From Rhodothermales bacterium (GTDB lineage: Bacteria > Bacteroidota > Rhodothermia > Rhodothermales > VXPQ01): a DNA stretch of 64,000 nucleotides. The position numbers and the translations under genes are program-made. This document shows, one piece after another, positions 1 to 64,000 of this stretch; the first letter of the stretch is position 1, and each line of letters begins with the position of its first letter. Below the pieces are notes generated by a model. The model worked only from the letters and a program-made list of their open reading frames with translations. It was not told the origin of the DNA and made no database searches. Where the stretch lies: the NCBI GenBank assembly GCA_965223485.1, contig OZ244993.1:74958-138957 (forward strand), given 5' to 3'.

Positions 1-8
1 TCAAGGAT

Positions 9-1199
9 TTGCTCCGAGGAACGTACGGCTTCGACGGGGTGGTCTGCACCGATTGGGGCGTTACGCGCGATTATACGGCCGTGGATGGATTCGGCGCCGC
101 ACCCTGGGGTGTGGAAGGGCTGTCCGAAGCCGAACGGCATTACAAGGCCCTGATGGCAGGTATCGATCAATTCGGCGGCAACAACGATTCTGGCCCGGTT
201 ATCGAAGCCTACAAGATGGGCGTGCAGGAACACGGCGAAGCATTCATGCGAGCGCGTTTCGAGGCATCCGCCGTTCGTCTGCTGAAAAACATCTTCCGCA
301 CCGGCCTGTTCGAAAACCCCTACCTGGACATCGAGCAGACCGCCGCCACGGTGGGCAACGCCACGCACACGGCCGCCGGGTACGGAGCGCAACGCAAGTC
401 CCTGGTGCTCCTGAAGAATCAGGACAATGTCTTGCCGTTAAAACAAAACGCAACGATATACATCCCCCAGCGCTATGTGCCGGAACGCCGAAGCCGTTTC
501 GGCGGCGGGGTCACACCCGCTCGATACGAGGATCCGCTTAACCTGGAGATCGCGAACAAGTATTTCGACGTGACGGACGATCCGGATGCGGCGGAGGCAG
601 CCCTCATCGTCATCAACAGTCCCGCCTCTACCGGAGGGTATGACAAGGCCGACGTAGAGGCAGGCGGCAACGGGTACGTTCCTGTCAGTCTCCGGTACGA
701 AACCTACACGGCTACGCACGCCCGCGCCACGAGCCTCGCCGGCGGGGATCCGCTGGAAACCTTCACGAACCGTTCGTACCTGGGCAAGACGGTCACGCCC
801 TCGAATACGACGGATCTGCAAGCGGTCCTCGAGGCCCGCGAAAAAATGAACGGGAAACCCGTCATCGTAGTGCTCAACCTGTCGACCCCGACCGTGGCGT
901 CGGAATTCGAACCGAGCGCGAACGCGATCCTCGTCAGCTTCGGCGTACAGGATCAGGCGATCCTCGACATCCTGACCGGTACGGCCGAGCCTTCGGGCCT
1001 GCTGCCTTTGCAGATGCCTGCGAACATGCAAACCGTCGAGGAACAGCACGAGGACACACCGCACGACATGCAACCCTACGTCGATGCCCAGGGCAACGCC
1101 TACGACTTCGCCCTCGGGCTTAACTGGAGTGGCATCATTGAAGACGCCCGGACACTAAGGTACAGGAAGCAGCGGTCAGTGAGCGAATCCAATCCATAA
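9..1199 (+). CDS. Glycoside hydrolase family 3 (beta-glucosidase-like), C-terminal part; gene starts before the window
   Basis: GH3 nucleophile context GFDGVVCTDWG, then AGIDQFGG, SLVLLKNQDNVLPL and C-terminal GLLPLQMP motifs. Confidence 0.85.
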   Translation: MLRGTYGFDGVVCTDWGVTRDYTAVDGFGAAPWGVEGLSEAERHYKALMAGIDQFGGNNDSGPVIEAYKMGVQEHGEAFMRARFEASAVRLLKNIFRTGLFENPYLDIEQTAATVGNATHTAAGYGAQRKSLVLLKNQDNVLPLKQNATIYIPQRYVPERRSRFGGGVTPARYEDPLNLEIANKYFDVTDDPDAAEAALIVINSPASTGGYDKADVEAGGNGYVPVSLRYETYTATHARATSLAGGDPLETFTNRSYLGKTVTPSNTTDLQAVLEAREKMNGKPVIVVLNLSTPTVASEFEPSANAILVSFGVQDQAILDILTGTAEPSGLLPLQMPANMQTVEEQHEDTPHDMQPYVDAQGNAYDFALGLNWSGIIEDARTLRYRKQRSVSESNP

Positions 1200-1312
1200 G
1201 CCTGTATGAATCCGTAAGGCATGGACCTACTCGTTTCTATCCGTATTCCAACCGTGAAGGCAACGGTTTTGACGAAGCGGCTTCCACGACCAACCCGGTG
1301 AGAGTATTCCAG

Positions 1313-2350
1313 ATGAACAAGAGATCGTACGGGGTATGGTTCTGCCTCGTCTTGTGGGGTCTGTGCCCGCTCCTCGCAGCAGCTCAGATCACGGACCCGC
1401 TCTATCTTGAGAACGGCTTGCTCACCGGTATGTCCGGTTCCGATCCGGCCGTCCAGGTGTACAAAGGAATCCCCTATGCAGCGCCGCCCGTCGGCGCCCT
1501 GCGCTGGCATGCTCCACAACCGTCTTCTCCATGGGAGGGCGTTCGGAAGGCAGACACGTTCGCCCCCGGCTGCATCCAACACGTAGCAGGATCACGGCCA
1601 CCATGGACCGAAGAGCTCATGCACCAGGACAGCATTAGCGAGGACTGCCTGTATCTCAACGTCTGGACGGCAGCGAATGATGCCGGCGAACGACGCCCCG
1701 TTCTGGTCTATATCCACGGCGGCGGCTTCAGCGAAGGATCCGGTTCGGTAGCGGCCTACGATGGGGAGGAGTTGGCGAAGAAGGGGCTGGTGGTAGTAAC
1801 CATCAACTACCGGCTGGGGGCGCTCGGCTTTCTGGCCCATCCGGAATTGACAGCCGAGTCCGGCGACAATGCTTCGGGCAACTTCGGCCTGCTCGACCAG
1901 GTAGCCGCCCTCCAGTGGGTGAAACAGAACATTGCGGCCTTTGGCGGCGATCCGAACAACGTCACGATCGCCGGACAATCGGCCGGGGCTATTGCGGTGT
2001 ACCTGCTCACGGTCGCTCCGCCTGCCAGAAGCCTCTTCGAACGGGGCATACCCTGGCCGGAGCGTCCGGAGTTCGGCGCGTTTCACACAGCCGAGGTACC
2101 GTACTTCTTTAACAACCTCCGGATGCTGGACCGGCCCTGGGAACCCCTGGACCGGCAACTCGCCGACATGATGTCGTCGTACTGGGCTAATTTCGCAACC
2201 GGCGGCAATCCGAACGGGGCAGGATTACCAGAGTGGCCGGCTTATGACGGTCAAGACGTCCGATTCATGCGTTTCGGCGAACGGGTGGCGCCCGGCCCCA
2301 TCGCGGACCCGCCCGTGCAAGAGTTCTTCAAGGCGTTTTTGGCGGAATAG
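1313..2350 (+). CDS. Type-B carboxylesterase with an apparent in-frame internal deletion (possibly inactive)
   Basis: Signal peptide; KGIPYAAPPVG, SEDCLYLNVW, IHGGGF, INYRLG, GQSAG nucleophile, FHTAE His motif. LFERGI runs directly into PWPERPEFGAFH, so the central cap region is missing. Confidence 0.85.
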   Translation: MNKRSYGVWFCLVLWGLCPLLAAAQITDPLYLENGLLTGMSGSDPAVQVYKGIPYAAPPVGALRWHAPQPSSPWEGVRKADTFAPGCIQHVAGSRPPWTEELMHQDSISEDCLYLNVWTAANDAGERRPVLVYIHGGGFSEGSGSVAAYDGEELAKKGLVVVTINYRLGALGFLAHPELTAESGDNASGNFGLLDQVAALQWVKQNIAAFGGDPNNVTIAGQSAGAIAVYLLTVAPPARSLFERGIPWPERPEFGAFHTAEVPYFFNNLRMLDRPWEPLDRQLADMMSSYWANFATGGNPNGAGLPEWPAYDGQDVRFMRFGERVAPGPIADPPVQEFFKAFLAE

Positions 2351-2462
2351 GGCATGATTGTCGTAACGACGTAGCGTATCCCGCCGCCCCTCGACATCTC
2401 GATATAATTCCCTATAATTCCCTTCCAAAAACTGCGCAATAAACAACTCTTCCGATATCTCC

Positions 2463-4172
2463 ATGACGAAATCTCTTTGGGACGAATACCTCGCGGCGGC
2501 GCAAGAGAAATACGAAACGATCAAGCGGGAAGAAAACTACAAGTTCAATCTTGCGGCGGCGTTAGCGAAAGCCCGCACGGCGTTGTTGCGCGATGAACCG
2601 GATTGGCCGGACCTGGCGACGGGGGCGGTCAGGCACAAGCACAACAATCTTATACACTGGATGAACCAAGGGAAGGTAGTGCGGTGTATCGCCAGCAACC
2701 CGGACGAGGTGCGGGATGCGCTTCGGGAAATGTGGTCCGAAGACGACCGAACGCCCGGCGACCGCATTCGCGCATTCGACGACAGACTATCCGAAAGCAT
2801 GCTGGATATTCCGCCGAGCGCGGTGGGCTCGCGCCTCACGATCGCGTCGTATTTCATGATGGGGCTCGACGCGCAACGGTATCCGCCGTACCAGAAAAGA
2901 AAGTTTCAATCCACATATAAACAACTGGACTATCCGCAATCCTCCGCCGACGATGCGGGCGAGGAGTACGAGCACGCCCTAAGCTTCCTGGACCGCATGC
3001 TCGAAGAAGCGCGGAGGCGGGACATGGACAAACCCGCTACCCGGATGGACGCGCAATCCGTCGTCTTCTGGCTGGTTAATCCACCTCCTCCACCCCCCAA
3101 TGGTACCCCAGTTGAACCCCCGCACCCCCTGAACACGATCCTCTACGGCCCGCCCGGCACCGGAAAGACCTGGCACACCGTCACCCGGGCCGTGGCGATC
3201 ATCGAAAACCTGGAAACGGACGAGGTAGCGCGGGAGAACCGCAGCGACGTGAAAGAAAGGTACGACATATATTCGGACGCCGAACAGATCGAAATGGTGA
3301 CGTTTACCCAGAACACCACCTACGAAGATTTCGTCGAAGGCATCCGGCCCGTCCTGTCGAATGGCGCAAGCGCCGACGGGCAATCTTCGCCCGAACACAG
3401 CGAGTCCGGAGACATCCGATATGAGCTTTCCCAAGGCGTATTCCGGGGCATCGCGGAGCGCGCGGAGAAGAACCCGAACCGGCCTTATGTGCTCGTCATC
3501 GACGAAATCAACCGCGGCAACATAGCCCGGATCTTCGGCGAACTGATCACACTGGTCGAGGACTCGAAGCGGATCGGGAAGCCCGACGAAGCCCGGGTGA
3601 GGCTACCCGGCTCGAAGACGGATTTTGGCGTGCCGTCGAACTTGTATCTCATCGGGACCATGAACACCGCCGACCGCTCCATCGCGCTGATGGATACTGC
3701 GCTACGGAGGCGGTTCGCGTTCGAGGAGATGATGCCGGACCCGTCTCATGATGGCGTCAACAAGGACATCGACGGCATCGACTGCGGCAAGGTCCTTGAC
3801 GCCATAAATGGACGCATCGCCGTGCTGCTGGACCGGGAGCATCAAATCGGACACACCTATTTCCTCGGCATCGACTCGATGGCAGCGCTTGCCGAGACGT
3901 TTCGGCGCCGCATCATGCCGCTACTCCAGGAGTACTTCTACGACGACTGGGAAAAAATCCGGGCGGTTCTGAACAACAACGAGTTCGTCGTGAGCCGGGA
4001 TCTGCCTGACGAGCTGGTCCGACGGGATCTGGTCGAATCCACCCGGAGAGTATACGATCTGCTGCCTGCCGACCACAAAAAGTGGACCGATCCGGCGGCG
4101 TACCGAGTTATCTACGAAACGCCCACAGCGGCGGCGGAAACGGACGACGACAGTGAATCGCAGCGCGACTGA
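2463..4172 (+). CDS. mcrB: McrB-family AAA+ GTPase of a type IV restriction system
   Basis: Walker A GPPGTGKT, Walker B LVIDEINRGN, McrB signature MNTADRS, ALRRRFAF, IGHTYF, PLLQEYFY; N-terminal ~205 aa domain separated by a poly-Pro linker. Confidence 0.93.
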   Translation: MTKSLWDEYLAAAQEKYETIKREENYKFNLAAALAKARTALLRDEPDWPDLATGAVRHKHNNLIHWMNQGKVVRCIASNPDEVRDALREMWSEDDRTPGDRIRAFDDRLSESMLDIPPSAVGSRLTIASYFMMGLDAQRYPPYQKRKFQSTYKQLDYPQSSADDAGEEYEHALSFLDRMLEEARRRDMDKPATRMDAQSVVFWLVNPPPPPPNGTPVEPPHPLNTILYGPPGTGKTWHTVTRAVAIIENLETDEVARENRSDVKERYDIYSDAEQIEMVTFTQNTTYEDFVEGIRPVLSNGASADGQSSPEHSESGDIRYELSQGVFRGIAERAEKNPNRPYVLVIDEINRGNIARIFGELITLVEDSKRIGKPDEARVRLPGSKTDFGVPSNLYLIGTMNTADRSIALMDTALRRRFAFEEMMPDPSHDGVNKDIDGIDCGKVLDAINGRIAVLLDREHQIGHTYFLGIDSMAALAETFRRRIMPLLQEYFYDDWEKIRAVLNNNEFVVSRDLPDELVRRDLVESTRRVYDLLPADHKKWTDPAAYRVIYETPTAAAETDDDSESQRD

Positions 4173-4173
4173 C

Positions 4174-5448
4174 ATGCCGGCCTTGAGCACAACCAACCGG
4201 CGCAACCCGAACGCACATACGCTGGTCGTTCGAGAGTACGATCCGCTAACCGGCCTGCAGGAGGACGAACAACGCGATCTCGAACGATTCGAGCTCGACG
4301 AAGGGAGACACGGGCGGTCCGCGCTCACGCTCCGGAACGGTCTCCTCTACGCGCAGAACTACGTCGGGGTTATTGAAACGCGCCGGGGAACCGTGATCGA
4401 AATCCTGCCGAAGATCGATCTTTCGGACAGCGGCGTCGATAACACCCGGAAGGTCTTTCTGACCATGCTCCGGGATTGGCGGCGCCTCAGGGAAGCGCAA
4501 CGGGGAGCCGCCGGCATCCGCGCAATCCACCGCTTCGACATGTTCGAGGCATTCGTCCATACTTTCCTGACGAGCGTTATCCTGCTCACCCGGCGCGGCC
4601 TGGCCCGGACGTACCGAACGCAAGAAGCGAATCTCCCCTGCCTGCGCGGACGGATCCTGTTCCCGGCGCATATCCGCCAAAATCTGGTCGACCGCTCCCG
4701 GTTCTACGTCGGCTACGACGAGTTCACTGCGGATCGCCCCGCGAACCGCCTGATCCGCCTCGCATTGCAACGCCTCGCGCAGAGCGTCCGGCATCCCGCG
4801 AATCGGCAGCGGCTCCATCAATTGCGCATCGCCTTCTCCAGTGTACCCCTGTCCACGAACCTGAACGACGACTGGGCGCACCATCAAGTGGACCGTTCGA
4901 TGCGACAGTACGACGCCGTGATGCCATGGGTCGGGTTGTTCCTGTTCGGGTACGGTCTCGCCACGTTCGCCGGCCCGCACGTGAACCGGGCGTTGCTATT
5001 TCCCATGGAGCAAGTGTTCGAGGACTTCGTTACCGCTTCCGTCCGCCGACGCCAGCGGCGCTTCGCGGTGAGCGCCCAAGAGGGACAGCGACATCTGGCG
5101 ACGGACGACGACCATAAGCCTGCGTTTCGTCTAAAGCCGGATATCGTCCTGCGGGAAGGCAAGCATATCCGATTCGTCCTGGACGCCAAGTGGAAACGCA
5201 TCGACCCCGGCAAGCCAAACCACGGCGTCACTCAGGCCGACGCATACCAGCTCTTCGCTTACGGAAAGAAATACGGCTGCCGGCGCGTCGTCCTGGTCTA
5301 TCCAAAAACGACCGGGTTTAGCCAAACGCTCCGTTTCCGATTCGACGAAAATTCCGACCTGGAGTTGGCCTGCTTTCCGTTCGACGTGGCCGATCCGGCG
5401 GGAACCATTGAGAAGATGATGCAGGAACTGCTGCGCCGATCGCAGTAG
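4174..5448 (+). CDS. mcrC: McrC-family restriction endonuclease subunit
   Basis: NYVGVI and IEILPK N-terminal motifs; PD-(D/E)xK core LKPDIVL...VLDAKWK; ADAYQLFAY; starts 1 bp after the mcrB stop. Confidence 0.92.
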   Translation: MPALSTTNRRNPNAHTLVVREYDPLTGLQEDEQRDLERFELDEGRHGRSALTLRNGLLYAQNYVGVIETRRGTVIEILPKIDLSDSGVDNTRKVFLTMLRDWRRLREAQRGAAGIRAIHRFDMFEAFVHTFLTSVILLTRRGLARTYRTQEANLPCLRGRILFPAHIRQNLVDRSRFYVGYDEFTADRPANRLIRLALQRLAQSVRHPANRQRLHQLRIAFSSVPLSTNLNDDWAHHQVDRSMRQYDAVMPWVGLFLFGYGLATFAGPHVNRALLFPMEQVFEDFVTASVRRRQRRFAVSAQEGQRHLATDDDHKPAFRLKPDIVLREGKHIRFVLDAKWKRIDPGKPNHGVTQADAYQLFAYGKKYGCRRVVLVYPKTTGFSQTLRFRFDENSDLELACFPFDVADPAGTIEKMMQELLRRSQ

Positions 5449-5559
5449 CCTGGCTCCCGCACGCCGCTGTACGGGGGTATAAACAGACGCAGAATACGTA
5501 ATTGACAAATCTGGAGGAATAGCCGACTCCCGCGCAAGGGAACGCCGGAATGCAAGAGA

Positions 5560-5635
5560 TGGAGCCAACGACCGGACTTGAACCGGTGACCTGCTCATTA
5601 CGAGTGAGCTGCTCTACCAACTGAGCTACGTTGGC
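5560..5635 (-). tRNA. tRNA-Thr(CGT)
   Basis: Minus strand reads GCCAACGTAGCTCAGTTGGTAGAGCAGCTCACTCGTAATGAGCAGGTCACCGGTTCAAGTCCGGTCGTTGGCTCCA: 76 nt, D-loop, anticodon CGT, GTTCAA T-loop, encoded CCA. Confidence 0.97.
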
Positions 5636-5831
5636 CGGTACATGCGTCGCTTGCGACGAAGCGCCCCTCTCACGCATGACCTTTCGACTTGATCCCGGCA
5701 TGATTCATAGTACCGGACTGCCCTGAACATCTTCCGGGAAGCACGCCGGTCCACATGAAACGCAATGTATTTCCAGGCGTTTGCGTGTACCTTGCGCATG
5801 CCTCGCCGTGTATCCCTGCATCTCATCGGAC

Positions 5832-7202
5832 GTGTCCCTGTCCCCTTCCATAACAGATTGGAGTCCCGCGTCCTGGCGAGAGCGGCCTGCGATGCAGCAA
5901 CCCACGTACCGCGATCAGGCCGAATTGTCCGAAGCGCTGGCGAAGTTACATGCTTTGCCCCCGCTCGTGACATCCTGGGAAATCCATGTGCTCAAGAAAC
6001 AGATTGCCGAAGCGACGCAAGGGCAGCGTTTTATCCTGCAGGGCGGCGAATGCGCGGAACACTTCGACGAATGCAGCGCGCAGATTATCGCCAATCGTCT
6101 GAAGGTGCTTCTTCAGATGAGCCTCGTACTGATCTTCGGGATCCGGACACGCGTCGTGCGGATAGGCCGCTTTGCAGGCCAGCATGCCAAACCCCGCTCT
6201 TCCGATAGCGAAACCCGCGATGGAATAACGCTCCCGAGCTACCGGGGCGATATCGTCAACAGTGCAGATTTCACGCCCGAGGCGCGCGAGCCGGATCCCA
6301 AGCGGATGCTACGCGCCCATGCGCATTCCGCGATGACGCTGAATCTCGTCCGTGCGCTCATCAATACGGGCTTTGCGGATCTCCACCATCCGGAATACTG
6401 GAACCTCGATTTCATCCACCGTACGCCGCTGGAAAACGAATACCGGCAGATCCTCGAATCCATTCGCGAGACGGTTTCGTTCATTGAAACCGTCTCGGGC
6501 AACCCGCTTCACAGCCTGGAACGCACCCAGTTCTTCACCAGCCATGAAGCATTGCACCTGCCCTACGAAGAAGCCTTCACGCGCAACGTGCCGCACAATG
6601 AAGGCATATTCAATCTGGCAACCCACTTCCCGTGGATCGGCGCCAGAACTGCTGACTGCGAGGGAGCCCACATCGAATATGCGCGCGGCCTCGTCAATCC
6701 GATCGGCGTGAAAGTAGGACCCTTCATGTCGCCGGAGGATCTGGTGCGCATCGTACGAATCCTGAACCCCGAAAACGACCCCGGTCGACTCGTACTTATT
6801 CATCGTCTGGGCGCCGGCTGCATCGCCGATCTCCTGCCCCCCCTGATCCGGGCCGTGCAGGTTTCGGGCACGCCTGTGTTGTGGATGAGCGATCCCATGC
6901 ACGGAAATACTGAATTGACGGGTGCAGGCATCAAGACCCGGCGCTTCGAAAACATCCTGGACGAACTTGAACAGGCATTTGACATTCATGCTGCGGAGGG
7001 ATCGCATCTCGGCGGCGTGCATTTCGAACTCGCGGGAGAAGACGTTACCGAATGCACAGGCGGCGCAAGCGGCCTGGAGGACACCGATCTGGTACGCGCC
7101 TACAAATCGCAAGTCGACCCGCGGCTGAATTACGAACAAGCACTGGAAATGGCTTTTCTTATCGTGAGAAAGAAAAATCGCATGGAAAACAAATCGGCTT
7201 AA
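5832..7202 (+). CDS. Class II DAHP synthase (3-deoxy-7-phosphoheptulonate synthase)
   Basis: WSPASWR start, LQGGECAE, RIGRFAGQHAKPRS, SYRGDIVN, SHEALHLPYE, WIGART, DPMHGNT, DPRLN; GTG start at 5832 inferred. Confidence 0.95.
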   Translation: MSLSPSITDWSPASWRERPAMQQPTYRDQAELSEALAKLHALPPLVTSWEIHVLKKQIAEATQGQRFILQGGECAEHFDECSAQIIANRLKVLLQMSLVLIFGIRTRVVRIGRFAGQHAKPRSSDSETRDGITLPSYRGDIVNSADFTPEAREPDPKRMLRAHAHSAMTLNLVRALINTGFADLHHPEYWNLDFIHRTPLENEYRQILESIRETVSFIETVSGNPLHSLERTQFFTSHEALHLPYEEAFTRNVPHNEGIFNLATHFPWIGARTADCEGAHIEYARGLVNPIGVKVGPFMSPEDLVRIVRILNPENDPGRLVLIHRLGAGCIADLLPPLIRAVQVSGTPVLWMSDPMHGNTELTGAGIKTRRFENILDELEQAFDIHAAEGSHLGGVHFELAGEDVTECTGGASGLEDTDLVRAYKSQVDPRLNYEQALEMAFLIVRKKNRMENKSA

Positions 7203-9466
7203 TGATCGCGCGCCTGCCACGGAACGCTTGCATTCTTCTCGGGCTTATCGGGCTCGCGCTATTGTTCATGCCGAACCGCGTCCATGCGCAGCAGTATGCC
7301 GCCGTGCGCGGGTTCGTAACCTCCCTGGAAGACGGACAACCACTCCAGGGAGTACACGTTATCCTTACACAGGACGACACCATTCTCGGCGCCGTAACCG
7401 ATCCCGACGGGATATACCTGATTGGCCGCGTTCCGGAAGGGCGGTACATACTCCGGGCCACATTTATCGGGTTCGAGACCTTTGCGGACACCCTCGACCT
7501 TGCAGCGGGCGACTCAAGGCACCTCGACATTGCACTGGCCGAGCAACAAGCCGCAATAGGTGAAGTCATCGTCGAGGCCGAACGGGAAACCGGCGCTGCC
7601 CACGTGACCGCAGGCCAGCAACGAGTGCTCCCGCAAGACATCGAGTTGATCCCCTCGCCCAGCGTTTCCGGTGATCTCGTCAACTACCTTGCCGCCCAGC
7701 CCGGCGTGGTATCCATGGGAGATCGTGGAGGGCAGGTCTTCATCCGAGGCGGAGAACCCTCCCAGAACCTTACGCTGCTCGACGGCATGCATATCTACCA
7801 GCCATTCCACCTGCTGGGGTTCTATTCGGCGTTCCCGTCGGACATCATCAATAACGCGGACATCTACGCAGGCGGATTCGGCGCCCAATTTTCGGGACGC
7901 CTCTCCTCTGTTATCGATGTGCAAACACGCAACGGCAACAAACGGCAATACGAAGCAGGCGTCGCGCTGACGCCCTTCGTAAATTCGGCCCGTCTGGAGG
8001 GACCGCTGGTGGGAAATATTTCATTCCTCGGATCGGCCCGCATCTCGACCCTCGAAGAAGTGGCGTCCCTCTATGTGGCGGACGACCTGTCCTACCGGTT
8101 CGGCGACCTGTTCGGCAAGATGCACATCCCGATCGCGCGGAATCACCAGACTTCCGTTTCGGCGGTGCATACGTTCGACCGGGGCACATTGGCGGAGCCG
8201 ACGCTCTTCAGCTCCAATAATGAGATTCGCTGGAAAAACACCGCGCTCGGCCTACGGCATCTCGTGCTCCCCAGGGCGCTTCCCATCCTCGGCGAAGCCC
8301 TGTTTTCCTGGTCCCGTCTCCAAACAGAGTACGGGCCGCGCGACGAGCCGTCCCGAACCACCGACATAGACAACTACAATCTTGAAGTCAATTTTACCAA
8401 CTTCGGGCAAAGCGTTGAAGTGGGATGGGGGTTCTTCGCGCGCAATGTCGAACTCACTGCAAACCTCGGAGGGACCTACCAGAACATCGTGGACAACTTC
8501 GTCCGCTCGACCAACGCAGGCGGGTGGGTGGAACCGGAATTCGACCTTGGCAACGGCCTCCGGCTGCGGATCGGCGCAGTCGGGCAGTTCTTCGGCAATT
8601 CAGGCTTTTTCGTGGAGCCGCGCATGCGAGGCGTCTATGAACGGGGCATCCATCAGTGGAGTATGGCCGGCGGCATGTACCGGCAAAACATCATTGGGCT
8701 AAGCGATCGGCGCGACGCCGCCAGTATCTTTACAGCCTACGCAGAGGCGCCGACCGGAGAGGTTCCAACCGCCCTGCATGGCATTGCCGGGTATAGGATC
8801 ACGCTCTCTTCGTCCCTCGAACTCTCGACGGAAGCGTTCTACAAGAATCTCCGTAACCTGTTTATTGCGGAATGGACGTCCTTTCCCCGTTTCACGACAC
8901 GACTTCAGCCGGCGGACGGTACGGTCCGCGGCCTGGACCTCCGCGTAGAGTTCCATCGTCCGAATTTCTACGCCTACCTCAACTACGGCTACTCCTCGAC
9001 CCGGTACAATGCTATGCAGGAATCGCTGCCTGTATGGTTCGGCACGGATCGGCTCGCCTTCCGTCCGCCGCACGACCGGCGCCACCAGCTCAACCTGATC
9101 CTGAGCGGGTCCGCGTACGGATTCGACATGAGCGCCCGCTGGAATATCGGATCGGGCCTTCCCTATACCCAGGTGCGCGGTTTCGACGGATTCATCCTGA
9201 TGGATGGCGTGGTGGATGTGGAAGGGATCCAGGGCTTCCCGCGCGTGATCTACGATCGGCCCTACAAGGGTATTCTCCCCACATACCACCGGCTCGACGT
9301 AACGATCGGGCGGCAGATGTCCACGCGCGCGGCGGACATCACCGTGCAGATCGGCGCCATCAACACCTACAATCGGCCCAATCTTTTTGCTCTGGACGTA
9401 TTTACCCTGCAGCGAACCGACCAGCTCCCCTTCGTTCCCACTGTGGGCATCGAGATCGAATTCTGA
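7202..9466 (+). CDS. TonB-dependent outer membrane receptor
   Basis: Signal peptide, carboxypeptidase-regulatory-like domain, plug (IRGGEPSQNLTLLDG), YHRLDV, C-terminal aromatic residue (IEIEF); ATG overlaps the upstream stop. Confidence 0.9.
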   Translation: MIARLPRNACILLGLIGLALLFMPNRVHAQQYAAVRGFVTSLEDGQPLQGVHVILTQDDTILGAVTDPDGIYLIGRVPEGRYILRATFIGFETFADTLDLAAGDSRHLDIALAEQQAAIGEVIVEAERETGAAHVTAGQQRVLPQDIELIPSPSVSGDLVNYLAAQPGVVSMGDRGGQVFIRGGEPSQNLTLLDGMHIYQPFHLLGFYSAFPSDIINNADIYAGGFGAQFSGRLSSVIDVQTRNGNKRQYEAGVALTPFVNSARLEGPLVGNISFLGSARISTLEEVASLYVADDLSYRFGDLFGKMHIPIARNHQTSVSAVHTFDRGTLAEPTLFSSNNEIRWKNTALGLRHLVLPRALPILGEALFSWSRLQTEYGPRDEPSRTTDIDNYNLEVNFTNFGQSVEVGWGFFARNVELTANLGGTYQNIVDNFVRSTNAGGWVEPEFDLGNGLRLRIGAVGQFFGNSGFFVEPRMRGVYERGIHQWSMAGGMYRQNIIGLSDRRDAASIFTAYAEAPTGEVPTALHGIAGYRITLSSSLELSTEAFYKNLRNLFIAEWTSFPRFTTRLQPADGTVRGLDLRVEFHRPNFYAYLNYGYSSTRYNAMQESLPVWFGTDRLAFRPPHDRRHQLNLILSGSAYGFDMSARWNIGSGLPYTQVRGFDGFILMDGVVDVEGIQGFPRVIYDRPYKGILPTYHRLDVTIGRQMSTRAADITVQIGAINTYNRPNLFALDVFTLQRTDQLPFVPTVGIEIEF

Positions 9467-9468
9467 TT

Positions 9469-10494
9469 ATGCGCCTTGCATCCCTGCGAAATACGACCCT
9501 GAGCATCCTTGTTGCCGCTGCCTTTCTTGCTTCCTGCGAAAGCGCCGTCAACCCGCTCATCGGCGAACCGCGCCCATTCACGATCTGGGGGCTTCTGGAC
9601 GCCGCGGCAGACACCCAGCGGGTGCGCATCTTTTCTATCGAAGGGGAACCCGGCATCGACCGGCCCGGCAACCTGGATGCCGCCGTAACGACTACGGACC
9701 TCGAAACCGGAGAAACGCTGGCCTGGACGCCCTACAAGATAACATACGATGACGGCGTTACAGCGCATCTCTTCGAGGCAGCGTTTCGCCCTGTGCATGG
9801 TCACCGCTACCGTCTTGACGTCACCCGGTCGGACGGCGCCGTATCCAGCGCCACGGTGAGGGTGCCGCCCGAGGTGGATTTCACCCTCGAACGCTCGGAC
9901 ACCAGTCCGAGGGTCTTTGCCTACGTACGAGGAGATCCGCTTCCCAACCTGCTGGGCGTCGAAATGCGGTACGAAGCCACCAACGTGCCCCCCGCCCAGA
10001 CCTGGCCCACCGACCTGAAACTCCATCCGGTCGTGAACTACCCCGTGGAAGTATCCTATCAGGGCACGGAGGATCGATTGAGGGACGGCGTACGATACGA
10101 CATCAACATGGCGCACGATTTCGTGATCGTAGAGGAGGCATACAAAAGCAAATGCCTGATAACCGATGGCAACCCCAACATCGCCCTGCGCCGCGTCGAG
10201 TTTCATTTTGTGGCGGCGAACGAAGAATGGAGTCCGCCGGGAGGCGTATTCGATCCTGAGGTGCTCATCGAACCCGGCGCCCTTTCCAATATTGAAAACG
10301 GATACGGCTTCTTCGGTGCAGGCGTGGTGGTCACCGAACGGTGGACCCCTCCGAAAAACCTGCGAGACTTTATTGGATTCAGTTCAGAGCAGGGATGCTC
10401 CCTGATACCGAGCGCTGGCAATCCGGCATGCACCTCTCCACCCGTTCCGTGCCTCGACGATGTCAGCGAAGATATCTGGAGCCTTTATTTTTGA
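9469..10494 (+). CDS. Lipoprotein partner of the TonB receptor (DUF4249-like)
   Basis: Lipobox FLASC; SNIENGYGFFGA motif; 2 bp after the receptor stop. Confidence 0.7.
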   Translation: MRLASLRNTTLSILVAAAFLASCESAVNPLIGEPRPFTIWGLLDAAADTQRVRIFSIEGEPGIDRPGNLDAAVTTTDLETGETLAWTPYKITYDDGVTAHLFEAAFRPVHGHRYRLDVTRSDGAVSSATVRVPPEVDFTLERSDTSPRVFAYVRGDPLPNLLGVEMRYEATNVPPAQTWPTDLKLHPVVNYPVEVSYQGTEDRLRDGVRYDINMAHDFVIVEEAYKSKCLITDGNPNIALRRVEFHFVAANEEWSPPGGVFDPEVLIEPGALSNIENGYGFFGAGVVVTERWTPPKNLRDFIGFSSEQGCSLIPSAGNPACTSPPVPCLDDVSEDIWSLYF

Positions 10495-11642
10495 ATCTCC
10501 AGGGAAGCATTACGGCGTGATTGCTCCCCCACCTGCTCGATCCAACCGCCGCCCACTACATCGTCGCCCTCGTACAACACCACGGACTGCCCGCGCGTGA
10601 CGGCCTGGCGCGGCGTTGCAAAAGCTACATGAAGTTCGTCCGGCCCTTCCTGCCGGACCACACCGGGCGCCCCCGGATCGTTGTAACGGATTTTCACATC
10701 CACCGGCAATTCGTCGTCAAGATATTCGTACTTCACGAGATTGATCTGCCGGGCCGTGAGCGCACCGCGGAATAACTCGTCGCGCGGACCCAGGACAATC
10801 GTGTTCGTTTCGGCGTCGATATCAATCACATAGGCCGGATAACCGAGCGCCACGCCAAGGCCCCGGCGCTGTCCGATCGTGTAGAACGGATACCCCTCGT
10901 GCCTCCCGACCATGGTCCCGTCGGAGGTTACGAACAATCCTCCCGACACTTCCTCCGCCAATCCATCCACGCGGTCTTTCAGGAACCGCCGGTAATCATT
11001 GTCCGGGATGAAGCATATCTCGTAGGAATCGGGCTTGTCCGCCACGCGGTCCAGTCCGTACGCAGCAGCCATCTCCCGGATGGCCGGCTTCTCGAATGCG
11101 CCCAGCGGGAGCAAGGTGCGGGCCAGATGCTCCTGGGACACTCCCCACAAAGCATAGCTCTGATCCTTGCGGGCGTCGAGCCCCTTCATCAGCACGATGC
11201 GACCCGTGGCTTCTTCGCGCCGGAGCCGCGCATAATGCCCGGTAGCTATGCAGTTGCAGCCCAGTTGCTCGGCCCGGCGCATCAGCGCCGCCCACTTTAT
11301 ATGCGTATTGCACAATACACACGGATTGGGCGTGCGGCCGGCAAGATATTCGCCGGTGAACCGCTCGATAACCCAATCGCCGAATTCCTCGCGGATGTCT
11401 ACGATAAAATGCGTAAAGCCATACTTCACGGCGACGGCGCGCGCATCGTTCATGGATTCGAGCGTGCAACAACCAACCTCCTTGTCCCCGCGCTTTCCGG
11501 TGGGCCCGCCGCTGCGAGCGTAATCCCACGTCTTCATCGTGACGCCGACCACCTCGTATCCCTGCTCATGCAGCATGACCGCCGCAACCGACGAATCCAC
11601 GCCGCCGCTCATGGCCACCAGTACCCGTCCCTTCCTGTTCAT
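10485..11642 (-). CDS. mnmA: tRNA-specific 2-thiouridylase MnmA
   Basis: VAMSGGVDSSVAA, TPNPCVLCN, IATGHYA, KDQSYAL, DSYEICF, YTIGQRRGLG, VTRGQSVVLY. Confidence 0.97.
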   Translation of the reverse strand: MNRKGRVLVAMSGGVDSSVAAVMLHEQGYEVVGVTMKTWDYARSGGPTGKRGDKEVGCCTLESMNDARAVAVKYGFTHFIVDIREEFGDWVIERFTGEYLAGRTPNPCVLCNTHIKWAALMRRAEQLGCNCIATGHYARLRREEATGRIVLMKGLDARKDQSYALWGVSQEHLARTLLPLGAFEKPAIREMAAAYGLDRVADKPDSYEICFIPDNDYRRFLKDRVDGLAEEVSGGLFVTSDGTMVGRHEGYPFYTIGQRRGLGVALGYPAYVIDIDAETNTIVLGPRDELFRGALTARQINLVKYEYLDDELPVDVKIRYNDPGAPGVVRQEGPDELHVAFATPRQAVTRGQSVVLYEGDDVVGGGWIEQVGEQSRRNASLEIQK

Positions 11643-11655
11643 GGCTTCTCTTATG

Positions 11656-12471
11656 CTACAATACGTGCTTGGACCATCCGCCGTCCACAGGAAACCCGAC
11701 ACCGGTTACGTACGCGGCCCGCTTGCTTACGAGAAAAACCGCGGCCGCCGCAAATTCCTCCGGCTCTGCAATGCGCCGCAGTGCACTGTCTTCGGCCCAT
11801 CCGGCCTCGATATCTTCGACAGAGGCCCCTGATGTCGAGGCAAGGTGTGTCGCCAGCTCCGTCAAACGCTCCGTGCGCGTATACCCCGGCAAAATGGTAT
11901 TGACCGTAATACCCGCTGGGCCCAATTCCTCCGAAAGGCTCTTCGCAAAGCCTTGTACGCCGGCGCGAGTCGCATTGGAAAGGTACAGACCGGGAATCGG
12001 CCGTTTGGCCGAAATCGACGTGATCATCAGAATGCGGGCAAGCGGATCATCGGCCGCCGCTGCCGCCCGCAAATGCGGTAACGCCGCCCGGCACAACTGG
12101 ATGGTGCTTATCAGGTTCAATTCAATCGCTGCACGCCACGTTTCGAGGGACAAATCGTCGATATAGCCGGGAGGAGGTCCGCCGGCGTTTGTCACAAGGA
12201 TATGCAACCCGCCGAAATGCCCGCCAGTCCGGTCGACCGCATCGTGCACGGCGCGCTCGTCCGTCACATCGCATACAAGCGGAAGAATGCTTTCCCGATC
12301 GGCGCCGGCCTCCCGCACCAGGCGGTCGGCAGCCGCTGCAATGCGCTCCTCGTCCCGGGAACAGATCGCTACGCGACATCCTTCCCGAACAAGGGCGAAT
12401 GCCACAGCATACCCCAACCCGCTGCTGGCCCCGGCTACAAACGCTGTCCGTCCTTCGATGCCCAGATCCAT
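11656..12471 (-). CDS. SDR family oxidoreductase
   Basis: MDLGIEGR start, GASSGLG NAD-binding motif, LVTNAGGPPPG, SNATRAG, VTGVGFPVDGG. Confidence 0.9.
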   Translation of the reverse strand: MDLGIEGRTAFVAGASSGLGYAVAFALVREGCRVAICSRDEERIAAAADRLVREAGADRESILPLVCDVTDERAVHDAVDRTGGHFGGLHILVTNAGGPPPGYIDDLSLETWRAAIELNLISTIQLCRAALPHLRAAAAADDPLARILMITSISAKRPIPGLYLSNATRAGVQGFAKSLSEELGPAGITVNTILPGYTRTERLTELATHLASTSGASVEDIEAGWAEDSALRRIAEPEEFAAAAVFLVSKRAAYVTGVGFPVDGGWSKHVL

Positions 12472-12556
12472 TGTCTTTAACAAATATTCGCTTGTAAAAA
12501 CCCGATATAATTGCGAAAGTTAGGTATATGCTCCCTCTTTTAACAGTAGCGGCTTC

Positions 12557-12961
12557 ATGAACGACCACGACTCAGCCCAAACAACACCCCGTCGCCCTGT
12601 CGTAACCCCTTTGGCTCCGCCAGCGATAGGCCCCTACAACCAAGGCATCCTGGCCGGCAATACGTTCTATTGCTCCGGACAACTGGGAATCGATCCGAAA
12701 ACGGGAAGCATGGTGACCGGCGGCGCAGAAGCCGAAACGGAACGCGTGCTGGAAAACCTCGGCGCAGTGCTCAAAGCCGCACAAATGGATTACAGGAATG
12801 TCGTTCAGTGTACCGTGTACCTGGCGGACATTAACGATTATGGGGCCGTGAACGACATATACGCCCGGTATTTTCCGGAACTCCCGCCTGCCCGGCAATC
12901 CGTGGAAGTTTTGCTTCCCCGGGGTGCGCGGGTGGAAATCTCCTGTATTGCCGTCCGGTAG
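12557..12961 (+). CDS. RidA/YjgF family reactive imine deaminase
   Basis: APPAIGPYNQG, YCSGQLGIDP, VNDIYARYF, PPARQSVEV, ARVEISCIA. Confidence 0.9.
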   Translation: MNDHDSAQTTPRRPVVTPLAPPAIGPYNQGILAGNTFYCSGQLGIDPKTGSMVTGGAEAETERVLENLGAVLKAAQMDYRNVVQCTVYLADINDYGAVNDIYARYFPELPPARQSVEVLLPRGARVEISCIAVR

Positions 12962-13004
12962 CAACCGGCTTCTGCCGGCTCCGGCCTACCTGCCCGCTTG
13001 TGTC

Positions 13005-13553
13005 CTACCCGTCGAACCGGAGTACGGACCCAATCATCGAATTATCTTCAAGGCGGTCCCGACCCGACAGGTAATTCAGTTCGGCAAGGAACGAAAATCC
13101 GACAAGCTCCCCACCGGCTTCCCGGATCAGTTTCGCCGCCGCCGCCGCCGTGCCCCCCGTGGCGATCACGTCGTCATGGATAAGAACGCGGTCTCCCTCC
13201 ACGACGGCGTCCATATGCATCTCCATACAATCCGTGCCGTATTCGAGATCGTATTCCATCCGGTACGTCCGCCAGGGTAGCTTGCCCTGTTTCCGAATGG
13301 GCACAAACCCGACATCGAGTTCCTGGGCCAAAGATAATCCGAACAGGAAGCCACGCGCTTCGATCCCCGCCACCCTCGTAACGCCGGCGTCCCGAAAAGG
13401 TGCTGCGAGCGCCTCGACAGCCTGCCGAAACAAGACGGGATCCAGCAAGATCGGCGTCACATCCTTGAATGCAATACCGGGTTGGGGAAAATCCGGCACG
13501 GTGCGAACCGCATCATGTAAGGACTGTACGGATACTTCGGAAAACAAATGCAT
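13005..13553 (-). CDS. apt: Adenine phosphoribosyltransferase
   Basis: RTVPDFPQPGIAFKDVTP, GIEARGF, RKQGKLP, YDLEYG, PRPP motif LIHDDVIATGGT. Confidence 0.95.
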   Translation of the reverse strand: MHLFSEVSVQSLHDAVRTVPDFPQPGIAFKDVTPILLDPVLFRQAVEALAAPFRDAGVTRVAGIEARGFLFGLSLAQELDVGFVPIRKQGKLPWRTYRMEYDLEYGTDCMEMHMDAVVEGDRVLIHDDVIATGGTAAAAAKLIREAGGELVGFSFLAELNYLSGRDRLEDNSMIGSVLRFDG

Positions 13554-13622
13554 TCGAGACAGGACTGAAAAACGGAAAACGAACTGCGCGGCCGAAGGGA
13601 AACGCATTCCGGCCGGAGCGCA

Positions 13623-15017
13623 TTACGGAACGCTGGCCCGCGGACCGAGGCCCTTGTCGTACTGCTCCTTGTACGCGCGAACCGCCCTGAAGATAGCACT
13701 TGCCAGATAATCCTGCCCGCGCTCGCTTACCAGAAACGCCGCCTCGGACCGGTTGCTGAGAAATCCCAGTTCGACCAGCACGGCGGGCATGGAAGCGCCC
13801 CAGAGCACATAGAAACCGGCCTGTTTGACCCCCCGGTTCTTGCGTTGCACCCGTTTCTCGAACTGATCCTGGATAAGCACTGCGAGTTCCTGGCTCTGCT
13901 GCATGTACGCGCTTTGCGTAAGCGCCATGCGAATGAGTGCTTCCTCGTTCATATCCTCGTATTCCCGCTGGGAACTCTCCATCTTCACCGCCTCGTTCTC
14001 CCGCTCCATCGTGCTGCGGGCGGCATCGGTCTTGTGCAGGCCGATGAAATAGGTCTCGGCGCCGCTCGCCGCCGCATTATCCGCCGAATTCACATGGATC
14101 GAAATGAAAAGCTTACCCCCACGTTCGTTGGCGATCCGTCCCCGGTCCTTGAGTTCGATAAACCGGTCGTCCTGGCGGGTGTACTCGACACGCACGCCGA
14201 GGCGCTCTGCAAGGTAGGCCCCGAGCTTCAGCGAGACGGCAAGGGTAATATCTTTTTCGAATATGCCAGGCCTTTTCGTTCCCGGATCCTTGCCCCCATG
14301 CCCGGCATCGATCACCACGGTGTCCAGAAGCCACTGCCCACCCGTCGGCACTGCCTCCTCTCTTCTGGATGCTAATAACGCCTCCCGCGTCCGACCGGTC
14401 GTTCCCCCCCCGATAGCGGGCAATTGATCGGTGGAAGCCGTGGCCAGCAGCGATACCGCCCGAACAGGAATCTGTCGGAGGTCCCTACCCTCCTCCCGGC
14501 GCGAAACAGCCTGCCCGGACACATAAGCAAGCCCCACAAGGATGTCGTCGGAGCCGCCGTCGCGGTATGCCGAAGCCTGCAAGGGTTGCCCGGCATCAAG
14601 CATAAACCGGAAGAACAGATGGCCTTCGTCCTCTTCTCCCGAATAGCGGATGACAGGCCCTGCGGCATCGCCCCTCACATGATCGGAAGCAAGCCTCGTA
14701 TTGAAAAGGATCACTTCCATCTGTCCGTCGGCAAGCATGCGCGGCTCGCTATAAGCAGCCACCGGGCCGTCCGTATGAAAACGAATAACATAGCCCTTGC
14801 CGTCGGATCGCTCGGTCAAGGAAACGCGCTCCACCTGCGGGGTGGCGCGAAGCGCAACGGCGTTTAAGGAGGCCAGCGGAGGAACAGTGGCCTCACTCTC
14901 ATGAGAAGACGCCCCCGCCGCAGAAGCGGCAAGGGCGACTATGGCGCAGAACCGGACAATTCCCCCTACGGGAAATTCGCCGCGCAAAAAGAAGCCCGGA
15001 CGCAAACGATGCATCAT
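13623..15017 (-). CDS. N-acetylmuramoyl-L-alanine amidase (Amidase_3) with N-terminal extension
   Basis: VVIDAGHGGKDPG, EKDITL, TRQDDRFIELKDR, FISIHVNS, MPAVLVELGFLSN; exact start uncertain. Confidence 0.92.
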   Translation of the reverse strand: MMHRLRPGFFLRGEFPVGGIVRFCAIVALAASAAGASSHESEATVPPLASLNAVALRATPQVERVSLTERSDGKGYVIRFHTDGPVAAYSEPRMLADGQMEVILFNTRLASDHVRGDAAGPVIRYSGEEDEGHLFFRFMLDAGQPLQASAYRDGGSDDILVGLAYVSGQAVSRREEGRDLRQIPVRAVSLLATASTDQLPAIGGGTTGRTREALLASRREEAVPTGGQWLLDTVVIDAGHGGKDPGTKRPGIFEKDITLAVSLKLGAYLAERLGVRVEYTRQDDRFIELKDRGRIANERGGKLFISIHVNSADNAAASGAETYFIGLHKTDAARSTMERENEAVKMESSQREYEDMNEEALIRMALTQSAYMQQSQELAVLIQDQFEKRVQRKNRGVKQAGFYVLWGASMPAVLVELGFLSNRSEAAFLVSERGQDYLASAIFRAVRAYKEQYDKGLGPRASVP

Positions 15018-15149
15018 GGTTACGGAAACGGCCAGCAGGATCGCCTCCTCTGCATCTTGCGCCGGCGAAAGGGTGGGTGGTGGATGGGCAGAAAAGCAAA
15101 TCGCAGCGCAAAACCCCACACTATCTGTAAATATACAAAAAAACAATCA

Positions 15150-15180
15150 AAAAGCATAAGGGGAGGCCATGCGCCTCCCC
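15150..15180 (-). terminator. Candidate intrinsic terminator of the ECF sigma operon
   Basis: 8-bp stem GGGGAGGC/GCCTCCCC at 15160-15180 followed on the minus strand by TTATGCTTTT, just after the 15203 stop. Confidence 0.5.
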
Positions 15181-15202
15181 CAGGCCTCGCAAAAAAGCAA
15201 CG

Positions 15203-16126
15203 TTACCAGTCCATGGTATCGTTTCCCAGCAACTCCTGCAGGCGACGTTCCACAATACGGTGCCGAAGCCGTTGGCGCTCGCCAATGGCCCACTGCAACT
15301 CTCGCAGCCGCTCCTTGAGTTCTTCCACTTCACGGCGACGATTCTCCTGTTTGAGATCGAAGATCTCGTCCAACCGCTCCCGCAACACGGCTATGCTGTC
15401 CTGGTGCGCTTTCCCCTCGTCCATTGCGGCAAACTTTCGGGCCATACTCAGCGTCTCGCGCTCCATGAGCCGCTCGCTCATCAACTGATCGAAAAGCCCC
15501 TCATTCTTGAGCTGCATGTTCGAGAGATAGTGCTGCATCTGGATATGCGGGAACTCGCTCGCCGTACGGGCCGCTTCCGCCGCATAGAGGGTCATCTCTT
15601 GCGCCATTTGTTGAAATAATTCATTCGTCTGCGATTCCGCCGGCAAACGATGCAGCAAATCCCGCATGCGTTTTTCCTGTTCGCGCAGGTTCTCGGCATA
15701 ACGTTCCAGAATGGTCTCGGGCGACGCGGTAACGACAAACAAAATTGTGGCGTTTCTTTCCATGCCCGTACAACCCCCATCCCGCAGAATGCAATCGAAA
15801 TCGCCCGTGGGAGTTTTCAACCACAGACTGTCCCCTTCCAGGGCGTACCGCCGCCCGTCTTGCAGTTGAACGATCAGGTTCTCGTCGGAAGAAAACGTAG
15901 TATAATTCACGGAGGCGCCTTTCGGAGGGAAGTCTTCCGGCAGTTTTTTGGGTGGAATTTCCCGGTCATCGATAAACACAGTCCCTCCCTCGATGCGAAA
16001 CGAACGAATCACCGGCTCGGCGACGCCATCGGAAACAACATACTGCGCCTCCACCGTTCCGGCAGCGAGGATCAGCATCGGCAGGGCAAGCAGCCAGCCT
16101 TTGGAGTACAGGGAAAGAGAGGTCAT
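15203..16126 (-). CDS. Secreted hypothetical protein with C-terminal coiled coil, in the ECF sigma operon
   Basis: Signal peptide; helical C-terminus FDLKQENRRREVEELKERLRELQ...IVERRLQELLG. Confidence 0.7.
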   Translation of the reverse strand: MTSLSLYSKGWLLALPMLILAAGTVEAQYVVSDGVAEPVIRSFRIEGGTVFIDDREIPPKKLPEDFPPKGASVNYTTFSSDENLIVQLQDGRRYALEGDSLWLKTPTGDFDCILRDGGCTGMERNATILFVVTASPETILERYAENLREQEKRMRDLLHRLPAESQTNELFQQMAQEMTLYAAEAARTASEFPHIQMQHYLSNMQLKNEGLFDQLMSERLMERETLSMARKFAAMDEGKAHQDSIAVLRERLDEIFDLKQENRRREVEELKERLRELQWAIGERQRLRHRIVERRLQELLGNDTMDW

Positions 16127-16203
16127 GGCTCTATGGTATTTGTTGGGTAGGTTGCGTTACCTCCAGTTTCCAGTAATCGATAGCGTACTTCCGATGCGCA
16201 CCG

Positions 16204-17064
16204 TCAGCGGCGATCCGAGGCGGGCGTAAACCCGGCGCCCCCTGATCCGGCAGGGAGCATTTCGAGAGGCGCCGCAGGCGTTTCCCAGCCTCCGGCCACC
16301 CCGTCGCCGATACTCTGGATGCGCTGTTGCAGGTAAATGACATCGCCCCGGTCTTCCCAGGCCGGTATTTCCAGAACGAATCCCGGCTGTGCAATCGTGC
16401 CGTCCCCAGCCTGTTCGGACGCAACAGCCGCCGGTTGCGGCGGCCCGGCAACGGCAGCAGACGACGCATCCGCCAAGGCCGCGTCAGGACGAGCTTCCGG
16501 CGCTGTTTCCGACTGCAAGGCGCCGGAAGCAGCGGAAAAATCAGGAGAAGAAGCAGCGGCCAGCCCCGTGCTTCCGCCTTGGAGATCGGTCACGCGATCC
16601 TCAGCCTCTCCAGCCGGGGAAAGCGTTTCAGGGGGAGCTTCGGACTGTGCCGTCTCCGTAGACGCAGACGTACCGGTAAAGAGCGCCGCGGACCCGGAAA
16701 CGGAATCGGTCGGAGCAGGAGCAAACACATCCGTCCGAAACAATCCGACGACCACGACCGCCGCCACCAGCGCAGCGACTGCCCCACCCGCAATACGCCT
16801 CGGCACGCGCCACGCCACTCGTTTACGCGCCAGGCCAGGCCGGTCTTGCCGGGCGCCGGAGAGCGTCGTATGCTGCGCTGCTGCTTGCAGCACAGCCTCT
16901 ACGGCCTCAGGGTCGGGCCGCGTAGACCGGATTGCGGATCGCGCATCCAGCCAATCCTTCATTTCGCGCAGGGAAGCGGCTTCTTCGGCACTCCCCGGAG
17001 GGGAATCCGAGGGCGTCCCCGAGCCCTCGTACAGTTCGAGAAGCCAGGCGTCTTTCTTGTCCAT
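16204..17064 (-). CDS. Putative single-pass anti-sigma factor-like membrane protein
   Basis: Directly downstream of the ECF sigma gene; MDKKDAWLLELYEG start; one hydrophobic helix (GGAVAALVAAVVVVGLF); Ala/Ser/Pro-rich tail. Confidence 0.6.
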   Translation of the reverse strand: MDKKDAWLLELYEGSGTPSDSPPGSAEEAASLREMKDWLDARSAIRSTRPDPEAVEAVLQAAAQHTTLSGARQDRPGLARKRVAWRVPRRIAGGAVAALVAAVVVVGLFRTDVFAPAPTDSVSGSAALFTGTSASTETAQSEAPPETLSPAGEAEDRVTDLQGGSTGLAAASSPDFSAASGALQSETAPEARPDAALADASSAAVAGPPQPAAVASEQAGDGTIAQPGFVLEIPAWEDRGDVIYLQQRIQSIGDGVAGGWETPAAPLEMLPAGSGGAGFTPASDRR

Positions 17065-17078
17065 ACCGGTTCGTTGTA

Positions 17079-17684
17079 TCAAGTGGTTCGTATTCCTTCG
17101 GCCTCCTCGCCGAGTTCTATCCGCATCATCTTTTGCAGGTTGAGAAGCGCATAACGCATCCGCCCCAGCGCCGTATTGATAGACACATTCGTAAGCTCCG
17201 CAATCTCCCGGAATGTCATACCGGTTTCGTGACGCAGCAGCAGTACCTCGCGCTGTTCGCCCGGCAACCGTTCGATGCATTGTTCCATGATGTCAATGCG
17301 GCGGCGCAGGTCCACCTGTTCGTCGGCAGGCGCCGGTTCACCCGGCAACCGGTCCCAAAAAGAGCCGTCCTGTGCGTCGTTCGTTTCCACATCGGTCCAT
17401 TTTTTCCGCTCGCGCATATGATCGAACACCGCATTGCGGGCAATGCGCATCACCCAGGCCAGCCATTTCCCCTGCGGTGCATACGATCCGCGTTCCTTCT
17501 TCATAGCGCGGATAGCGCGAAAGAATGTTTCCTGAAACAGATCGTTCGCCAGATCCCGATCACGCACCATACCCATCACATACCCGAATATGCGCTCCTG
17601 ATGTCGTTCCACCAACTGGCGGAACGCCTCCTGATCGTCGTCTTCAATGTATGCGACCGCAAGGGCCTCATCCGTACGATGCAT
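17079..17684 (-). CDS. ECF-subfamily RNA polymerase sigma factor
   Basis: AFRQLVERHQ, DLFQETF, WVMRIARNAVFDHMR, LPGEQREVLLLRH, TFREIAEL, NTALGRMRYAL. Confidence 0.93.
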   Translation of the reverse strand: MHRTDEALAVAYIEDDDQEAFRQLVERHQERIFGYVMGMVRDRDLANDLFQETFFRAIRAMKKERGSYAPQGKWLAWVMRIARNAVFDHMRERKKWTDVETNDAQDGSFWDRLPGEPAPADEQVDLRRRIDIMEQCIERLPGEQREVLLLRHETGMTFREIAELTNVSINTALGRMRYALLNLQKMMRIELGEEAEGIRTT

Positions 17685-18027
17685 TCGGAATGACGGAACG
17701 GACGGGATGCAGAAAAATTATTCTGTTCCTGCCGCGCAATCCTTATTACAGAGAACCAATTCCTCTGCAAGAACGGGGCAAGGGCGAAATTATTGTTTCG
17801 TGGACGAATGGTTTTATTGGAACGATTCGCCACCGGGAAAGATCGATCCGAGCGGGTGTAAGGAACCATTCGGGTGTCCTATCATAATGAATTGGTTGCC
17901 GAAGCCAGCCGCAAAGGCGCCTTCCTGTTCGAAAACGCAACGCAACGCAACACGCCGTGCGCAGCGGCATCACTGCCCTCTTGTACCGCTACTGTCTTAC
18001 TTCTTCGTTTGATTCCCGCCGCGCGCG

Positions 18028-18789
18028 ATGACGTACTCACTTACCTGGTTCCTGCGTCCTTTCACCATCCTGGGGAAGTACTCGCTGCTGATCTTCGATG
18101 CGTTCGTATCGCCGGACGATTTCCGCACGTATCGCAAGAACACCTTCAGCCAGATGATGCGCATCGGCGTGGAATCGCTCCCGATTGTTGCGCTGGCCGC
18201 CGCTTTTTCCGGCGCCGTTACCACGGTACAGGTATCCTACCAGCTCGTTTCGGTCTTTCTGCCCGCCACCGTCATCGGATCGGTCGTGGCGCCCTCCATG
18301 ATTCTGGAACTCGGGCCTGTAGTGACGGGATTCATTCTGGCGGGGCGTGTCGGCGCGCGCATTGCTGCCGAGCTGGGGACCATGCGCGTCACGGAACAGA
18401 TCGACGCCCTCGAAGCCATGGGTCTCAACTCAACGAGCTATTTGATCGCGCCCCGGATCCTGGCGGGCATCATTATGTTTCCGATGCTCTACGTGGCGGC
18501 CTGCGCCATCGGGATCGGAGGCGGTATTACCGTAGCCAACCTCGGCGGTTACCTGACCACCCAGGAATTCGTACAAGGCGCCCAGAATTTCTTTCGCCCA
18601 TTCGATCCGTACTTTGGCCTGAGCAAAGCATTCGTTTTCGGGTTTATCATTACTTCGGTATCCTGTTATATGGGGTATTTTACGTCCGGCGGCGCCGAGG
18701 GCGTCGGTAAAAGCACGACGCAAGCGGCCGTGATGAGTTGCGTTTTTATTCTTATCGCGGACCTCGTCCTCGCCGTCACGCTGCTATAA
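18028..18789 (+). CDS. mlaE: MlaE-family ABC transporter permease
   Basis: IGVESLP, ELGPVVTG, GRVGARIAAELGTMRVTEQIDALEAMG, GAEGVGKSTT. Confidence 0.93.
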   Translation: MTYSLTWFLRPFTILGKYSLLIFDAFVSPDDFRTYRKNTFSQMMRIGVESLPIVALAAAFSGAVTTVQVSYQLVSVFLPATVIGSVVAPSMILELGPVVTGFILAGRVGARIAAELGTMRVTEQIDALEAMGLNSTSYLIAPRILAGIIMFPMLYVAACAIGIGGGITVANLGGYLTTQEFVQGAQNFFRPFDPYFGLSKAFVFGFIITSVSCYMGYFTSGGAEGVGKSTTQAAVMSCVFILIADLVLAVTLL

Positions 18790-18804
18790 AGGCCTTCCTG
18801 CGCC

Positions 18805-19578
18805 ATGATCCGGCTCGAACATATCACCAAGCGGTTCAACGATGCGGTCGTGCTTCGCGATGTTTCCCTCGACATTCCCGAGGGCGAAACGCTGGCTGTC
18901 ATCGGGCGGTCGGGTTCCGGTAAAAGCGTGCTCATTAAACATGCGGTCGGCCTGCTCACGCCCGACGAGGGGCGCGTGTTTGTGGACGACGCCAACATCA
19001 ACGAGGTGTCATACAGGCAATTGCGGCGTATCCGACGCAAGTTCGGTGTGCTGTTTCAGGGTGGAGCGCTGTTTGATTCGATGTCCTCCTTCGAGAACGT
19101 TGCGTTTCCGCTGCGTACCTTCACGGGAGAGTCCGATGGGGCCATCCGGAGCCGCGTCGAAGCGTGCCTCGAAATGGTGCAATTATCCAACATCGGTAAA
19201 AAAATGCCGTCCGAACTGTCCGGAGGCATGCAGAAGCGTGTAGCGCTGGCCCGGGCCATTGCGTTAAAACCCAAGTACATCATATACGACGAACCGACGA
19301 GCGGCCTCGACCCTGCAACGTCCAACCATATCGACGAACTCATCCTGTCGCTGAATGAGCAGTTGCGTGTAACCAGCATCGTGATAACACACGACATGCA
19401 TTCGGTGCTTACCATTGCAGACCGGGTCGCCTTTATCCATGAGACCCGGATCGCCTGGACCGGAACCGTACATGAGATCCACCAAAGCGATCACGAATCC
19501 CTGCTCGATTTCGTTCGAGCCAACGAATACGTGATCGGCGAACAGGCTTCCGCACAGAAAGTGTCCCTGCATCCCTAA
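18805..19578 (+). CDS. mlaF: MlaF-family ABC transporter ATP-binding protein
   Basis: GRSGSGKS, LFQGGALFDS, MPSELSGGMQKRVALARA, YDEPTSGLDP, ITHDM. Confidence 0.93.
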   Translation: MIRLEHITKRFNDAVVLRDVSLDIPEGETLAVIGRSGSGKSVLIKHAVGLLTPDEGRVFVDDANINEVSYRQLRRIRRKFGVLFQGGALFDSMSSFENVAFPLRTFTGESDGAIRSRVEACLEMVQLSNIGKKMPSELSGGMQKRVALARAIALKPKYIIYDEPTSGLDPATSNHIDELILSLNEQLRVTSIVITHDMHSVLTIADRVAFIHETRIAWTGTVHEIHQSDHESLLDFVRANEYVIGEQASAQKVSLHP

Positions 19579-19581
19579 CGA

Positions 19582-20523
19582 ATGTCCATCACTGTGAAGC
19601 ACTCCAAAGAACTGATCGTCGGTCTGAGCCTCGCCGCTGCGGTGGTTGTTTTCGTACTGGGCGTCCGTTTCCTGCAAGACGTGCCGCTTTTCCGCAGCAC
19701 GTACGTACTCTACACCCATTTCGAATCGGCCGGGGGGCTTTCAGGAGGCAGCCCCGTGCGCATCAATGGGGTCGACGTAGGTGCGGTGGAGCATGTCCAA
19801 CTGGACACGGACAATCAGGTGCTCGTCCGGTTGCACCTTGACGATAGTATCCATATCCCGGAGGGCTCCCATGCCGAAATCGGCGGCATTTCCGCCCTGG
19901 GCAGCAATTATGTGGTCATTGTCCCCGGCCCTCCGGGTAACCCGCCGATACCCGACGACGGATACATCGAAGGCGTCAGCGAACCGGACGCCTTCGAAGC
20001 GCTGACGGAACGAAGTGTCCGCCTTACCGACAATGTCGAGGAAGCGCTGGCGAACGCAAGCGTCCTTCTCGAAGACACCGGCCTCCTGATCGGGGAGACC
20101 GGCGCCGATATCCGTCCGACGCTCCGGGCTTTGCGTGAAGTCACGGATACCCTGGCCCAGGCGCTGCGCGAGGAACAGGAATCCGTAAGACAGATTATCG
20201 GAAACGTCGAGGCCTTTTCGGAGGACCTTTCCAGATTATCGGGGACCAGCGTGGACACGCTGGCCCAGGCGCTGCACCGTCTCGACCAGGTGACGGTGTA
20301 TCTCGAACGCTCCCTGGAAACGCTGGAAAGCGCTACTGGCAACCTGGACGAGATTCTGAACAAGATCAACAACGGCGACGGTACGATAGCCCGGCTGCTG
20401 AACGATCCGACCTTGTACATACGTATGGGCTCCACCCTCGGGTCGCTCGACGCCCTGCTGCAAGACCTGCAGGAGAATCCTCGCAAGTACTTGCGGCACA
20501 TGGATATTGTGGACGTTTTTTAG
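19582..20523 (+). CDS. mlaD: MlaD/MCE domain protein
   Basis: N-terminal TM; GLSGGSPVRINGVDVGAV MCE motif; GTIARLLNDPTLY; NPRKY tail. Confidence 0.88.
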   Translation: MSITVKHSKELIVGLSLAAAVVVFVLGVRFLQDVPLFRSTYVLYTHFESAGGLSGGSPVRINGVDVGAVEHVQLDTDNQVLVRLHLDDSIHIPEGSHAEIGGISALGSNYVVIVPGPPGNPPIPDDGYIEGVSEPDAFEALTERSVRLTDNVEEALANASVLLEDTGLLIGETGADIRPTLRALREVTDTLAQALREEQESVRQIIGNVEAFSEDLSRLSGTSVDTLAQALHRLDQVTVYLERSLETLESATGNLDEILNKINNGDGTIARLLNDPTLYIRMGSTLGSLDALLQDLQENPRKYLRHMDIVDVF

Positions 20524-20633
20524 CGGAAGGCGTACCAAAGGGGCAAGAACTTTCGCCCTCAATATTCTCACGCACGGGCGCCACCGTTTCTGTTTTTCGG
20601 CGCCATATCGTATAGGGTTTTCTTGTTTATCCG

Positions 20634-21794
20634 ATGCTGATTCAATACATCCGACGTCACCTCCCACCTCTCCCTACGCCGCTCCGCACGGAACTTGAAC
20701 TCCCGCGCGAAGAGCAAGGCCGTGTGCTGGCCTTTGTGCTGCTTCTGCTACGCAGCGTGCCGCCGTTGCTCCTCGCCGCATTCGTCTTCAGTTTCTGGTG
20801 GGATGTGCCGATTGGCGACCGCACGTACTTCGGCATAACGTACCACTTCGAAAACCTGCTCCGCATCATCGCTGTAAGTGGATTGATCGGGTACCTCACG
20901 AACTGGCTGGCCATTACCATGCTGTTCCATCCGCGGCGGCGACGCCCCTTACTGGGACAGGGCCTCATTCCCGCTCAACGGGAACGCGTGATATACCGAC
21001 TGGCGAAGACCGTCTCCGACGAGCTCATCAATGAAGAGATCATCAAGGAAAAGATCGAGGCGTCGGGACTCCTCCAGAAATACCGTGAAATGGCATTCGC
21101 CGCAACGCGCAATATCATCGAGGACCCCGAGTTTCGTCGCGAACTGAAGACATTTGTGGCCCGCTACGTCAACGAGGCGCTCTCCTCGCCGGAAGTGCGC
21201 GATCGGATCGTAACCTTCATAGAAGAAAAAGTCCGGCTCCTGGCCGGCGGAGGCGTGGCAGGCCTTGCACTGCGCAGCTGGCGTTTCTGGAACCAGGACG
21301 ATTTACGGCGAAAGCTGGAAGAAGCAGTTCAGGACCTTCCTGCCTCGCTGGATACGATCCTGGACGAGTTGGACACTGTGCTCGACCGCCTTCCGGACAA
21401 AATCGAAGCGCGCTCCGAGGACATCGAGAACTGGTCTGCACGCATTGTCCTCGGGTTTATCGAACGGCTCGACATCTACGGCATGGTCGTGTCGAACATG
21501 CAAAAGTACAACGAAGACAAGCTGGAGGCGCTCATCCGGAACGCTTCGAACGAGCAACTCCGATACATCAAATACCTCGGAGGGGTGCTCGGCACTGTTG
21601 GCGGCCTGGTAATCTGGGAACCGTTCACGAGTCTGATCTTGTTTGTGGCCGGAGGCGGGTCCATATATGCACTGGACAGCCTGCTACTGATGCGATTCCG
21701 CGCCCGAGCGAATCGGCGCGCCGGCAAGGGACTCGACGGAAACGCCTCGAACGATCCGGGGCAGAACGGGACGAACGGCAACCTTCCTGCGTGA
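20634..21794 (+). CDS. DUF445 family membrane protein
   Basis: GLIGYLTNWLAITMLFHP, QGLIP, EQLRYIKYLGGVLG. Confidence 0.85.
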   Translation: MLIQYIRRHLPPLPTPLRTELELPREEQGRVLAFVLLLLRSVPPLLLAAFVFSFWWDVPIGDRTYFGITYHFENLLRIIAVSGLIGYLTNWLAITMLFHPRRRRPLLGQGLIPAQRERVIYRLAKTVSDELINEEIIKEKIEASGLLQKYREMAFAATRNIIEDPEFRRELKTFVARYVNEALSSPEVRDRIVTFIEEKVRLLAGGGVAGLALRSWRFWNQDDLRRKLEEAVQDLPASLDTILDELDTVLDRLPDKIEARSEDIENWSARIVLGFIERLDIYGMVVSNMQKYNEDKLEALIRNASNEQLRYIKYLGGVLGTVGGLVIWEPFTSLILFVAGGGSIYALDSLLLMRFRARANRRAGKGLDGNASNDPGQNGTNGNLPA

Positions 21795-22796
21795 TGCAAG
21801 GGATCGAACAGGCACTCGGGCATACGGAGCGCTTTCTTCGAAATTCAGAAGCGTTTCGAGCGTGCCCTTCATGGTGTCCTGCTCCATGAGCGCCGCTCGC
21901 AGCATGCCGGCGTTACGGAATCCCTTGAAATATCCTCCGTAATGCCGCCGCATCTCGAGCACTCCCTTCCTCTCGCCCAGCCATTCACATTTCAACACAA
22001 GATGCTCGGCCACCACGGCGAGACGCTCTTCCCATGTGGGCGGATCCATCTTCTCGCCCGTCTCCAGCCAGGCCTTCGTTTCCCGGAAAACCCATGGATT
22101 GCCGATCGCGCCCCGCCCGATCATCACGGCATCCACGCCCGTCTCGGCGAACATGTCCCGTATTTTGATCGGGTCCGTGGCGTCTCCGTTGCCAATAAGC
22201 GGAATGTCCTGCAACCCTTCCTCCCGGATACGGCGCAACCACTCCCAGCGGGCATCGCCCCGGTACATCTGACTACGTGTCCGGGCGTGTACGGCCAGCG
22301 CAGCAATGCCCGCTTCCTCCAGCATCCGCGCCACCTCTATGATCCGGATGGAATCGTCATTCCACCCAAGGCGCGTCTTGACCGTAACGGGCCGTGTGGC
22401 GCGCTCGATCACCGCTTCGGTGATCTCCAGCATCTTCGGTAGATTGCGCAGAATGCCGGCCCCGCCGTCCTTGCATACGACCTTGCGGACCGGACAGCCG
22501 AAATTGATATCGATCAGGTCCGGGTTGGCCCGGTCAACGAGGGATACCGCCTCCCGCACCTGTTCGACATCGCCGCCGAACAACTGAATGCCGACCGGTC
22601 GCTCCTCTTCATAGATGTCCAGCTTTTGCAGGGAATCTTTCGCATCGTAGACCAATCCTCCGCTGGAAATAAACTCGGTGTAGAGCAAGTCGGCCCCGTA
22701 CCGCTTGCACAGGATGCGGAACGGCGGGTCACTCACGTCCTCCATAGGCGCAAGAAACAGGGGATACCTGCCGAATTCGAGAGAACCGATGCGCAT
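21684..22796 (-). CDS. dusB: tRNA-dihydrouridine synthase B
   Basis: FLAPMEDVSD, YTEFISS, QLFGGD, IDINFGCPV, PVTVKTRLGW, HART, IGNGD, VMIGRGAIGNPW. Confidence 0.95.
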   Translation of the reverse strand: MRIGSLEFGRYPLFLAPMEDVSDPPFRILCKRYGADLLYTEFISSGGLVYDAKDSLQKLDIYEEERPVGIQLFGGDVEQVREAVSLVDRANPDLIDINFGCPVRKVVCKDGGAGILRNLPKMLEITEAVIERATRPVTVKTRLGWNDDSIRIIEVARMLEEAGIAALAVHARTRSQMYRGDARWEWLRRIREEGLQDIPLIGNGDATDPIKIRDMFAETGVDAVMIGRGAIGNPWVFRETKAWLETGEKMDPPTWEERLAVVAEHLVLKCEWLGERKGVLEMRRHYGGYFKGFRNAGMLRAALMEQDTMKGTLETLLNFEESAPYARVPVRSLASRRKVAVRPVLPRIVRGVSVESLAGAPIRSGAESHQ

Positions 22797-23024
22797 GGAC
22801 AGGCGAAAATAAGGAAACGAAGCGAAACGCGGCGGCGAAGAACAGGAATACCGACCAAAGATTTCCTCGCAAAAACGTAACCGGACCGCATGCGTTCCCG
22901 TAGCACAAGCGTAAGGCCGGCTTTTCATCCAGGCAAAAACCCGTACGGAGCCCTGCATGAAACCCTGTTGTCCGGAAAGCCTTTTGCCGAAACAACCCTT
23001 TGAAATCCCTCTCTCCTCGACGCC

Positions 23025-23309
23025 ATGCATAAACCAGTGCGCCGTCCCGTTCCTCTTGCAACTTCCGCACCGCTTGCGCTCGCTGCAACCCTTTTCCTTG
23101 CCGGATGCGGCCCGAACCTCTTCCAACGCGCCGGCAATTTCGGATCACTGGGGTGTTTCGGGGTCATCGTCGTTATCCTCGACATCATAGCGCTTGTCGA
23201 ATTGATCGGCAGCTCAAAATCCACCGGCAACAAAGTGGGCTGGGCCCTCGTTGTTATTTTCTTTCCGGTGCTGGGCTGTGTGCTGTATTATTTCTTCGGA
23301 CGGTCGTAG
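23025..23309 (+). CDS. Small membrane lipoprotein with PLDc N-terminal domain
   Basis: Lipobox FLAGC; DIIALVELIGS...KVGWALVVIFFPVLGCVLYYFFG. Confidence 0.75.
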   Translation: MHKPVRRPVPLATSAPLALAATLFLAGCGPNLFQRAGNFGSLGCFGVIVVILDIIALVELIGSSKSTGNKVGWALVVIFFPVLGCVLYYFFGRS

Positions 23310-23342
23310 GCATCTGGTCTGACGCCCCCTTACCGAAGACGT

Positions 23343-24044
23343 ATGAACCCGGACCTTTTGCCCACAACGCCGCCTTTCGCAGCGATCGTATTCGATATGG
23401 ACGGCGTGGTCATCGACTCCGAGCCGATGCACGACCGGGCGCACCGGATCATTTTCGGCCTGCACGATCTGCCCGTCCCGGCCGAAGCCTATCCTTCCTT
23501 CAAGGGCGTCCCCGAACGCAAACTGTTCCAACGGGTCGTGTCCGAATTCGGATCGGACGAACACGATGTGGACACGCTCACCGTATCGAAGGAAGAAACC
23601 TTCCTGGGTCTCCTGCCCGACATGCGCCTCATTCCGGGCGCACTGGATTTCATACGCCAGGCGAAAGCGCAACTGCGCCTTGCATTGACCACTTCCGCGA
23701 CAAGCAGATACCAGCGCTTCGCCTTCGACCGGTTCGAGTTGGACCGTTTTTTCGAGGTTATCGTCACGGCAGAGGACATACACCGCCACAAACCCGATCC
23801 CGAACCCTATCTGGAGACAGCAAAACGTCTCGGTCTGGCGCCGGAGATGTGCCTTGTTATCGAGGACTCAGTGAACGGAGTGCGGTCGGCGCACCGGGCA
23901 GGGTGTCATGTAGCAGGAATGACCACATCGTTCAGCGCCGGCGAACTCAAAGAGGCAGGCGCACATATCGTGGTGGATGCGTTCGGAGAACTGGCGGAAT
24001 GTCTCGGCATGGAAAGAAACGGCGCACCGGGCGCCACCGGCTGA
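23343..24044 (+). CDS. HAD family phosphatase (beta-phosphoglucomutase-like)
   Basis: FDMDGVVIDSE, TTS, HKPDPEPY, VIEDSVNG. Confidence 0.92.
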   Translation: MNPDLLPTTPPFAAIVFDMDGVVIDSEPMHDRAHRIIFGLHDLPVPAEAYPSFKGVPERKLFQRVVSEFGSDEHDVDTLTVSKEETFLGLLPDMRLIPGALDFIRQAKAQLRLALTTSATSRYQRFAFDRFELDRFFEVIVTAEDIHRHKPDPEPYLETAKRLGLAPEMCLVIEDSVNGVRSAHRAGCHVAGMTTSFSAGELKEAGAHIVVDAFGELAECLGMERNGAPGATG

Positions 24045-24075
24045 CAGGTCCCGGGGAAATCCTCTTACCGGCCGT

Positions 24076-25134
24076 CTACTCCATCCCGCGGTCGGCAAGA
24101 TATGCGGCGCCGCGCCCCTTGATGTTTTCGTCCCAGTACTGCATCCATTCGGGGCCTTCCCTGGCGAGACGTTCCCAATCAATCTCCATGGGTTTGATTT
24201 CCACTCCGGTCATCCACTCCGGAAGTTCCGAATCCGGGATGGTATTCCGAACCGGGATGCGATAGAACCGGTGCGCCTGATCGACAAGGGCGCTATCGGA
24301 CGTTACGAACTCATAGAACGCCCGTGCAAGCTCCGGATGGGGGCCACCAGCGACGAGCGCAATGCCGTCCGTAAGGACAGGCGTCCCGGAAGAGGGCGCC
24401 ACATAGCTGAAAGGATACCCGTTCTGCAACTGGATGTACGTATCCGGCATATTCCATAGCGTCACATCGCCTTCCTCGCGGGCCAGTTTGAGATAAAGCT
24501 GCGTCGGGTCGGCAGCATAGGTCTCCACGTTGCGGTCCAGACGGGCCAGCCATGCGTAGCCCTCCTCTACGGTGGGCTGCCGGAGAATCATCGCCCCGAA
24601 GATCGTCCGCATGGTACTGGAAGCCAGCGGATACCGGACGATAACCCGATCGCGCCATTGTTCTTCAAGCAGTTCATCCCAGTCCTGCGGGGGCGCCTCG
24701 CCCGTCAGTGCAAGAGAACGGGTATTGTACGTAACCACCTCCGGAGTCAGAAAGGTGCCGTACCACGTGTCCCCCGCCCCGGAGGCATGGGCGGGCGCTT
24801 CCCCGGCCCAGGATGGCGCATACGGATCGAGCAGGTCCTCCCGGGCCGCCCGGTCGAACGCCATGCCGGCGCCGCCCCACCAGACGCTGGCCTGCGGATT
24901 CTGCCGTTCGGTCCGGATCCGGTCGTACGCATCCTGCCCCCCCATGTCTATCCATGCGATGTCCACACCGGGATGACGAGCCTCGAACAACTCCTCATAG
25001 GCTCCAAGCATTTCCTTGCCGTGCGGCGAGTACACCAGTACGCGGGCGCGCTCGTCTTCGGGAGAACACCCGGTAAGCCATGCGAGCGCCGGAAGCAGAA
25101 ACAGCGTATACGGAAAAACGCGAAAAGTCTTCAT
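24076..25134 (-). CDS. ABC transporter substrate-binding lipoprotein (Fe3+/thiamine-like family)
   Basis: Lipobox LTGC; QASVWWGG, PQDWDELL, PLASST, TDGIALVAGGPHPELARAFYEF. Confidence 0.85.
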   Translation of the reverse strand: MKTFRVFPYTLFLLPALAWLTGCSPEDERARVLVYSPHGKEMLGAYEELFEARHPGVDIAWIDMGGQDAYDRIRTERQNPQASVWWGGAGMAFDRAAREDLLDPYAPSWAGEAPAHASGAGDTWYGTFLTPEVVTYNTRSLALTGEAPPQDWDELLEEQWRDRVIVRYPLASSTMRTIFGAMILRQPTVEEGYAWLARLDRNVETYAADPTQLYLKLAREEGDVTLWNMPDTYIQLQNGYPFSYVAPSSGTPVLTDGIALVAGGPHPELARAFYEFVTSDSALVDQAHRFYRIPVRNTIPDSELPEWMTGVEIKPMEIDWERLAREGPEWMQYWDENIKGRGAAYLADRGME

Positions 25135-25158
25135 AACAAAGCGTGCAAATGCAGCAAA

Positions 25159-27489
25159 TCAATGCTCTACGAGGCGCAATCCTGCGAATTTCAACATAAC
25201 CTTTTTCCGGCCCACTTCCCGAAAAGCAATAACAACTCTTGCCCGCTCGCCATGCCCCTCCACGGAAAGCACTTCTCCCTCGCCAAACTGCGGGTGATCC
25301 ACGTAACGCCCCGGGACAATGGCGCCCTCGCCCTGGTCGTAGACCACTGTACGGCCGCTTTCCTTGCGGGCGGGCGTAGCCAGGTTCTGCCGGTAATAAT
25401 GCGGAGCCATCCGGTCGTATGACGAACCTTCGGATGCGCCGGGAACCGCTTCGGGATCCGGCAGGAAGCGCCCCGCGTCCTGCCGGACAGGCTCTCCGGC
25501 TTCGGTGTGTACGACACTCCCGTCGATCTCGTCCAGGAAACGGCTGCGCACGCCCGGCGCCGAACTGCCGAAACGAAAGCGGGTACGGGCATAGGACAGG
25601 TGCAGCCGCTGCGCAGCGCGCGTAACGCCTACATAGAAAAGACGCCGCTCCTCCTCTACGGCGGTAACTTCATCAAGCGCCATGGATACGGGGAAGAGCC
25701 CCTCCTCCAGTCCGGTAACGAACACCACGGGAAATTCGAGCCCCTTGGAGGCATGCAGCGTCATAAGCGTTACACGCGACTCGCTGTCCATCTCGTCAAG
25801 GTCCGTCCGGAGCGCCGCCTCCTGCAGAAATGTACTGAGCGTACGCTCTCCAGGGTCTTCCGCGGTATACTCCGCAATAGCCCCGATCAACTCCTGAACA
25901 TTCTCCCAGCGCATGAGATTTTCAGGCGTCTGGTCCTGACTAAGGTGTTTGATCATGCCCGTTGCCTCCACGACGGAACGCGCAATATCCTCTGCCGGCG
26001 CCCCCTGTTCGACCTCTTCCATGTGCCTGCGTATCATCTCCCGGAACGCGGCGACGGCGCGTCCGGCCTGCGGTCCGAGCCCCACGGACTCAACCTGCTC
26101 GATCGCCTCCCAGACCGTACCGTGGCGCTCCTCCGCAAAGGCAACGAGCCGTCCGAGCGTCCTGTCCCCGATGCCTCGCACGGGGTAATTGACGATGCGG
26201 CGCAGGCTCGCCAGATCTCCGGGATTGACCAGGAGACGCAGATAAGCGAGGATGTCCTTCACTTCCTTTCGCTGGTAAAAGGACAGCCCTCCTACGATGC
26301 GGTACGGAACGCCTCCGCGGCGTAGCGCATCCTCGATCGAGCGGCTTTGCGCATTGGTCCGGTAGAGCACCGCAAAATGCTCGTAGCCGTATCCGAACCG
26401 GGCTTGCAGACTCCGGACCGCCCGCTCGATTTTCTGCGCCTCGTCCCGTTCCGATAGCGCCTCCATGAGCACGATGGGATCCCCCTCGGCGTTTTCCGTC
26501 CACAGTTTCTTTTCGAGACGGTCCCGGTTGTGTTCAATGATGGAATCGGCCAGGCGGAGGATACGACTGGTAGAGCGGTAATTCTGCTCCAGCCGCACGG
26601 TAACGGCTTCCGGATAATCGCGGCGGAAAGAAAGAATGTTGGCGATGTCGGCGCCTCGAAAAGCGTAGATGCTCTGCGCGTCGTCGCCCACGACGCAGAG
26701 GTTCCTGCGCCGGCCGGCAAGCAACTTCGCCAGCATGTACTGGGAACGGTTCGTGTCCTGATATTCGTCGATGTGCAGGTATGTCCAGCGCTCCCGGTAT
26801 TTTTCGAGCACATCCGGATACTGTTCAAACAGGGCAATCGGTTTCAGGAGCAAGTCGTCGAAGTCCATGGCGTTCGCGGTGCGAAGCGCCTCTTCGTAGG
26901 GGCCGTAGAGCTGCGCTGCTACCTGCTGTAACGGCCCGAAAGCGGAACGTGCATACTCGGCGGGAGGCATCATACGGTTTTTCGCACCGGACAGTATATG
27001 CCGGATACTGCGGGGACTATGCTGCTTCGCGTCAATCCGGAAACGTTCCATCAACTGGCGCAGAATCCGCTCCGAATCGTCTGTGTCGTAAATACTGAAA
27101 TCCCGCGCATAGCCGATCCGCTCCCCTTCCATGCGCATGAGGCGGGCAAAGATCGAATGAAACGTGCCCATCCACAGGTCTCGAGAGGCGCCGCCCGCAA
27201 GACGATCAATGCGGTCGCGCATCTCGCGAGCCGCCTTGTTCGTGAACGTCAGCGCAAGAATCTGCCAGGGTCTGGCGCGTTCCGTCGCAAGCAAATACGC
27301 AATCCGGTGCATGAGCATCCGGGTTTTGCCGGAACCCGGGCCAGCCACGACAAGCACAGGCCCCTCGGTCGCTCGCACCGCTTCCTGTTGCGAAACGTTC
27401 AGGCCGCCCAGAATAGCCTCAGCAGCCTCCCCGTTGGAAACGGATTGACCAGCGGAGGCAGGCGGGCGGGGGTAATCGGGAAAAGGCAT
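25159..27489 (-). CDS. pcrA: ATP-dependent DNA helicase PcrA/UvrD
   Basis: AGPGSGKT, TFTNKAAREM, DEYQDTN, VVGDDAQSIYAFRGA, LEQNYRS, YRTNAQSR, TLHASKGLEF, EERRLFYVGVTRA, Tudor-like tail HPQFGEG. Confidence 0.95.
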   Translation of the reverse strand: MPFPDYPRPPASAGQSVSNGEAAEAILGGLNVSQQEAVRATEGPVLVVAGPGSGKTRMLMHRIAYLLATERARPWQILALTFTNKAAREMRDRIDRLAGGASRDLWMGTFHSIFARLMRMEGERIGYARDFSIYDTDDSERILRQLMERFRIDAKQHSPRSIRHILSGAKNRMMPPAEYARSAFGPLQQVAAQLYGPYEEALRTANAMDFDDLLLKPIALFEQYPDVLEKYRERWTYLHIDEYQDTNRSQYMLAKLLAGRRRNLCVVGDDAQSIYAFRGADIANILSFRRDYPEAVTVRLEQNYRSTSRILRLADSIIEHNRDRLEKKLWTENAEGDPIVLMEALSERDEAQKIERAVRSLQARFGYGYEHFAVLYRTNAQSRSIEDALRRGGVPYRIVGGLSFYQRKEVKDILAYLRLLVNPGDLASLRRIVNYPVRGIGDRTLGRLVAFAEERHGTVWEAIEQVESVGLGPQAGRAVAAFREMIRRHMEEVEQGAPAEDIARSVVEATGMIKHLSQDQTPENLMRWENVQELIGAIAEYTAEDPGERTLSTFLQEAALRTDLDEMDSESRVTLMTLHASKGLEFPVVFVTGLEEGLFPVSMALDEVTAVEEERRLFYVGVTRAAQRLHLSYARTRFRFGSSAPGVRSRFLDEIDGSVVHTEAGEPVRQDAGRFLPDPEAVPGASEGSSYDRMAPHYYRQNLATPARKESGRTVVYDQGEGAIVPGRYVDHPQFGEGEVLSVEGHGERARVVIAFREVGRKKVMLKFAGLRLVEH

Positions 27490-27637
27490 ACGGTGCAAGG
27501 GAAAAAGCCGGCGGCGCGGAACGAAAGGCCTTATCGCAGAACAGAATACGGCGTCCAGCTCAGAACAAGATACCGCACTGCAGGCGCGTATTCGACCCTT
27601 TGCGTGTGAGATGCGCAGGAAGAAATGCAGCGCTCGG

Positions 27638-28135
27638 CTATGAAGCGGATTCTTCCAAATCCGCCAGCCGCACAAAGAACCGGCGGCGATCCATGGCCAC
27701 GACGCGCACGTTGCTTCCGGCCGCAATAAAATCCCCCTCCGTAACGACTTCGATGCGTTCCCCGTCGATGCGGGCTACGCCGGTCGGGCGCAAGGGCGTT
27801 ACCGCAACCCCGGTCTTGCCGAGATACTTTGCCCGGCGCTCATTTTCCCGGTCTTCTCCGGGCCTTTCTCCTGTAATCGTCGTGCCCAGTACGAATCGAT
27901 CCCAGGCTCCCGAAGTCCACATCCAGTAAAAAAGACCGCCTCCCGCCACAGCCGTACCCACAATGACATAGATTCCGCCAAGTAAACCGGATTCCGTGAA
28001 GGTATAGCCAATCGCGAAGAGAATGACGATGAAACCGAAAATGCCCACCACATTGAAGCCGGGCACGAGATAGACTTCCACGGCAATCAGACTGAGACCC
28101 ACAAGAATGAGCGCTATGGGAAGAAAAAATTCCAT
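27638..28135 (-). CDS. Short NfeD family membrane protein
   Basis: EVYLVPGFNVVGIFG; OB-fold GKTGVAVTPLRPTG...IEVVTEGDFI. Confidence 0.85.
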   Translation of the reverse strand: MEFFLPIALILVGLSLIAVEVYLVPGFNVVGIFGFIVILFAIGYTFTESGLLGGIYVIVGTAVAGGGLFYWMWTSGAWDRFVLGTTITGERPGEDRENERRAKYLGKTGVAVTPLRPTGVARIDGERIEVVTEGDFIAAGSNVRVVAMDRRRFFVRLADLEESAS

Positions 28136-28170
28136 GAAACAATCGGGGGGATGTTACGGGATGGAAAACC

Positions 28171-29583
28171 TCACGCGGTGGGAGGCGCCGTACGTACTAC
28201 CACGCGGCTACCACGCACCCGAATTATTTCTACCTCTGTTCCAGGCAAAACAAATTCCCCGCGCGTAACCACATCGATGCGTTCCCCCCCGATGTCCGCC
28301 ATGCCTGCGGGACGTAGCGGGGTCAGGGAAACGCCTGTCCGGCCGACCAACTCTTCCATGGATTCGGCCGAAACGTAGCCGGATGCGCTGGAAAGTTCCG
28401 GCGCCAGCACCAGTTGGCCAAATCGCTCCGATTTCGGAAGATACTTGCCGAGGGAAAACATGAGAACGATCAGCAGGACCAGTGTGGCCGCCATGGTGCC
28501 AACCGCGGGCGCCAGCGCCGCAAAAGGTGGAAACGAGAGCCCGACATTACCGATCAGGGCCGCAAAAAGCGAACCGGCTACAAGCACCAGCCCGCTGATC
28601 CCTGCCACGCCAAAACCCGGGATCACGAATATCTCGGCAAGCAGGAGCAACACCCCGATGCCGAAAAGCACGATTTCCCAGCTCTGAACGAGGCCGATCA
28701 TGTAGTGCGGCGCAAAAAACATGGTGGCGCCGACTGCGGCGATAGCCCCGGGGAATCCGACGCCGGGCGTTTGCAATTCAAAGTACAGCCCACCCATCAT
28801 CATCAGCATAAGCAGGGACTGCAGAACCGGCGAACTGAGAAACCGCAGCGCCCGTTCCAGGGTCGAGGCGCGGTGCGCCACCGAAGCGGTCGGAGCAAGA
28901 CCGGCTTGCTCCACCACCGCATCTATATCGGAAAGAATGGCGTCCGCAACACCCAGCCGAAGCGCTTCTTCGGAAGAAAGCGTCAAGACGCTACCGGCTT
29001 CAGATATCCCCTCGACTTCCAGGTCTTCATCCACCATGGCTTCAGCAATGCGCGGATCGCGCCCATTGGCTTCAGCAGTAGCCCGCATCAATCCCCGCAT
29101 GTAACTCTGATACTTGTCCGGCGCCGCTTCTCCCGAACCGCCCTCCACCACCGTGGCCGCTCCGATGGAGGCGCCCGGAACCATCACGATGCGGTCGTTG
29201 GCATAGGATATGAGCGCACCGGCGGAGGCGGCGTTCTTGTCGATAAACGCTACCGTGACCGGCTCGATGTCCAGGATCGTCTTGCGAATCTCATCGGCGG
29301 CATCCACCAGTCCGCCGAACGTATCCACGTGAAAAATGATCAGAGACGCACCTGCTGCTTCCGCATCGTCGGCAGCGCGGCCCACATACCGGGCCAGCAC
29401 ATTATCGATAGGGCCCCGGATCGGAACAATGTAAACAGGACCGTCGGCCAACGGCGCCTCGAACAGCGTGTCTGGAGACGATGAGGAAGTCTCTTGCGAC
29501 TGACCGGACGCGGGAGAAAACAGGCCGAACAGCAAGCCTGCCGCAAAAAGAAGCAGAACGAAGCGCCTTGCAAGGCTATTCAT
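28171..29583 (-). CDS. Long NfeD family protein (ClpP-like protease domain, membrane domain, OB fold)
   Basis: DTFGGLVDAA, NAASAGALI (Ser), APDKYQSYMR (Lys), ELQTPG, GRTGVSLTPLRPAG. Confidence 0.9.
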   Translation of the reverse strand: MNSLARRFVLLLFAAGLLFGLFSPASGQSQETSSSSPDTLFEAPLADGPVYIVPIRGPIDNVLARYVGRAADDAEAAGASLIIFHVDTFGGLVDAADEIRKTILDIEPVTVAFIDKNAASAGALISYANDRIVMVPGASIGAATVVEGGSGEAAPDKYQSYMRGLMRATAEANGRDPRIAEAMVDEDLEVEGISEAGSVLTLSSEEALRLGVADAILSDIDAVVEQAGLAPTASVAHRASTLERALRFLSSPVLQSLLMLMMMGGLYFELQTPGVGFPGAIAAVGATMFFAPHYMIGLVQSWEIVLFGIGVLLLLAEIFVIPGFGVAGISGLVLVAGSLFAALIGNVGLSFPPFAALAPAVGTMAATLVLLIVLMFSLGKYLPKSERFGQLVLAPELSSASGYVSAESMEELVGRTGVSLTPLRPAGMADIGGERIDVVTRGEFVLPGTEVEIIRVRGSRVVVRTAPPTA

Positions 29584-29660
29584 CGCGGCGCATAATTATG
29601 GAAAAAGGTACCTGACCGTCTTACGGAGATTCCTTGTAATAAGATTCATACCCGAGCCGC

Positions 29661-30194
29661 TTACCGCAAGACCGTATCGTCCCGTTCGAACGGCGTCCCG
29701 GCGGGTCTCAGGCCGTGTTTTGCAAAGGCCTCGTCGATCTCCGGCATGAATCCGGATCGAATCCGGCGGGTCAGATACTGAATCTTACTTGCCTTGCCGA
29801 ATACGTATTTTCGGAACGGATGCATGTAGATGCGCACATGATCGCGCCCCAGCGGAGTTACTTCCAGATAAACAGTGATCCTGTACATTCCCCACCGCCG
29901 CAATACGCGCTCCTTCGTTGCAATGGCGTGGGGCAGGTCGGTGGCTGTCGTATCCCATCCTGCTTCGTTCAGGGCGGCAACGATCCGTTCGGGGACGGTC
30001 GTTGCGCCGACACCCTCATCCGGTGCGATGCTGGACGGCTCGCCCGATGGGTTCACTGCTTCGGAAACGGCAACCACAAGGAGTGTGTCCGGCGGCGTAT
30101 CGTAATCCCGGTACAGGGGAGCAAGGGAGGGGGCGCATGCCGAAAGAAAAAGAGAAGCGCCGAGAAGCGCCGCCGGTGCGCATAATCGTTTCAT
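29661..30194 (-). CDS. Hypothetical lipoprotein
   Basis: Lipobox FLSAC after MKRLCAP signal; plausible coding composition. Confidence 0.65.
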   Translation of the reverse strand: MKRLCAPAALLGASLFLSACAPSLAPLYRDYDTPPDTLLVVAVSEAVNPSGEPSSIAPDEGVGATTVPERIVAALNEAGWDTTATDLPHAIATKERVLRRWGMYRITVYLEVTPLGRDHVRIYMHPFRKYVFGKASKIQYLTRRIRSGFMPEIDEAFAKHGLRPAGTPFERDDTVLR

Positions 30195-30289
30195 GATCCC
30201 TCGACTTGCGGAGCAAGGGTAGCGAACGTTCTTATACGTACGCATGAAAAGCAACGGGTATCTTCGCTGCAGCCGGCGCTATGCCCTGT

Positions 30290-31102
30290 TTATACCGCCA
30301 TGGTAGCAGCGTTCACACGCCTGCGCAGAAAATGCAGCATGATCCGGTTGAACGTCTCCGGATGTTCCAGCATCGGGGCATGGCCGCACTTCTCGACAAA
30401 ATGCAACTCGGCATCCGGAATGAGTTTCTCGAACTGCCTTGCCACATCCGGCGGCGCAATCGCGTCATTCTCCCCCCACACGAGCAGCGTCGGCACCTGT
30501 ATCTCGTGCAAGCGGGTACGAACGGTTTCGTTTTTCGACGCCCTTGCCATCTTGATCAGTCTGGTCACGCAGACCCGATCTGCGACGACTTCCAGCATCT
30601 CGTTCACCAGGTCTTCCGTCACATGTTTCTCCTCGTAGAAGGTGATGGCTGCCCGTTCCCGGATGAAGTTTGGATCATACCGACGCGGGCTGCCCGTTCC
30701 CATTTCCACCTCGTACAAACCCGAGGAACCGGTGAGTATCAGCGCACATGCACGCTGGGGGTGAGTGAGAATGTACAGGCTGGCGAGTTGCCCCCCCAGC
30801 GAGTTGCCAGCAAGCGTCATGAAATCAAGCCCCATCACGTCGAAGAATTCGTGCACGTACCGCACCAGCCCCTGCAAGCTGGTCTGATCCTTCGGAAGCG
30901 TGTATACCGGCAGCATGGGGGCGATGGTACGGTATCCGTTAGCCGCCACGGCGCGGACAGCGTCCGTCCAGTTCGTCAAATTCCCCAACATGCCATGCAG
31001 GAAAACAACCGGGGGGCGCTCCGTCACAGGCCCTTCCTCTATATAACGGAAGCCATCCCGCTCCCTGATTTTGTACAGGGATTTCTCTATAACAGTGTAC
31101 AT
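30290..31102 (-). CDS. Alpha/beta fold hydrolase
   Basis: FLHGMLG, GNSLGG nucleophile, VWGENDAI, CGHAPMLEHP. Confidence 0.9.
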   Translation of the reverse strand: MYTVIEKSLYKIRERDGFRYIEEGPVTERPPVVFLHGMLGNLTNWTDAVRAVAANGYRTIAPMLPVYTLPKDQTSLQGLVRYVHEFFDVMGLDFMTLAGNSLGGQLASLYILTHPQRACALILTGSSGLYEVEMGTGSPRRYDPNFIRERAAITFYEEKHVTEDLVNEMLEVVADRVCVTRLIKMARASKNETVRTRLHEIQVPTLLVWGENDAIAPPDVARQFEKLIPDAELHFVEKCGHAPMLEHPETFNRIMLHFLRRRVNAATMAV

Positions 31103-31394
31103 GCAGCCTGCATTCAATGACTCGCAACAATTTGTTAAGATACGGCGTAAAGCCTTACAATAAAAATGGCCCGGCGCACCTCTTGCTGTTCCCCGTTCGT
31201 GGAGTGCCGGCGCAGAAGCGCTGGAAAGTATTTCCCCCAGGCATTGCCCGGTATGTCTCGCATTCCGGCCGGGTCCTGGCTTGCCGGGTCGGAACTTCGC
31301 ACGCCGATCTGTGTAAATATTTGTTTACCTCGCAGGAACCCTGTAAACACGCTGCCAAACACTACTACCGTATCTACGACAGGAGATCGTCATT

Positions 31395-31490
31395 ATGCCA
31401 TGCGGACGTAAACGCAAGCGACACAAGATCGCTACCCACAAAAGGAAAAAACGGCTTCGGAAGAATCGCCATAAGAAGAAAGGAAGATAA
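31395..31490 (+). CDS. 31-aa basic protein, AURKAIP1/COX24-domain (bS22/mS38-like small ribosomal protein); not in the ORF track
   Basis: MPCGRKRKRHKIATHKRKKRLRKNRHKKKGR, preceded by AGGAG at 31381-31385. Confidence 0.85.
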   Translation: MPCGRKRKRHKIATHKRKKRLRKNRHKKKGR

Positions 31491-31519
31491 ACGTCGGGCT
31501 TGACCTGAGCACACATCGA

Positions 31520-31855
31520 ATGAAGCACTACACACTGAGTAATATCGTTAGAGCAGGGGCATGGGGCCTGATAGCCGGTGTATCCGCAGGGTTTGCTGTC
31601 GGGCTTCTACTGGCGCCGGGGGAAGGGCGGAAGTTGCGCCGCCGCCTTGTTTATCAACTGGAAACGCTGGCAGATCGGATCGGATCGGTCGTTGAGGACT
31701 TCTCCAGCCCGGAACTCGACAGTGAAGCGCGCCGCACGGGGAATCGACTCGTTGAGGATGCCGAGGAGGAAGCTCGCCGGATCCGGGACGAAATAGACGC
31801 GCTGCTTGGAGACGCCCGGGGCGCTTCCTCGCCTTCTTCCGAAGAGGAAAGATAA
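31520..31855 (+). CDS. YtxH domain-containing protein
   Basis: GFAVGLLLAPGEGRKLRR followed by an amphipathic helical tail. Confidence 0.8.
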   Translation: MKHYTLSNIVRAGAWGLIAGVSAGFAVGLLLAPGEGRKLRRRLVYQLETLADRIGSVVEDFSSPELDSEARRTGNRLVEDAEEEARRIRDEIDALLGDARGASSPSSEEER

Positions 31856-31910
31856 ACAATACTATTAGGGTCCCCGGCGCCATGCACTCCGCCGGCGCAC
31901 TTCCTGTCTC

Positions 31911-32723
31911 ATGCCGAACTTTTCAATCCTTCTTCCACCTTCCGAAAAATCGCAACCGGGGGGGAATCCTTTCGTTCCGGACATGTTCGACTACCGCACG
32001 CCGAACACGTTCAACTACTTCAACGAATTGAACGCCGAACGCCGGAAGATCATCGGCGCCGTGCAGGAAGCCATCGAAGCAGGAGGTAATCTCGAAGAGT
32101 TGTTTGCGGCCAACGGAGAATATCTCGCGCAGGCAATCAGTCTGAATAAGGAAATCTACGATGCGCCGCTTATGGCTGCGCTGGATCGCTTCAGCCCGGG
32201 CGTGATGTACGAAGCCATGGATTTTCCGGGATTGCCCACCGGAGCGCAACGCCGCCTGCTTGAAAACGGTGTCATTTTCTCCGGATTGTTCGGACTGTTA
32301 CGCCCGGATGATCTTATTCCCGATCACCGGCTGCCCATCGAATCGGAGGTGCCGAATATAGGTGTGCTGACCGATTTCTGGCGTCCCGTCATCAGTCCTG
32401 CCCTCAACCGGACTATCGCCGACGCATTCGTATGGGATATGCTGCCCGATTCGCACCTTGCCGCCTGGGAAGACGATCACAGTTATGCACAGATCGTACG
32501 CGTAAAGTTCTACGACGAAGAGAACGGAACACGGAAAGAACCGGGTGCAAACGTGGCGCCGCTCAGGGGGAAACTGGTCAATTTCATTGTGCGTGAATCG
32601 CTGGAAGAGCTGGAGCCCTTGCTGGAGTGGACGCACCCGGACGGATATGCGTACGACCCGGACGGGACGACAGAAAATGCAGCATCGAAGGAAATCAAGG
32701 TTACCTTCGTGAGGCGCGCCTGA
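31911..32723 (+). CDS. yaaA: YaaA/UPF0246 family protein
   Basis: ILLPPSEK, ALDRFSPGVMYEA, IFSGLFGLLRPDDLIPDHRL. Confidence 0.75.
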   Translation: MPNFSILLPPSEKSQPGGNPFVPDMFDYRTPNTFNYFNELNAERRKIIGAVQEAIEAGGNLEELFAANGEYLAQAISLNKEIYDAPLMAALDRFSPGVMYEAMDFPGLPTGAQRRLLENGVIFSGLFGLLRPDDLIPDHRLPIESEVPNIGVLTDFWRPVISPALNRTIADAFVWDMLPDSHLAAWEDDHSYAQIVRVKFYDEENGTRKEPGANVAPLRGKLVNFIVRESLEELEPLLEWTHPDGYAYDPDGTTENAASKEIKVTFVRRA

Positions 32724-32755
32724 GTGCATGCCGTTGCAGCCGGCGCATGGTGGCG

Positions 32756-33541
32756 CTACCCTGTTTCCGCCTCGTTCAGCGCCATGAGAAGGCGCACGCC
32801 TTTCAGTACAAGATATTCGTCCGCCCGGTCAATCTCCGGCGCCTGTTCTTCGAGCAGGTGACTCCATCCGCCGGTAACAACCGCAAAAGCCTCCCCCTGC
32901 AAGGTTTCCCGGATTCGGCGGAGGAGCCCACGTACGCCTTCGACGAATCCGTACATGATTCCGGATTGCATGGCTTCGACCGTCGAGCGGCCGACAAGCG
33001 TGGGCGGCCACTCCGGAGCAACGTCGGGAAGCTGCGCCGTATCCCGGTGCAATGCACTCAGGGCAAGCTCCGGTCCGGGGCCGATCGTGCCCCCGGCATA
33101 GACGCCGCTCCGGTGTACCACCTCGCATGTGACGGCGCTGCCCGCATCGATGACGATCACATGGCGGAAAATGCCGTTCTCCGACGATTTTCCGTATTCG
33201 ACCCAGGCAGCCGCGGCGGCGGCAAGGCGGTCGACTCCCAGCGTTTCCGGGCTGGCAGCGTCAAGCCGGAACGGCAACCGCATCGTGGAGCGGATTTGCA
33301 CAGGAGTATGGCCCCGATCCTGTAACAGACGGGTCAGACATGCGGCCGAATCCGGCACGACAGAGGCTATGCCGGTCCGGTCAATGGCGTTTCCGGCAGT
33401 ACGCACCCGGTTTATCGCCTCGTCCAGCCCGGCTTCCATCCCTCCGGGATCGTGCGGCAGCGAGAACGCATGGTGCAGCAGATTCCCTTCGAACGCTCCC
33501 CCTTTGATAGCGCTGTTGCCTATGTCGAATGTGAACCACAT
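32756..33541 (-). CDS. coaX: Type III pantothenate kinase
   Basis: FDIGNSAIK, IASVVP, LGVDR, VIDAGSAVT, GGTIGPG, STVEAMQSG, VTGG, LVLKG. Confidence 0.93.
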   Translation of the reverse strand: MWFTFDIGNSAIKGGAFEGNLLHHAFSLPHDPGGMEAGLDEAINRVRTAGNAIDRTGIASVVPDSAACLTRLLQDRGHTPVQIRSTMRLPFRLDAASPETLGVDRLAAAAAAWVEYGKSSENGIFRHVIVIDAGSAVTCEVVHRSGVYAGGTIGPGPELALSALHRDTAQLPDVAPEWPPTLVGRSTVEAMQSGIMYGFVEGVRGLLRRIRETLQGEAFAVVTGGWSHLLEEQAPEIDRADEYLVLKGVRLLMALNEAETG

Positions 33542-33568
33542 GGATTTCGGGTAGTCAATACCGGGTAG

Positions 33569-34414
33569 TCAATACGCAGTGGTCACTTCGCCGGCATGAA
33601 ACGTCCGTATGCCTTCGTCGGTAGCGAGCAGAAGGCCGCCGGTCTCCCCCAGCCCCGCTACAATACCCTGCACGGAACCGTTCCCGTGTGCAAAACGAAG
33701 TTCCACCGGGGCATTCAGGTTGTGCATACGGCGCATGTACCGCTTCTCCACAGCGGCGGCATCTTCTTCAAGGCGATCAAGCGCTTTTTCGAGGCGGTCG
33801 AATACGGCAGCGAGCAGATGGGCGCGGTGGATCGGGCGCCCGGTGGCCAGCAAAAGCGATGTCGCCTGGTGTTCGATGTCGGGTGGAAAAGTATCCTCGT
33901 TGACGTTTATGCCCATGCCGAGAATAACGGCGCGCGATGCGGCGGACGCCTGACCCGCTCCAGCGGATTCCAGCAACATCCCGCAGCATTTCCTGTCGTC
34001 GATCAGGATGTCATTGGGCCATTTTATCTGTGTGCATACGGGCGCCGTAAAGCCGTCGATAGCTTCCGCCGCGGCTACGCAGGCAGCCATCGTAATGAGA
34101 TTCCAGCGGTCGGGCGCCAGCACCGGGCGCAGGACCACGGAAAAGGTCAGGTTGAGACCGCTGCGCGCCAACCACGCGCGCCCCATGCGTCCTCGCCCTT
34201 TCGTCTGGAGTTCTGCGTATACGACCGCCCCGGCCGCCGCTCCCGCGGCGGCCCAATCCAGCGCGAGGTTGTTCGTGGAGGTCACGGCGTCGTAGGAACG
34301 GATTTCCTTCCCGATATAGCCTTGCCGCCCGGCGTACTGCTCGCCGAGCAGGCTGCGGGCCTCATGGGCGGGTCCGCTCGTTACCTCGCACGGGGGCGTG
34401 ACGACATGGCGCAT
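33569..34414 (-). CDS. birA: Biotin--[acetyl-CoA carboxylase] ligase
   Basis: VTSTNN, AELQTKGRGRMGRAW, IKWPNDI, KCCGML, GMGINVN; start uncertain (34414 or 34447). Confidence 0.93.
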   Translation of the reverse strand: MRHVVTPPCEVTSGPAHEARSLLGEQYAGRQGYIGKEIRSYDAVTSTNNLALDWAAAGAAAGAVVYAELQTKGRGRMGRAWLARSGLNLTFSVVLRPVLAPDRWNLITMAACVAAAEAIDGFTAPVCTQIKWPNDILIDDRKCCGMLLESAGAGQASAASRAVILGMGINVNEDTFPPDIEHQATSLLLATGRPIHRAHLLAAVFDRLEKALDRLEEDAAAVEKRYMRRMHNLNAPVELRFAHGNGSVQGIVAGLGETGGLLLATDEGIRTFHAGEVTTAY

Positions 34415-34512
34415 GGTAGCAATACCGGGAGAGATGACGAGGGGCAATCATAAAATACGATGCGGTTGCTTATCTAAGGAGCGCCCATGCCGCATCAGTC
34501 TTTTTCGGACGT

Positions 34513-35400
34513 TCAACCGGTCCGGGCCGGGCCGTCATAATTCGACGCCTGATCCATTTCCCGGAAATCGTAGTACTCCGTGGCGCTCCGGAAACGCTGC
34601 GCAGGACGCAGCAGGAACTTGATGCGCGTTTCGAAACGGGCATTGCCCGGCGCCCATGTCCCGGAAGGAAGCCGATCTACACTCAGGAAAAAGGCGCTTT
34701 CCTCCCGGAACCACAACGCGGCATGCACGCGCTCGATGTATATGCCGACGAGACGATCCGAGGCCCGGTCGAGATACAGGCGTACGCGCCGGATGGACCG
34801 GGATGCTTCGAAACCCGGGCGAGTGGTGATCCGAACGACCCGCACAGGGCGGGCGAACAGCATGGAGTCGGGGGCGAATTCGTACCGCCAGGCTTCCCGG
34901 TTCCGGGCTGCGGCATACGGCGGATCGTCGGGAATGACATACTCCGGAAGATCGGATGCAGCAAGCCCGGATGCCGGCAGATCGTCGTCCGCTGAAACGA
35001 AACGGCGCAGGTATCCGAAATCGAACGTTCCGGAAGTTTCCGAGCGGATCGTGCGCGCGCCTTCCACGTCGTGCCGCACTTCTTGTTCGCGGGAAGCAAG
35101 GAGCGTACCACCCTCGTCGAATTGCTCGGTGCGGATTCGTTGCGTGTGCGCATGGGTCGAAACGGTCTGGAAGGCGGAGCGGAGCGCCGTCTCGTCGATG
35201 CGCTCCAGCAAGACAGCAATGGAATCGGCAGCGGCCGATTCCGCCGGCGTCAGCGGAGCGGGCGGCGGTTTCCGGTCCGCGCATCCCGACACAAGGCACA
35301 ACAGGCACACGCCCCATGCGAGCGCCGATACATACGAAACCCGCCACGGGGACGGCATTTCCAAAACAAACAGGGACGAGCGGGACATCAAATGCGGCAT
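34513..35400 (-). CDS. Hypothetical lipoprotein (outer-membrane sorting/beta-rich fold possible)
   Basis: Hydrophobic segment with lipobox LVSGC; beta-strand-rich remainder. Confidence 0.6.
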   Translation of the reverse strand: MPHLMSRSSLFVLEMPSPWRVSYVSALAWGVCLLCLVSGCADRKPPPAPLTPAESAAADSIAVLLERIDETALRSAFQTVSTHAHTQRIRTEQFDEGGTLLASREQEVRHDVEGARTIRSETSGTFDFGYLRRFVSADDDLPASGLAASDLPEYVIPDDPPYAAARNREAWRYEFAPDSMLFARPVRVVRITTRPGFEASRSIRRVRLYLDRASDRLVGIYIERVHAALWFREESAFFLSVDRLPSGTWAPGNARFETRIKFLLRPAQRFRSATEYYDFREMDQASNYDGPARTG

Positions 35401-35557
35401 GACACAGCGGGAAAAACCGGGCAAGAGCGTATACAGTAGCGAATAAGACCTCCGATTCCTACATTTCAGGCGCGCATCCGGTTATGCTGCATGCGCCGCG
35501 CATTTTGGAAGCGAGCGAAAATTCCTCGACAATATAGTACGCATAATCAACAGGAAG

Positions 35558-36382
35558 ATGACCGGAAACGGGGTATTGCAAGGGAAAAAGGGGCTTGTCT
35601 TCGGCGCCCTCAACGATCAGAGCATCGGGTGGGCTATTGCGGAAGCCGCGCACCGGGAAGGAGCGTCTCTCGTTCTTTCGAACGCGCCGGTGGCCCGGCG
35701 CCTGGGTACGCTGAACAGTCTGGCCGAACAAACCGGGAGCCAGGTCATGTGGGCAGACGCCACCAGCGACGACGATCTGGCCGCACTGTATGCACAGGTC
35801 AAGGAAGACGGCCCGCTCGATTTTATCGTGCATTCCATCGGAATGGGCGTCAATCTGCGAAAGAACGTACCGTACCCGGAACTCAACTACGCGTGGTACC
35901 AGAAGACGCTGGATATTTCCGCCATCAGCCTGCACCGGATCGTGCATCATGCGCTTGAAGCCGGCGTCCTCGCGGACGGCGCCTCCATCGTCGCGCTCAC
36001 GTACATCGGCGCCCAGCGCGTGTTTTCGAAGTATTCCGAAATGGGCGACGCCAAGGCGCTGCTGGAAAGCATTGCGCGTTCGTTCGGCTACCGGCTGGGC
36101 AAGCGGGGCATTCGCATCAACACGGTTTCGCAGAGCCCGACCCGCACTGTGGCGGGATCGGGGATTGACGGATTCGAGGCGATGTTCGAATTCGCGGAGC
36201 GGATTTCCCCGCTCGGTAACGCGGATGCGGCAAGTTGCGCGGATTATACCGTCACGCTCCTGAGCGACTACACCCGCATGGTGACCATGCAGACGCTGTA
36301 TCACGACGGTGGCTTCAGCGCCATGGGTATTTCGGACGAAGTCGTCGAGGGGCTTGCGAAAGCATTTCCTCCGGGACAGTAA
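35558..36382 (+). CDS. fabI: Enoyl-ACP reductase
   Basis: GKKGLVFGALNDQSIGWAIA, DFIVHSIGM, DISAISL, YSEMGDAKALLE, VTMQTLYHDGG. Confidence 0.92.
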   Translation: MTGNGVLQGKKGLVFGALNDQSIGWAIAEAAHREGASLVLSNAPVARRLGTLNSLAEQTGSQVMWADATSDDDLAALYAQVKEDGPLDFIVHSIGMGVNLRKNVPYPELNYAWYQKTLDISAISLHRIVHHALEAGVLADGASIVALTYIGAQRVFSKYSEMGDAKALLESIARSFGYRLGKRGIRINTVSQSPTRTVAGSGIDGFEAMFEFAERISPLGNADAASCADYTVTLLSDYTRMVTMQTLYHDGGFSAMGISDEVVEGLAKAFPPGQ

Positions 36383-36384
36383 GA

Positions 36385-37134
36385 ATGACGCCCGCACTCT
36401 TTCCGATCTTTTTTGCGCTGTTTTTTTTGACATCCGGAGCCGCTCCTCCGGACGGAGACGTTTCGCCTCCGCTATACTATTCCATTGAACGGGACGGCAC
36501 GCTGTACGCACGTCCGGACCGGACAGCGCCTTTGCCCGATTTTCGCCCGCTCGCCCTGCAGGAGCCGCTCTTCATGCTGGATGCGCAAGACGGGTGGTTG
36601 CATGTCAGAACGATGGATGACGTTACCGGCTTCGTGCCCGAGGAATCCGTGTCCAATGTGTGGCTCCGCATTTCGAAGAAGCGGCAAATGCTTTTTGCGT
36701 ACCGGGGAACGGAGTTGGCGTTACGGGTTCCGGTAGATCTGGCTCTCAACGCCATCATGGACAAGGAACAGCGAGGCGGTCCGCTGGAGCCCGATCACTG
36801 GCGTACGCCCGAAGGAAGCTTTCATATCGTGGCGAAAAACCCGGACAGCAAGTTCTATAAGGCTCTTCTGCTTAACTACCCTTTGGTTGAAGACGCCGAG
36901 CGGGGAATCAGATCCGGCCTGATCACCGAAGAGGAATACCAGGCTATTGTGGAGGCGGAAGAGACGATCGGGGTACCCCCGATGAACACATTGCTGGGGG
37001 GAGGTATCGCAATCCACGGCAACGGCACAGGGAGCGGTGTGAACTGGACGGAAGGATGTATAGCCGTAACCGACCGGGTGCTCGACCGGTTATGGGAGAT
37101 GGTGCATGTGGGTACGCCGGTGCTGGTGGAGTGA
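36385..37134 (+). CDS. L,D-transpeptidase family protein with SH3-like N-terminus
   Basis: Signal peptide; TPEGSFHI, IAIHG...NWTEGCIAV (HxxxxGC), VGTPVLVE. Confidence 0.88.
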   Translation: MTPALFPIFFALFFLTSGAAPPDGDVSPPLYYSIERDGTLYARPDRTAPLPDFRPLALQEPLFMLDAQDGWLHVRTMDDVTGFVPEESVSNVWLRISKKRQMLFAYRGTELALRVPVDLALNAIMDKEQRGGPLEPDHWRTPEGSFHIVAKNPDSKFYKALLLNYPLVEDAERGIRSGLITEEEYQAIVEAEETIGVPPMNTLLGGGIAIHGNGTGSGVNWTEGCIAVTDRVLDRLWEMVHVGTPVLVE

Positions 37135-37161
37135 AGGGGGGGAATCGGGGTAAGGGTATAA

Positions 37162-37556
37162 GGTGCTTATATCGAATAGTAACCGCCAGGATGTACAAGT
37201 TTAGTATTTACCCGACACCCGGGGTCTCCGGCGCGTGATCGGGCGACTTATTTTTCGCACTCTTTTTACTCGATTGGAACGGCGGGTAGCGGTTTCTTTC
37301 TTCCGAGGGCGGCGAGCAGCGCATCCGCAGCGCGTTCGGGGCCTGCCGACCGGAGGAGCGGATCGTTAATTTTGCGCCTCCTTGATTTTTATATGATCCG
37401 TTTCTATAATATTAATAATTAAAATTCATGTGCGGGTCCGGGGTTGCCGACACCCCATGACCAGCGACAAAAGCCCCTGAGTAACTGGCCAAAGCGTTGA
37501 CCGCGCCGGTCTGAAAAGGGATAGCCCGCAACAGGTTACTATTCGATATAAGCCCC
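37162..37556. mobile_element. 395-bp non-autonomous MITE, probably IS1595-family
   Basis: Terminal inverted repeats GGTGCTTATATCGAATAGTAACC (37162-37184) and the reverse complement of 37534-37556, GGGGCTTATATCGAATAGTAACC, match 22/23. 8-bp flanks GGGTATAA and GAATATAA match 6/8. No convincing ORF inside. Confidence 0.8.
37382..37410 (+). promoter_or_regulatory. sigma70-type promoter inside the MITE, facing the T9SS gene
   Basis: TTGATT (37382-37387), 17-nt spacer, TATAAT (37405-37410). Confidence 0.6.
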
Positions 37557-37655
37557 GAATATAAAGTGCTGTGCGCACCCGGCCGAGAGAATCGATGAAA
37601 AACGGTTGAGCCAAAAGCACTGGCAACCGTTATCAAAGCATTTCTATCGGACATT

Positions 37656-39719
37656 ATGAAATACCTCATCGTCCTCTTTTTCTGCGTTTGCGCATTAGAG
37701 AATGTGCAAGCGCAATCACTGCTTGTTGTTTGCGCAGACCCCGGCTCGGTCTACGAGGGTTCGGCGGACTTTTCTCTGGATTGCTCGGCTTCGGGCGCTC
37801 CGGGCGCCAATCCTGTCTACACGTACGCCTGGACGGCGCGGGGCAGTACGGCGAACATGGGCCTGTTGAGTGCGACGGACATCCCTTCTCCGACCTTCAA
37901 CGTGCCGGATCAGGTGGACAGCGACCAAACCTACGAATATCTGCTGACCGTCTCTGCGGAAAATGCAGACGACGCGGCGGCGGAGGTGACGGTGACGGTG
38001 TTGAACAGAAGTACAGGTCCAGGTCCAGGCACAGGCGCACTGAGCGTTGTTTGCGCAGACCCCGGCTCGGTCTACGAGGGTTCGGGGGGCTTTTCTCTGG
38101 ATTGCTCGGCTTCGGGCGCTCCTTCGGGCGTCGCCTACGCATACTCGTGGGCGGCGCGGGGAAGTACGGCGAACACATCGCGACTTAGCGCGACGGACAT
38201 CCTCAGACCGACCTTCTACGTGCCGGATCAGGTGGACAGCGACCAAACCTACGAATATCTGCTGACCGTCTCTGCGGAAAACGCGGAATCCGCGACGGCG
38301 GAGGTGACGGTGACGGTGTTGAACAGAAGTACAGGTCCAGGTCCAGGCACAGGCGCACTGAGCGTTGTTTGCGCAGACCCCGGCTCGGTCTACGAGGGTT
38401 CGCCGGACTTTTTTCTGGATTGCTCGGCTTCGGGGGCTCCTTCGGGCGTCGCCTATAGGTATGTGTGGGCGGCGCGGGGCAGTACGGCGAACACGAGCCT
38501 GTTGAGTGCTGCGGACATCCTCAGGCCGACCTTCTACGTGCCGTATCAGGTGGACAGCGACCAAACCTACGAATATCTGCTGACCGTCTCGGCGGAAAAT
38601 GCAGACGACGCGGCGGCGGAGGTGACGGTGACGGTGTTGAACAGAAGTACAGGTCCAGGTCCAGGCACAGGCGCACTGAGCGTTGTTTGCGCAGACCCCG
38701 GCTCGGTCTACGAGGGTTCGCCGGACTTTTCTCTGGATTGCTCGGCTTCGGGGGCTCCTTCGGGCGTCGCCTATAGGTATGTGTGGGCGGCGCGGGGCAG
38801 TACGGCGAACACATCGCGACTTAGCGCGACGGACATCCTCAGACCGACCTTCTACGTGCCGGATCAGGTGGACAGCGACCAAACCTACGAATATCTGCTG
38901 ACCGTCTCTGCGGAAAACGCAGACGACGCGGCGGCGGACGTTACGGTGACGGTGCTTGATTTCCACAAACCCGGCTCCATAGAAGAAGACAGGTTAGCGC
39001 TTGAAGCATTGTACGATTCGACGAACGGCGATAACTGGATCGACAATACCAACTGGAAAAGCGACAAGCCAGTGCAGGAATGGTATGGCGTGTCCGTTGA
39101 TTTTGATGATGGGCGCATACGTGCCCTGAATCTGGATGGAAACGGATTATCCGGAAATATTCCTTCCGGGTTGGGCAATATGGGGGGATTACAGCGCCTA
39201 TCCTTACGGGAAAACAACTTGACGGGGAGTATTCCCTCGGGAATGAGCAATCTTAAGAATTTGGATTCCTTGAATCTTGCCGATAATTACCTGACGGGAA
39301 CCATTCCTGAATCCTTCATCGATCTTTCGCTGACGCTGTTTCATATCGGAGGTACAAATACCCTTACGGTACCTTCGTCCCTGATACCGTGGTATAACTC
39401 CATAAGCAATACGGATACGGAAGCGCCAACAGCCAGCGAACCCGCAGAACTTCCTGCAACACTTACGTTAGGCGGCAATTATCCCAACCCCTTCAATCCT
39501 GCGACAACTATCGAATATGCGCTCCCCGCAACAGACCATGTACGCCTCGCGGTGTACGATATGGCTGGAAGAACGGTCTCAGTGCTCGTGGACGGGGTGC
39601 GAATTCAGGGGCAACACGCGGTGCGCTTCAATGCTTATGGTCTACCGGCGGGTACATATGTATACCGCTTGCAGGCTGCCGGAACAACGCGGATACGAAA
39701 GATGACCTTGGTAAAGTAA
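37656..39719 (+). CDS. T9SS-secreted surface protein: four Ig/PKD-like repeats, plant-type LRR region, C-terminal sorting domain
   Basis: Signal peptide; four ~106-aa repeats; ALEALYDSTNGDNW...WYGV LRR cap and LxLxxNxLSGxIP repeats; CTD NYPNPFNP...VYDMAGR...LPAGTYVYRL...KMTLVK. Confidence 0.9.
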   Translation: MKYLIVLFFCVCALENVQAQSLLVVCADPGSVYEGSADFSLDCSASGAPGANPVYTYAWTARGSTANMGLLSATDIPSPTFNVPDQVDSDQTYEYLLTVSAENADDAAAEVTVTVLNRSTGPGPGTGALSVVCADPGSVYEGSGGFSLDCSASGAPSGVAYAYSWAARGSTANTSRLSATDILRPTFYVPDQVDSDQTYEYLLTVSAENAESATAEVTVTVLNRSTGPGPGTGALSVVCADPGSVYEGSPDFFLDCSASGAPSGVAYRYVWAARGSTANTSLLSAADILRPTFYVPYQVDSDQTYEYLLTVSAENADDAAAEVTVTVLNRSTGPGPGTGALSVVCADPGSVYEGSPDFSLDCSASGAPSGVAYRYVWAARGSTANTSRLSATDILRPTFYVPDQVDSDQTYEYLLTVSAENADDAAADVTVTVLDFHKPGSIEEDRLALEALYDSTNGDNWIDNTNWKSDKPVQEWYGVSVDFDDGRIRALNLDGNGLSGNIPSGLGNMGGLQRLSLRENNLTGSIPSGMSNLKNLDSLNLADNYLTGTIPESFIDLSLTLFHIGGTNTLTVPSSLIPWYNSISNTDTEAPTASEPAELPATLTLGGNYPNPFNPATTIEYALPATDHVRLAVYDMAGRTVSVLVDGVRIQGQHAVRFNAYGLPAGTYVYRLQAAGTTRIRKMTLVK
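37725..38956 (+). repeat. Four intragenic tandem repeats (321/318/318 bp spacing)
   Basis: Units start GTTGTTTGCGCAGACCCCGGCTCGGTCTACGAGGG at 37725, 38046, 38364 and 38682. Confidence 0.97.
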
Positions 39720-39897
39720 GCCACAGGAGCAGGAGTGTGGCCCCCGATTGCTGACCGGCTCCAGGAAACCTCCCATCCGACCCTCACGTAGAACGGATTA
39801 AGGGGTTTTTCGTCCCATCCGTTTTGTGCGCGTGCGTACGATGCGTCGGGACTGTAGCCTCGCGCGGCCATACGGTGGCGCCGTTCTTTGCATATAT

Positions 39898-40259
39898 GGG
39901 GATGACATGGTTTCGACGGGTGGTATTCGCGCTGCAAGTTGCGTGTCGAGCTCCTCAGTCCAGCTCGTTAATATGACTGGGAACCGGTAAATGCGAACGA
40001 TTACTCGTACGCGATGGCGGCGTAAGCCCCATCTGTCCAATGCGCTGCTTGTTCATCGGCGCGCATTCGGGCACCGACTCAGATGAACCCGCTGCGGCCC
40101 GTACCGGCTGAACAGGTCGCAGTCAAAACAATCAGCCTTTGCTTGCATCAAGCCCTTGTCGGGCGGCTCTCGATGCGAGTGAGCACGAAAGACCGACTAC
40201 ACACGTAGACGCTTGTCGGTACGACCATTCGGACGCGGGTTCGACTCCCGCCATCTCCA
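39898..40259 (+). ncRNA. ssrA: tmRNA
   Basis: 5' GGGGATGACATGGTTTCGAC; 3' GCGGGTTCGACTCCCGCCATCTCCA; acceptor pairing GGGGATG/CATCTCC; tag frame 39993-40025 = ANDYSYAMAA-stop. Confidence 0.96.
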
Positions 40260-40444
40260 CTATAGTATGCCGGGAAGTATGGAAGCGGATCACGGGATTT
40301 TTCCAATTCGCTTCTTCGGTTTTTCGAACGGGTAAGGTTATATTACGGCCGCGTGCGTGTCTTGTACCTGTTGCCGGGAATCACCGCCCGCATTTTTTTT
40401 TGCTTTGGTCATGGAAGTGGGTTGAAATCGAAGCGAAATCGATT

Positions 40445-40666
40445 ATGGACACGCACGCTGTCTTCAAGAACCTCGTCAATTCGGGCTTAACGGATAAGCA
40501 GTCCGAATCTATTGTAACCGGTATACAGGATTCCCGAAATATGCTCGTTACGAACGAAAAACTGGATGCCACGATCGAACGGCATACCCGGATCGTCATT
40601 CTTGCCTTGACCGGTATCGTGTCTGTCCTGAACGCTGTTCTATTCATCGCCCTGCGGTTCGCATAG
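40445..40666 (+). CDS. Small DUF1640/CCDC90-like protein with C-terminal TM (paralog 1)
   Basis: MDTHAVFKNLVNSGLTDKQSESIV...LVTNEKLD, then a hydrophobic tail. Confidence 0.7.
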   Translation: MDTHAVFKNLVNSGLTDKQSESIVTGIQDSRNMLVTNEKLDATIERHTRIVILALTGIVSVLNAVLFIALRFA

Positions 40667-40696
40667 GGCGTACGCCTTTGAATGGCGAAATCGATC

Positions 40697-40915
40697 ATGG
40701 ATACGCACCACATATTCAACACCTTGACGGCCTCCGGATTCAGCGAAACGCAAGCGAACGCGATCGTGGAGTCGTACACGGTATCGCAAGACGACCTCGT
40801 AACGAAGGATTTTCTGCGAGCCGAGATAAACGTTTCGGAAAACCGGTTGCTGCGTTGGACTGTGGGAAGCGCCGTCGTGATAACGGCCGCCATTATCGCC
40901 GGGTATTTCGTGTAA
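40697..40915 (+). CDS. Small DUF1640/CCDC90-like protein with C-terminal TM (paralog 2)
   Basis: MDTHHIFNTLTASGFSETQANAIV...LVTKDFLRAEI...RLLRWTVG, then a hydrophobic tail. Confidence 0.75.
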   Translation: MDTHHIFNTLTASGFSETQANAIVESYTVSQDDLVTKDFLRAEINVSENRLLRWTVGSAVVITAAIIAGYFV

Positions 40916-40920
40916 CGGCT

Positions 40921-41821
40921 ACCCCACATCTCCTGTCGAATACTCCCCACGCCGTCCGGCGAGTTGACGAGACTTTGTCGTCGTTTCGGTTTGAAGAATC
41001 TCTGTTATGGCGTTAGTTTATGGGCCGAAAGCAAACGGGTGTTTCCGAACACAAGGGGATACCCTCTTTGGAGTCTGGACAAGATTTTAAGACAACGAAT
41101 GGCAGACGAGAGAATTACCGAACTCGAACGACAGATCGGCGAGTTGACAGCGGAACTCAACACCCTGCGAAAGACCAGCCCGGGGACGCCTGTCCGCAAT
41201 TACACCTTTGCGACGCTGACCGGCGATACGACGCTGCTCGACCTGTTCGGCGAAAAGGACAAGCTACTTGCGATCCACAACATGGGGCAGGGCTGCCGCT
41301 ATTGTACACTATGGGCGGACGGCTTCAACGGATTGCTTGCCCATCTGGAGTCGGCCTTGTCCGTAGTGCTCCTCTCGAAGGACCCGCCGGAAACACAGCG
41401 CCGATTCGCCAATGTCCGCGGTTGGCGGTTTCGGCTGGCCTCGCACGGCGGCGGGGACTACATTCGTGAGCAATCCGTCGTAAACGGCCAAAACAACTAC
41501 CCTGGCGCCGTGGTCTACGAACGCGACGGCGACGCCATTCTGCGCAAGAACGCGTGCGTGTTCGGCCCCGGCGACATCTATTGCGCGATGTGGAGCCTGC
41601 TCGGCCTCGCGGGGCTTGGCGAAAAGGATTGGACCCCCCAATACGCTTATTGGAGCCGCCCGGGCAAGTTGGACGACGGCGGCTTGAACGTGCTCGAATA
41701 GTGTCGCTGCGTCCCGTGCGGTTCGCCCAGGTAAACCGGGGTGTTGGGTATGAGGCGACCGGGAAGGCGGCGCTGCTTCACTCCGCCGTGTCACCCCACA
41801 TCTCCTGTTGAATACTCCCCA
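40921..41821. repeat. 29-bp direct repeat pair (40921-40949 and 41793-41821) flanking the DUF899 gene
   Basis: ACCCCACATCTCCTGT(C/T)GAATACTCCCCA, 28/29 identical; both copies encode GEYSTGDVG-stop on the minus strand. Confidence 0.9.
41099..41701 (+). CDS. DUF899 family thioredoxin-like protein
   Basis: TLLDLFGEKDKLLAIHNMGQGCRYCTLWADGFNG (CxxC), LLSKDPP, GWRFRLAS. Confidence 0.8.
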   Translation: MADERITELERQIGELTAELNTLRKTSPGTPVRNYTFATLTGDTTLLDLFGEKDKLLAIHNMGQGCRYCTLWADGFNGLLAHLESALSVVLLSKDPPETQRRFANVRGWRFRLASHGGGDYIREQSVVNGQNNYPGAVVYERDGDAILRKNACVFGPGDIYCAMWSLLGLAGLGEKDWTPQYAYWSRPGKLDDGGLNVLE

Positions 41822-43386
41822 TCCACAAGGCGCCGGACGCCGCGCTCGTTACGGTCGCGCAGTTCCGGGGGCAATGCGGACGAGGGAAAATCCTGCCAGG
41901 CCGCGGGCCGCACGAACCGTTGAATGGCGGTGTCGCCCACAGCCCCTGTGCGTATGTCGGTCGTGGCCGGATAGGGGCCGCCATGGTGCATGGCCGGGCA
42001 TACTTCCACGCCCGTCGGGAATCCGTTGAAAATGAACCGGCCCGCCTTGCGCCGCAATGCACGAACGAGGCCGTCATGCCGGGCAATATCTTCCTCATCG
42101 CCGTGGATCGCCGCGGTGAGTTGCCCTTTCAGTCTGTGGGCAACCTGCTCGAGCTCAGCAGTATCCCGGGCAACCACGACAAGGCTCGACGGCCCGAACA
42201 CTTCTTCGGACAGCATATCGTTCGCCAGGAAGGTCTGCACATCCGTGCGGAAGAGTGCTCCTCCGCCCTCCGTGCGCGCGGGATCCGCCTCCTTTTCCGA
42301 AGCCGCCACGCGCTGGACTCCTTGCGCAGCAGCCAACCGGTCGGCGCCGGCGCAGAACCGGTCGCGTATGCCCCGGTGGAGCATCGACGCCGGTTCGGCC
42401 CGGCGGATGTGCTCACCCAAGGCCCGCAGGAAGGTTTCCATCGCTTCCCCGGCGACCCCGAACACCAGTCCAGGATTCGTGCAGAACTGCCCGACCCCCA
42501 GCAGGATCGACCCCGCCAGTTTTTCGGCAAGGGCCTCTGCCCCGTTCTCCAACGCGGAAGGCAGAATGAACACCGGATTGACGCTCCCCATCTCGGCGTA
42601 CACCGGAATCGGTATGGGACGCGCCGCCGCCGCATCGAAAAGCGCGCGTCCTCCCTGGAGCGATCCGGTGAAGCCCACCGCCTGCACCAGCGGGCGCCGC
42701 ACCAGCCCGAGTCCGACCTCGTAGCCTTGTCCATGCAATAGTGAAAACACGCCGGCGGGCATCTTTCCGGCCTCGGCGGCCCGGAGGATAGCCCGGGCCA
42801 CCAGCTCGGACGTGCCGGGATGCGCCGGATGCGCCTTGCAGATTACCGGGCAACCTGCGGCCAGCGCAGAAGCGGTGTCGCCCCCCGCCACCGAATAGGC
42901 CAGCGGAAAGTTGCTGGCCCCGAATACGGCCACCGGCCCGAGGGGCACGTACATGCGGCGCAGGTCGGGTTTGGGATGAGGCGTACGATCCGGCACAGCA
43001 CGGTCGATGCGGGCGTCCACCCACGATCCTTCCCGCACGACGGCGGCAAAGAGCCGCAACTGATACACGGTGCGGCCTCGTTCTCCCCGGATCCGGCCCT
43101 CCGGAAGCCCCGTTTCCCGGTGGGCGCGTTCGACCAGTGTGTCGCCGAGACCCTCGATCTCCGCTGCAATACGCTCCAGAAAAACCGCCCGGTGGGCGGG
43201 TTCGGTGGCCGCATAGGCGTCGAAAGCGGCCTCGGCGGCTTCGGCGGCAGCGTCGATGTCGGCAGAGGAAGCCTCGCAAAACACGGGATCAAGGCCAGCA
43301 CTCTGTACCGGATCCCAGGCGCGGAAGCCTTCTGTATTCTCGCCGTTCGTCCAGCCTGCAATAAGATGTTTACCGGAAAGAGTCAT
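41791..43386 (-). CDS. NADP-dependent aldehyde dehydrogenase (2,5-dioxopentanoate/KGSA dehydrogenase-like)
   Basis: PLGPVAVFGASNFPLAYSVAGGDTASALAAGCPV, GFTGS, AEMGSVNP, GQFCTNPG, EEVFGP, GFPTGVEV, HGGPYPATT. Confidence 0.93.
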   Translation of the reverse strand: MTLSGKHLIAGWTNGENTEGFRAWDPVQSAGLDPVFCEASSADIDAAAEAAEAAFDAYAATEPAHRAVFLERIAAEIEGLGDTLVERAHRETGLPEGRIRGERGRTVYQLRLFAAVVREGSWVDARIDRAVPDRTPHPKPDLRRMYVPLGPVAVFGASNFPLAYSVAGGDTASALAAGCPVICKAHPAHPGTSELVARAILRAAEAGKMPAGVFSLLHGQGYEVGLGLVRRPLVQAVGFTGSLQGGRALFDAAAARPIPIPVYAEMGSVNPVFILPSALENGAEALAEKLAGSILLGVGQFCTNPGLVFGVAGEAMETFLRALGEHIRRAEPASMLHRGIRDRFCAGADRLAAAQGVQRVAASEKEADPARTEGGGALFRTDVQTFLANDMLSEEVFGPSSLVVVARDTAELEQVAHRLKGQLTAAIHGDEEDIARHDGLVRALRRKAGRFIFNGFPTGVEVCPAMHHGGPYPATTDIRTGAVGDTAIQRFVRPAAWQDFPSSALPPELRDRNERGVRRLVDGEYSTGDVG

Positions 43387-43519
43387 GGTGGAGGCAATTT
43401 TTCTGCGTATCTAATCAGAGGAGATGGGAAGACTACCGGCAAACGGAGGGGTCCGTAAAAGCTGGGCAATCTTATATAATGTACTATTGCGTTAGGTCAT
43501 GCCGCCCTGATCAGCGATT

Positions 43520-43572
43520 TTCGTTTGTAGAATACGTGGTCGGAGGTGCGACTGTCAAGCGCTTGGCAAGGA
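43520..43572 (-). promoter_or_regulatory. Promoter-containing repeat, copy 1 (downstream of the methyltransferase, facing the aldehyde dehydrogenase)
   Basis: Minus strand TTGACA (43558-43553), 18-nt spacer, TATTCT (43534-43529); 41/53 identical to 46769-46821. Confidence 0.7.
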
Positions 43573-43671
43573 TGTTCCTCGTTGAAATAGCGCAGGTAGT
43601 TAACGATGGACGGCATCCCGTAAACTGCGTAAGTGGTCATTCGTACACAGTTAAGCGGACACGCCCCACGA

Positions 43672-45873
43672 TTAGCGAATATCTTTGACAGCGCTTGCAT
43701 CGTAGACGCTTCGTCGGGGAACAACCCCGGCTGGAGTAATCTTCACTCGAGTTGAAGGGGTCTTCATAATTTCGTCATGTAGCGACGAAAGGCGCTCCAG
43801 GATATCCTCGTAGGCAAGAGATTGCCCCCCTGTATTGATAAGCATCTGCGCTGCTGCAATGACAAACCTGTCGCTACGCGATATCGAAATATTGAATGCT
43901 GCGAGTTTGGTCGCGAGATGCTCAGACTGATCGATCGGCGAGCAAGTGAGTTTCTTGCCCAGGGTCAACGTCTCGCGCTTCCTGCAAACGAGAATCGCGT
44001 CCAGACTGATAGGATCCTTCGTGGCCGACTTCGAACTCGATGCTCGAAATTCTGCGTGGACGGGATAAGAAGCAACAACGACAAGACCAGCGTCTTTGAT
44101 CGCCTGATAGATCGAAGCCCAGCCATCGGCCCGTGAGTGATGGAAGCTGAAAGTAAGCACTCCGTATGGTTTGAGGACACGATGACACTCGGAAAAGACA
44201 CGAGCAAGTTGTCGAGAGAAGGATTGCGGATCTCTGTGCTGTACTTCTCCCTGGTCAGAGCAATCCGGGCGATCCATCCATGGGTATCGGTCGGCAAGAA
44301 CTGGAGACAACCATGCGAAGAAAAAGTCGCTCAATTCGCTGTAGTGGACAAAATCGAAGTACGGAGGATCAGTGACTACTGCGTCGACGGACCCGTCGGG
44401 GATGGGCAGCGATGCACTGTCGCCATTGAGGACCATAACGGAATGGGGGGTTTCCTGAAGATCTGACCAATTGCTTACACACTTCGGATTGAGCGACGCG
44501 CTTGAGACAGACTTGCGCGTTCCGCAGCGTTGACCGAAAAGGTCGTGCTGAAGCTGAATCTCAAACGGAACGTCAAGGTAACGCTTTGCTCGCACGAGAC
44601 GGGATTCAAATAGCGTGCAGAACGTACCGCTACTTTTGTTAGTGCCCCAAACCGAGTTTTCAAGCGGTGTTCGTTCCGGCTTAAGGATGTGGTGTGAGAA
44701 CATATGGCGGACAGCACCGGTGCCTTCGCCTTTGTAACTGCAGAAAAGGTTATTGAACTCAAGGGTACTCGAGAACAAGCAGAGCATTTGTTCCTGTATG
44801 CACTTATCCTTGATCTCAAGGATTTTGCGTAATAGCATGCCTAGGCAAAGAAGCTGTCTGGCGTTAAAAAAATCTCTCCAATACAGATAGTTGTAGCCCC
44901 GTGCCTGGTTAGTATTATATCCGGGGCGAACTCGAAGAGTTGGAAGCGGCAGATTCTCTTCGCTGAGCCTGATCTCGGCTTCCGCATAGAGCACTTGGTC
45001 TTCCGGTCGCGCGGCAAGATAGATCTTCTCGCCATTCGGTCGCAGGGCTAACATCGCGTAGAGCCGGTGGCTCAGCGGTGTGCCATCGGTCGGCAGAAGC
45101 TCTCTGATTTTGTGCTTCAAGCCGTCCGGTGCAGTTACGTATTGTCCTTTGGCAGGACCAGCCTGCGGATTGAAATGATGTTCGCAGTACGGGCAGTCCA
45201 GAGATGTAAGATCGTATCGGCTCTCGATAACCTCCCAACAGTTTGGGCATATTACTTGTGCGCAAGGCTCTTTCTTTGGATAGGCGTTCTGCGCAAAAAC
45301 GTAACGCGAGAAAAGAGGAATGACATCACCCCGACGCGTAGTAACCGTCTTGCACCAGAAGTAGTATAGGACAGGGATCAATTCGCCGCTTTCAGGATCT
45401 CGGGTCTGATAGTAGTGCCGGATATCCGGTGCAACTTCCGCCTCGATCTTTGCGAAAGCATCACGAAGTTGTGCTTCTGGAACCTGTGTGAATGCTTGGC
45501 GCACAAGAAATGTACTTACCGGATTAATGTCACTACCTATAGCCCGCGCGCCTAGTTTGAGCGCCTCTCCAAGAGTTGTCCCGCTTCCCATGAAAGGATC
45601 AAGAACTACCTTGCCGGACAGATTGTGTCGGTCGTAAAAACGCTCCCAGATATCCGTGTTGCTCTCGGCGAGTGCACCTATAATAATGCCGCGAAAGACC
45701 GAACCCAATCGCCTTGCCCACCATTTGTGGATGTGATAGAGTGGACGGTTAATTTCCTTACGCCAGCTTTCCTGCTGGGCCAATTCGCTGATCTCGAGTA
45801 CTGGAAATCCCGTTTCCAGCGCCGTCACACGGTCGTTGTTCTTTTTCCGGGGACTTGCGCGATGCTTGCCCAT
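43672..45873 (-). CDS. DUF1156-type amino (m6A/m4C) DNA methyltransferase with Zn-ribbon insert
   Basis: HIHKWWARRLGSVFR N-terminus; motif I VLDPFMGSGTT; CPNC...CPYC; motif IV VVTDPPYFD; VLTFSFHH. Confidence 0.88.
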   Translation of the reverse strand: MGKHRASPRKKNNDRVTALETGFPVLEISELAQQESWRKEINRPLYHIHKWWARRLGSVFRGIIIGALAESNTDIWERFYDRHNLSGKVVLDPFMGSGTTLGEALKLGARAIGSDINPVSTFLVRQAFTQVPEAQLRDAFAKIEAEVAPDIRHYYQTRDPESGELIPVLYYFWCKTVTTRRGDVIPLFSRYVFAQNAYPKKEPCAQVICPNCWEVIESRYDLTSLDCPYCEHHFNPQAGPAKGQYVTAPDGLKHKIRELLPTDGTPLSHRLYAMLALRPNGEKIYLAARPEDQVLYAEAEIRLSEENLPLPTLRVRPGYNTNQARGYNYLYWRDFFNARQLLCLGMLLRKILEIKDKCIQEQMLCLFSSTLEFNNLFCSYKGEGTGAVRHMFSHHILKPERTPLENSVWGTNKSSGTFCTLFESRLVRAKRYLDVPFEIQLQHDLFGQRCGTRKSVSSASLNPKCVSNWSDLQETPHSVMVLNGDSASLPIPDGSVDAVVTDPPYFDFVHYSELSDFFFAWLSPVLADRYPWMDRPDCSDQGEVQHRDPQSFSRQLARVFSECHRVLKPYGVLTFSFHHSRADGWASIYQAIKDAGLVVVASYPVHAEFRASSSKSATKDPISLDAILVCRKRETLTLGKKLTCSPIDQSEHLATKLAAFNISISRSDRFVIAAAQMLINTGGQSLAYEDILERLSSLHDEIMKTPSTRVKITPAGVVPRRSVYDASAVKDIR

Positions 45874-45876
45874 GCC

Positions 45877-46680
45877 TCAACCCCTATTAGTATTAGGTAA
45901 CATGGACACTTCCTTGTCCACCTGATTCTCAAGCCGATAAGCGATGAAGCGGTGTTCCATGCCTGCACGCGGATTGGGCACAAGCTCGGCTGTGAGCTCA
46001 TTGGTCCGAAGATCGAATTTGTACGCCACGACGAGTTCTGCCGCTTCGGTTCGAGTAAGACCCCCCACCTTTCGAAAATTACCCGGAGCCTCCGTGTTTT
46101 CGGGAACGATAAGTGTCATAAGCCCGGTAGCACCTTCCGTAAGAGCAAAAGGCGTGGGAGCAACATACATCTTTCGATCACGGATCATGATATCACCGTA
46201 GGTGCCGAAGCCTTTCACATTCTTATTTTGGTGACTGTATTCGTGATCAGCATTGAGAAAATTTCCGTGGCAGATCACCAGATCCACGACAGGGTACTTG
46301 CGACGACCACTGCCGATATCTTCGTATGGATCGAGGTCAGCGGGGTAGCGTCCGAAAACGTAAAAAATGCTGCGACCGTTGTGAAAGCCGGTTGGCACTT
46401 GGCTGTTGGAATCATAGTTGCGTTCGCGACCAGGCCAAGCCAGCCCCTTGATTTCATAGCCCTCGGTATATTCGACGAGAGAAAAATCGGGGTAACTATT
46501 CCGACCGCCAGGCTCGAAGTGCAATTTAAGTTGCCTAAGACGAGCCTGAAACCAATTCTGGAAATGAAATTCCTTGTCTCTGGGGCTGACTGACTCGATA
46601 AGCTCGCCAGCGTTGACTGCTTGGACACACTGCTCGAAAACCGCGAAGCAAGTTGTCGATTTATTCATCGGATCTGGCAT
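45877..46680 (-). CDS. Putative type II restriction endonuclease (PD-(D/E)xK fold)
   Basis: NSYPDFSL...GYEIKG catalytic pattern; stop lies 3 bp before the methyltransferase start; AT-richer than flanks. Confidence 0.65.
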   Translation of the reverse strand: MPDPMNKSTTCFAVFEQCVQAVNAGELIESVSPRDKEFHFQNWFQARLRQLKLHFEPGGRNSYPDFSLVEYTEGYEIKGLAWPGRERNYDSNSQVPTGFHNGRSIFYVFGRYPADLDPYEDIGSGRRKYPVVDLVICHGNFLNADHEYSHQNKNVKGFGTYGDIMIRDRKMYVAPTPFALTEGATGLMTLIVPENTEAPGNFRKVGGLTRTEAAELVVAYKFDLRTNELTAELVPNPRAGMEHRFIAYRLENQVDKEVSMLPNTNRG

Positions 46681-46768
46681 TCAGTCTGGATGCAAAGAAA
46701 AGATTTTAAACCTGGACAGTGCCTTAAGTGTCCCGTTGCGGTGATTTTTTGAGATCTGGCCAGTAGTC

Positions 46769-46821
46769 TTCGTTCGCAGAATACATCGTCGGGTCTGCGT
46801 TTGTCAAGCCATTGGCGAGGA
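46769..46821 (-). promoter_or_regulatory. Promoter-containing repeat, copy 2 (upstream of the nuclease-methyltransferase operon)
   Basis: Minus strand TTGACA (46807-46802), 18-nt spacer, TATTCT (46783-46778). Confidence 0.7.
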
Positions 46822-46885
46822 GTTCTTTTTTGAAGTAGCCTATAAGTCCAAAAAAATATCCCGCCTTCCATCTTCCGTCCCCCCC

Positions 46886-48508
46886 TCACCGAACCGGCAC
46901 ATCGTACTGCTCTTTCAGGCGCGCCAGTTCTTCCCGAAGGTACGTGATCGTTTCGGTGTATGCGCGGTTGCCGTACACGTTGCGGAGTTCGTCCGGGTCG
47001 GCTTCGAGATCGAATAACTCCCACTGATCCAGCGTGTAGTAATGGATCAGTTTGTGCCGGGCGGTGCGCACCCCTTCGTGCGGGTGGACGTGATGGGGCT
47101 GCGGAAATTCGTAGTAGTGGTAGTAGACGGATTCGCGCCAGTCTTCAGGGGTTTCTCCCTTGAGAAGCGGCACGAAGCTGCGACCCTGCATCGGCGAGGA
47201 GGGCTCCACGCCGGCCATATCCAGCAGGGTCTGCGCAAGATCGAGGTTCTGTACGAGAGCCTTGTTTTCGGACCCGGGCTGCACGATGCCGGGCCAGCGC
47301 ACGATGAGCGGCGCCTTGAACGATTCCTCGTACATCCACCGCTTGTCGTACCACCCCTTCTCCCCGAGGAAGAACCCCTGGTCCGAGTTGTATACGACGA
47401 TGGTGTTTTCGGCCAGGCCGGTCTCTTCGAGGTAATCCAGCAGGCGCCCGATGTTTTCGTCCATCGAATAAACGGTGCGGAGATAATCCTTAAGGTATCG
47501 CTGGTATTTCCAGCGAATCAGGTCGCGTTCCTGCAGGCCTCCCACGCGATACCGCTCGTAGAACGTATCGTTCTTCGGGCCGTAGGCTGCCTCCCACGCA
47601 GCTCGCTGGGCCGGGGTAAAGCGGTCGATCCAATAGTATCCCTCGGCGACCTCGTCGAGATGTTCGGGGTTCAGGGGGAGTTTCAGGTCCCACCCCCAGC
47701 GCAGGTCCGTGGAAATTTCCATCTCCTGTAATACGGCAGGCGTCGAAAGGCCGGAATAATCATAGAACAGGGAGCGCGGCGCGGGGATTTCCACGTCGTC
47801 GTAGCGGTTCAGATGCGTCGGACCAGGCAGCCAGTTGCGGTGCGGAGCCTTGTGCTGGTACATCAGCATAAAAGGTTCGTCGGTATCCCGCCCGTTTTCG
47901 AGCCACTCAAGCGCCCGGTCCGTCACGATGTCGCTGACGTAGCCTTCATAGTTCGTATCCCCCTCCTGCGTTCGAAACGCCGGGTTGTAATAATCTCCCT
48001 GCCCGGGCAGCACTTCCCAGTAGTCGAACCCCCGGGGATTGCTCTTCAGATGCCACTTTCCGATAATGGCTGTCCGGTAGCCTCCCTGCTGGAGCATTTC
48101 CGGAAAAACAGGAATGGATGCTTCAAGGCTGTCATGCCGCGCATTCGTTTCTACGCCGTTCAGGTGGCTGTGCAGGCCGGACAGAATGACCGCCCGGCTG
48201 GGCGCGCAAATCGAGTTCGTCACGAAGGCGTTCCGAAACAGCATCCCCTCGTTCGCGAGGCGGTCGAGATTGGGGGTGGGATCGACGGCGGCAAGGCGGC
48301 CCCCATACGCGCCAAGCGCCTGCGTCGCATGATCGTCCGAAAAGATGAAGACGATATTGGGACGTTCGGCGGGCTGCGCCGAGACGGGCGAAACGACGAC
48401 TGTTGCGCCGGCAAACATCCACAGGCACAAAAACCGGATCGGGACGGGAATCCGGACGCATGAATGCAGGCACAGAATGGATGGACGTGTCAACGTAGGC
48501 AGTTTCAT
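46886..48508 (-). CDS. Formylglycine-dependent sulfatase (family S1)
   Basis: RPNIVFIFSDDH, CAPSRA (CxPxR), GKWHL, HKAPH, SDQGFFLGEKGW, MYEES, ELFDLEADPDE; exact start uncertain. Confidence 0.95.
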   Translation of the reverse strand: MKLPTLTRPSILCLHSCVRIPVPIRFLCLWMFAGATVVVSPVSAQPAERPNIVFIFSDDHATQALGAYGGRLAAVDPTPNLDRLANEGMLFRNAFVTNSICAPSRAVILSGLHSHLNGVETNARHDSLEASIPVFPEMLQQGGYRTAIIGKWHLKSNPRGFDYWEVLPGQGDYYNPAFRTQEGDTNYEGYVSDIVTDRALEWLENGRDTDEPFMLMYQHKAPHRNWLPGPTHLNRYDDVEIPAPRSLFYDYSGLSTPAVLQEMEISTDLRWGWDLKLPLNPEHLDEVAEGYYWIDRFTPAQRAAWEAAYGPKNDTFYERYRVGGLQERDLIRWKYQRYLKDYLRTVYSMDENIGRLLDYLEETGLAENTIVVYNSDQGFFLGEKGWYDKRWMYEESFKAPLIVRWPGIVQPGSENKALVQNLDLAQTLLDMAGVEPSSPMQGRSFVPLLKGETPEDWRESVYYHYYEFPQPHHVHPHEGVRTARHKLIHYYTLDQWELFDLEADPDELRNVYGNRAYTETITYLREELARLKEQYDVPVR

Positions 48509-48695
48509 TGTACTGAACGGGATGTCCGATACTATGTAAGAATCTCTCCGGGCGAGGCGAACGCCGAAGGGCGCCGCCGCCGGATCATAGCGGGCCGGTC
48601 GTTACGGAGTTACGCGCGGGGCCGCGTGTGGGGTTGCGTGTTTCTGGTCGGGTTACGTGTGGGACTATTCGTGGATTCACGCACTCCTCGTCGGG

Positions 48696-48986
48696 TCATG
48701 ACGCAGAAGTCGTTTCCGGCTCCGAAAACGCGAACGCCCGTGCTGGATTGTTTGTCAGGAAGTCGTCGACCGCCGTATCGCTTACGCCGATTTCCCGCAA
48801 ACGCGGGGCGAATCCTTTCAGAATGTAGGCAAATCCGGGGCCTTCGGCATGGCCCCAGGCGGGCCAGTAGGAACGGCGGGCCAAATCGCCTCCAAGAAGA
48901 ATCTGGCGGCCATACCCGGCGTCGACAAGGTGGGCAATGGCCTCGGCCCGTTTCTCGGCTACTATTTGCTTGCTGTGAATACGCAC
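48696..48986 (-). pseudogene. C-terminal remnant of a phosphotriesterase-family protein
   Basis: AHLVDAGYGRQILLGGDLARRSYW...GFAYIL..FAPRLREIGV....DDFLTNNPARAF matches the last third of a PTE barrel; no N-terminal metal-binding part upstream. Confidence 0.75.
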
Positions 48987-49129
48987 AGGATATCCCGGGA
49001 AGCGGATCGAAAGGAAAGGTTGTGCGGGATACGACGGTCAGATAATCGGTCTACGCGCTCATTGCGCGTCAATGGCTCCGTCGGTAGATTGGGACGATCC
49101 GCTTCATACCCAACCAGGCAACGCCAACC

Positions 49130-49396
49130 ATGGAAGATCTACTCACCGGCGCCGCTGGACTTACGGTTGTTTTCTTCATCTTTCTTGTTTTTCTGGCCAT
49201 ACTCTGGACCCTTCTTCCGTTTGCGATCTTTGGTATCAAGAAACGGCTGGACAAACAAGTCAAGACCGGATAAATCCGGATCGCGCAAATAAAGATCGGA
49301 AATAAACTGGTTTCATACCAGAAAGCCCTGTACGAATACATAAAGAATGCCGGAGATAACCAAGCGCCGGCGCCCCCTTTCGAAGAACCGGAATAG
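49130..49396 (+). pseudogene. Small membrane protein interrupted by an in-frame TAA (47 aa, or 88 codons if intact); not in the ORF track
   Basis: MEDLLTGAAGLTVVFFIFLVFLAILWTLLPFAIFGIKKRLDKQVKTG, TAA at 49271-49273, then in-frame IRIAQIKIGNKLVSYQKALYEYIKNAGDNQAPAPPFEEPE-TAG. Confidence 0.55.
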
Positions 49397-49439
49397 GGAA
49401 GACCGCCCCGGCTTTACTCTGTAAATCCTTCAACCTGCC

Positions 49440-50654
49440 ATGACAGACACTACCCCCAAGGGATCCTCCATCACCTTGCTCGGCGCCGGTCTGATCGGCA
49501 TGTTCTATGCGTTGGCCGTCAACGGTTGCCGGGGACGCGACCGCATCCGCAGCGTGTTTTCGCGCAGCGCGGAGCGGGCACAGACCTTCGCCGGAGAATG
49601 GGGTATCGGCCATCATACCGACGACCTGGAAACCGCCATCAGGCACCCCGAAACAGACATGGTGATCATCGGCCTGCCCAACCAGCTGCACGAGGAATGC
49701 GTCCGACTTGCGGCAGAGGCCGGCAAAGGCGTCCTGTGCACGAAACCGTTGGGCCGCACCGCCGCCGAGGCAAAGCGCATGCTGGCCATGGTCGAGGAAG
49801 CCGGGGTGTTTCACGGGTATCTCGAAGACCTGGTGTATACCCCCAAGACGCTCAAGGCTATCCGAAGCGTACAGGAAGGCGCGTTGGGAGACATTTTGTG
49901 GGTGCGGTCCCGCGAAACGCATCCGGGGCCGCACAGCGCCTGGTTCTGGGATATCGAACAGGCGGGCGGCGGAGCGCTGATCGACATGGGGTGCCACACG
50001 ATCGAAATTGTCCGGAATTTCGTGGGTAAGAACAATCGTCCGGTGGAGGCCATGTGCTGGGCCGACACCCTCGTCCACCCGATCGACGCGGAGGATCACG
50101 GCGTGGCGCTCATCCGCTTCGAAAGCGGGGCGGTCGGGCAAATCGAGGTAAGCTGGGCGTTCCGGGGCGGCATGGACCTGCGCGACGAGGTGGCCGGAAC
50201 GGAGGGCACGATCTGGCTCAACCACTGGCTGCGCACCGGGTTCGAGATGTTTACCTCGGGCGAAACGGGCAGTTACGTGGCCGAGAAGATCGAATCGCCG
50301 AGCGGATGGCTGTTCCCGGTGGGCGACGAGCCGAAAGCGCTCGGCTACACGGACATGTTTCAGGACATGTTCGAGGCTGCGGAGGCGGGCCGGGAACCGA
50401 TGGAAACTTTTTATGACGGATACGTAGTCAATGCGGTCCTCGACGCCTGCTACAAATCGGCGAAATCGAGGCAATGGGAAGAGGTCGTGCTGGACGACTG
50501 GCGAGCGGAAAAACCGCATCCGAGGGTGGCGCCGACCGTACGCGAGGTGGACGGGCATGTCATCATCAAGGAAGAGGTTCTGCCCGACGGCACGACGCGC
50601 CGCATCCTGAAAAACAAGCAAACGGGACACGTTACGCAGGTAACGCTCGATTGA
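49440..50654 (+). CDS. Gfo/Idh/MocA family oxidoreductase
   Basis: [45 protein letters not shown]. Confidence 0.92.
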
Positions 50655-50659
50655 CTGCC

Positions 50660-51532
50660 TTGAACGATTCGCCCGAACATCCTGTCGTCCGCATTGCGAT
50701 GTGGTCGGGGCCGCGCAACATTTCCACGGCGCTGATGCGCGCATGGGAAGCCCGCGGCGATACGCTCGTGACGGACGAGCCGCTGTATGCGCATTACCTG
50801 CTGAAAACCGGCGCCCCGCACCCCGGACGCGACGAAATCGTTGCGCACTGCGAAACGGACTGGCGCAAGGTGGTGGCGGAGTTGACCGGTGAAACGGACA
50901 ACAAAGAAGACCCTGTCGATGGGGCGAATCGCAGCGGGTCCGGAGAGCACGATACGCTCGGCGGAAATGCCGATGCGCGCGGCTCCAGGCAGCGCAACGG
51001 GTCCGGAGATCGGGATACGCCCGCCGAAAAACGCATCTACTACCAGAAGCATATGGCGCATCATCTGCTTCCGGAAATGGAGGGGCCCTGGCTGGACCGG
51101 CTGACCCACGCCTTCCTGATCCGCGATCCGGCAGAGATGGCGGTATCGCTTGCGCGCATCACGGAGAACCCCGGACCGGACGATACCGGATTGCCGAACC
51201 AATGCGCTCTGTACCGGCGCGTGACACAAAAAATGGGATGTCCGGCTCCTGTGATCGATGCGCGGGATGTGCTGGAGAACCCGGCCGGCGTGCTCGAAAA
51301 ACTCTGTGCGGCCCTTAGCGTACCCTGGACCCCGTCCATGCTCTTCTGGGAGCCCGGCCTGCGGCCCGAAGACGGTGTCTGGGCTCCTCATTGGTACGAC
51401 CAGGTCGCCACCTCGACGGGGTTCCGTTCCCGCCCCCCGGGAAACCGGGAGGTCCCGCAGGCACTGCACGAACTGGTCGAGACCTGCCGCCCCTTATACG
51501 AAGAATTGCACCGCAACCGGATCACCGCCTGA
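50660..51532 (+). CDS. Sulfotransferase-like P-loop protein (family of the plant BCAT-like N-terminal domain)
   Basis: RIAMWSGPRNISTALMR, DEPLYAHYL, YQKHMAHH, FLIRDP, GVWAPHWY, STGF; TTG start inferred (50651 also possible). Confidence 0.8.
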   Translation: MNDSPEHPVVRIAMWSGPRNISTALMRAWEARGDTLVTDEPLYAHYLLKTGAPHPGRDEIVAHCETDWRKVVAELTGETDNKEDPVDGANRSGSGEHDTLGGNADARGSRQRNGSGDRDTPAEKRIYYQKHMAHHLLPEMEGPWLDRLTHAFLIRDPAEMAVSLARITENPGPDDTGLPNQCALYRRVTQKMGCPAPVIDARDVLENPAGVLEKLCAALSVPWTPSMLFWEPGLRPEDGVWAPHWYDQVATSTGFRSRPPGNREVPQALHELVETCRPLYEELHRNRITA

Positions 51533-51533
51533 T

Positions 51534-52436
51534 ATGCTCCAGACCTTCGACGAGCGCAACCGGAATATCCTTGTCAATATCAACGGCGCGCTGACGCCCC
51601 GGGACGAGGCGGGCGTGAGTCCGTTCGACAGCGCGGTACAGGGCGGGGACCTCGTATGGGAAGGGCTCCGTCTGTACGAGGGCCGCATCTTTCGCCTTAT
51701 CGAACATCTCGACCGGCTGAAAGCGTCGGCGCAGGCGCTGGCGTTTGCGGTCATTCCCTCGCACGAAGAAATCATCGGGGAAGTGCGTCGTACGCTGGAG
51801 GCCAACGGCATGCGGGACGGGGTGCATATTCGCCTGTCGCTGACGCGGGGGGTGAAAATCACGTCGGGCATGGACCCGCGCCTGAACCAGAGCGGTCCGA
51901 CCCTGATCGTGCTGGCCGAATACAAGGCCCCGGTGTACCAGACGGACGGGCTGTCGCTCATAACGAGTTCCATCCGGCGGTTTCCGCCCGACTGCCTGGA
52001 CCCGAAGATTCATCATGGGAATCTGCTCCAGTCGATCCTGGCCAAAACGGAAGCGAATACGGCGGGGGCGGACGATGCGCTGATGCTGGACCGCAGCGGG
52101 TTCATTGCCGAAACGAACGCCACGCATATCTTTCTGGTGAAGAACGGGGCCGTGCTGACGGGGCATACCCATGCCTGCCCGGAAGGCATTACCCGGCAGG
52201 TCGTGCTGGAATTGTGCGCAGCGCACGGCATCGAGTCCGACGTGCGGAATCTGTCTCTGGCGGAGGCGTACAGCGCAGACGAAATGTTCTGTACGGGAAC
52301 GATGGGCGAACTGGCGGGCGTTACGCGGCTCGACGGACGGACGATCGGCGACGGGCGCATCGGACCGATGACGCAGCGCCTCGGCGAGCTGTACCGGGAG
52401 GAGACGGCGCGCAGCGGGGTTGTGGTGGTGGAATGA
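51534..52436 (+). CDS. PLP-dependent aminotransferase class IV (BCAT/DAAT/ADC lyase-like)
   Basis: DSAVQGGDLVWEGLR, HLDRL, DPKIHHGN (PLP Lys), AETNATHIF, CPEGITRQ, ADEMFCTGTMGEL. Confidence 0.92.
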   Translation: MLQTFDERNRNILVNINGALTPRDEAGVSPFDSAVQGGDLVWEGLRLYEGRIFRLIEHLDRLKASAQALAFAVIPSHEEIIGEVRRTLEANGMRDGVHIRLSLTRGVKITSGMDPRLNQSGPTLIVLAEYKAPVYQTDGLSLITSSIRRFPPDCLDPKIHHGNLLQSILAKTEANTAGADDALMLDRSGFIAETNATHIFLVKNGAVLTGHTHACPEGITRQVVLELCAAHGIESDVRNLSLAEAYSADEMFCTGTMGELAGVTRLDGRTIGDGRIGPMTQRLGELYREETARSGVVVVE

Positions 52437-52605
52437 GACGGTCGCGGACCGCACCGATGACGCAGCGCCTCGCCGGGCTGTACCGGGAGGAGACGGCGTG
52501 AGCGGGTTGTGGTGGTGGAATGAGGCGGTCGCGGATCGCACCGATGACGCAGCGCCTCGCCAGCCTGCACCGGGAGGAGACGGCGTGAGCGGGTTGTGGT
52601 GGTGG
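52364..52605 (+). repeat. Three tandem copies (~88 bp) of the aminotransferase 3' end
   Basis: ACCGATGACGCAGCGCCTCG...CCGGGAGGAGACGGCG...GGGTTGTGGTGGTGG starting at 52364, 52453 and 52540. Confidence 0.93.
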
Positions 52606-52763
52606 CGCAAGTATTGCTACGCACCCGGGAAATTCTTGTAACGATTCGGGGAATCCTCTTGAACGAAGAGTCCGCAAACGCCTATTTTGCGCTTGACGCG
52701 CTGTGATTACCACCCTCCCGCATGGCAGCGCGTTTCTTCACACAAACTTTACTCCTTCATACG

Positions 52764-53216
52764 ATGACTTCCCTTCGCTCCATCGCAAAAATCGCCCTTT
52801 GCCTGTTCGCCGCCGGCGGACTCCTTTCGCAAACGGCCCTGGCGCAGGATGTGCCCCGCACCGCCGCGCCCGAAGGCGCTTCGGCATATATCATCAGCCC
52901 TGAAGACGGCGCCACGATCGAGGGCGGCAAAGTACATGTCGTGTTCGGCCTGAAAGGCATGGGCGTAGCGCCCGCAGGCATCGAATACCCCGATACCGGA
53001 CACCATCACCTGCTGGTCAATGCGGAAGAGCTACCCCCTGTGAACATGCCCATCCCTACCGACGAAAACCACATCCACTTCGGTATGGGCCAGACGGAAA
53101 CGACGCTTGACCTCGAACCGGGCGTGTACACCCTGCAACTGCTGGTCGGGGACAAAAACCACATCCCCCACGATGCGCCCGTGATGTCGGAGAAAATCAC
53201 GGTGACTGTGGAGTAA
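52764..53216 (+). CDS. DUF4399 domain-containing secreted protein
   Basis: Signal peptide; YIISPEDGATI, FGLKGMGVAPAG, TGHHHLLV, HFGMGQTET, LQLLVGDKNH. Confidence 0.85.
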   Translation: MTSLRSIAKIALCLFAAGGLLSQTALAQDVPRTAAPEGASAYIISPEDGATIEGGKVHVVFGLKGMGVAPAGIEYPDTGHHHLLVNAEELPPVNMPIPTDENHIHFGMGQTETTLDLEPGVYTLQLLVGDKNHIPHDAPVMSEKITVTVE

Positions 53217-53421
53217 GGAAGCAGCGCACAGTAAACCGGGCGTAAAGCCGCAGGCGCTGAAACGACGGCGAAAAAAAAGGCCCGCGCCACCTGCGTAGCC
53301 AACCATGGATTCTCCTCTCCCCCGCATCTATCGGGAACCCGGTTTCGTATAACATACATAAGAGGGCGCCGGTTGAATTTTTCCCGGCGGAGTATTGTGA
53401 TATGAACGAGAGAGGTGAGAC

Positions 53422-55116
53422 ATGGCCGCGCCTTACAGGAAAATCATCAAGGATATACGGCTCGCATTTCCCCAGCCGACTTCCGACCGGATTCACGACT
53501 CGTATCTCGTGCATTCATTCATGAGTGCACTGAATCAGGTGGATACCCTGAAAATGCACTTGCCGATGCTCGGCCCCGTCGTCGAACCCGACTACGAGCA
53601 GGCAAGACACGCCAAGTTGCCCCAGGGTATGTCCTCGGTGGAGGAGGTCGCATCCGAACTCGTAAGCTACCTGCGGGGCATGACGGTCGTCGGACATCCT
53701 CGCACGCAGCAGAATGTCATTGCCCCACCCACCATTCCCAGCGTGATCGGGGTATTGCTCGCCGCCCTGCACAACCCGAATCTGGGGTGGGACGAACACA
53801 GCCGGCTCTTTGCGCTGGCCGAGGTCGAGGCCGCCGGCATCACTGCCGGACTGATCGGCTATGATCAGGAACAGGCCGGCGGCGTGTTCACGTTCGGCGG
53901 CACCGGCACTTCGCTGTACGGAATCCGGATCGGTCTGGAAAAAGCCTGCCCGGGAAGTTTACGCCGTGGATTGTCCGAAGAGGCCGTTGTGTTCGTTGCG
54001 GACACGGGCCATTACTGCGCGTACAGCATTGCAGGATGGGTCGGCATAGGTTCGGATCATGTGGTTTCGATTCCCACAACGCCTGAAAACGAGATCGATC
54101 TGAACCTGCTTGAGGAGGCGGCGCACAAGGCGCTGCAGGACGGCAAAAAGATCGCGGCCTTCATTGCGACGATGGGCAGCACCGATGCATTCGGCGTGGA
54201 CAATCTGCGGGCTATCGTGGCGCTTCGGGATAGGCTGGTCGAGGAGTTTGATCTCCCCTATCGCCCGCATGTGCACGCCGACGCCGTCATCGGATGGGCC
54301 TGGTCGGTCTTCAATGACTACGATTTCGAGAAGAACGAGCTGGGCTTTCGGCCCCGTACCCTGCGGGCGCTCGCGGGCGCATGCCGGCGGATACGAGATC
54401 TGCCGCTCGCCGACTCTGTGGGCGTGGATTTCCACAAGACCGGTTTCACGCCCTACATATCCAGCCTCGTGCTCGTCAAGGACTACAAAGACCTCCGGTT
54501 GCTGAAACGCGACCGGGAACAGATGCCGTATCTCTATCAATTCGGGAAATACAAGCCGGGGATGTACACGCTGGAGACGTCCCGGGCGGGGACGGGTCCC
54601 ATGGCGGCGCTTGCCAATTACCGCTTGCTCGGCGTGCAGGGCATACGCGTTCTGATCGGGCATCTCGTGGAGATGGCCCAACTACTGCGAGAGCATCTCG
54701 AAGGACATGAAGGCGCCATCGTGCTGAACCGGGATAATTACGGGCCGGTGACGCTGTTTCGGGTATACCCTCCCGGTCAGGAGGCCTTTGCGACCTTTAC
54801 GAACAGACGAAAGGAATTCACGGACCCCGCCTACCGGGACGCTCTGCTCGCGTACAACGACTACAACCGGAAGGTCTCGGCGTATGTGCACGAGGAGGCC
54901 ATGGCGGGACGGGGCGTGTTGCTTTCCCTGACGGACTGCTACCGGCATACCACCTACGGGGAACCCGTCGTGGCTCTGAAATCCTATATCATGTCCCCGT
55001 TCGTGGACCAGGAGAACCTGGAAATCATTGTCGAGAAGGTGCTGGAAGCGCGGGAGCAGTTGCGGAAAGACACGGCATCCAAACAGGGTCGAGAACTCCT
55101 GGACTGGTTTGCTTAG
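53422..55116 (+). CDS. Group II PLP-dependent amino acid decarboxylase
   Basis: GVFTFGGTGTSLYG, HYCAY, ATMGSTDAFGVD, HVHADA, DSVGVDFHK (PLP Lys), TLETSR. Confidence 0.9.
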   Translation: MAAPYRKIIKDIRLAFPQPTSDRIHDSYLVHSFMSALNQVDTLKMHLPMLGPVVEPDYEQARHAKLPQGMSSVEEVASELVSYLRGMTVVGHPRTQQNVIAPPTIPSVIGVLLAALHNPNLGWDEHSRLFALAEVEAAGITAGLIGYDQEQAGGVFTFGGTGTSLYGIRIGLEKACPGSLRRGLSEEAVVFVADTGHYCAYSIAGWVGIGSDHVVSIPTTPENEIDLNLLEEAAHKALQDGKKIAAFIATMGSTDAFGVDNLRAIVALRDRLVEEFDLPYRPHVHADAVIGWAWSVFNDYDFEKNELGFRPRTLRALAGACRRIRDLPLADSVGVDFHKTGFTPYISSLVLVKDYKDLRLLKRDREQMPYLYQFGKYKPGMYTLETSRAGTGPMAALANYRLLGVQGIRVLIGHLVEMAQLLREHLEGHEGAIVLNRDNYGPVTLFRVYPPGQEAFATFTNRRKEFTDPAYRDALLAYNDYNRKVSAYVHEEAMAGRGVLLSLTDCYRHTTYGEPVVALKSYIMSPFVDQENLEIIVEKVLEAREQLRKDTASKQGRELLDWFA

Positions 55117-55144
55117 TGGGGGAGGGTGAGAAAATAGAAGGTCG

Positions 55145-55188
55145 AAAGTAGGCTAATTCAAAATCCAACTTTGAATCAGCCTACTTTT
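55145..55188. terminator. Long hairpin after the decarboxylase (terminator or IS-end remnant)
   Basis: AAAGTAGGCT-A-ATTCAAA, loop ATCCAAC, TTTGAAT-C-AGCCTACTTT: 17 of 18 pairs, followed by T residues. Confidence 0.55.
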
Positions 55189-55521
55189 GAGGGGATTATA
55201 GCCGAAACCTTTCAATTGGCCGAACCAAAAGGTTGCAACCAGCCGATATCTGAACCCCCTTGGTGAAACACATCCTGCACAAGCACGGCTACCCGCCCGA
55301 CAAGAAGGAGAAAGCAACCCGAACGGTGCTGGAGTAGGCGGAGGTGCTGTCGGCAGAGTGGGCGGTGTGAAACCTTGCCTGCGGAGACGGTCCGGATCAA
55401 AACACACGGAACCGCCTACCGCCGAAAAGAAACTTGAGAAAGACACACAAGGTACGAAGCGTATTCGAACGATCGGGCGACCGTTCAAGCAGGCCAAATA
55501 CATTCAACAGGCAAACGTCCG

Positions 55522-55833
55522 ATGATACCTGCTATCCAAGAACAGCGAGACGAGTTACAACAGCTCTGCGACCACTACCAGGTTCTGCGGCTGGACCTGT
55601 TCGGCTCGGCCGTCACCGGAGATTACTACGAAAACGAAAGCGACATTGATTTTCTGGTCGAATTTCAAAAACTCCCACCCGGAAAATACGCCGACGCCTA
55701 TTTCGGACTGCGCGAAGATCTGGAATTATTATTTGGCCACCCTGTGGACCTTGTCGTCGATTCGGCCATCAAGAACCCCTTCTTCCGGCAACGCATCGAT
55801 GAAACCAGGACCTTGCTCTATCATGCAGCTTGA
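55522..55833 (+). CDS. mntA: Minimal nucleotidyltransferase antitoxin (MNT)
   Basis: LFGSAVTGDYYENESDIDFLV (GSx10DxD), LFGHPVDLV, IKNPFF. Confidence 0.88.
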   Translation: MIPAIQEQRDELQQLCDHYQVLRLDLFGSAVTGDYYENESDIDFLVEFQKLPPGKYADAYFGLREDLELLFGHPVDLVVDSAIKNPFFRQRIDETRTLLYHAA

Positions 55834-56164
55834 GTCTCAAAAATACCTGTACGACATCAGGGAAGCTGCGCACTTACTGGAAATATTCGTTGCTGGCAAA
55901 ACTTTTGAGGATTATCGGTGCGACGCCATGTTGCAAGCCGCGGTAGAGCGCAAGTTCGAGATCATTGGCGAGGCCATGAATAACCTTGCCAAAATCGACA
56001 AAGTCGTGACCTCTCGGATCACTAACTATCAACGCATCATTAGTTTCCGCAACGTTCTGAGTCACGAATACGGTAACGTGGATGACCGGCTGGTGTGGGG
56101 GGTTCTCGAAACCAATCTCCCGGCCCTCGTTCGCGAGATTGACGCCCTGTTGAAGGACGAATGA
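55823..56164 (+). CDS. hepT: HEPN/DUF86 ribonuclease toxin (HepT-like)
   Basis: AVERKFEIIGEA, FRNVLSHEY (Rx4H), YGNVD; overlaps the MNT gene by 11 bp. Confidence 0.88.
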   Translation: MQLESQKYLYDIREAAHLLEIFVAGKTFEDYRCDAMLQAAVERKFEIIGEAMNNLAKIDKVVTSRITNYQRIISFRNVLSHEYGNVDDRLVWGVLETNLPALVREIDALLKDE

Positions 56165-56321
56165 GGAGGGTCTGTCCGACGACCGCCCCCACCTCACCCC
56201 TCTCCAAACGCCCCGCTATCGATCATCTGCTGAAAGAAATCCGTCATGGACTCTTTCAGCGGGCGGTACGTCATGCCCAGGGCGCGTTTGCTCTTGGAAT
56301 TGTCGGCTATCCAGGGATGCA

Positions 56322-56362
56322 TGCCATTTTGTCACACTTACCGCATCGGCACGGCATTTGAT
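56322..56362 (+). promoter_or_regulatory. Possible sigma54-type promoter and upstream operator for hsp20
   Basis: cGGCAC-N5-TTGAT at 56347-56362 resembles the -24/-12 consensus with an imperfect -12; quasi-palindrome TGCCA-TTT-TGTCA at 56322-56334. Confidence 0.3.
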
Positions 56363-56416
56363 AAACAGGAAGGCAACATTCACACAACCAGCCCACCATC
56401 CTTTGGGAGGTACATC

Positions 56417-56893
56417 ATGAATAGCCTCGTACGTTTCACGCCGGTCAGCGGGCTGCACACTATGCAGCACGAAATCGACCGGCTCTTTCACAACTTTTTC
56501 CCCACGAGAAGCCTCGGAAACATCTGCGCCGATACGGACTGCTGCTCCCCGAATAGGGATGCGGTCAACTGGTCCCCGCGCGTGGATATCGCCGAATCGG
56601 AGCAGGAATACGTCCTGCATGCGGACGCGCCCGGCATGACCAAGGACGCGTTCGACATCCACTGGCAAGAGAACGTGCTGACGGTGAGCGGCGAACGGGA
56701 GATTCCCGCCCCCGGGGAGAACGAGAAGTCGGTGCGCGCCGACAGGGTCCGCGGGACGTTCGGGTTCTCTTACCGGCTGCCGAAGGCGACCAGCGACGGA
56801 GGACGTATCGCGGCTTCCTACGAAGCCGGGGTGCTGACCATCCGCATTCCGAAGGAAGAGGCCGCCCGTCCGCACCGCATCGCGGTATCGTAA
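56417..56893 (+). CDS. Hsp20/alpha-crystallin small heat shock protein
   Basis: GGAGG RBS; WSPRVDIAE, DAPGM, LTVSGER, GTFGFSYRLP, ASYEAGVLTIRIPK. Confidence 0.93.
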   Translation: MNSLVRFTPVSGLHTMQHEIDRLFHNFFPTRSLGNICADTDCCSPNRDAVNWSPRVDIAESEQEYVLHADAPGMTKDAFDIHWQENVLTVSGEREIPAPGENEKSVRADRVRGTFGFSYRLPKATSDGGRIAASYEAGVLTIRIPKEEAARPHRIAVS

Positions 56894-56943
56894 CGCGGAT
56901 CACACACAGAACCGGCCGGCAAGTGCCGGCCGAAACCACGCCA

Positions 56944-56978
56944 AAGCCCGCACGGGATCATCTCCTGTGCGGGCTTTT
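56944..56978 (+). terminator. Intrinsic terminator after hsp20
   Basis: AAGCCCGCACGGGA/TCCTGTGCGGGCTT stem (one G-U pair), followed by TTTT. Confidence 0.75.
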
Positions 56979-57012
56979 CGCATGCCTGCCGGATAGGGCA
57001 GGGCCCCAAGAC

Positions 57013-57170
57013 GAATGAACGGCCCGCATGCACAACGCTGCGCGCGGCGCATCCTCAACAATCTCCGGACGGGCAGCAGCGCGAACGAACGGCCCGCATG
57101 CACAACGCTGCGCGCGGCGCATCCTCGACAATGTCCGGACAGGCGCAGCGCGAATGAACGGCCCGCTTGC
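57013..57170. repeat. About 2.3 tandem copies of a ~70-bp GC-rich palindromic unit (REP/BIME-like)
   Basis: GAA(T/C)GAACGGCCCGC at 57013, 57083 and 57152; internal inverted repeat ACGCTGCGC...GCGCAGCGC. Confidence 0.85.
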
Positions 57171-57189
57171 AAGGTGCGGCGCTCCGGCG

Positions 57190-58101
57190 CTACCGGTCCG
57201 GGTTGGGCAACACCCGAAATCGTACGGAGGCGCTTGCGAAACTGCCGAACAGGCCGCGCCCGCCCTCCACATGATCGATCACATTAGGAAGTTCGCCCGG
57301 CGGCAACGTAGAACCGCCGTTTTCCCCCTGCTGCACCGCGTTCGAACGCACAAAATCGAACACGTTGTCGTCGATCGCCTGAATCCGCACCTCGTTAAGC
57401 CCATAAAAGTTCACCCCGAGCCAGGGATACCGGACACGGAGCCCGCCGTTGGGCGTTCGGTCGAAATTCTCCTCGTTCAGGGGCGGCGACACACTCTCGC
57501 GGAGCGTAAAGAGGTCTTCGCCAAGGGCATCGGCGAACGGGGTCAGATTCGTCGAATCGGGCTCGAGCGCTATCGTGGTAAACAGAAAAATGCTCTGACG
57601 GCCGGGATAGACGGGCGCCGTAATCTCGAAGGTGGGCGCTTCGCCCGCATCGTACACGAGCGTCTCGTCGTGCGCGCCCACGAAGCGGAAAAGGCCGGGA
57701 ACCGTCGTTTCTGACGTGATGGTTCCGGCTCCGGGAACGTCCGCGACGAGGCGGTACGTCCGAAGCGGCAATACGCGCACCAGCTCTCGCATGCGGTAAC
57801 GCCCCGAAGCCGCATCGGGGGCGAACAACTCCCAGGACGCCTCGACCCCGTCGCTGTCGTTTTCGAGCAGTTCAATGCGCACGGCGGCGCCCGCCACGGC
57901 CTGGGTAGCGGGATCGTAGGTCCCGTCGACCGGAAGCGTCCGGCTCACGGTGATGTACCCGATAGACCGCCCGGCTTCGAGATAGCCCTCCACAACGATC
58001 TCTTCCTCGAACGCCGGCGGGGCGACGGCATCGCAACCGGGCAAGACCGCCGCAAAGACGGCCGCCGCAAGAACGGGTATCCATGCAAATGTCGAGCGCA
58101 T
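57190..58101 (-). CDS. DUF4249-like lipoprotein partner of the TonB receptor
   Basis: Lipobox LPGC; EIVVEGYL, NVIDHVEGGRGLFGS. Confidence 0.75.
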   Translation of the reverse strand: MRSTFAWIPVLAAAVFAAVLPGCDAVAPPAFEEEIVVEGYLEAGRSIGYITVSRTLPVDGTYDPATQAVAGAAVRIELLENDSDGVEASWELFAPDAASGRYRMRELVRVLPLRTYRLVADVPGAGTITSETTVPGLFRFVGAHDETLVYDAGEAPTFEITAPVYPGRQSIFLFTTIALEPDSTNLTPFADALGEDLFTLRESVSPPLNEENFDRTPNGGLRVRYPWLGVNFYGLNEVRIQAIDDNVFDFVRSNAVQQGENGGSTLPPGELPNVIDHVEGGRGLFGSFASASVRFRVLPNPDR

Positions 58102-58102
58102 G

Positions 58103-60391
58103 TCAGAAATCGAAGGTGAATGCAATGTTCGGCAGCGGCACGGGAATCTGCGGTATTTCGTTCCGTACGATATCCGCTGCGTCGGTGAAATCGAAGAAAT
58201 AGAACCAGATATTGCGCCGGCTGTAGGCGTTGAGCACCTGCGCCTGTAATTCGAAATCCGCTCCGAACAGCGTGGTGCGCCAGGAAACGCCTACATCCAG
58301 CCGGTGATAGGGGGGCAGGCGGCGATTGTTGTATTTCGTGACCAGTACATTGGACCAGTCCGAATCAAACGGCGAATTCACGAGTCGGTATTGTGCGAGC
58401 GGTTCGGTGTAGGCCTGCCCGGTTGCATACACCCAGACGGCGCTGGCCCGAAAGGCGCGTGATATTTCGACATTGAGCACGGTCTTCACGTCCAGCGTTC
58501 GATCGTGTTTGGGCGAATAGAACCCGAAATTGTTGATGTTCGGAAACCGGCGCCGGGTACGGCTCAGCGTGCCGGCCACAAACCCGTTCACGCGCCCTTG
58601 CGTGCGCTGCACGGTCGTTTCGAGGCCATAGGCATGGCCATCCCCGAAATGAAACAACTCGGCATAGTCCAGCCCCGCCACGTCCTGCACGAAAGGATCC
58701 CACTCGAAAAGATCCTGCATCGTACGGTAATAGGCCTCAACATCCAGATTGAAACCCAGCGGCGAGATGTGCTTCATGCCGATCACCGCCTGATTACCGT
58801 AAGCAGGGCGTACCCCCTCTCCGGTGGCCAGCCAGGTATCGAATCCCGAAAAAATTTCGCTGGTTATGAGCGTGAGGAACTGGTAGTATCGCCCGTAGGC
58901 AGCCTGAAGCCGCAAAGACGGCATCGGTTCGTATTCGAACGACAAGCGAGGGGACGCCCGGACAAACCGGCCCTCCTCGAAATAATTGCCCCGGACGCCG
59001 CCCTCGATGGACACGCGGGGCGCCGGCCGCCAGGTGGCCTGTGCATACGCCGATGTATACACGCTCCGGGTACGCCAGTCAAGCACTTCCTCCTCGTTGA
59101 AGTCGGTGTGCAAACGCAATGTCAGGAATCCTGACCAGAAACCGGCCTTCGCCGAAATATTCCCGCCGGGGATGTATTCAAAATCGCCCTTGACGGAAAT
59201 ATCGTCTACCGTGTTGTCGTTCTCGATAGGCGTGGCCGCCAGCTCTATCACCGGCTTGCTGAAATACTTCGATCCCGTGAACGTGAAGTTGGAAAAGAGC
59301 TCCTGCGAAAAAAGGTGGGTCCAGTTCATGCTCAGCGACCTGTTCCCGTACCGGATATTCACAAGAGCGTCGTCCACGATTTCGATGTCGAGCGCATCCT
59401 GTCCGGCATAGAACGCAAGCGAAAAGAAGTCCCTGTTCGACAGGTCGAAATTGAATTTTCCATTCACGTCCACAAAGTAAAACGCATCCGGAATGCCCTG
59501 AATGTCGGCCTTGCGCAAAAAATACAATATCGGCTCGATGGTGGACCGCCGCATCGCCAGCATATAGGAACCGCGGCGCCAGGGACCCTCGATGATCCCC
59601 CGCGACGAAAGCAAACCGATGCTGAGGCCGGCGTCGAATTCGCGCCGGTTGCCGTCCCGGTTGTAGATATCGACTACCGAACCCAAACGACCGCCGTACT
59701 CGGCAGGAAATCCGCCCTTGTAGAGCCGCACATCCTTGATGGCGTCCGGATTGAACGTCGAAAAAACACCGAAAAAATGCGACGGGTTGTAGATGGAGGT
59801 GCGGTCGAGCAGAATGAGCGTCTGATCCGGCCCGCCTCCCCGGATGTAGAGACCGCTCGAATAATCCGAGGCCGCCTTCACGCCGGGCAGCAGTTGCAGG
59901 GATCGGAATACGTCCGGTTGCAGGAACGCCGGGAGCGACTTGATGAGCTGCGTCTGGAGTTGTTGTACGCCGATTTTGCGGGCTTCGTACAACTCCTCCC
60001 GCTCCCCGGTGACCGTGACTTCCTCTATGTCTTGCTCTTCCGGGGATAGTTCGATATCCAACCGGCGCTGCTCGCCGGGGGCCAGTTCGACCTCGACGCG
60101 CTCGGTGCGATACCCGATGTAGGACACCACGACCGTCAGGGCGCCTGGCGGAATACCCGTCACTGTGTAGTATCCCGAGTTGTTGGTGGCCGCCCCGATC
60201 GACGTGCCATCCACCCGCACATTCGCCAGGAGCAGGGTTTCGCCGGAAGTAACGTCGCGGACATATCCGCTGAGCGAGGCACCCTCCCGGACGGTATCCT
60301 GAGCAAGCGCCGCTCCTGCAATCGCAACGGATAGAAGCGCCTGCAGGAGACAATACGAAATACGCATGAACAGCAGTCGCCTCAACGGCAT
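58103..60391 (-). CDS. TonB-dependent outer membrane receptor
   Basis: LSGYVRDVTSGETL domain; plug IRGGGPDQTLILLD; NPDAIKDVRLYKGGFPAEYGGRL; YHRLDV; C-terminal TFDF; start 60391 or 60367. Confidence 0.92.
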   Translation of the reverse strand: MPLRRLLFMRISYCLLQALLSVAIAGAALAQDTVREGASLSGYVRDVTSGETLLLANVRVDGTSIGAATNNSGYYTVTGIPPGALTVVVSYIGYRTERVEVELAPGEQRRLDIELSPEEQDIEEVTVTGEREELYEARKIGVQQLQTQLIKSLPAFLQPDVFRSLQLLPGVKAASDYSSGLYIRGGGPDQTLILLDRTSIYNPSHFFGVFSTFNPDAIKDVRLYKGGFPAEYGGRLGSVVDIYNRDGNRREFDAGLSIGLLSSRGIIEGPWRRGSYMLAMRRSTIEPILYFLRKADIQGIPDAFYFVDVNGKFNFDLSNRDFFSLAFYAGQDALDIEIVDDALVNIRYGNRSLSMNWTHLFSQELFSNFTFTGSKYFSKPVIELAATPIENDNTVDDISVKGDFEYIPGGNISAKAGFWSGFLTLRLHTDFNEEEVLDWRTRSVYTSAYAQATWRPAPRVSIEGGVRGNYFEEGRFVRASPRLSFEYEPMPSLRLQAAYGRYYQFLTLITSEIFSGFDTWLATGEGVRPAYGNQAVIGMKHISPLGFNLDVEAYYRTMQDLFEWDPFVQDVAGLDYAELFHFGDGHAYGLETTVQRTQGRVNGFVAGTLSRTRRRFPNINNFGFYSPKHDRTLDVKTVLNVEISRAFRASAVWVYATGQAYTEPLAQYRLVNSPFDSDWSNVLVTKYNNRRLPPYHRLDVGVSWRTTLFGADFELQAQVLNAYSRRNIWFYFFDFTDAADIVRNEIPQIPVPLPNIAFTFDF

Positions 60392-60624
60392 GGCAGGGGG
60401 CAAGGAGAAGCATCTTGTTTTCGCCCGGCGCCGGGAAAGGTTCCGGGGGGGAGACGCCTTGCTCGGATGGGGGGGCGGGACGGCGGGAGGGATACTTGAG
60501 CAAAAAATCGCTGCGGGGTAGTCGGGTTGGGCTGTGCGTGATTTTATTTGGGAATTATAACTAATTGTTGACAGGCAGGGGATTCCTGCTTTAATATATA
60601 GGGGGGTTATATACCTAAAAAGAA

Positions 60625-60903
60625 ATGTGGAGGCAATTCGATGCAATCGACCCTGACAACGATCTGTGGGAGCGCCTGCAAAAGGCGGAGTAGCGTTTCG
60701 ATTACCTGCAAGGGGAAAAGGTGGAACGCTTGAAGTCCGAGATCAAGGAACTGGAGAGTCTGAATCAAGCCATTGACAGATACCATATCCAGCGGTGCGA
60801 TGCGGCGAGTGATCTGACCATGGCCTTGAGGGCGCTGGAAACCATTGGCGCTATCAAGTTGCCAACCGAACACCCGGAGGCACAAGCAGAGCAATCTGCC
60901 TGA
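60625..60903 (+). pseudogene. Cargo ORF 1, coiled-coil protein interrupted by an in-frame TAG
   Basis: MWRQFDAIDPDNDLWERLQKAE, TAG at 60691-60693, then RFDYLQGEKVERLKSEIKELESLNQAIDRY...QSA. A strong GGAGG RBS instead precedes ATG 60641 in another frame, so the 5' end may be decayed. Confidence 0.45.
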
Positions 60904-60956
60904 TTCCCCCCTTGGTGGAAAACGAAACCCTAAACCCTGAATCCGCGAGGAAAACC

Positions 60957-61322
60957 ATGCCTATTGGAAGAAAAACCACGTACGTTATTACGCCCGTAGA
61001 CAGCCCGATTGCATTCAGGGATGGATCAGACCAACCGTTCAGCAACGTGGACGGGAATGAGGATGAGGCCGTGGAGCAATGGTATTTCAAATACGCCGAG
61101 CGCTTTCTGGAATATCCAGAGGGGGAAACCGCCGTTGTTGCTGTCACGATCACTGATCCATTCTTGGGCGAGATCGGAACGTTTAGGGCACGCATTATTC
61201 CCGGCTGGGTAGGGGTAAGTATAGAACCGGACACGGGTTCAGCAGGGGTTGTAAACGATATGTTGACAGCCGCTAAAAACCCCGAATTGGCCAAGCAATA
61301 CTTGACGCGGAAAATATCCTGA
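60957..61322 (+). CDS. Cargo ORF 2, hypothetical protein
   Basis: GAGG RBS, ATG at 60957, open 121 codons, no recognisable domain. Confidence 0.6.
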   Translation: MPIGRKTTYVITPVDSPIAFRDGSDQPFSNVDGNEDEAVEQWYFKYAERFLEYPEGETAVVAVTITDPFLGEIGTFRARIIPGWVGVSIEPDTGSAGVVNDMLTAAKNPELAKQYLTRKIS

Positions 61323-61400
61323 ACAAGCAAAACAGGGATGCGCGTTGTGGAGCGATGCGCTTGGACATGCTTTCCAAATAACCCAAACCAACGAGGATAC

Positions 61401-61949
61401 ATGAAATACACAGAGACATTCACGGCGTTTGTGCGGTTCATCCGTGGGATCGAGAACGACTACAGCGCCGAGAAAAACGTGGACGGCTACATGAACGAGT
61501 TTCGGCAGGCTTACCGCGAGCGGTTCGATTGGCACAAGCCGTACGCCAGCAGCCCGGCAGACTTCATGCGTGAATTCGCCTTGCCGATGGAATTCAACGG
61601 TACGCACGTAATCGTCGAAGGGTCGTTCAAGAAGAACCTGCACGGTCCAGACACCCATATCGACACGTTGATCGTTCGAATCCCGAAGGAAGAATTCGAG
61701 ATCGACAGCGGCGAAATGAAGAGCAGGGACCGAGACACGTTGTTCTGGTTGATCGAGTACATCAAGCCGGATCCGACCTACCTGATCCCGTACGCCGAGG
61801 TGCAACCTCGATGGGAACAGGCGGAATCCGATGAAAACCTTGAGTTCATGAACTCCGGGCCGGTCGGCATGGAATACCGCGAAAAGCCGCAGCGCCCGTT
61901 GCAGGAGCAATACAGGGTGTACAATCCCGAACTGCAAACAGAGAACTAA
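61401..61949 (+). CDS. Cargo ORF 3, acidic hypothetical protein
   Basis: GAGGA RBS, MKYTETF start, 182 codons, GC-rich third positions. Confidence 0.7.
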   Translation: MKYTETFTAFVRFIRGIENDYSAEKNVDGYMNEFRQAYRERFDWHKPYASSPADFMREFALPMEFNGTHVIVEGSFKKNLHGPDTHIDTLIVRIPKEEFEIDSGEMKSRDRDTLFWLIEYIKPDPTYLIPYAEVQPRWEQAESDENLEFMNSGPVGMEYREKPQRPLQEQYRVYNPELQTEN

Positions 61950-61958
61950 GCCGGGTAT

Positions 61959-62120
61959 GTGCATACGTATTCATACGAACAGGCGGCGGAAGCATGGCTT
62001 TCTACGCCCGACAGGATGGAGCACGCTATCCACGTCAAGATCAAAAAAACCGAAGAGGACACATGGAGGACGTACAGCGTCCGGTCGACCCCGGTGGTTG
62101 ACTTCGTGTTTCAAGGATAA
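61959..62120 (+). CDS. Cargo ORF 4, small hypothetical protein (53 aa); not in the ORF track
   Basis: VHTYSYEQAAEAWLSTPDRMEHAIHVKIKKTEEDTWRTYSVRSTPVVDFVFQG; same frame as ORF 3, after its TAA. Confidence 0.4.
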   Translation: MHTYSYEQAAEAWLSTPDRMEHAIHVKIKKTEEDTWRTYSVRSTPVVDFVFQG

Positions 62121-62273
62121 TCCACCCCTATATTACCGTAACCGCTACAGCGCCGTGTTCGATGGGTTCGGTCTGCTATTCACGCCATGACCCGCGAAAC
62201 AAAACCGGCCTCGGCATGTAGGACATAAACGCAAAACGGCGGGAGGCCAGAGGAAGGAAACCTCTCAGACGAA

Positions 62274-62423
62274 ATGGTCAAAATGGTAAAGTACGAGGCG
62301 TATGCTTATGGCCTCGATATAGAAAAGGTCACGAACGTTCTGGCCATCGTGCTACGAGATGAGTTACTCGCAATCTATAACGTAGACTTGCCGTCGCCGG
62401 CCACGACTCGCGATGACAAGTAG
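62274..62423 (+). CDS. Cargo ORF 5, small hypothetical protein (49 aa); not in the ORF track
   Basis: MVKMVKYEAYAYGLDIEKVTNVLAIVLRDELLAIYNVDLPSPATTRDDK. Confidence 0.35.
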   Translation: MVKMVKYEAYAYGLDIEKVTNVLAIVLRDELLAIYNVDLPSPATTRDDK

Positions 62424-62471
62424 CCCTCCAGATACAGACGTAACGCGCGTTTTCGGATTCTATACGCTCGT

Positions 62472-62954
62472 TCAGGTTGTTTTTCTGCTTTTCCTGTTTT
62501 CCTGGGTGCTATCCTGACTATAATTCAGTTTTCCTGTCGCTGACAGGGCGTCATCGCCGCCATCGAATGCCTTGCGGATGCGCTGGAGCAGATGCCATGC
62601 ATTCTTCTGGGCAATACCGATGTCCCGGTGCAACTTCATGGAGGAAACGCCTTTCAGGTTCGTCATGTGCAGGTAAATGGCATATGCCCACTTGCGAAGC
62701 GGAAGATTGGAACTCTCCATGACTGTGCCGACCTTGACGCTGAAATACTTGCGACAGTCCGTGCACCAGTACGGCATAGTCTTATGCGACGCTTCACGGG
62801 TGCGTGTACCCTTGCAACGGGGGCAATGGCGACCATCCGGCCAGATACGGGCTTCAAACCATTTGCGGGCCGTTTCCTCGTCGGGAAACATGTCCGCCAA
62901 CTCCATGAGAGTAATGCCGTTTCGATGTGTTTTTCCGGGCGCTACATGCGCCAT
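62472..62954 (-). pseudogene. Truncated IS1595-family (ISXO2-like) transposase
   Basis: FPDEETARKWFEARIWPDGRHCPRC...YWCTDCRKYFSVKVGTVMESS Zn ribbon and KGVSSMKLHRDIGIAQKNAWHLLQRIR HTH; sequence diverges where the VEVDETY DDE domain should begin. Confidence 0.9.
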
Positions 62955-62979
62955 AACAATCTCCGTTTTTTGCACCTGT

Positions 62980-63008
62980 AAAATACAACATTAATTTCTT
63001 TTTGTCAA
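62980..63008 (-). promoter_or_regulatory. Transposase promoter overlapping the IS end
   Basis: TTGACA (63008-63003), 17-nt spacer, TATTTT (62985-62980). Confidence 0.6.
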
Positions 63009-63029
63009 GTATTGGTTATATAATACCTT

Positions 63030-63902
63030 TTATTTCTGCACCTCTGCCTTATACAGCTGTGGAGCAAGCGCAACATGCTGCTTAATACATCCCGGAAGCG
63101 AGAACATACGAGGATCACGACTAAAACAAAACAGTCGATACAATGCATACTGCGATTCCCTTTTCTCCGAAAAAGCAACTTCGTTCTGTGTAATTAAAAA
63201 GGGCTGATACATACCGCTATTGGTGGTTTTTACCTCAATAAACAGTTCATTATCGGTTTGACCGTCAAACGAACGAATGTCATACCCCGCGCCATCGCCA
63301 TGCTCCTTGCTTGTCCATTCTACGTCGGAAAGCAAATCGTCGCGCCCATGACGTCTCAGACGAATTTTTTCATATTCCAACACAAATTTCTCTCCTCGTT
63401 CACCGAGTTGTCTGTTACGCGCTTCCCGTGCGGTATAGTCGATACGGCGCGGTCGGGCGGCATACCCGAAAGCAGGCTCCGATACAATCCCTTTCTTTGG
63501 AGGTGTAATTCCTTTCTCTGGAGGATCAACACGAACCCTGTCAAAAAACGACTCGTCAAATAACATGCCCCTTTCCTGATTCAGTATATCTTCTTGTTTA
63601 ATCAGGTCGTTTCCTCTTATGGACAGCCTGTCTACTACTACTTCCCGTAACATTCTTTGGTAATTTTTGGCAGGGCGATAACCTCGTATATAAACGTGAC
63701 CTTTTTCCAATAATATCGCGGATATATTTTGATGTTTAAATTCTATAGAACTCTCGGACCTGTTGTTCAACTTCTTTTGCAGAACTCGACGATGCTCCGT
63801 TTTATTAAAGGGCTCTCCACGACATTCGCGCGACAACATATCGATATAATCGGCAACGATCGCTTCACACTCCACCCTGCTCCATGTATCGCCCCTGGCC
63901 AT
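63030..63902 (-). CDS. DUF3883 (NO VEIN C-terminal) domain protein, putative restriction-like nuclease
   Basis: GERGEKFVLEYE, GDGAGYDIRSF...FIEVKTT, FLITQNE, YALYRL; helical N-terminus WSRVECEAIVADY; strongly AT-rich. Confidence 0.85.
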   Translation of the reverse strand: MARGDTWSRVECEAIVADYIDMLSRECRGEPFNKTEHRRVLQKKLNNRSESSIEFKHQNISAILLEKGHVYIRGYRPAKNYQRMLREVVVDRLSIRGNDLIKQEDILNQERGMLFDESFFDRVRVDPPEKGITPPKKGIVSEPAFGYAARPRRIDYTAREARNRQLGERGEKFVLEYEKIRLRRHGRDDLLSDVEWTSKEHGDGAGYDIRSFDGQTDNELFIEVKTTNSGMYQPFLITQNEVAFSEKRESQYALYRLFCFSRDPRMFSLPGCIKQHVALAPQLYKAEVQK

Positions 63903-64000
63903 GTATAAGGTTTGGAAAGATTAAAAGGGCTTCCAGGGTATAATTTACGGGCCAGACAGAACACCCTGCACGGCACTTGACCTACTTCCAGAATACGCCA

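Follow-up and report, generated by a model that had tools for sequence, protein, structure and literature searches.

A non-autonomous IS1595-family element with a mosaic interior and a promoter candidate lies before a secreted LRR protein gene in an uncultured Rhodothermales bacterium

The 395-bp unit at positions 37162-37556 of the window (the whole 64,000-nucleotide stretch of Rhodothermales DNA that was analysed) is a MITE-like, non-autonomous member of the IS1595 family. Its boundaries could be placed sharply, some strains had it and others did not, and its interior was a mosaic; that this stretch is a mobile element can be regarded as very likely. The explanation that best joins the observations, and which we consider probable, is that an IS1595-type MITE with a mosaic interior was inserted in place and supplies a promoter for the LRR gene downstream. 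From the letters of the DNA, we infer the activity of this promoter, that of a terminator-like hairpin and any benefit to the host.

The ends of the element were located by a repeat search. The 20-mer GCTTATATCGAATAGTAACC was found only twice in the 64-kb window, at 37165-37184 on the plus strand and at 37534-37553 on the minus strand, and a repeat of this kind gave 0 matches over 100 dinucleotide-preserving shuffles. The two arms of the terminal inverted repeat (TIR) were identical in this core (20/20), agreed at 22 of 23 nt when extended to GGTGC... on the left and GGGGC... on the right, and were still 89% identical over 28 nt. The 23-bp TIR which the original prediction had placed around 37162-37556 was thereby confirmed by both the search and the shuffles. 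The left IS1595-type end (37162-37189, plus strand) consisted of the TIR GGTGCTTATATCGAATAGTAACC followed by GCCAG, and the right TIR (37534-37556, minus strand) read GGGGCTTATATCGAATAGTAACC from outside inward. The right boundary was also the place, at 37553-37557, where other copies diverged. As had been predicted, the 8-bp flanks, GGGTATAA at 37154-37161 and GAATATAA at 37557-37564 (neither with a strand), agreed at six of eight positions, and the position of the junction in the empty sites fits them; they form an imperfect target site duplication (TSD), while related elements have 8/8. An 11-bp direct repeat, TATAAGGTGCT/TATAAAGTGCT (10/11), could also be read over both junctions; the 11-bp TSD reading was rejected because the ends would then no longer line up with those of the autonomous relative, which begin with GG. 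The element was non-coding, since its interior ORFs had no Pfam match and all six frames were broken.

Comparison with relatives lacking the insert, as the original prediction had suggested, revealed clean empty sites. With the YkuD protein as the synteny anchor, the contigs of close homologues gave about 20 syntenic loci, whose flanks were 95-98% identical to the window (96% in L016 and 98% in L022). The BLAST alignment of L016 with the window began at 31372 and broke off at exactly 37162, where the left repeat has its first base. After the YkuD stop, L016, L017, L018 and L020 read ...GGGTAAGGGTATGAAGTACTGTGCACACCCAGCCGAGA..., and L011 was similar. These five alleles had a single GGGTATGA in the place of the left TSD copy, directly followed by the backbone common to empty alleles (AGTGCTGTGCGCACCCGGCCGAGA; window 37565-37590, plus strand). 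The window minus the element and one 8-bp flank was collinear with L016 and L011 through ...CCGAGA. Furthermore, the contigs assembled from runs X4 and X8 included the empty junction GGGGTAAGGGTATGAAGTACTGTGCA beside the occupied allele and at comparable depth. The element was carried by L001, L009 and L010, with a single SNP among the copies. The insertion is thus a presence/absence polymorphism, and since empty alleles exist, the element is not conserved in place in all relatives. Taken with the ends, the flanks and the broken frames, the empty alleles support the earlier view of a non-coding mobile element with a TIR and an 8-bp TSD.

The family of the element was assigned from a transposase-bearing relative. 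The locus L022 contained a complete 1230-bp IS with the ends GGGGCTTATATACCAAAGTAACC and GGGGATTATATACCAAAGTAACC and a perfect 8-bp TSD, TTTAGTAA. The 311-aa transposase of this IS possessed a Zn_ribbon_IS1595 domain (PF12760, 5e-12) and a DDE_Tnp_IS1595 domain (PF12762, 8e-41). The right end of the 395-bp element (GGGGC...) matched the TIR of the L022 IS at 19 of 23 positions and the left end (GGTGC...) at 18 of 23, which supports the predicted IS1595-type affiliation. In L012, an 804-bp element had the same TIR as the L022 IS and a perfect TSD, AAAGGAAA, and encoded no transposase. IS1595-family elements usually produce an 8-bp TSD, and a zinc finger and a DDE domain occur together in their transposase (PMC8101967). 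As the ends and the TSD length are shared with a transposase-bearing IS, the element is a non-autonomous derivative of this family. In addition, the Rhodothermales MAG contig L002 carried a solo IS1595-type end, GGGGGTTATATCGAAAAGTAACCGCCAG, at 6144-6171 on the minus strand, with the same ...AGTAACCGCCAG continuation as the left end in the window. This solo end lay just 3' of a gene stop and a G-run, mirroring the left junction in the window, and no partner repeat was present within 1.5 kb of it. Among the contigs of the relatives compared, no autonomous partner was found whose TIR has the CGAATAG variant, and the exact TIR 20-mer had no match in the genome-contig or metagenome-contig collections.

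The ends had also been likened to those of another element of the window, at 60550 and 63027. Both pairs begin GG..TTATA, and to that extent the likeness held; it was only loose, and the match to the L022 IS was much closer. The element at 60550-63027 was a 2478-bp IS1595-type element with the TIRs GGGAATTATAACTAATTGTTGACA and GGTATTATATAACCAATACTTGACA and a perfect 8-bp TSD, TTTTATTT. Its transposase was truncated to 167 aa, leaving only the zinc ribbon, and it held several passenger ORFs of lower GC. In each of its TIRs, TTGACA belonged to a promoter-like site that faces inward. Homology of the interior of the 395-bp element to this truncated transposase (62472-62975) was considered and rejected, as a 22-nt match (37317-37338 to 62564-62585) came without similarity at the protein level.

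The interior was assembled from parts of different origin. Behind the 28 nt of IS1595-type left end follows what reads as a dead remnant, about 160 nt long, of another IS. This captured IS481-like (rve) fragment at 37190-37350, on the minus strand, comprised the outer end TGTACAAGTTTAG... and the last ~25 codons of a transposase; the point near 37350 where it stops inside the element was estimated from the match at the protein level. Positions 37189-37322 were 84% identical to L022 5925-6058, where the IS terminus adjoins the 3' end of the gene for an HTH/rve (IS481-like) transposase of 355 aa, and it is this match that identifies the fragment inside the element as dead IS481-like sequence. 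The minus frame of the fragment read ...ALGRKKPLPAVPIE*, where the intact L022 transposase has the C-terminus ...ALGRKKLPPVVPMQQ. The first ~65 nt of the fragment (about 37190-37254) were present at 4-8 times single-copy depth in the metagenomes holding the locus. Their copies always started at 37189-37192 and were preceded by unrelated sequence, and the core of this module was matched in other Rhodothermales MAGs in a contig scan. The idea of a stand-alone terminator or small-RNA gene at 37190-37254 was discarded, since L022 shows that this module is the terminus of an IS481-like IS. Readings of the interior as a PATE or IS200-IS605 omega-RNA, a group II intron or a retron were likewise set aside, with no supporting motifs and no Rfam match.

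The remainder of the interior recurred in part elsewhere. The samples were mostly host-labelled, with one sponge metagenome. Their origin supports placing the DNA in the Rhodothermales, as do YkuD homologues named for this order, the Rhodothermales MAGs behind L002, L003 and L005 and the T9SS sorting domain of the LRR protein. A family-shared segment with an AT-rich island (GC 22%) occupied 37351-37441 on the plus strand and had further copies in metagenomes. A second copy in X1, X3 and X4 covered 37377-37481 with six mismatches, its promoter-like site having TACAAT as the -10 hexamer, and another metagenomic copy joined 37312-37393 directly to 37499. The subterminal right-end module (37442-37533, plus strand) was multi-copy in the metagenomes. 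From about 37442-37460 to 37553-37557, the right repeat included, it reached 4-8 times single-copy depth, and it was about 90% identical on at least three other contigs in X1 and at least two in X3. Other copies of the right ~100-200 nt had unrelated flanks beyond 37553-37557, seen as loose ends of contigs, and this divergence at the repeat end is as independent insertions of related elements would look. The left junction (37154-37187) was at single-copy depth in X1 and X3, the two runs read at that resolution, and no contig joining the left repeat to another locus was present in the remaining runs; therefore, the exact 395-bp composite was not seen elsewhere. The metagenomes held no full composite at a second locus, and only its parts recurred. 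The core of the right module was absent from the metagenome-contig collection, and the cores of both modules were absent from the viral-contig collection. Six-frame protein queries for spurious ORFs on other copies yielded no match to a 927-aa chimera and, for a 109-aa ORF, only the window's own. The description of the element as a MITE was kept with an amendment: it is small, non-coding and bounded by TIRs, and its left third is a captured IS481-like fragment, so it is not a simple deletion derivative.

The element lies between two protein-coding genes. The upstream gene (36385-37134, plus strand) encodes a YkuD-type L,D-transpeptidase of 249 aa (Pfam YkuD E = 4e-16; translation identical to P0078). 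The downstream gene (37656-39719, plus strand) encodes a 687-aa secreted protein, in which Pfam placed four PKD-like repeats and LRR between a signal peptide and a T9SS C-terminal sorting domain; as predicted, 100 bp separate the element from the start of its ORF at 37656. Before the insertion, the spacer from the YkuD stop to the LRR start was only ~126 bp. At 37717-39070, the LRR gene contained four tandem 318-bp repeats, 63-93% identical, which encode the PKD-like domains. The LRR product called in L009 was 614 aa long and that in L010 had at least 776 aa, and the PKD repeat numbers of these two differed. The length differences suggest that the PKD repeat number varies between strains, and errors in low-coverage long reads may contribute to them. 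A repeat finder also reported tandem arrays at 52328-52590 and 57001-57182, of ~87 nt (three copies) and ~70 nt (three copies), respectively. Downstream of the LRR gene was the tmRNA gene (ssrA, 39898-40262). In all the metagenomes examined, contig depth at 40173-40323 exceeded the local level by a factor of 10-180; this segment is not a repeat of this genome, because the matching contigs were the tmRNA 3' ends (T-arm and acceptor) of other bacteria.

The spacer between YkuD and ssrA (37135-39790) was hypervariable among strains otherwise 95-98% identical, and its variable part began right after the G-run following the YkuD stop. The LRR gene was absent from L006, L011, L012, L016-18, L021 and L022. 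In L006, positions 37142-39761 of the window (2620 bp) were replaced by 15 nt. The spacer of L012 held a TM2-domain gene and the 804-bp IS1595-type element, that of L021 a reverse transcriptase, an Mrr-type nuclease and a T1RH-like gene, and that of L022 an IS481-like element adjoining a methyltransferase. In empty alleles, the variable spacer had at its right edge the 15-mer GGAGCGGATTGAAAC twice, 72 nt apart, flanking a palindromic 57-nt segment (L011 6803-6889; L016 ~5812-5900; also L012 8206-8220, and degenerate in the window at ~39745-39775), and the ending of the 15-mer, ...ATTGAAAC, is reminiscent of a CRISPR repeat's 3' end. A strain-variable island was further observed at 43446-46877, which holds a 733-aa N6/N4 methyltransferase-like gene and a 267-aa ORF; it was missing in the alignments of L011, L012 and L016 and present in L006. 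At 43450-43610, a remnant of the 3' end of an rve-type transposase gene (minus strand, ...YLRYFNEERPHQGL...) was about 78% identical to L005 511-629 and L003 7286-7404. Within this remnant, TTGACA-N18-TATTCT faced the gene for an aldehyde dehydrogenase (41791-43386, minus strand), which makes it another instance in which IS debris before a gene has a promoter-like site.

The AT-rich interior had been said to hold TTGATT-N17-TATAAT pointing at the LRR gene, and this site was confirmed at 37382-37410 on the plus strand. The sigma-70-like promoter candidate matched the sigma-70 consensus at 10 of 12 positions with a 17-nt spacer, although the consensus may not be that of this lineage. Transcription was predicted to start near 37417, which would give the LRR gene a leader of ~239 nt. 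The locus was found in no RNA run, and X22, a run from the X1 sample, did not cover it. The AT-rich island around the promoter candidate was one of only four stretches below 30% GC in a window of 58.5% GC. On both strands of the 64 kb, six sites reached at least 10/12, and all were intergenic and faced a downstream gene or an IS transposase gene: those at 2391, 43558 and 46807 stood before ordinary genes, two faced inward in the ends of the 60550-63027 element, and the sixth was 37382-37410. Judged from the sequence, a promoter role of this site for the LRR gene is plausible, if somewhat short of an even chance.

The competing view to be taken most seriously is that of a passive insertion, in which an AT-rich IS control region produced the promoter match incidentally and the LRR gene is served by signals of its own in 37557-37655 or by read-through from the upstream gene; this is a real possibility, but not a likely one. 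AT-rich IS control regions easily mimic promoters, and the scan of 36900-37900 returned one site where 0.6 would be expected by chance in a 1-kb region. Moreover, the paralogous copy has the weaker -10 hexamer (TACAAT), a ~239-nt leader is long by bacterial standards, and nothing functional was recognised in that leader by folding or Rfam. The related elements speak in the same direction: neither the L022 IS nor the L012 804-bp element had an outward promoter-like site, so an outward promoter is not a trait of the family. Against a passive insertion, no comparable promoter-like site was found in 37557-37655, either in the scan or by manual reading, and the six best consensus sites of the window all lie where promoters are expected. 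The path of read-through is, in addition, crossed by a terminator-like hairpin with a T-run in the IS481-like end (37212-37254, plus strand; stem 37227-37243, tail CGACTTATTT), which faces transcription from the upstream gene; on the plus strand of the fragment, the hairpin is followed by CTTATTTTT. Termination at this hairpin would be consistent with its form, and its folding z-score was only -0.7.

A bolder version of the favoured explanation would join the two signals into an insulated expression cassette, with an IS481-derived terminator and an outward promoter that together would have taken over an LRR adhesin of eukaryote-like, strain-specific character. Both would lie just upstream of ssrA in a hot spot of cassette exchange, which in sister strains is filled with defence genes, with other small elements or with nothing. 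This proposal is tentative and, on the whole, unlikely. If it were true, mobile-element debris would set the expression of a host-interaction gene in these symbionts.

The element and the LRR gene were fully linked. All four LRR-bearing contigs (the window, L001, L009 and L010) were occupied, and the alleles without the LRR gene were all empty for the element. Among the syntenic loci compared, the LRR gene never occurred beside an empty site, which left no reference allele for what the insertion does to this gene. Such perfect linkage would also be expected if the element had arrived with the LRR cassette and recombined with it into the hypervariable YkuD-ssrA spacer. This route is improbable, because the empty alleles keep ~26 nt of backbone (AGTACTGTGC.CACCC.GCCGAGA) past the insertion point and the junctions show the 8-bp duplicate geometry of the family. 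The backbone in the empty alleles means that the element sits in sequence which exists without the LRR cassette, and insertion in place is therefore favoured.

The original prediction had further pointed to nested stems which might form a structured leader. The stems exist as sequence; the structured leader itself found no support, as the fold of 37425-37560 was no better than that of shuffles (z = -0.27 on the plus strand and +0.09 on the minus strand) and the element had no Rfam match at the gathering threshold, nor any but noise at E up to 10. That the whole interior is a structured RNA (a leader, a riboswitch or a small RNA) with the inverted repeat as its closing stem is very improbable: the segment 37431-37529 allows local stems, and if a transcript ran through the element from end to end, the arms of the 20-bp repeat could pair in it, but, besides these scores and the Rfam result, the left arm would lie outside a transcript that starts near 37417, and the repeat arms are explained as transposon ends, which a transposase-encoding IS also has.

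For the favoured explanation, a mosaic MITE inserted in place, the following course can be proposed. The element is built from 28 nt of IS1595-type left end, a ~160-nt IS481-like remnant and ~205 nt of family-specific sequence with the AT-rich island. Because it has no transposase, it would have been moved in trans, presumably by an IS1595-type zinc-ribbon/DDE transposase like that of L022. It would have entered the ~126-bp spacer between YkuD and the LRR gene, duplicating 8 bp of the target. Read-through from the upstream gene may then be stopped at the IS481-derived hairpin, and the LRR gene would be transcribed from TTGATT-N17-TATAAT, with a start near 37417 and a ~239-nt leader in which no conserved structure is detectable.

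Several known systems can be compared with this element. The IS1595 family comprises the bacterial relatives of the eukaryotic Merlin transposons. Like IS1595-family IS and their non-autonomous derivatives, the element has a GG-initiated TIR, an 8-bp TSD in an AT-rich target and ends matching at 19 of 23 positions. Unlike the autonomous IS of this family, it is without a transposase, has only 28 nt of left end and contains a foreign IS481-like fragment. The IS481 family is characterised by an rve/DDE transposase and ends starting with TGT; in agreement with this, 37190-37350 starts with TGTACA and matches the terminus and the transposase 3' end of the L022 element (84%), whereas it is only a ~160-nt dead fragment nested in an IS1595-type element. 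MITEs and IS ends that donate promoters are known, such as the Correia elements of Neisseria and outward IS promoters. The element resembles them as a small non-coding TIR element upstream of a gene with an outward sigma-70-like -35/-10 candidate. It differs from them in that the candidate lies ~150 nt inside the end, not in or across the terminal repeat, and in that the families are unrelated.

The present work documents an active IS1595-type non-autonomous element in an uncultured Rhodothermales bacterium, with its boundaries, its empty site and its cognate transposase family. The element stands directly before a strain-variable gene whose secreted LRR/PKD product belongs to a class that is often considered in connection with host interaction. 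Since promoter donation by small elements is known in other bacteria, the case extends a known principle and does not change it. Should the promoter be in use, the case would illustrate how such accessory genes, once acquired, get wired for expression.

Follow-up and report, generated by a model that had tools for sequence, protein, structure and literature searches.

Direct repeats around a candidate restriction-modification gene pair in a Rhodothermales bacterium are probably decayed right-hand ends of an IS3-family element

A DNA methyltransferase gene and a candidate restriction endonuclease gene lie between two direct repeats in the genome of a Rhodothermales bacterium. Sequence comparisons indicate, with a probability that we put at about 80%, that both repeats are decayed remnants of the right end of an IS3-family element, one on each side of a horizontally acquired restriction-modification (R-M) pair. 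Each relic consists of the last ~30-37 codons of orfB, the stop-codon region and the terminal inverted repeat. An earlier note on this DNA had taken the repeats for promoters that double as a recombination handle for exchanging defence cassettes.

The window is the whole stretch of DNA that was analysed, 64 kb in length. The only RNAs found in it are a tmRNA (39898-40262) and a tRNA-Thr (5560-5635). The features of the region are the following.

41791..43386, minus strand: aldehyde dehydrogenase (ALDH), 531 aa, Pfam Aldedh 7e-45; native downstream neighbour
43446..46885, minus strand: whole ~3.44-kb insertion (R2, the two genes and R1), delimited by comparison with the empty spacers of relatives and by composition
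43446..43610, minus strand: R1, downstream relic, from tblastn, blastn and alignment with intact IS ends
43529-43534, minus strand: -10 hexamer of R1
43553-43558, minus strand: -35 hexamer of R1
43672..45873, minus strand: DNA methyltransferase (MTase), 733 aa, DUF1156/N6_N4_Mtase type, Pfam PF01555 1.7e-16
45877..46668, minus strand: candidate restriction endonuclease, 263 aa, from an invariant PD…E-x-K-like motif and linkage to the MTase
46696..46845, minus strand: R2, upstream relic, from blastn, tblastn and alignment with three intact IS ends
46778-46783, minus strand: -10 hexamer of R2
46802-46807, minus strand: -35 hexamer of R2
46886..48508, minus strand: sulfatase, 540 aa, Pfam Sulfatase and SGSH_C; native upstream neighbour

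Positions 43520-43572 and 46769-46821 align without gaps at 41 of 53 positions. The best 53-mer match in 40 shuffles of the two intergenic regions reached at most 29 (mean 25.9), and the direct repeats described in the earlier note are thus real. When one indel is allowed, the similarity extends well beyond the 53 bp first noted and spans about 43446-43610 and 46696-46845, or ~150-165 bp per copy. A pattern built from the two-copy consensus matched only these two sites in the 64-kb window with up to 3 mismatches (0 expected), and no third copy was found there by nhmmer. Both copies carry TTGACA-N18-TATTCT on the minus strand, facing outward, where the earlier note had placed it. Read along the minus strand, the order is sulfatase, repeat, 263/267-aa open reading frame (ORF), 733-aa MTase, repeat and ALDH, and both relics are oriented as the flanking genes. 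The description of the gene pair as exactly bracketed is roughly right, there being 28 nt from the end of the upstream repeat to the start of the first gene and ~60 nt from the MTase stop to the downstream repeat. The enclosed DNA is indeed AT-richer than its surroundings, with 49-54% GC (about 51% for the whole ~3.44-kb block) against 60-69% in the flanking genes. As had also been claimed, no integrase was found among the ORFs examined between the sulfatase and the ALDH, nor within ±10 kb of the annotated sister loci.

Two other readings of the repeats were considered and rejected. No tRNA or Rfam match lies in or near the repeats, which argues against a tRNA or attachment-site origin. Mismatches between R1 and R2 show no concentration at third codon positions, so the repeats do not share a live small gene; the 75-aa ORF at 43497-43724 is the frame of the relic continuing into the end of the MTase gene.

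An intact version of the element survives in sister Rhodothermales genomes, measuring 1,282 bp between inverted repeats at locus L087. Its orfB encodes a DDE transposase (rve 6.6e-23, rve_3, rve_2, HTH_21) and its orfA a 97-aa protein with HTH_Tnp_1 (2.8e-08). The rve-type orfB, the HTH-encoding orfA upstream of it and a length within ~1.2-1.55 kb place the element in the IS3 family, and homologues carry the source name 'IS3 family transposase'. The terminal inverted repeats are imperfect and ~45 nt long; the left end reads GAGGTGGTTCGGGTTGATTGGACAG… and the right end, in reverse complement, GAAGTGGTCCGAAAAAACTGGACAG…, both ends being read from the sequence and placed to ±5 nt only. IS3-family elements have a programmed -1 frameshift between orfA and orfB and make target duplications of 3-5 bp. 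A T-run, GATTTTTTATCG, lies near the end of orfA. A clean target duplication could not be read at the intact IS.

Both repeats match the right-hand end of this element. In a tblastn search of the window with the C-terminus of the intact transposase, the only convincing matches were R1 (36 aa at 69% identity, E=1e-11) and R2 (30 aa at 43%). At the nucleotide level, the intact IS matched R1 at 79% over 119 nt (E=3.6e-23) and R2 at 73.5% over 117 nt (IS positions 1125-1241), the matched portion being positions ~1118-1241 of 1,282 for the two relics together. Aligned with three intact IS ends, both relics are colinear through the stop codon to the right terminal inverted repeat (IRR) and span positions ~1106/1119 to 1282 of the IS, as IS fragments would. 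R1 retains the last 36-37 codons of orfB in frame (IVNYLRYFNEEHPCQALDSRTSDHVFYKRKSLIRAA*), with the stop at 43497-43499. Its IRR ends at about 43446, where it adjoins the native sequence CGTTTGCCGGTAG, and the right boundary of the block is exactly this IS end. In R2 the last ~30 codons of orfB survive in frameshifted form, together with a degenerate IRR ending at about 46696.

No sequence resembling the left inverted repeat (IRL) was found upstream of either relic or of their orthologues (shuffle p = 0.18-0.96), and homology to the IS upstream of the relic start was absent, except for a marginal signal (p = 0.04) in L090. The lack of an IRL beside R1 or R2 led us to reject a MITE or other non-autonomous IS. 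An intact composite transposon was rejected likewise, as there is neither a transposase ORF nor an IRL and an IS end is found at the right boundary only; the block is at most a decayed former composite transposon.

The same TTGACA-N18-TATTCT is present in the intact ISs, where it is read as codons (…G-L-D-N … D-V-F-Y) and points out of the element at a distance of about 95-125 nt from its end. On this sequence evidence, the motif is inherited from the coding sequence of the IS and was not built as a cassette signal. In both relics it matches 10 of the 12 positions of a TTGACA/TATAAT-type consensus, which may not be that of Rhodothermales, and its 18-nt spacing falls within the 16-18 nt of sigma70-like -35/-10 pairs. 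In Bacteroidota proper the promoter consensus differs from the TTGACA/TATAAT type; the literature on a Rhodothermus promoter consensus yielded nothing usable.

We compared the site with the corresponding loci of relatives. Orthologues of the sulfatase are 84-96% identical in L004-L010 and L171-L175. The ALDH resembles 2,5-dioxovalerate / alpha-ketoglutarate-semialdehyde dehydrogenases according to source names, with all NCBIfam matches below cut-off. The 3' end of the ALDH gene is duplicated and flanks a DUF899 gene nearby. In six relatives (L007, L008, L010, L173, L174 and L175) the site is empty: only 25-80 bp separate the sulfatase and ALDH genes, and the repeat is missing from this spacer. 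By identity of the flanking genes, L007 nests among cassette carriers. Overall the site is found empty, occupied by the R-M pair, or occupied by a 325-aa ORF. The sulfatase-ALDH spacer is therefore variable, as the earlier note had supposed, but the alternative cargo, found in the two genomes L009 and L171, is not flanked by these repeats. A 12-nt match (AGCGCTTGACAG) in the alternative-cargo loci L009, L171 and L172 was rejected as a relic, not being significant (p = 0.09-0.6). No target-site duplication could be called around the whole insert, since the junctions are rich in G and differ too much from one relative to another.

Across 175 loci (2.04 Mb), an HMM of the relic had matches at the orthologous locus and at the 3' ends of intact IS copies, and nowhere else. 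Scanned for the relic consensus as an exact pattern, JGI metagenome contigs yielded 0 matches.

The gene pair itself appears, on the sequence evidence, to be a horizontally acquired Type II-like R-M module with a candidate endonuclease. The 733-aa protein has the SAM-binding (FxGxG) and catalytic (D/N-PP-Y/F) motifs of a Type II R-M methyltransferase, which in the translation read FMGSGTT (at about residue 93) and DPPY (at about residue 502). Its PADLOC matches are DUF1156_MTase/PglX-like/MTase_II; Pfam DUF1156 is sub-threshold and NCBIfam DUF1156_antiphage below cut-off. The mechanical ORF of the upstream gene extends to 46680 (267 aa), while in relatives it is called from the second ATG. Its 263-aa product had no match in Pfam, NCBIfam, PADLOC or PDB, phmmer against PDB giving chance-level hits only, and a Foldseek search of PDB with its low-confidence AF2 model (pLDDT 61) returned no match with E<0.1. 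Its homologues number more than 4,000, and a PD…E-x-K-like motif (YPDF…EYTEGYEIKG) is invariant. In 78 of the 80 metagenome loci an MTase gene comes next, in the same orientation. From these features we infer a candidate PD-(D/E)xK-like endonuclease. The foreignness of the pair is seen in its GC content of ~51% and in its presence on a plasmid-like contig (L089). The sister genome L171 has a second site for the pair, directly after the tmRNA, where homology is limited to the two ORFs. The repeats are absent around the pair at this second site, on L089 and in 79 unrelated metagenomic loci.

The two relics have fared differently. Over 224 intergenic columns compared in four lineages, the R2 region is invariant at 63.8%, and its two longest invariant runs, AATGGCTTGACAAACG and GTATTCTGCGAACGAAG, contain the -35 and -10 hexamers, in a footprint of four sequences of which three are close and with hexamers picked post hoc. 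Between the window and L090 the promoter-like block is 95.7% identical, compared with 69-71% on each side. As R2 is frameshifted, the conserved block is under no coding constraint. This suggests co-option of R2 as an outward promoter, of IS origin, that would drive the R-M operon. After the death of the transposase R2 would have been kept for this promoter, the first gene of the operon beginning 28 nt beyond the relic. The promoter reading of the repeats thus stands in part: the footprint indicates that the promoter-like block of R2 is under constraint, but its hexamers are IS codons and not a dedicated element. Complete outward promoters at IS termini are documented, with experimental confirmation for the IS3, IS4, IS5, IS6 and IS481 families, and ISEcp1-blaCTX-M and ISAba1-ampC are examples (PMC9330008). 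Similar to these, the -35 and -10 near the IS end would read through the inverted repeat to a start codon a few tens of nucleotides beyond. They differ in that the IS here is dead, with only ~150 bp left, that promoter activity is deduced from sequence conservation, and that an R-M pair of an uncultured Rhodothermales, and not a resistance gene, forms the cargo. R1 is truncated (half-deleted) in L005 and absent in L090; R1 is therefore not essential and is dispensable. Its -35 and -10 face the ALDH gene, to which R1 may give a promoter after the insertion split ALDH from the sulfatase.

The 3.44-kb block occupies a former sulfatase-ALDH spacer of ~25-80 bp. With less certainty, IS activity would account for its origin. 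The starting point could have been an IS-R-M-IS composite-like unit or two same-orientation IS insertions beside the cassette, with the 5' ~1.1 kb of each IS lost afterwards. Intermediates that keep an intact IS beside the cassette were not found, nor was an IRL at the left boundary. The truncation points of the two relics almost coincide on the IS (~1106-1119), which is unexpected for two independent deletions and fits either duplication of one truncated relic or selection that favoured the end with the promoter. R1 and R2 also share 10 derived bases relative to the IS consensus where ~3.4 are expected by chance (10 same, 5 different, 15 doubly changed sites); these shared bases hint at a common source of the two relics and are not decisive.

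The near-identical truncation points and the excess of shared derived bases favour a second origin, in which the R-M pair inserted in or next to a single truncated relic and duplicated ~150-165 bp of it, a long target duplication of the type described by Nobusato, Furuta and Kobayashi. Also in its favour are the copies of the R-M pair in L135 and L161, which are flanked by direct repeats of 165-215 bp, and the duplicated ALDH 3' end around the DUF899 gene. The present locus resembles that class in having a recombinase-less R-M pair with long direct repeats between conserved genes and an empty or substituted site in relatives. However, the class is defined by one repeat copy at the empty site, which was sought here and not found, the six empty sites having none; moreover the repeat comes from a mobile element, and the authors of the long-target-duplication study filtered out such cases as IS-linked. 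R1 and R2 are only ~66-73% identical, compared with 80-95% for orthologous copies between lineages, so a duplication would predate the lineage splits by far, and such an age conflicts with the empty site of L007 nested among cassette carriers. In peptide scores each relic also has the intact IS as a nearer match than its fellow relic, a result that both origin models predict. We consider this origin unlikely; a progenitor that carried a relic may have existed.

It is similarly doubtful that the ~150-bp end of the dead IS was domesticated as a portable expression module, selected at both borders of the R-M pair to serve the R-M operon and the cut-off ALDH. The like truncations would then reflect selection, and the repeats would allow amplification or loss. 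In principle RecA-mediated loss or amplification of the cassette via the repeats is possible, as for any direct repeats, and no products of either were found.

Very improbable is the proposal of the earlier note, that repeats carrying a promoter are a handle dedicated to recombination, by which defence cassettes would be gained, lost or swapped in a system distinct from integrons. It has on its side that direct repeats with outward predicted promoters bracket a cassette that contains no integrase, at a site that varies among relatives. Against it, the repeats are IS gene fragments, the same gene pair and other cargo at this site occur without them, and R1 is decaying in L090 and L005 rather than being maintained. 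Excision was expected to leave a single promoter, but the empty sites hold no copy. IS decay explains the repeats, and no new cassette logic is needed. An integron cassette is likewise rejected, as in the earlier note: promoterless cargo expressed from an upstream promoter and variable cargo at one site are integron-like, but here no IntI was found among the ORFs examined at the locus or within ±10 kb of the annotated sister loci, there is no attI, and the repeats, a coding fragment in direct orientation, are not imperfect-palindrome attC sites. Chance, or a generic promoter family of the genome, has next to no standing as an explanation: sigma70-like matches are not enriched across the region (4 found, 3.1 expected), but the repeats far exceed the shuffled maximum, occur as two copies only in 64 kb and share homology that reaches far past the hexamers into the transposase gene.

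The preferred reading, decayed IS3-family ends around an acquired R-M pair, has a known counterpart in the PluTI R-M unit of Photorhabdus luminescens, whose flanking direct repeats are parts of non-functional IS copies and which, according to its authors, may be a decayed composite transposon (Khan et al. 2010, PMC2875022). In both cases an R-M unit lies between direct repeats derived from dead IS copies. The PluTI repeats are 16 bp, perfect, and located in two different IS982-subfamily remnants, whereas here they are ~150-165 bp long and derive from the same IS3-family end; for PluTI no promoter role was proposed and no empty sites were available, unlike here. The IS-remnant-flanked R-M arrangement is thus already known, and the retained upstream promoter fragment seems a modest twist on it.

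The main value of the analysis is a correction, since IS decay around a mobile R-M pair accounts for what had the appearance of a new promoter-repeat cassette system, and sigma70-like hexamers conserved between repeats can be merely inherited codons. The candidate restriction-endonuclease family is very widespread, highly conserved and unannotated, with a DUF1156-type MTase as its regular partner. The locus is a clean natural example of many states (empty, filled, partly decayed and with alternative cargo), and it shows an IS fragment apparently outliving its transposase as a promoter.

The nuclease-like gene and its methyltransferase (MTase), together a candidate restriction-modification (R-M) pair, lie between a sulfatase and an aldehyde dehydrogenase (ALDH) gene of an uncultured Rhodothermales bacterium.

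Features of the R-M cassette and its borders, in gene order
46886-48508, minus strand: sulfatase, first in gene order
about 46696-46845, minus strand: repeat R2, between the sulfatase and the 263/267-aa ORF
45877-46668/46680, minus strand: 263/267-aa ORF (nuclease-like), after R2
43672-45873, minus strand: DNA methyltransferase, 733 aa, after the 263/267-aa ORF
about 43446-43610, minus strand: repeat R1, between the methyltransferase and ALDH
41791-43386, minus strand: aldehyde dehydrogenase, last in gene order

An earlier note had described two 53-bp direct repeats around the cassette, a minus-strand TTGACA-N18-TATTCT in each and enclosed DNA richer in AT than its flanks, and all three descriptions were borne out. 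Aligned without gaps, 43520-43572 and 46769-46821 agree at 41 of 53 positions, while the best 53-mer match in 40 shuffles of one intergenic region was at most 29. When up to 3 mismatches are allowed, a degenerate consensus built from both copies occurs at only 2 sites in the 64-kb window (0 expected), and a nhmmer profile found no third copy there. A sigma70-type scan recovered the motif on the minus strand of both copies, and GC content is 49-54% in the enclosed DNA versus 60-69% in the flanking genes. With one indel, similarity spans about 43446-43610 and 46696-46845, exceeding the 53 bp first described.

Comparison loci from sister genomes and metagenome contigs (handles L001 to L175) were fetched via the nuclease-like protein, ALDH and a transposase. 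The repeats are dead right ends of an IS3-family insertion sequence (IS) that flank a foreign R-M pair. The minus-strand translation of R1, IVNYLRYFNEEHPCQALDSRTSDHVFYKRKSLIRAA followed by a stop, is the signature found at the C-terminus of rve-type DDE transposases. In the sister genome locus L004, the repeat profile has a third match, which overlaps an intact transposase gene at its 3' end. In tblastn against the window, the C-terminus of this transposase matched R1 (69% over 36 aa, E=1e-11); it also matched R2 (43% over 30 aa), and no further match in the window was convincing. Two other sister genomes (L087 and L088) yielded the full IS, which is 1,282 bp long and includes orfA (HTH_Tnp_1), orfB (HTH_21 + rve + rve_3/rve_2) and imperfect terminal inverted repeats, which are IS3-family characters. 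In blastn, its positions ~1118-1241 match R1 at 79% over 119 nt and R2 at 73.5% over 117 nt, and in a multiple alignment of the repeats with IS ends homology runs past the stop codon as far as the right inverted repeat (IRR). The tblastn, blastn and alignment results identify each repeat as the last ~150-165 bp of the IS, i.e. orfB tail, stop region and IRR. The R2 relic is frameshifted, and the IS end of R1 adjoins sequence native to the site in relatives (CGTTTGCCGGTAG…). MITE identity was ruled out because no IS left end was found upstream of R1 or R2.

Of the suggestion that both repeats are promoters, the part on R2 survives. TTGACA-N18-TATTCT also occurs in intact ISs, encoding …G-L-D-N…D-V-F-Y; it points outward, at a distance of about 95-125 nt from the IS end. 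Because the same motif is present there as codons, its conservation between R1 and R2 is first of all inherited. R1 is under less constraint than R2; its 5' half is lost in L005, and in L090 it is wholly lost together with ~40 nt of native sequence. The sulfatase-to-nuclease spacer holding R2 was aligned from four lineages (window, L004, L091 and L090). 63.8% of its 224 columns are invariant, and the two longest invariant runs, AATGGCTTGACAAACG and GTATTCTGCGAACGAAG, hold the two hexamers. Between the window and L090 the promoter-like block is 95.7% identical, versus 69-71% on either side. As R2 is free of coding constraint, this conservation resembles the effect of selection acting on a regulatory element. 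From the R2 IS end it is 28 nt to the start of the cassette's first gene, and complete outward promoters are documented at IS ends, IS3 family included (PMC9330008). R2 is thus a plausible promoter of the cassette.

At six loci (L007, L008, L010, L173, L174 and L175) the site is empty, with a sulfatase-ALDH gap of 25-80 bp and no relic of the IS. The R-M pair is accompanied by both relics in the window, L001, L002, L004, L006 and L091, by a truncated R1 in L005 and by R2 only in L090, while the sequence of L003, which also includes the pair, ends short of R1. In L009 and L171 the site is relic-free and has other cargo, a 325-327-aa ORF that matches no family; L172 retains a remnant of this cargo. 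Since empty, R-M and other-cargo states all occur among relatives, the site is a variable spot. The earlier note had expected cargo to vary between two repeats; cargo does vary, but that of L009 and L171 is not bracketed by these repeats. Excision leaving a single promoter copy was not borne out, as no single-repeat scar was seen among the relatives' loci and the six empty sites are without a relic. Nor is a new promoter-repeat cassette logic supported, the repeats being dead IS ends.

The alternative cargo occupies 7959-10000 in L009, which adds small ORFs, and 5745-7000 in L171; its ORF is without Pfam or PADLOC match, and L172 retains just 232 bp (869-1100). About 37 nt after the sulfatase stop are common to L009 and the window (p = 0.002) and absent from empty sites.

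Elsewhere, the MTase is next on the same strand as the 263-aa gene in 78 of 80 metagenome loci, the other 2 running off their contigs, and the relic profile matched only L091, the orthologous locus, among the 80. In L089 the pair follows a ribbon-helix-helix gene on a contig that is plasmid-like (ParA, relaxase, coupling protein), and in L171 it directly follows the tmRNA 3' end, with homology to the window cassette limited to the two ORFs. The pair thus occurs without relics in other contexts, so the repeats are a local feature of one Rhodothermales locus, outside the mobile unit.

We favour an IS-mediated origin, either as a composite-like IS-R-M-IS or by two same-orientation IS insertions beside the cassette, after which the 5' ~1.1 kb of each IS would have been lost. 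On its right the whole insert stops exactly at an IS end, within this Rhodothermales clade the IS is active, and each of the two relics is nearer to the intact IS than R1 and R2 are to one another. PluTI, an R-M unit and the closest precedent, likewise has flanking repeats that are parts of dead ISs, IS982 copies there and IS3-family here (PMC2875022). R-M insertion into a pre-existing relic with a long target duplication (PMC2853133) is less favoured: the near-identical truncation points of R1 and R2, their 10 common derived bases (~3.4 expected) and the long flanking repeats of two other copies of the pair (L135 and L161) speak for it, but a single-relic empty site was not found and R1-R2 identity is low. 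Both routes are of known kinds.

In L135 (2529-2743 / 5707-5923) and L161 (1-165 / 3385-3549), which are unrelated metagenomic copies, the direct repeats flanking the pair are 165-215 bp long and at least 90% identical. Because an additional partial copy lies close by at each locus, the repeats belong to local repeat families; that of L161 resembles coding sequence.

An imperfect inverted repeat at the outer edges of the insertion, GGAAGATGGAAG … CTTCCCATCTCC (window 46845-46885 and 43426-43440), may be chance; its right arm is native, and the empty site of L007 has it too. Beyond ALDH, the DUF899 gene (40964-41701, plus strand) appears to have been inserted with duplication of its target, the ALDH 3' end. 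A 30-nt direct repeat (40920-40949 and 41792-41821, 29/30 identical) duplicates the last 10 ALDH codons beyond it; in L004 and L171 the duplication is longer, at 24 aa and 26 aa respectively, and L174 and L175 are without DUF899. At 37656-39719 the window encodes a protein of 687 aa that combines PKD-like and leucine-rich repeats with a Por_Secre_tail at the C-terminus; this type IX secretion sorting domain fits a Rhodothermales/Bacteroidota-related origin. An orthologue of the protein is present in L005 and absent from the same place in L004 and L006.

The tmRNA gene (39898-40262) is 1.5 kb from ALDH, and the stretch beside it, ~700 bp up to DUF899 in the window, is a second variable defence hotspot beside the R-M site. 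At that position relatives have BREX genes (BrxL, PglZ, PglX-like) or, directly adjoining the tmRNA 3' end, the same nuclease-MTase pair (L171 10160-13365, L173 9567-15593, L174 8684-13816).

The MTase, which has the motifs FMGSGTT and DPPY, matches PF01555 as well as the PADLOC DUF1156_MTase/MTase_II models. The 263-aa protein had no match in Pfam, NCBIfam, PADLOC or PDB; its AF2 model is poor (pLDDT 61) and gave no fold match. Its homologues number more than 4,000, come from distant phyla and are 70-95% identical. The family (window 45877-46668) is very large, very conserved and unannotated, and a DUF1156-type MTase almost always comes after its members. From the MTase linkage and an invariant PD…E-x-K-like motif we infer a candidate nuclease, and the invariant YPDF…EYTEGYEIKG suggests an undescribed family of PD-(D/E)xK restriction enzymes.

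Follow-up and report, generated by a model that had tools for sequence, protein, structure and literature searches.

A probable single-insertion IS1595-family cassette carrying orphan genes beside a candidate defence gene in Rhodothermales

Overview

The segment from 60550 to 63027 of the window (the whole 64-kb stretch of DNA that was analysed) probably derives from an insertion sequence of the IS1595 family, as a non-autonomous unit of the mobile insertion cassette (MIC) or transporter-IS (tIS) type that goes back to a single young insertion and was spread by homologous recombination. The passenger-carrying kind of element to which it belongs is known. In the original prediction, the segment was read as an IS1595-family derivative moving phage-like genes in trans. 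The IS1595 derivation, the inverted repeats, the 8-bp duplication, the transposase without DDE domain and the passengers were borne out, whereas the phage-like cargo and the movement in trans were not.

Ends and insertion site

The borders of the element and the adjoining gene are listed below.

60542..60549, no strand: left target-duplication copy TTTTATTT, one of only two occurrences in the window
60550..60573, plus strand: left inverted repeat (IR), distal to the transposase, GGGAATTATAACTAATTGTTGACA, agreeing at 21/24 positions with the ends of the full-length relative at locus L017
63003..63027, minus strand: right IR, whose reverse complement is GGTATTATATAACCAATACTTGACA; a diverged orthologous copy stands at the same junction in species L021
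63028..63035, no strand: right target-duplication copy TTTTATTT, adjoining the right end and holding the NOV_C stop codon
63030..63902, minus strand: NOV_C/DUF3883 gene, outside the element, PADLOC candidate defence protein PDC-S36 (PF13020, E 8e-21)

The octamer TTTTATTT occurs exactly twice in the window, in direct and not inverted orientation, and each copy abuts the terminal GG of one end. Since only about 1.1 occurrences are expected by chance anywhere in the window, two copies at precisely these positions are not a chance match. The inverted ends are imperfect, agreeing at 19/25 positions with one indel over their full length and at 15/18 over the inner 18 nt, the latter as first described. 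When the core of the ends was written as a degenerate 18-mer, 2 matches were found in the window, namely both ends, against 0.01 expected. The relatives examined all have TTGACA as the closing hexamer of their IR. Terminal inverted repeats resembling those of relatives and an 8-bp duplication on both sides, as in the IS1595 family, are both present.

The stop codon of the NOV_C/DUF3883 gene (TAA, 63030-63032, minus strand) lies inside the right duplication, where it had been placed originally. The product of this gene, a candidate defence protein, matches PADLOC PDC-S36 over its full length (E 2.7e-97, with residues 1-288 aligned to positions 1-279 of 280). In its C-terminal nuclease-like domain, similarity to PD-T4-1 and TmtA is seen as well. 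The match belongs to the neighbour and not to the element. No mention of PDC-S36 was found in the literature searched.

Transposase remnant and promoter-like sites

A transposase N-terminus with Zn ribbon and HTH reads inward from the right end, in agreement with the original prediction.

62472..62954, minus strand: truncated transposase Tnp', 160 aa, with Zn ribbon and HTH in residues 1-137, followed by 23 aa of unrelated sequence; no DDE domain
62544..63027, minus strand: transposase-proximal arm, the whole remainder of the IS body, 82% identical to the IS copies of L017 at the nucleotide level
Contig ERZ26167216 ctg495743, locus L017: full-length relatives, 88% protein identity over residues 1-137

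The ORF matches PF12760 (Zn_ribbon_IS1595) with 29.7 bits against a cut-off of 25.4; its match to NF033547 is partial (42 bits against a cut-off of 75, positions 1-57 only). With a 313-aa full-length relative as tblastn query, only residues 1-137 were recovered (62954-62544, 88% identity), and the homology breakpoint lies at 62543/62544. It can be seen that homology to full-length relatives stops at residue 137, just ahead of the first catalytic D (VEVDETY). Neither a PF12762 (DDE_Tnp_IS1595) match nor, by tblastn, a DDE remnant was found anywhere in the 64-kb window. Because the DDE catalytic domain is absent, the element is not autonomous. Tnp' has 1297 homologues, the best of which is 88% identical, and it retains the Zn-ribbon cysteines. 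Compared with a full-length relative, Tnp' has 6 unique changes against 3 (chi-square 1.0), which is no significant excess. Short homologues with the N-terminal part only were considered as a sign of IS1-like frameshift control, and this was rejected: the cases examined go back to simple indels or to interruption by an IS, and the DDE ORF is present downstream in them.

Inward-facing, promoter-like TTGACA-N17/18 sites are present in both ends; their consensus is of the E. coli type and may not apply to Rhodothermales.

60568..60597, plus strand: predicted sigma-70-like site, inward, TTGACA-N18-TAATAT, with its -35 within the left IR
62980..63008, minus strand: predicted sigma-70-like site, inward, TTGACA-N17-TATTTT, upstream of Tnp'; L017 has the same layout (TTGACA-N17-TATTAT)

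The passenger ORFs lie behind the left promoter-like site, as first described. Promoter-like sites are no more numerous in the region than in shuffled sequence, and therefore only their location within the IRs carries meaning. Transcription is probably driven by the TTGACA-containing predicted promoters of both ends. IS1595 is regarded as related to IS1. The InsA protein of IS1, an N-terminal product with Zn finger and HTH, binds the ends of that element and acts as a repressor of transcription. In its domains Tnp' is like InsA, and an inward predicted promoter has its -35 in each end of the element studied here; by analogy, the Zn-ribbon/HTH fragment may bind and repress the ends. Unlike InsA, Tnp' is short through truncation and not through translational control, and its binding and repression are putative.

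The passenger genes

Approximately 1.9 kb of passenger DNA stands in place of the DDE part, between a distal arm of about 70 bp and the 484-bp transposase-proximal arm. Between these arms there are five ORFs, all directed inward from the left end, as predicted, but the first is a frame broken by an in-frame stop.

60625..60903, plus strand: ORF A, 92-codon coiled-coil-like frame from ATG 60625, with in-frame TAG at 60691-60693 and a 60-aa remainder from GTG 60721
60957..61322, plus strand: ORF B, 121 aa, orphan family with five intact alleles, GAGGA in front
61401..61949, plus strand: ORF C, 182 aa, orphan family with two remote relatives, GAGGA in front
61959..62120, plus strand: ORF D, 53 aa, starting with GTG, doubtful as a gene
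62274..62423, plus strand: ORF E, 49 aa, of doubtful reality

Species L021 has TGG where ORF A of the window has TAG; dN/dS of ORF A against L021 is 0.5, and no family match was obtained in profile searches. The five intact alleles of ORF B come from five species and are 41-94% identical, with dN/dS of 0.4-0.6, and a search of 5.8e9 proteins returned 3 clusters only. For its AF2 model (pLDDT 72), no fold match in PDB or BFVD reached an E below 0.05; a profile search against PDB gave WD40 matches only, which were judged spurious. Among 1.84e9 representatives, ORF C has only two remote relatives (30% and 28% identity), both of which adjoin the orthologous NOV_C gene and have a W...PDPxYxxPY motif in common. 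The AF2 model of ORF C is unusable (pLDDT 40). ORFs D and E have no homologue beyond copies of this element. The possibility that ORF D is a truncated ORF B paralogue was rejected (hhalign probability 2%, no significant similarity).

ORFs B and C are real genes, but restricted to this lineage; their families are tiny and comprise 3-5 sequence clusters worldwide. Every member of both families is located in the same islet of sister Rhodothermales species, mostly without IS ends, and no cargo homologue at another locus was found in 15 billion proteins. Together with the stop-broken first ORF, this confinement speaks against an imported cargo. The cargo has no match in Pfam or in the viral collections IMG/VR and INPHARED, its best Foldseek match in BFVD has E 0.054, and PHROGs gave nothing for ORFs A-C and E and only E 0.05-0.08 for ORF D. 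Therefore, the description of the cargo as phage-like is not upheld. The element has no match among the PLSDB plasmids, and no Rfam RNA family was found over 60300-63200.

Occurrence of the element

The exact Tnp' protein was found on 11 contigs and the exact ORF C protein on 6, all at the same site. In all contigs, which are partial genomes, this site is located between a TonB-dependent receptor and NOV_C-gyrA, and no second chromosomal site was found in the contigs surveyed. Neither the empty-site 25-mer nor the IS-end 23-mer has a match in the JGI metagenome contigs, a collection that may not contain this habitat. In species L022 and L024, the sequence directly behind the NOV_C stop aligns colinearly with the empty site as reconstructed (second block 15/23). 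An exact empty allele, as looked for after the original prediction, was thus not recovered, while the colinear unoccupied sequence of the two sister species is suggestive of one; several copies with occupied and empty sites, which would be evidence of transposition, were not found. The search for a close full-length transposase, which covered partial genomes, was equally negative, the best relative being 88% identical and in another genome. As an indirect indication, none of the 120 best relatives is on a contig of the sizes known for this species. With one locus only, where copies with the same ends and different cargo had been anticipated, and with neither an exact empty allele nor a close full-length transposase, the proposal that the cassette moves a small operon in trans is not sustained. 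There is no sign of present movement of the unit.

An active cassette mobilised in trans would require a cognate IS1595 transposase elsewhere, a strong preference for the octamer and independent entry into strains and species. The intact ends and duplication agree with this account, as does the fall in divergence within 7-28 bp of the ends. It is also favoured by the presence of the element in the distant species L021 and its absence from the closer L022 and L018, by a second IS1595-like end in L022, which adjoins a different B allele at a distance of 45 bp from the stop of NOV_C, and by DDE-bearing relatives (73% identity) in the same metagenome samples. The L022 end hints that such cassettes may have been mobile more than once. 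Against it stand the one identical site on all 11 contigs, the failure to find cargo homologues elsewhere, the 88% relative in another genome, the mismatch of the two ends at 6/25 positions, and the negative JGI search, with its caveat on habitat. Moreover, IS1595 members are not known to be site-specific. This account is accordingly considered unlikely.

Divergence and recombination

Divergence of the element is 7-30 times lower than that of its flanks. Between strains, divergence is 0-0.40% in the element, 1.3-3.8% in the TonB-receptor region and up to 8.9% in NOV_C, and synonymous divergence of the element is 0.003-0.010 against a core dS of 0.07-0.115. Against species L021, the dS of ORF B is 0.063 and that of flanking genes 0.45-0.70; L022 and L018, which are closer species, are without the element. 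In view of this low divergence, the element is best read as a young insertion of single origin. The Hudson-Kaplan Rm is 4-8 per kb, as estimated from only 5 sequences. For the main split, between the window strain and the other four, the low-divergence tract extends from 60523 to 63155 and comprises, besides the element, 27 bp of its left and 128 bp of its right flank.

With all strains taken together, diversity is restored within 7-28 bp of either end. This is sharper than usual recombination tracts and would also fit precise re-insertion.

Under the preferred reading of a single insertion, one transposition into an AT-rich octamer at the NOV_C/PDC-S36 stop codon produced the TTTTATTT duplication. 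The DDE half of the transposase and the remaining IS body are lost, and about 1.9 kb of passenger DNA, with two real genes (B and C), a stop-broken A and the doubtful D and E, is enclosed between the two arms. The unit is incapable of moving by itself, and it occupies a single shared site in every genome sampled (partial genomes). Using its conserved flanks, homologous recombination would have carried it between strains, and once between species, in a population that recombines frequently.

Sister species and the islet

In species L021, A-B-C' is found between the same right end and the islet, and Tnp' and C are lost. Identity at the right IR junction of L021 is about 80-83% over 54 nt, similar to the flanks, but 94% in A-B, and on this account the element may be mosaic. 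Two further sequences of this species were dismissed. GGGAATTTAAGG was considered as a relic of the left IR and rejected, because L022, L024 and L025 have it, too, as part of a conserved end of the IS3 family. An IR-like 24-mer before NOV_C (8535-8558) has 7 mismatches and is part of an AT-rich 5' UTR.

The islet is a rearrangement hotspot with IS3 copies or relics, deletions and an inversion, and members of the B and C families are found there without IS ends in L018, L024 and L026. Both observations would fit a capture in situ, in which a complete IS1595 element was inserted and its DDE half was later swapped for islet genes through illegitimate or homologous recombination, so that the cargo never travelled inside it. 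However, identity between the B allele within the element and those outside it is only 41-47%, and a local gene can therefore not be the direct source. The arrangement in L021, with A-B-C' already between the same right end and the islet, and the B-like gene of L022 that likewise adjoins an IS1595-like end also speak against this capture, which is regarded as improbable, to much the same degree as mobilisation in trans.

Comparison with known elements

The IS1595 family includes passenger-carrying members, the tIS, in the account given in PMC7986276, where the tIS concept is stated and Siguier, Gagnevin & Chandler 2009 is cited. The element resembles these in its PF12760 Zn-ribbon N-terminus, its IRs starting with GG, its 8-bp AT-rich duplication and the extra genes between its ends. 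It differs in that it has no DDE domain, and hence no functional transposase of its own, and in that a single copy is present at one locus. Furthermore, its passenger replaces the catalytic part of the transposase gene and is not placed beside that gene.

Mobile insertion cassettes, for instance the IS231 derivative MIC231 of Bacillus cereus, are a second point of comparison. As in MICs, IS-type ends surround passenger genes with no working transposase, and a cognate enzyme could in principle move the unit. In contrast to MIC231, the element belongs to another IS family and still has the N-terminal fragment of the transposase intact, and neither trans-mobilisation nor multiple copies were seen in the contigs surveyed.

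The L017 relatives share with it the 21/24 ends, the TTGACA closing the IR followed by a -10-like box, an 8-bp AT-rich duplication (there ATTATTAC) and extra DNA at the distal end with an inward-reading ORF. They differ in having a 313-aa transposase with DDE domain, a length of about 1.4 kb and several nested copies, and their extra DNA is a 75-aa gene fragment with a (CA)n tract, not B/C.

Possible role and significance

A further, rather remote explanation is that the unit has been domesticated and is kept by selection. Tnp' would regulate the two end promoters, and B and C would act with or against PDC-S36 as modulator, immunity or counter-defence. This is in line with the intact Tnp', with all its Zn-ribbon cysteines and no significant excess of changes, with the C-like genes co-oriented with NOV_C in two other species, once within the NOV_C 5' UTR, and with the fixation of the unit in all sampled strains at very low diversity, as after a sweep. 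It is contradicted by the failure to find B and C at 75 PDC-S36 loci of other phyla, by L025, which has neither gene, by L022, L024 and L026, which are without C, by dN/dS of 0.4-0.6, indicating weak constraint, and by the broken ORF A and the losses of Tnp' and C in L021. A fuller version, considered just as doubtful, would have the remnant repress the end promoters and so control B/C acting on or with PDC-S36, the islet serving as a genus-wide cassette-exchange site in which IS1595 arms supply portable promoters and homology. If true, it would account for three features: the unit is fixed, its diversity is as low as after a sweep, and C-like genes are repeatedly linked with NOV_C.

Read as a single young insertion, the element is a clean natural example of an insertion sequence decaying into a gene-carrying cassette. 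The catalytic half was lost; the DNA-binding half, both ends and their predicted promoters were kept, and passengers were enclosed. The element also marks a small hypervariable islet beside a candidate anti-phage nuclease gene. Within this islet, two protein families without known members elsewhere are shuffled among closely related uncultured Rhodothermales. If B or C modulate PDC-S36, a function would be gained for a defence candidate and for two orphan families. If they do not, the element would still represent a well-resolved accessory insertion, far younger than its surroundings, that has spread through a recombining population.

Structure of the insertion

The IS1595-type element at 60550-63027 is situated between a TonB-dependent receptor gene and a NOV_C/DUF3883 gene (NOV_C). 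The features are as follows.

60550-60573 (+): left end, GGGAATTATAACTAATTGTTGACA, read directly from the sequence
63027-63003 (-): right end, reverse complement GGTATTATATAACCAATACTTGACA, read directly from the sequence
60550 to about 60620: distal IS arm, ~70 bp, IS-derived
62544-63027: transposase-proximal IS arm, 484 bp, IS-derived
Between the two arms: passenger DNA, ~1.9 kb
From ATG 60625: ORF A, 92-codon frame with an in-frame TAG at 60691-60693
60957-61322: ORF B, 121 aa, GAGGA ahead of the start
61401-61949: ORF C, 182 aa, GAGGA ahead of the start
ORF D, 53 aa: no homologue beyond element copies
ORF E, 49 aa: no homologue beyond element copies
62472-62954 (-): Tnp', truncated transposase

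The imperfect inverted ends of the original prediction were confirmed. Both ends have a common 18-nt core with 15/18 identical positions (19/25 if one indel is allowed), and its degenerate form occurs at 2 sites in the window, which are the two ends themselves (expected 0.01). The claimed identical flanks are also present: TTTTATTT has exactly 2 copies in 64 kb, in direct orientation, each abutting the terminal GG of one end. This pair is a genuine 8-bp target duplication rather than an extension of the inverted repeat. Its right copy contains the NOV_C stop codon, as had been claimed, and with both copies the element spans 60542-63035, as first described. Counting the left end, the window has 3 copies of GGGAATTATA, the 10-mer that terminates the IS end (expected 0.1); the other two, in tandem at 2403-2422 (-), are located between ORFs 1298-2350 and 2463-4172 and could be what remains of a further IS1595-type end.

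The promoter-like TTGACA-N17/18 site noticed at the left end has a counterpart in the right end, and both predicted promoters, with their -10-like sites, point inward. Since TTGACA closes the inverted repeat in all IS relatives examined, a predicted promoter embedded in the ends appears to be typical of this IS clade. The element has a GC content of 49-56%; the left flank is at 60-66% and NOV_C at 38-51%.

For Tnp', the sole domain match is PF12760 (Zn_ribbon_IS1595). A 313-aa relative aligned with the window by tblastn at residues 1-137 only (62954-62544, 88% identity), and the same search found no DDE remnant across the whole window. Therefore, the proposed transposase N-terminus, with Zn ribbon and HTH and without DDE, stands. 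In the alignment, homology stops at ...IRKAFDGGDDAL, directly before the first catalytic aspartate (VEVDETY). All Zn-ribbon cysteines are kept, and changes relative to the full-length relative show no significant excess. Apart from lacking a DDE domain and any sign of movement, the element has the structure of an IS1595-family member. The cargo ORFs are convergent with NOV_C; Tnp' and NOV_C are co-oriented, so that NOV_C transcription running past the gene would continue into the element.

Full-length relatives

Locus L017 contains full-length IS copies encoding a 313-aa transposase including the DDE domain, with ends, GGGAATTATAAGGAATTGTTGAC(A/G), 21/24 identical to those of the element. One copy lies 50 bp within another with ATTATTAC on either side, indicating that this IS group makes 8-bp duplications in AT-rich targets. 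In this nested group (L017 5878-11300), the inner copy sits in the -10 region of the other IS1595 copy, and an IS3-family element interrupts it further. In the L017 copies, the stretch from the transposase stop to the distal end contains an inward 75-aa ORF and a (CA)n tract; therefore, the element is not alone in having additional DNA there. This ORF has no Pfam match, and we take its DLIYLDPPF motif to be reminiscent of DNA methyltransferases. Thus, the L017 copies are like the element in having extra DNA with an inward ORF near the distal end, but unlike it in retaining a complete transposase. Many transposase relatives in databases are annotated as short N-terminal proteins; in the cases examined (L104 3001-4131 and L108 3001-3940), this reflects an indel or another IS splitting the gene, and the DDE part remains downstream.

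Occurrence and mobility

Eleven contigs encode a Tnp' protein identical to that of the window, and 6 encode an identical C protein. All element-bearing contigs, 96-100% identical to the window, display the order DUF4249, TonB-dependent receptor, element, NOV_C, gyrA, and no copy was found at any other site. The closest transposase relatives (88% and 86% identity) are encoded on one 2.98 Mb contig from another sample, and no close cognate transposase in this species was evident among the best 120 relatives, an indirect indication that none is present. The suggestion of a phage-like operon moved in trans is unsupported; as to movement, one locus, no second copy and no close full-length transposase were found. 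The element is an insertion of IS1595 type that has a duplication, lacks a catalytic domain and carries lineage-restricted cargo. It resembles a mobile insertion cassette or a transporter IS (tIS) of the non-autonomous kind; PMC7986276 sets out the tIS concept and refers to Siguier et al. 2009 on IS1595.

Additionally, tandem repeats occur at 57012-57171 (70 bp x 2.3 copies, 92% matching), just downstream of the DUF4249 gene, and at 52355-52605 (87 bp x 2.9 copies, 92% matching). A nucleotidyltransferase/HepT-like (MNT-HEPN type) gene pair at ~55526-56168 (L001 4121-4763) exists in some strains only, with other genes in place elsewhere.

Age and spread of the element

Divergence of the element and its surroundings
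Nucleotide divergence, five conspecific strains: element 0-0.40%; TonB-receptor region 1.3-3.8%; NOV_C 0.1-8.9%
Synonymous divergence within species: element 0.003-0.010; core genes 0.07-0.115
dS versus sister species L021: B 0.063; flanking genes 0.45-0.70

It can be seen that the element is far younger than its surroundings. SNPs per 200 bp drop from 10-24 to 0-3 exactly at its ends. The element is absent from L022 and L018, species closer than L021; this absence, together with the low divergence, excludes vertical descent with the flanks. The element was passed on laterally yet occupies one and the same position throughout. This pattern could result either from homologous recombination via the flanks or from transposition re-inserting the element precisely. 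The sharp divergence boundary is the best argument for re-insertion. However, for the split between the window strain and the other four, which accounts for most flank SNPs, low divergence extends over 60523-63155, which adds 27 and 128 bp of flank to the element. Moreover, just five sequences already require at least 4-8 recombination events per kb, implying that linkage to the flanks decays over ~100 bp. Because of this tract, the high recombination rate and the failure to find copies elsewhere or a mobilizing enzyme, homologous recombination is favoured as the route by which the element would have spread.

In L021, with flanks 80-90% identical to the window, the right end and NOV_C junction are present but diverged, reading ...TTGTCGAATATTGGTTATAAGACC, TTTTTATT and CCTGG in succession. 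This copy has an IS3-family element within its left part and a mutated C start codon, and a deletion equivalent to window 61446-62974 has removed most of C and all of D, E and Tnp'. The 3' part of A, B and the C start are 94.3% identical to the window.

A search of JGI metagenomes for the exact 25-mer of the empty allele gave no hit. Directly past the NOV_C stop, L022 and L024 read CAATAACA GTGCAGCGCCA CGCAATCTGGCTACGCTTCAG, colinear with the window site reconstructed without the element and with one duplication copy (AAATAAAA TCACGCACAG CCCAACCCGACTACCCCGCAG). The second block matches at 15/23, which is suggestive but no proof of an unoccupied site.

Passenger genes

The TAG of ORF A is kept in all conspecific strains and is TGG in L021. 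Pfam, NCBIfam and PADLOC gave zero matches for any of ORFs A-E, and Rfam found no RNA family in the element. A search of 1.84e9 representative proteins turned up just two distant relatives of ORF C (30% and 28% identity), and a profile search with ORF B reached three clusters only among 5.8e9 proteins. The cargo was described originally as phage-like, which is not borne out: nothing matched in IMG/VR, INPHARED or PLSDB, and PHROGs matches were limited to D and marginal (E 0.05-0.08). Checks of the HHpred/Foldseek type, run against PDB and BFVD, found no match. From these comparisons, the cargo is best regarded as not phage-like and as endemic to the islet between NOV_C and the TonB-receptor gene. 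The five B alleles are all intact with dN/dS of 0.4-0.6, arguing that B is a real gene. Members of the C family keep an open frame at 28-30% identity and have the motif W...PDPxYxxPY in common.

The islet and the neighbouring PDC-S36 gene

Every relative of B and C comes from a sister species and is placed between its orthologues of NOV_C and the TonB-receptor gene, and the conserved flanks always end at window ~60449-60471 (left) and 63026-63039 (right).

L018: C-like gene 8001-8492, directly downstream of NOV_C, same strand; no IS ends
L021: C-like gene 8001-8495 in the NOV_C 5' UTR, co-oriented with NOV_C; decayed element copy
L022: IS1595-like end (GGGAATTATACGTTTAACTTGACA) 45 nt past the NOV_C stop, along with a small ORF and a B-like gene
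L026: like L022, with the IS1595-like end taken out by a deletion
L024: like L026 (end deleted), plus a DUF2283/DUF4258 pair
L025: 136 bp only

The C-like genes of L021 and L018 are very divergent from ORF C (28-30% identity), and that of L021 stands behind a conserved promoter-like site, TTGACA...TATCCT. The L022 B-like gene is 41-47% identical to B. No B or C homologues were found in 75 PDC-S36 loci of other phyla. The DUF2283/DUF4258 pair (L024 about 1300-1760) adjoins the B-like gene.

An IS3-family end with its flank (GGTTCGGTTTGATTGGACAGATTTCGCGG...) recurs in the islet of all sister species (L021 10338-11600; L022 8650-8860; L024 1810-1870; L025 7866-7935; L018 7762-7790). It is complete in L021 only, in the opposite orientation to the rest, and it is joined to the NOV_C 3' end in L018 and L025. 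The islet is an old hotspot of rearrangement.

NOV_C matches the PADLOC candidate PDC-S36 over its full length (E 2.7e-97), and its C-terminal nuclease-like domain is common to PD-T4-1 and TmtA. The window-strain protein gene differs by 8.5-8.9% from those of other conspecific strains, as far as from other species, compared to ~3% for conspecific core genes; its dN/dS is 0.2-0.3. The pattern suggests either replacement of the allele or diversifying selection acting on a candidate defence gene.

Proposed working and significance

The ORFs of the element would be transcribed from the predicted end promoters. InsA represses the ends of IS1, and Tnp' may repress both element ends in the same manner. 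For B and C, the only functional lead is their repeated placement beside the PDC-S36 gene, in the same direction in two species. The value of the element lies in the orphan families B and C, the link to the candidate defence gene PDC-S36 and a clean population-genetic signature.
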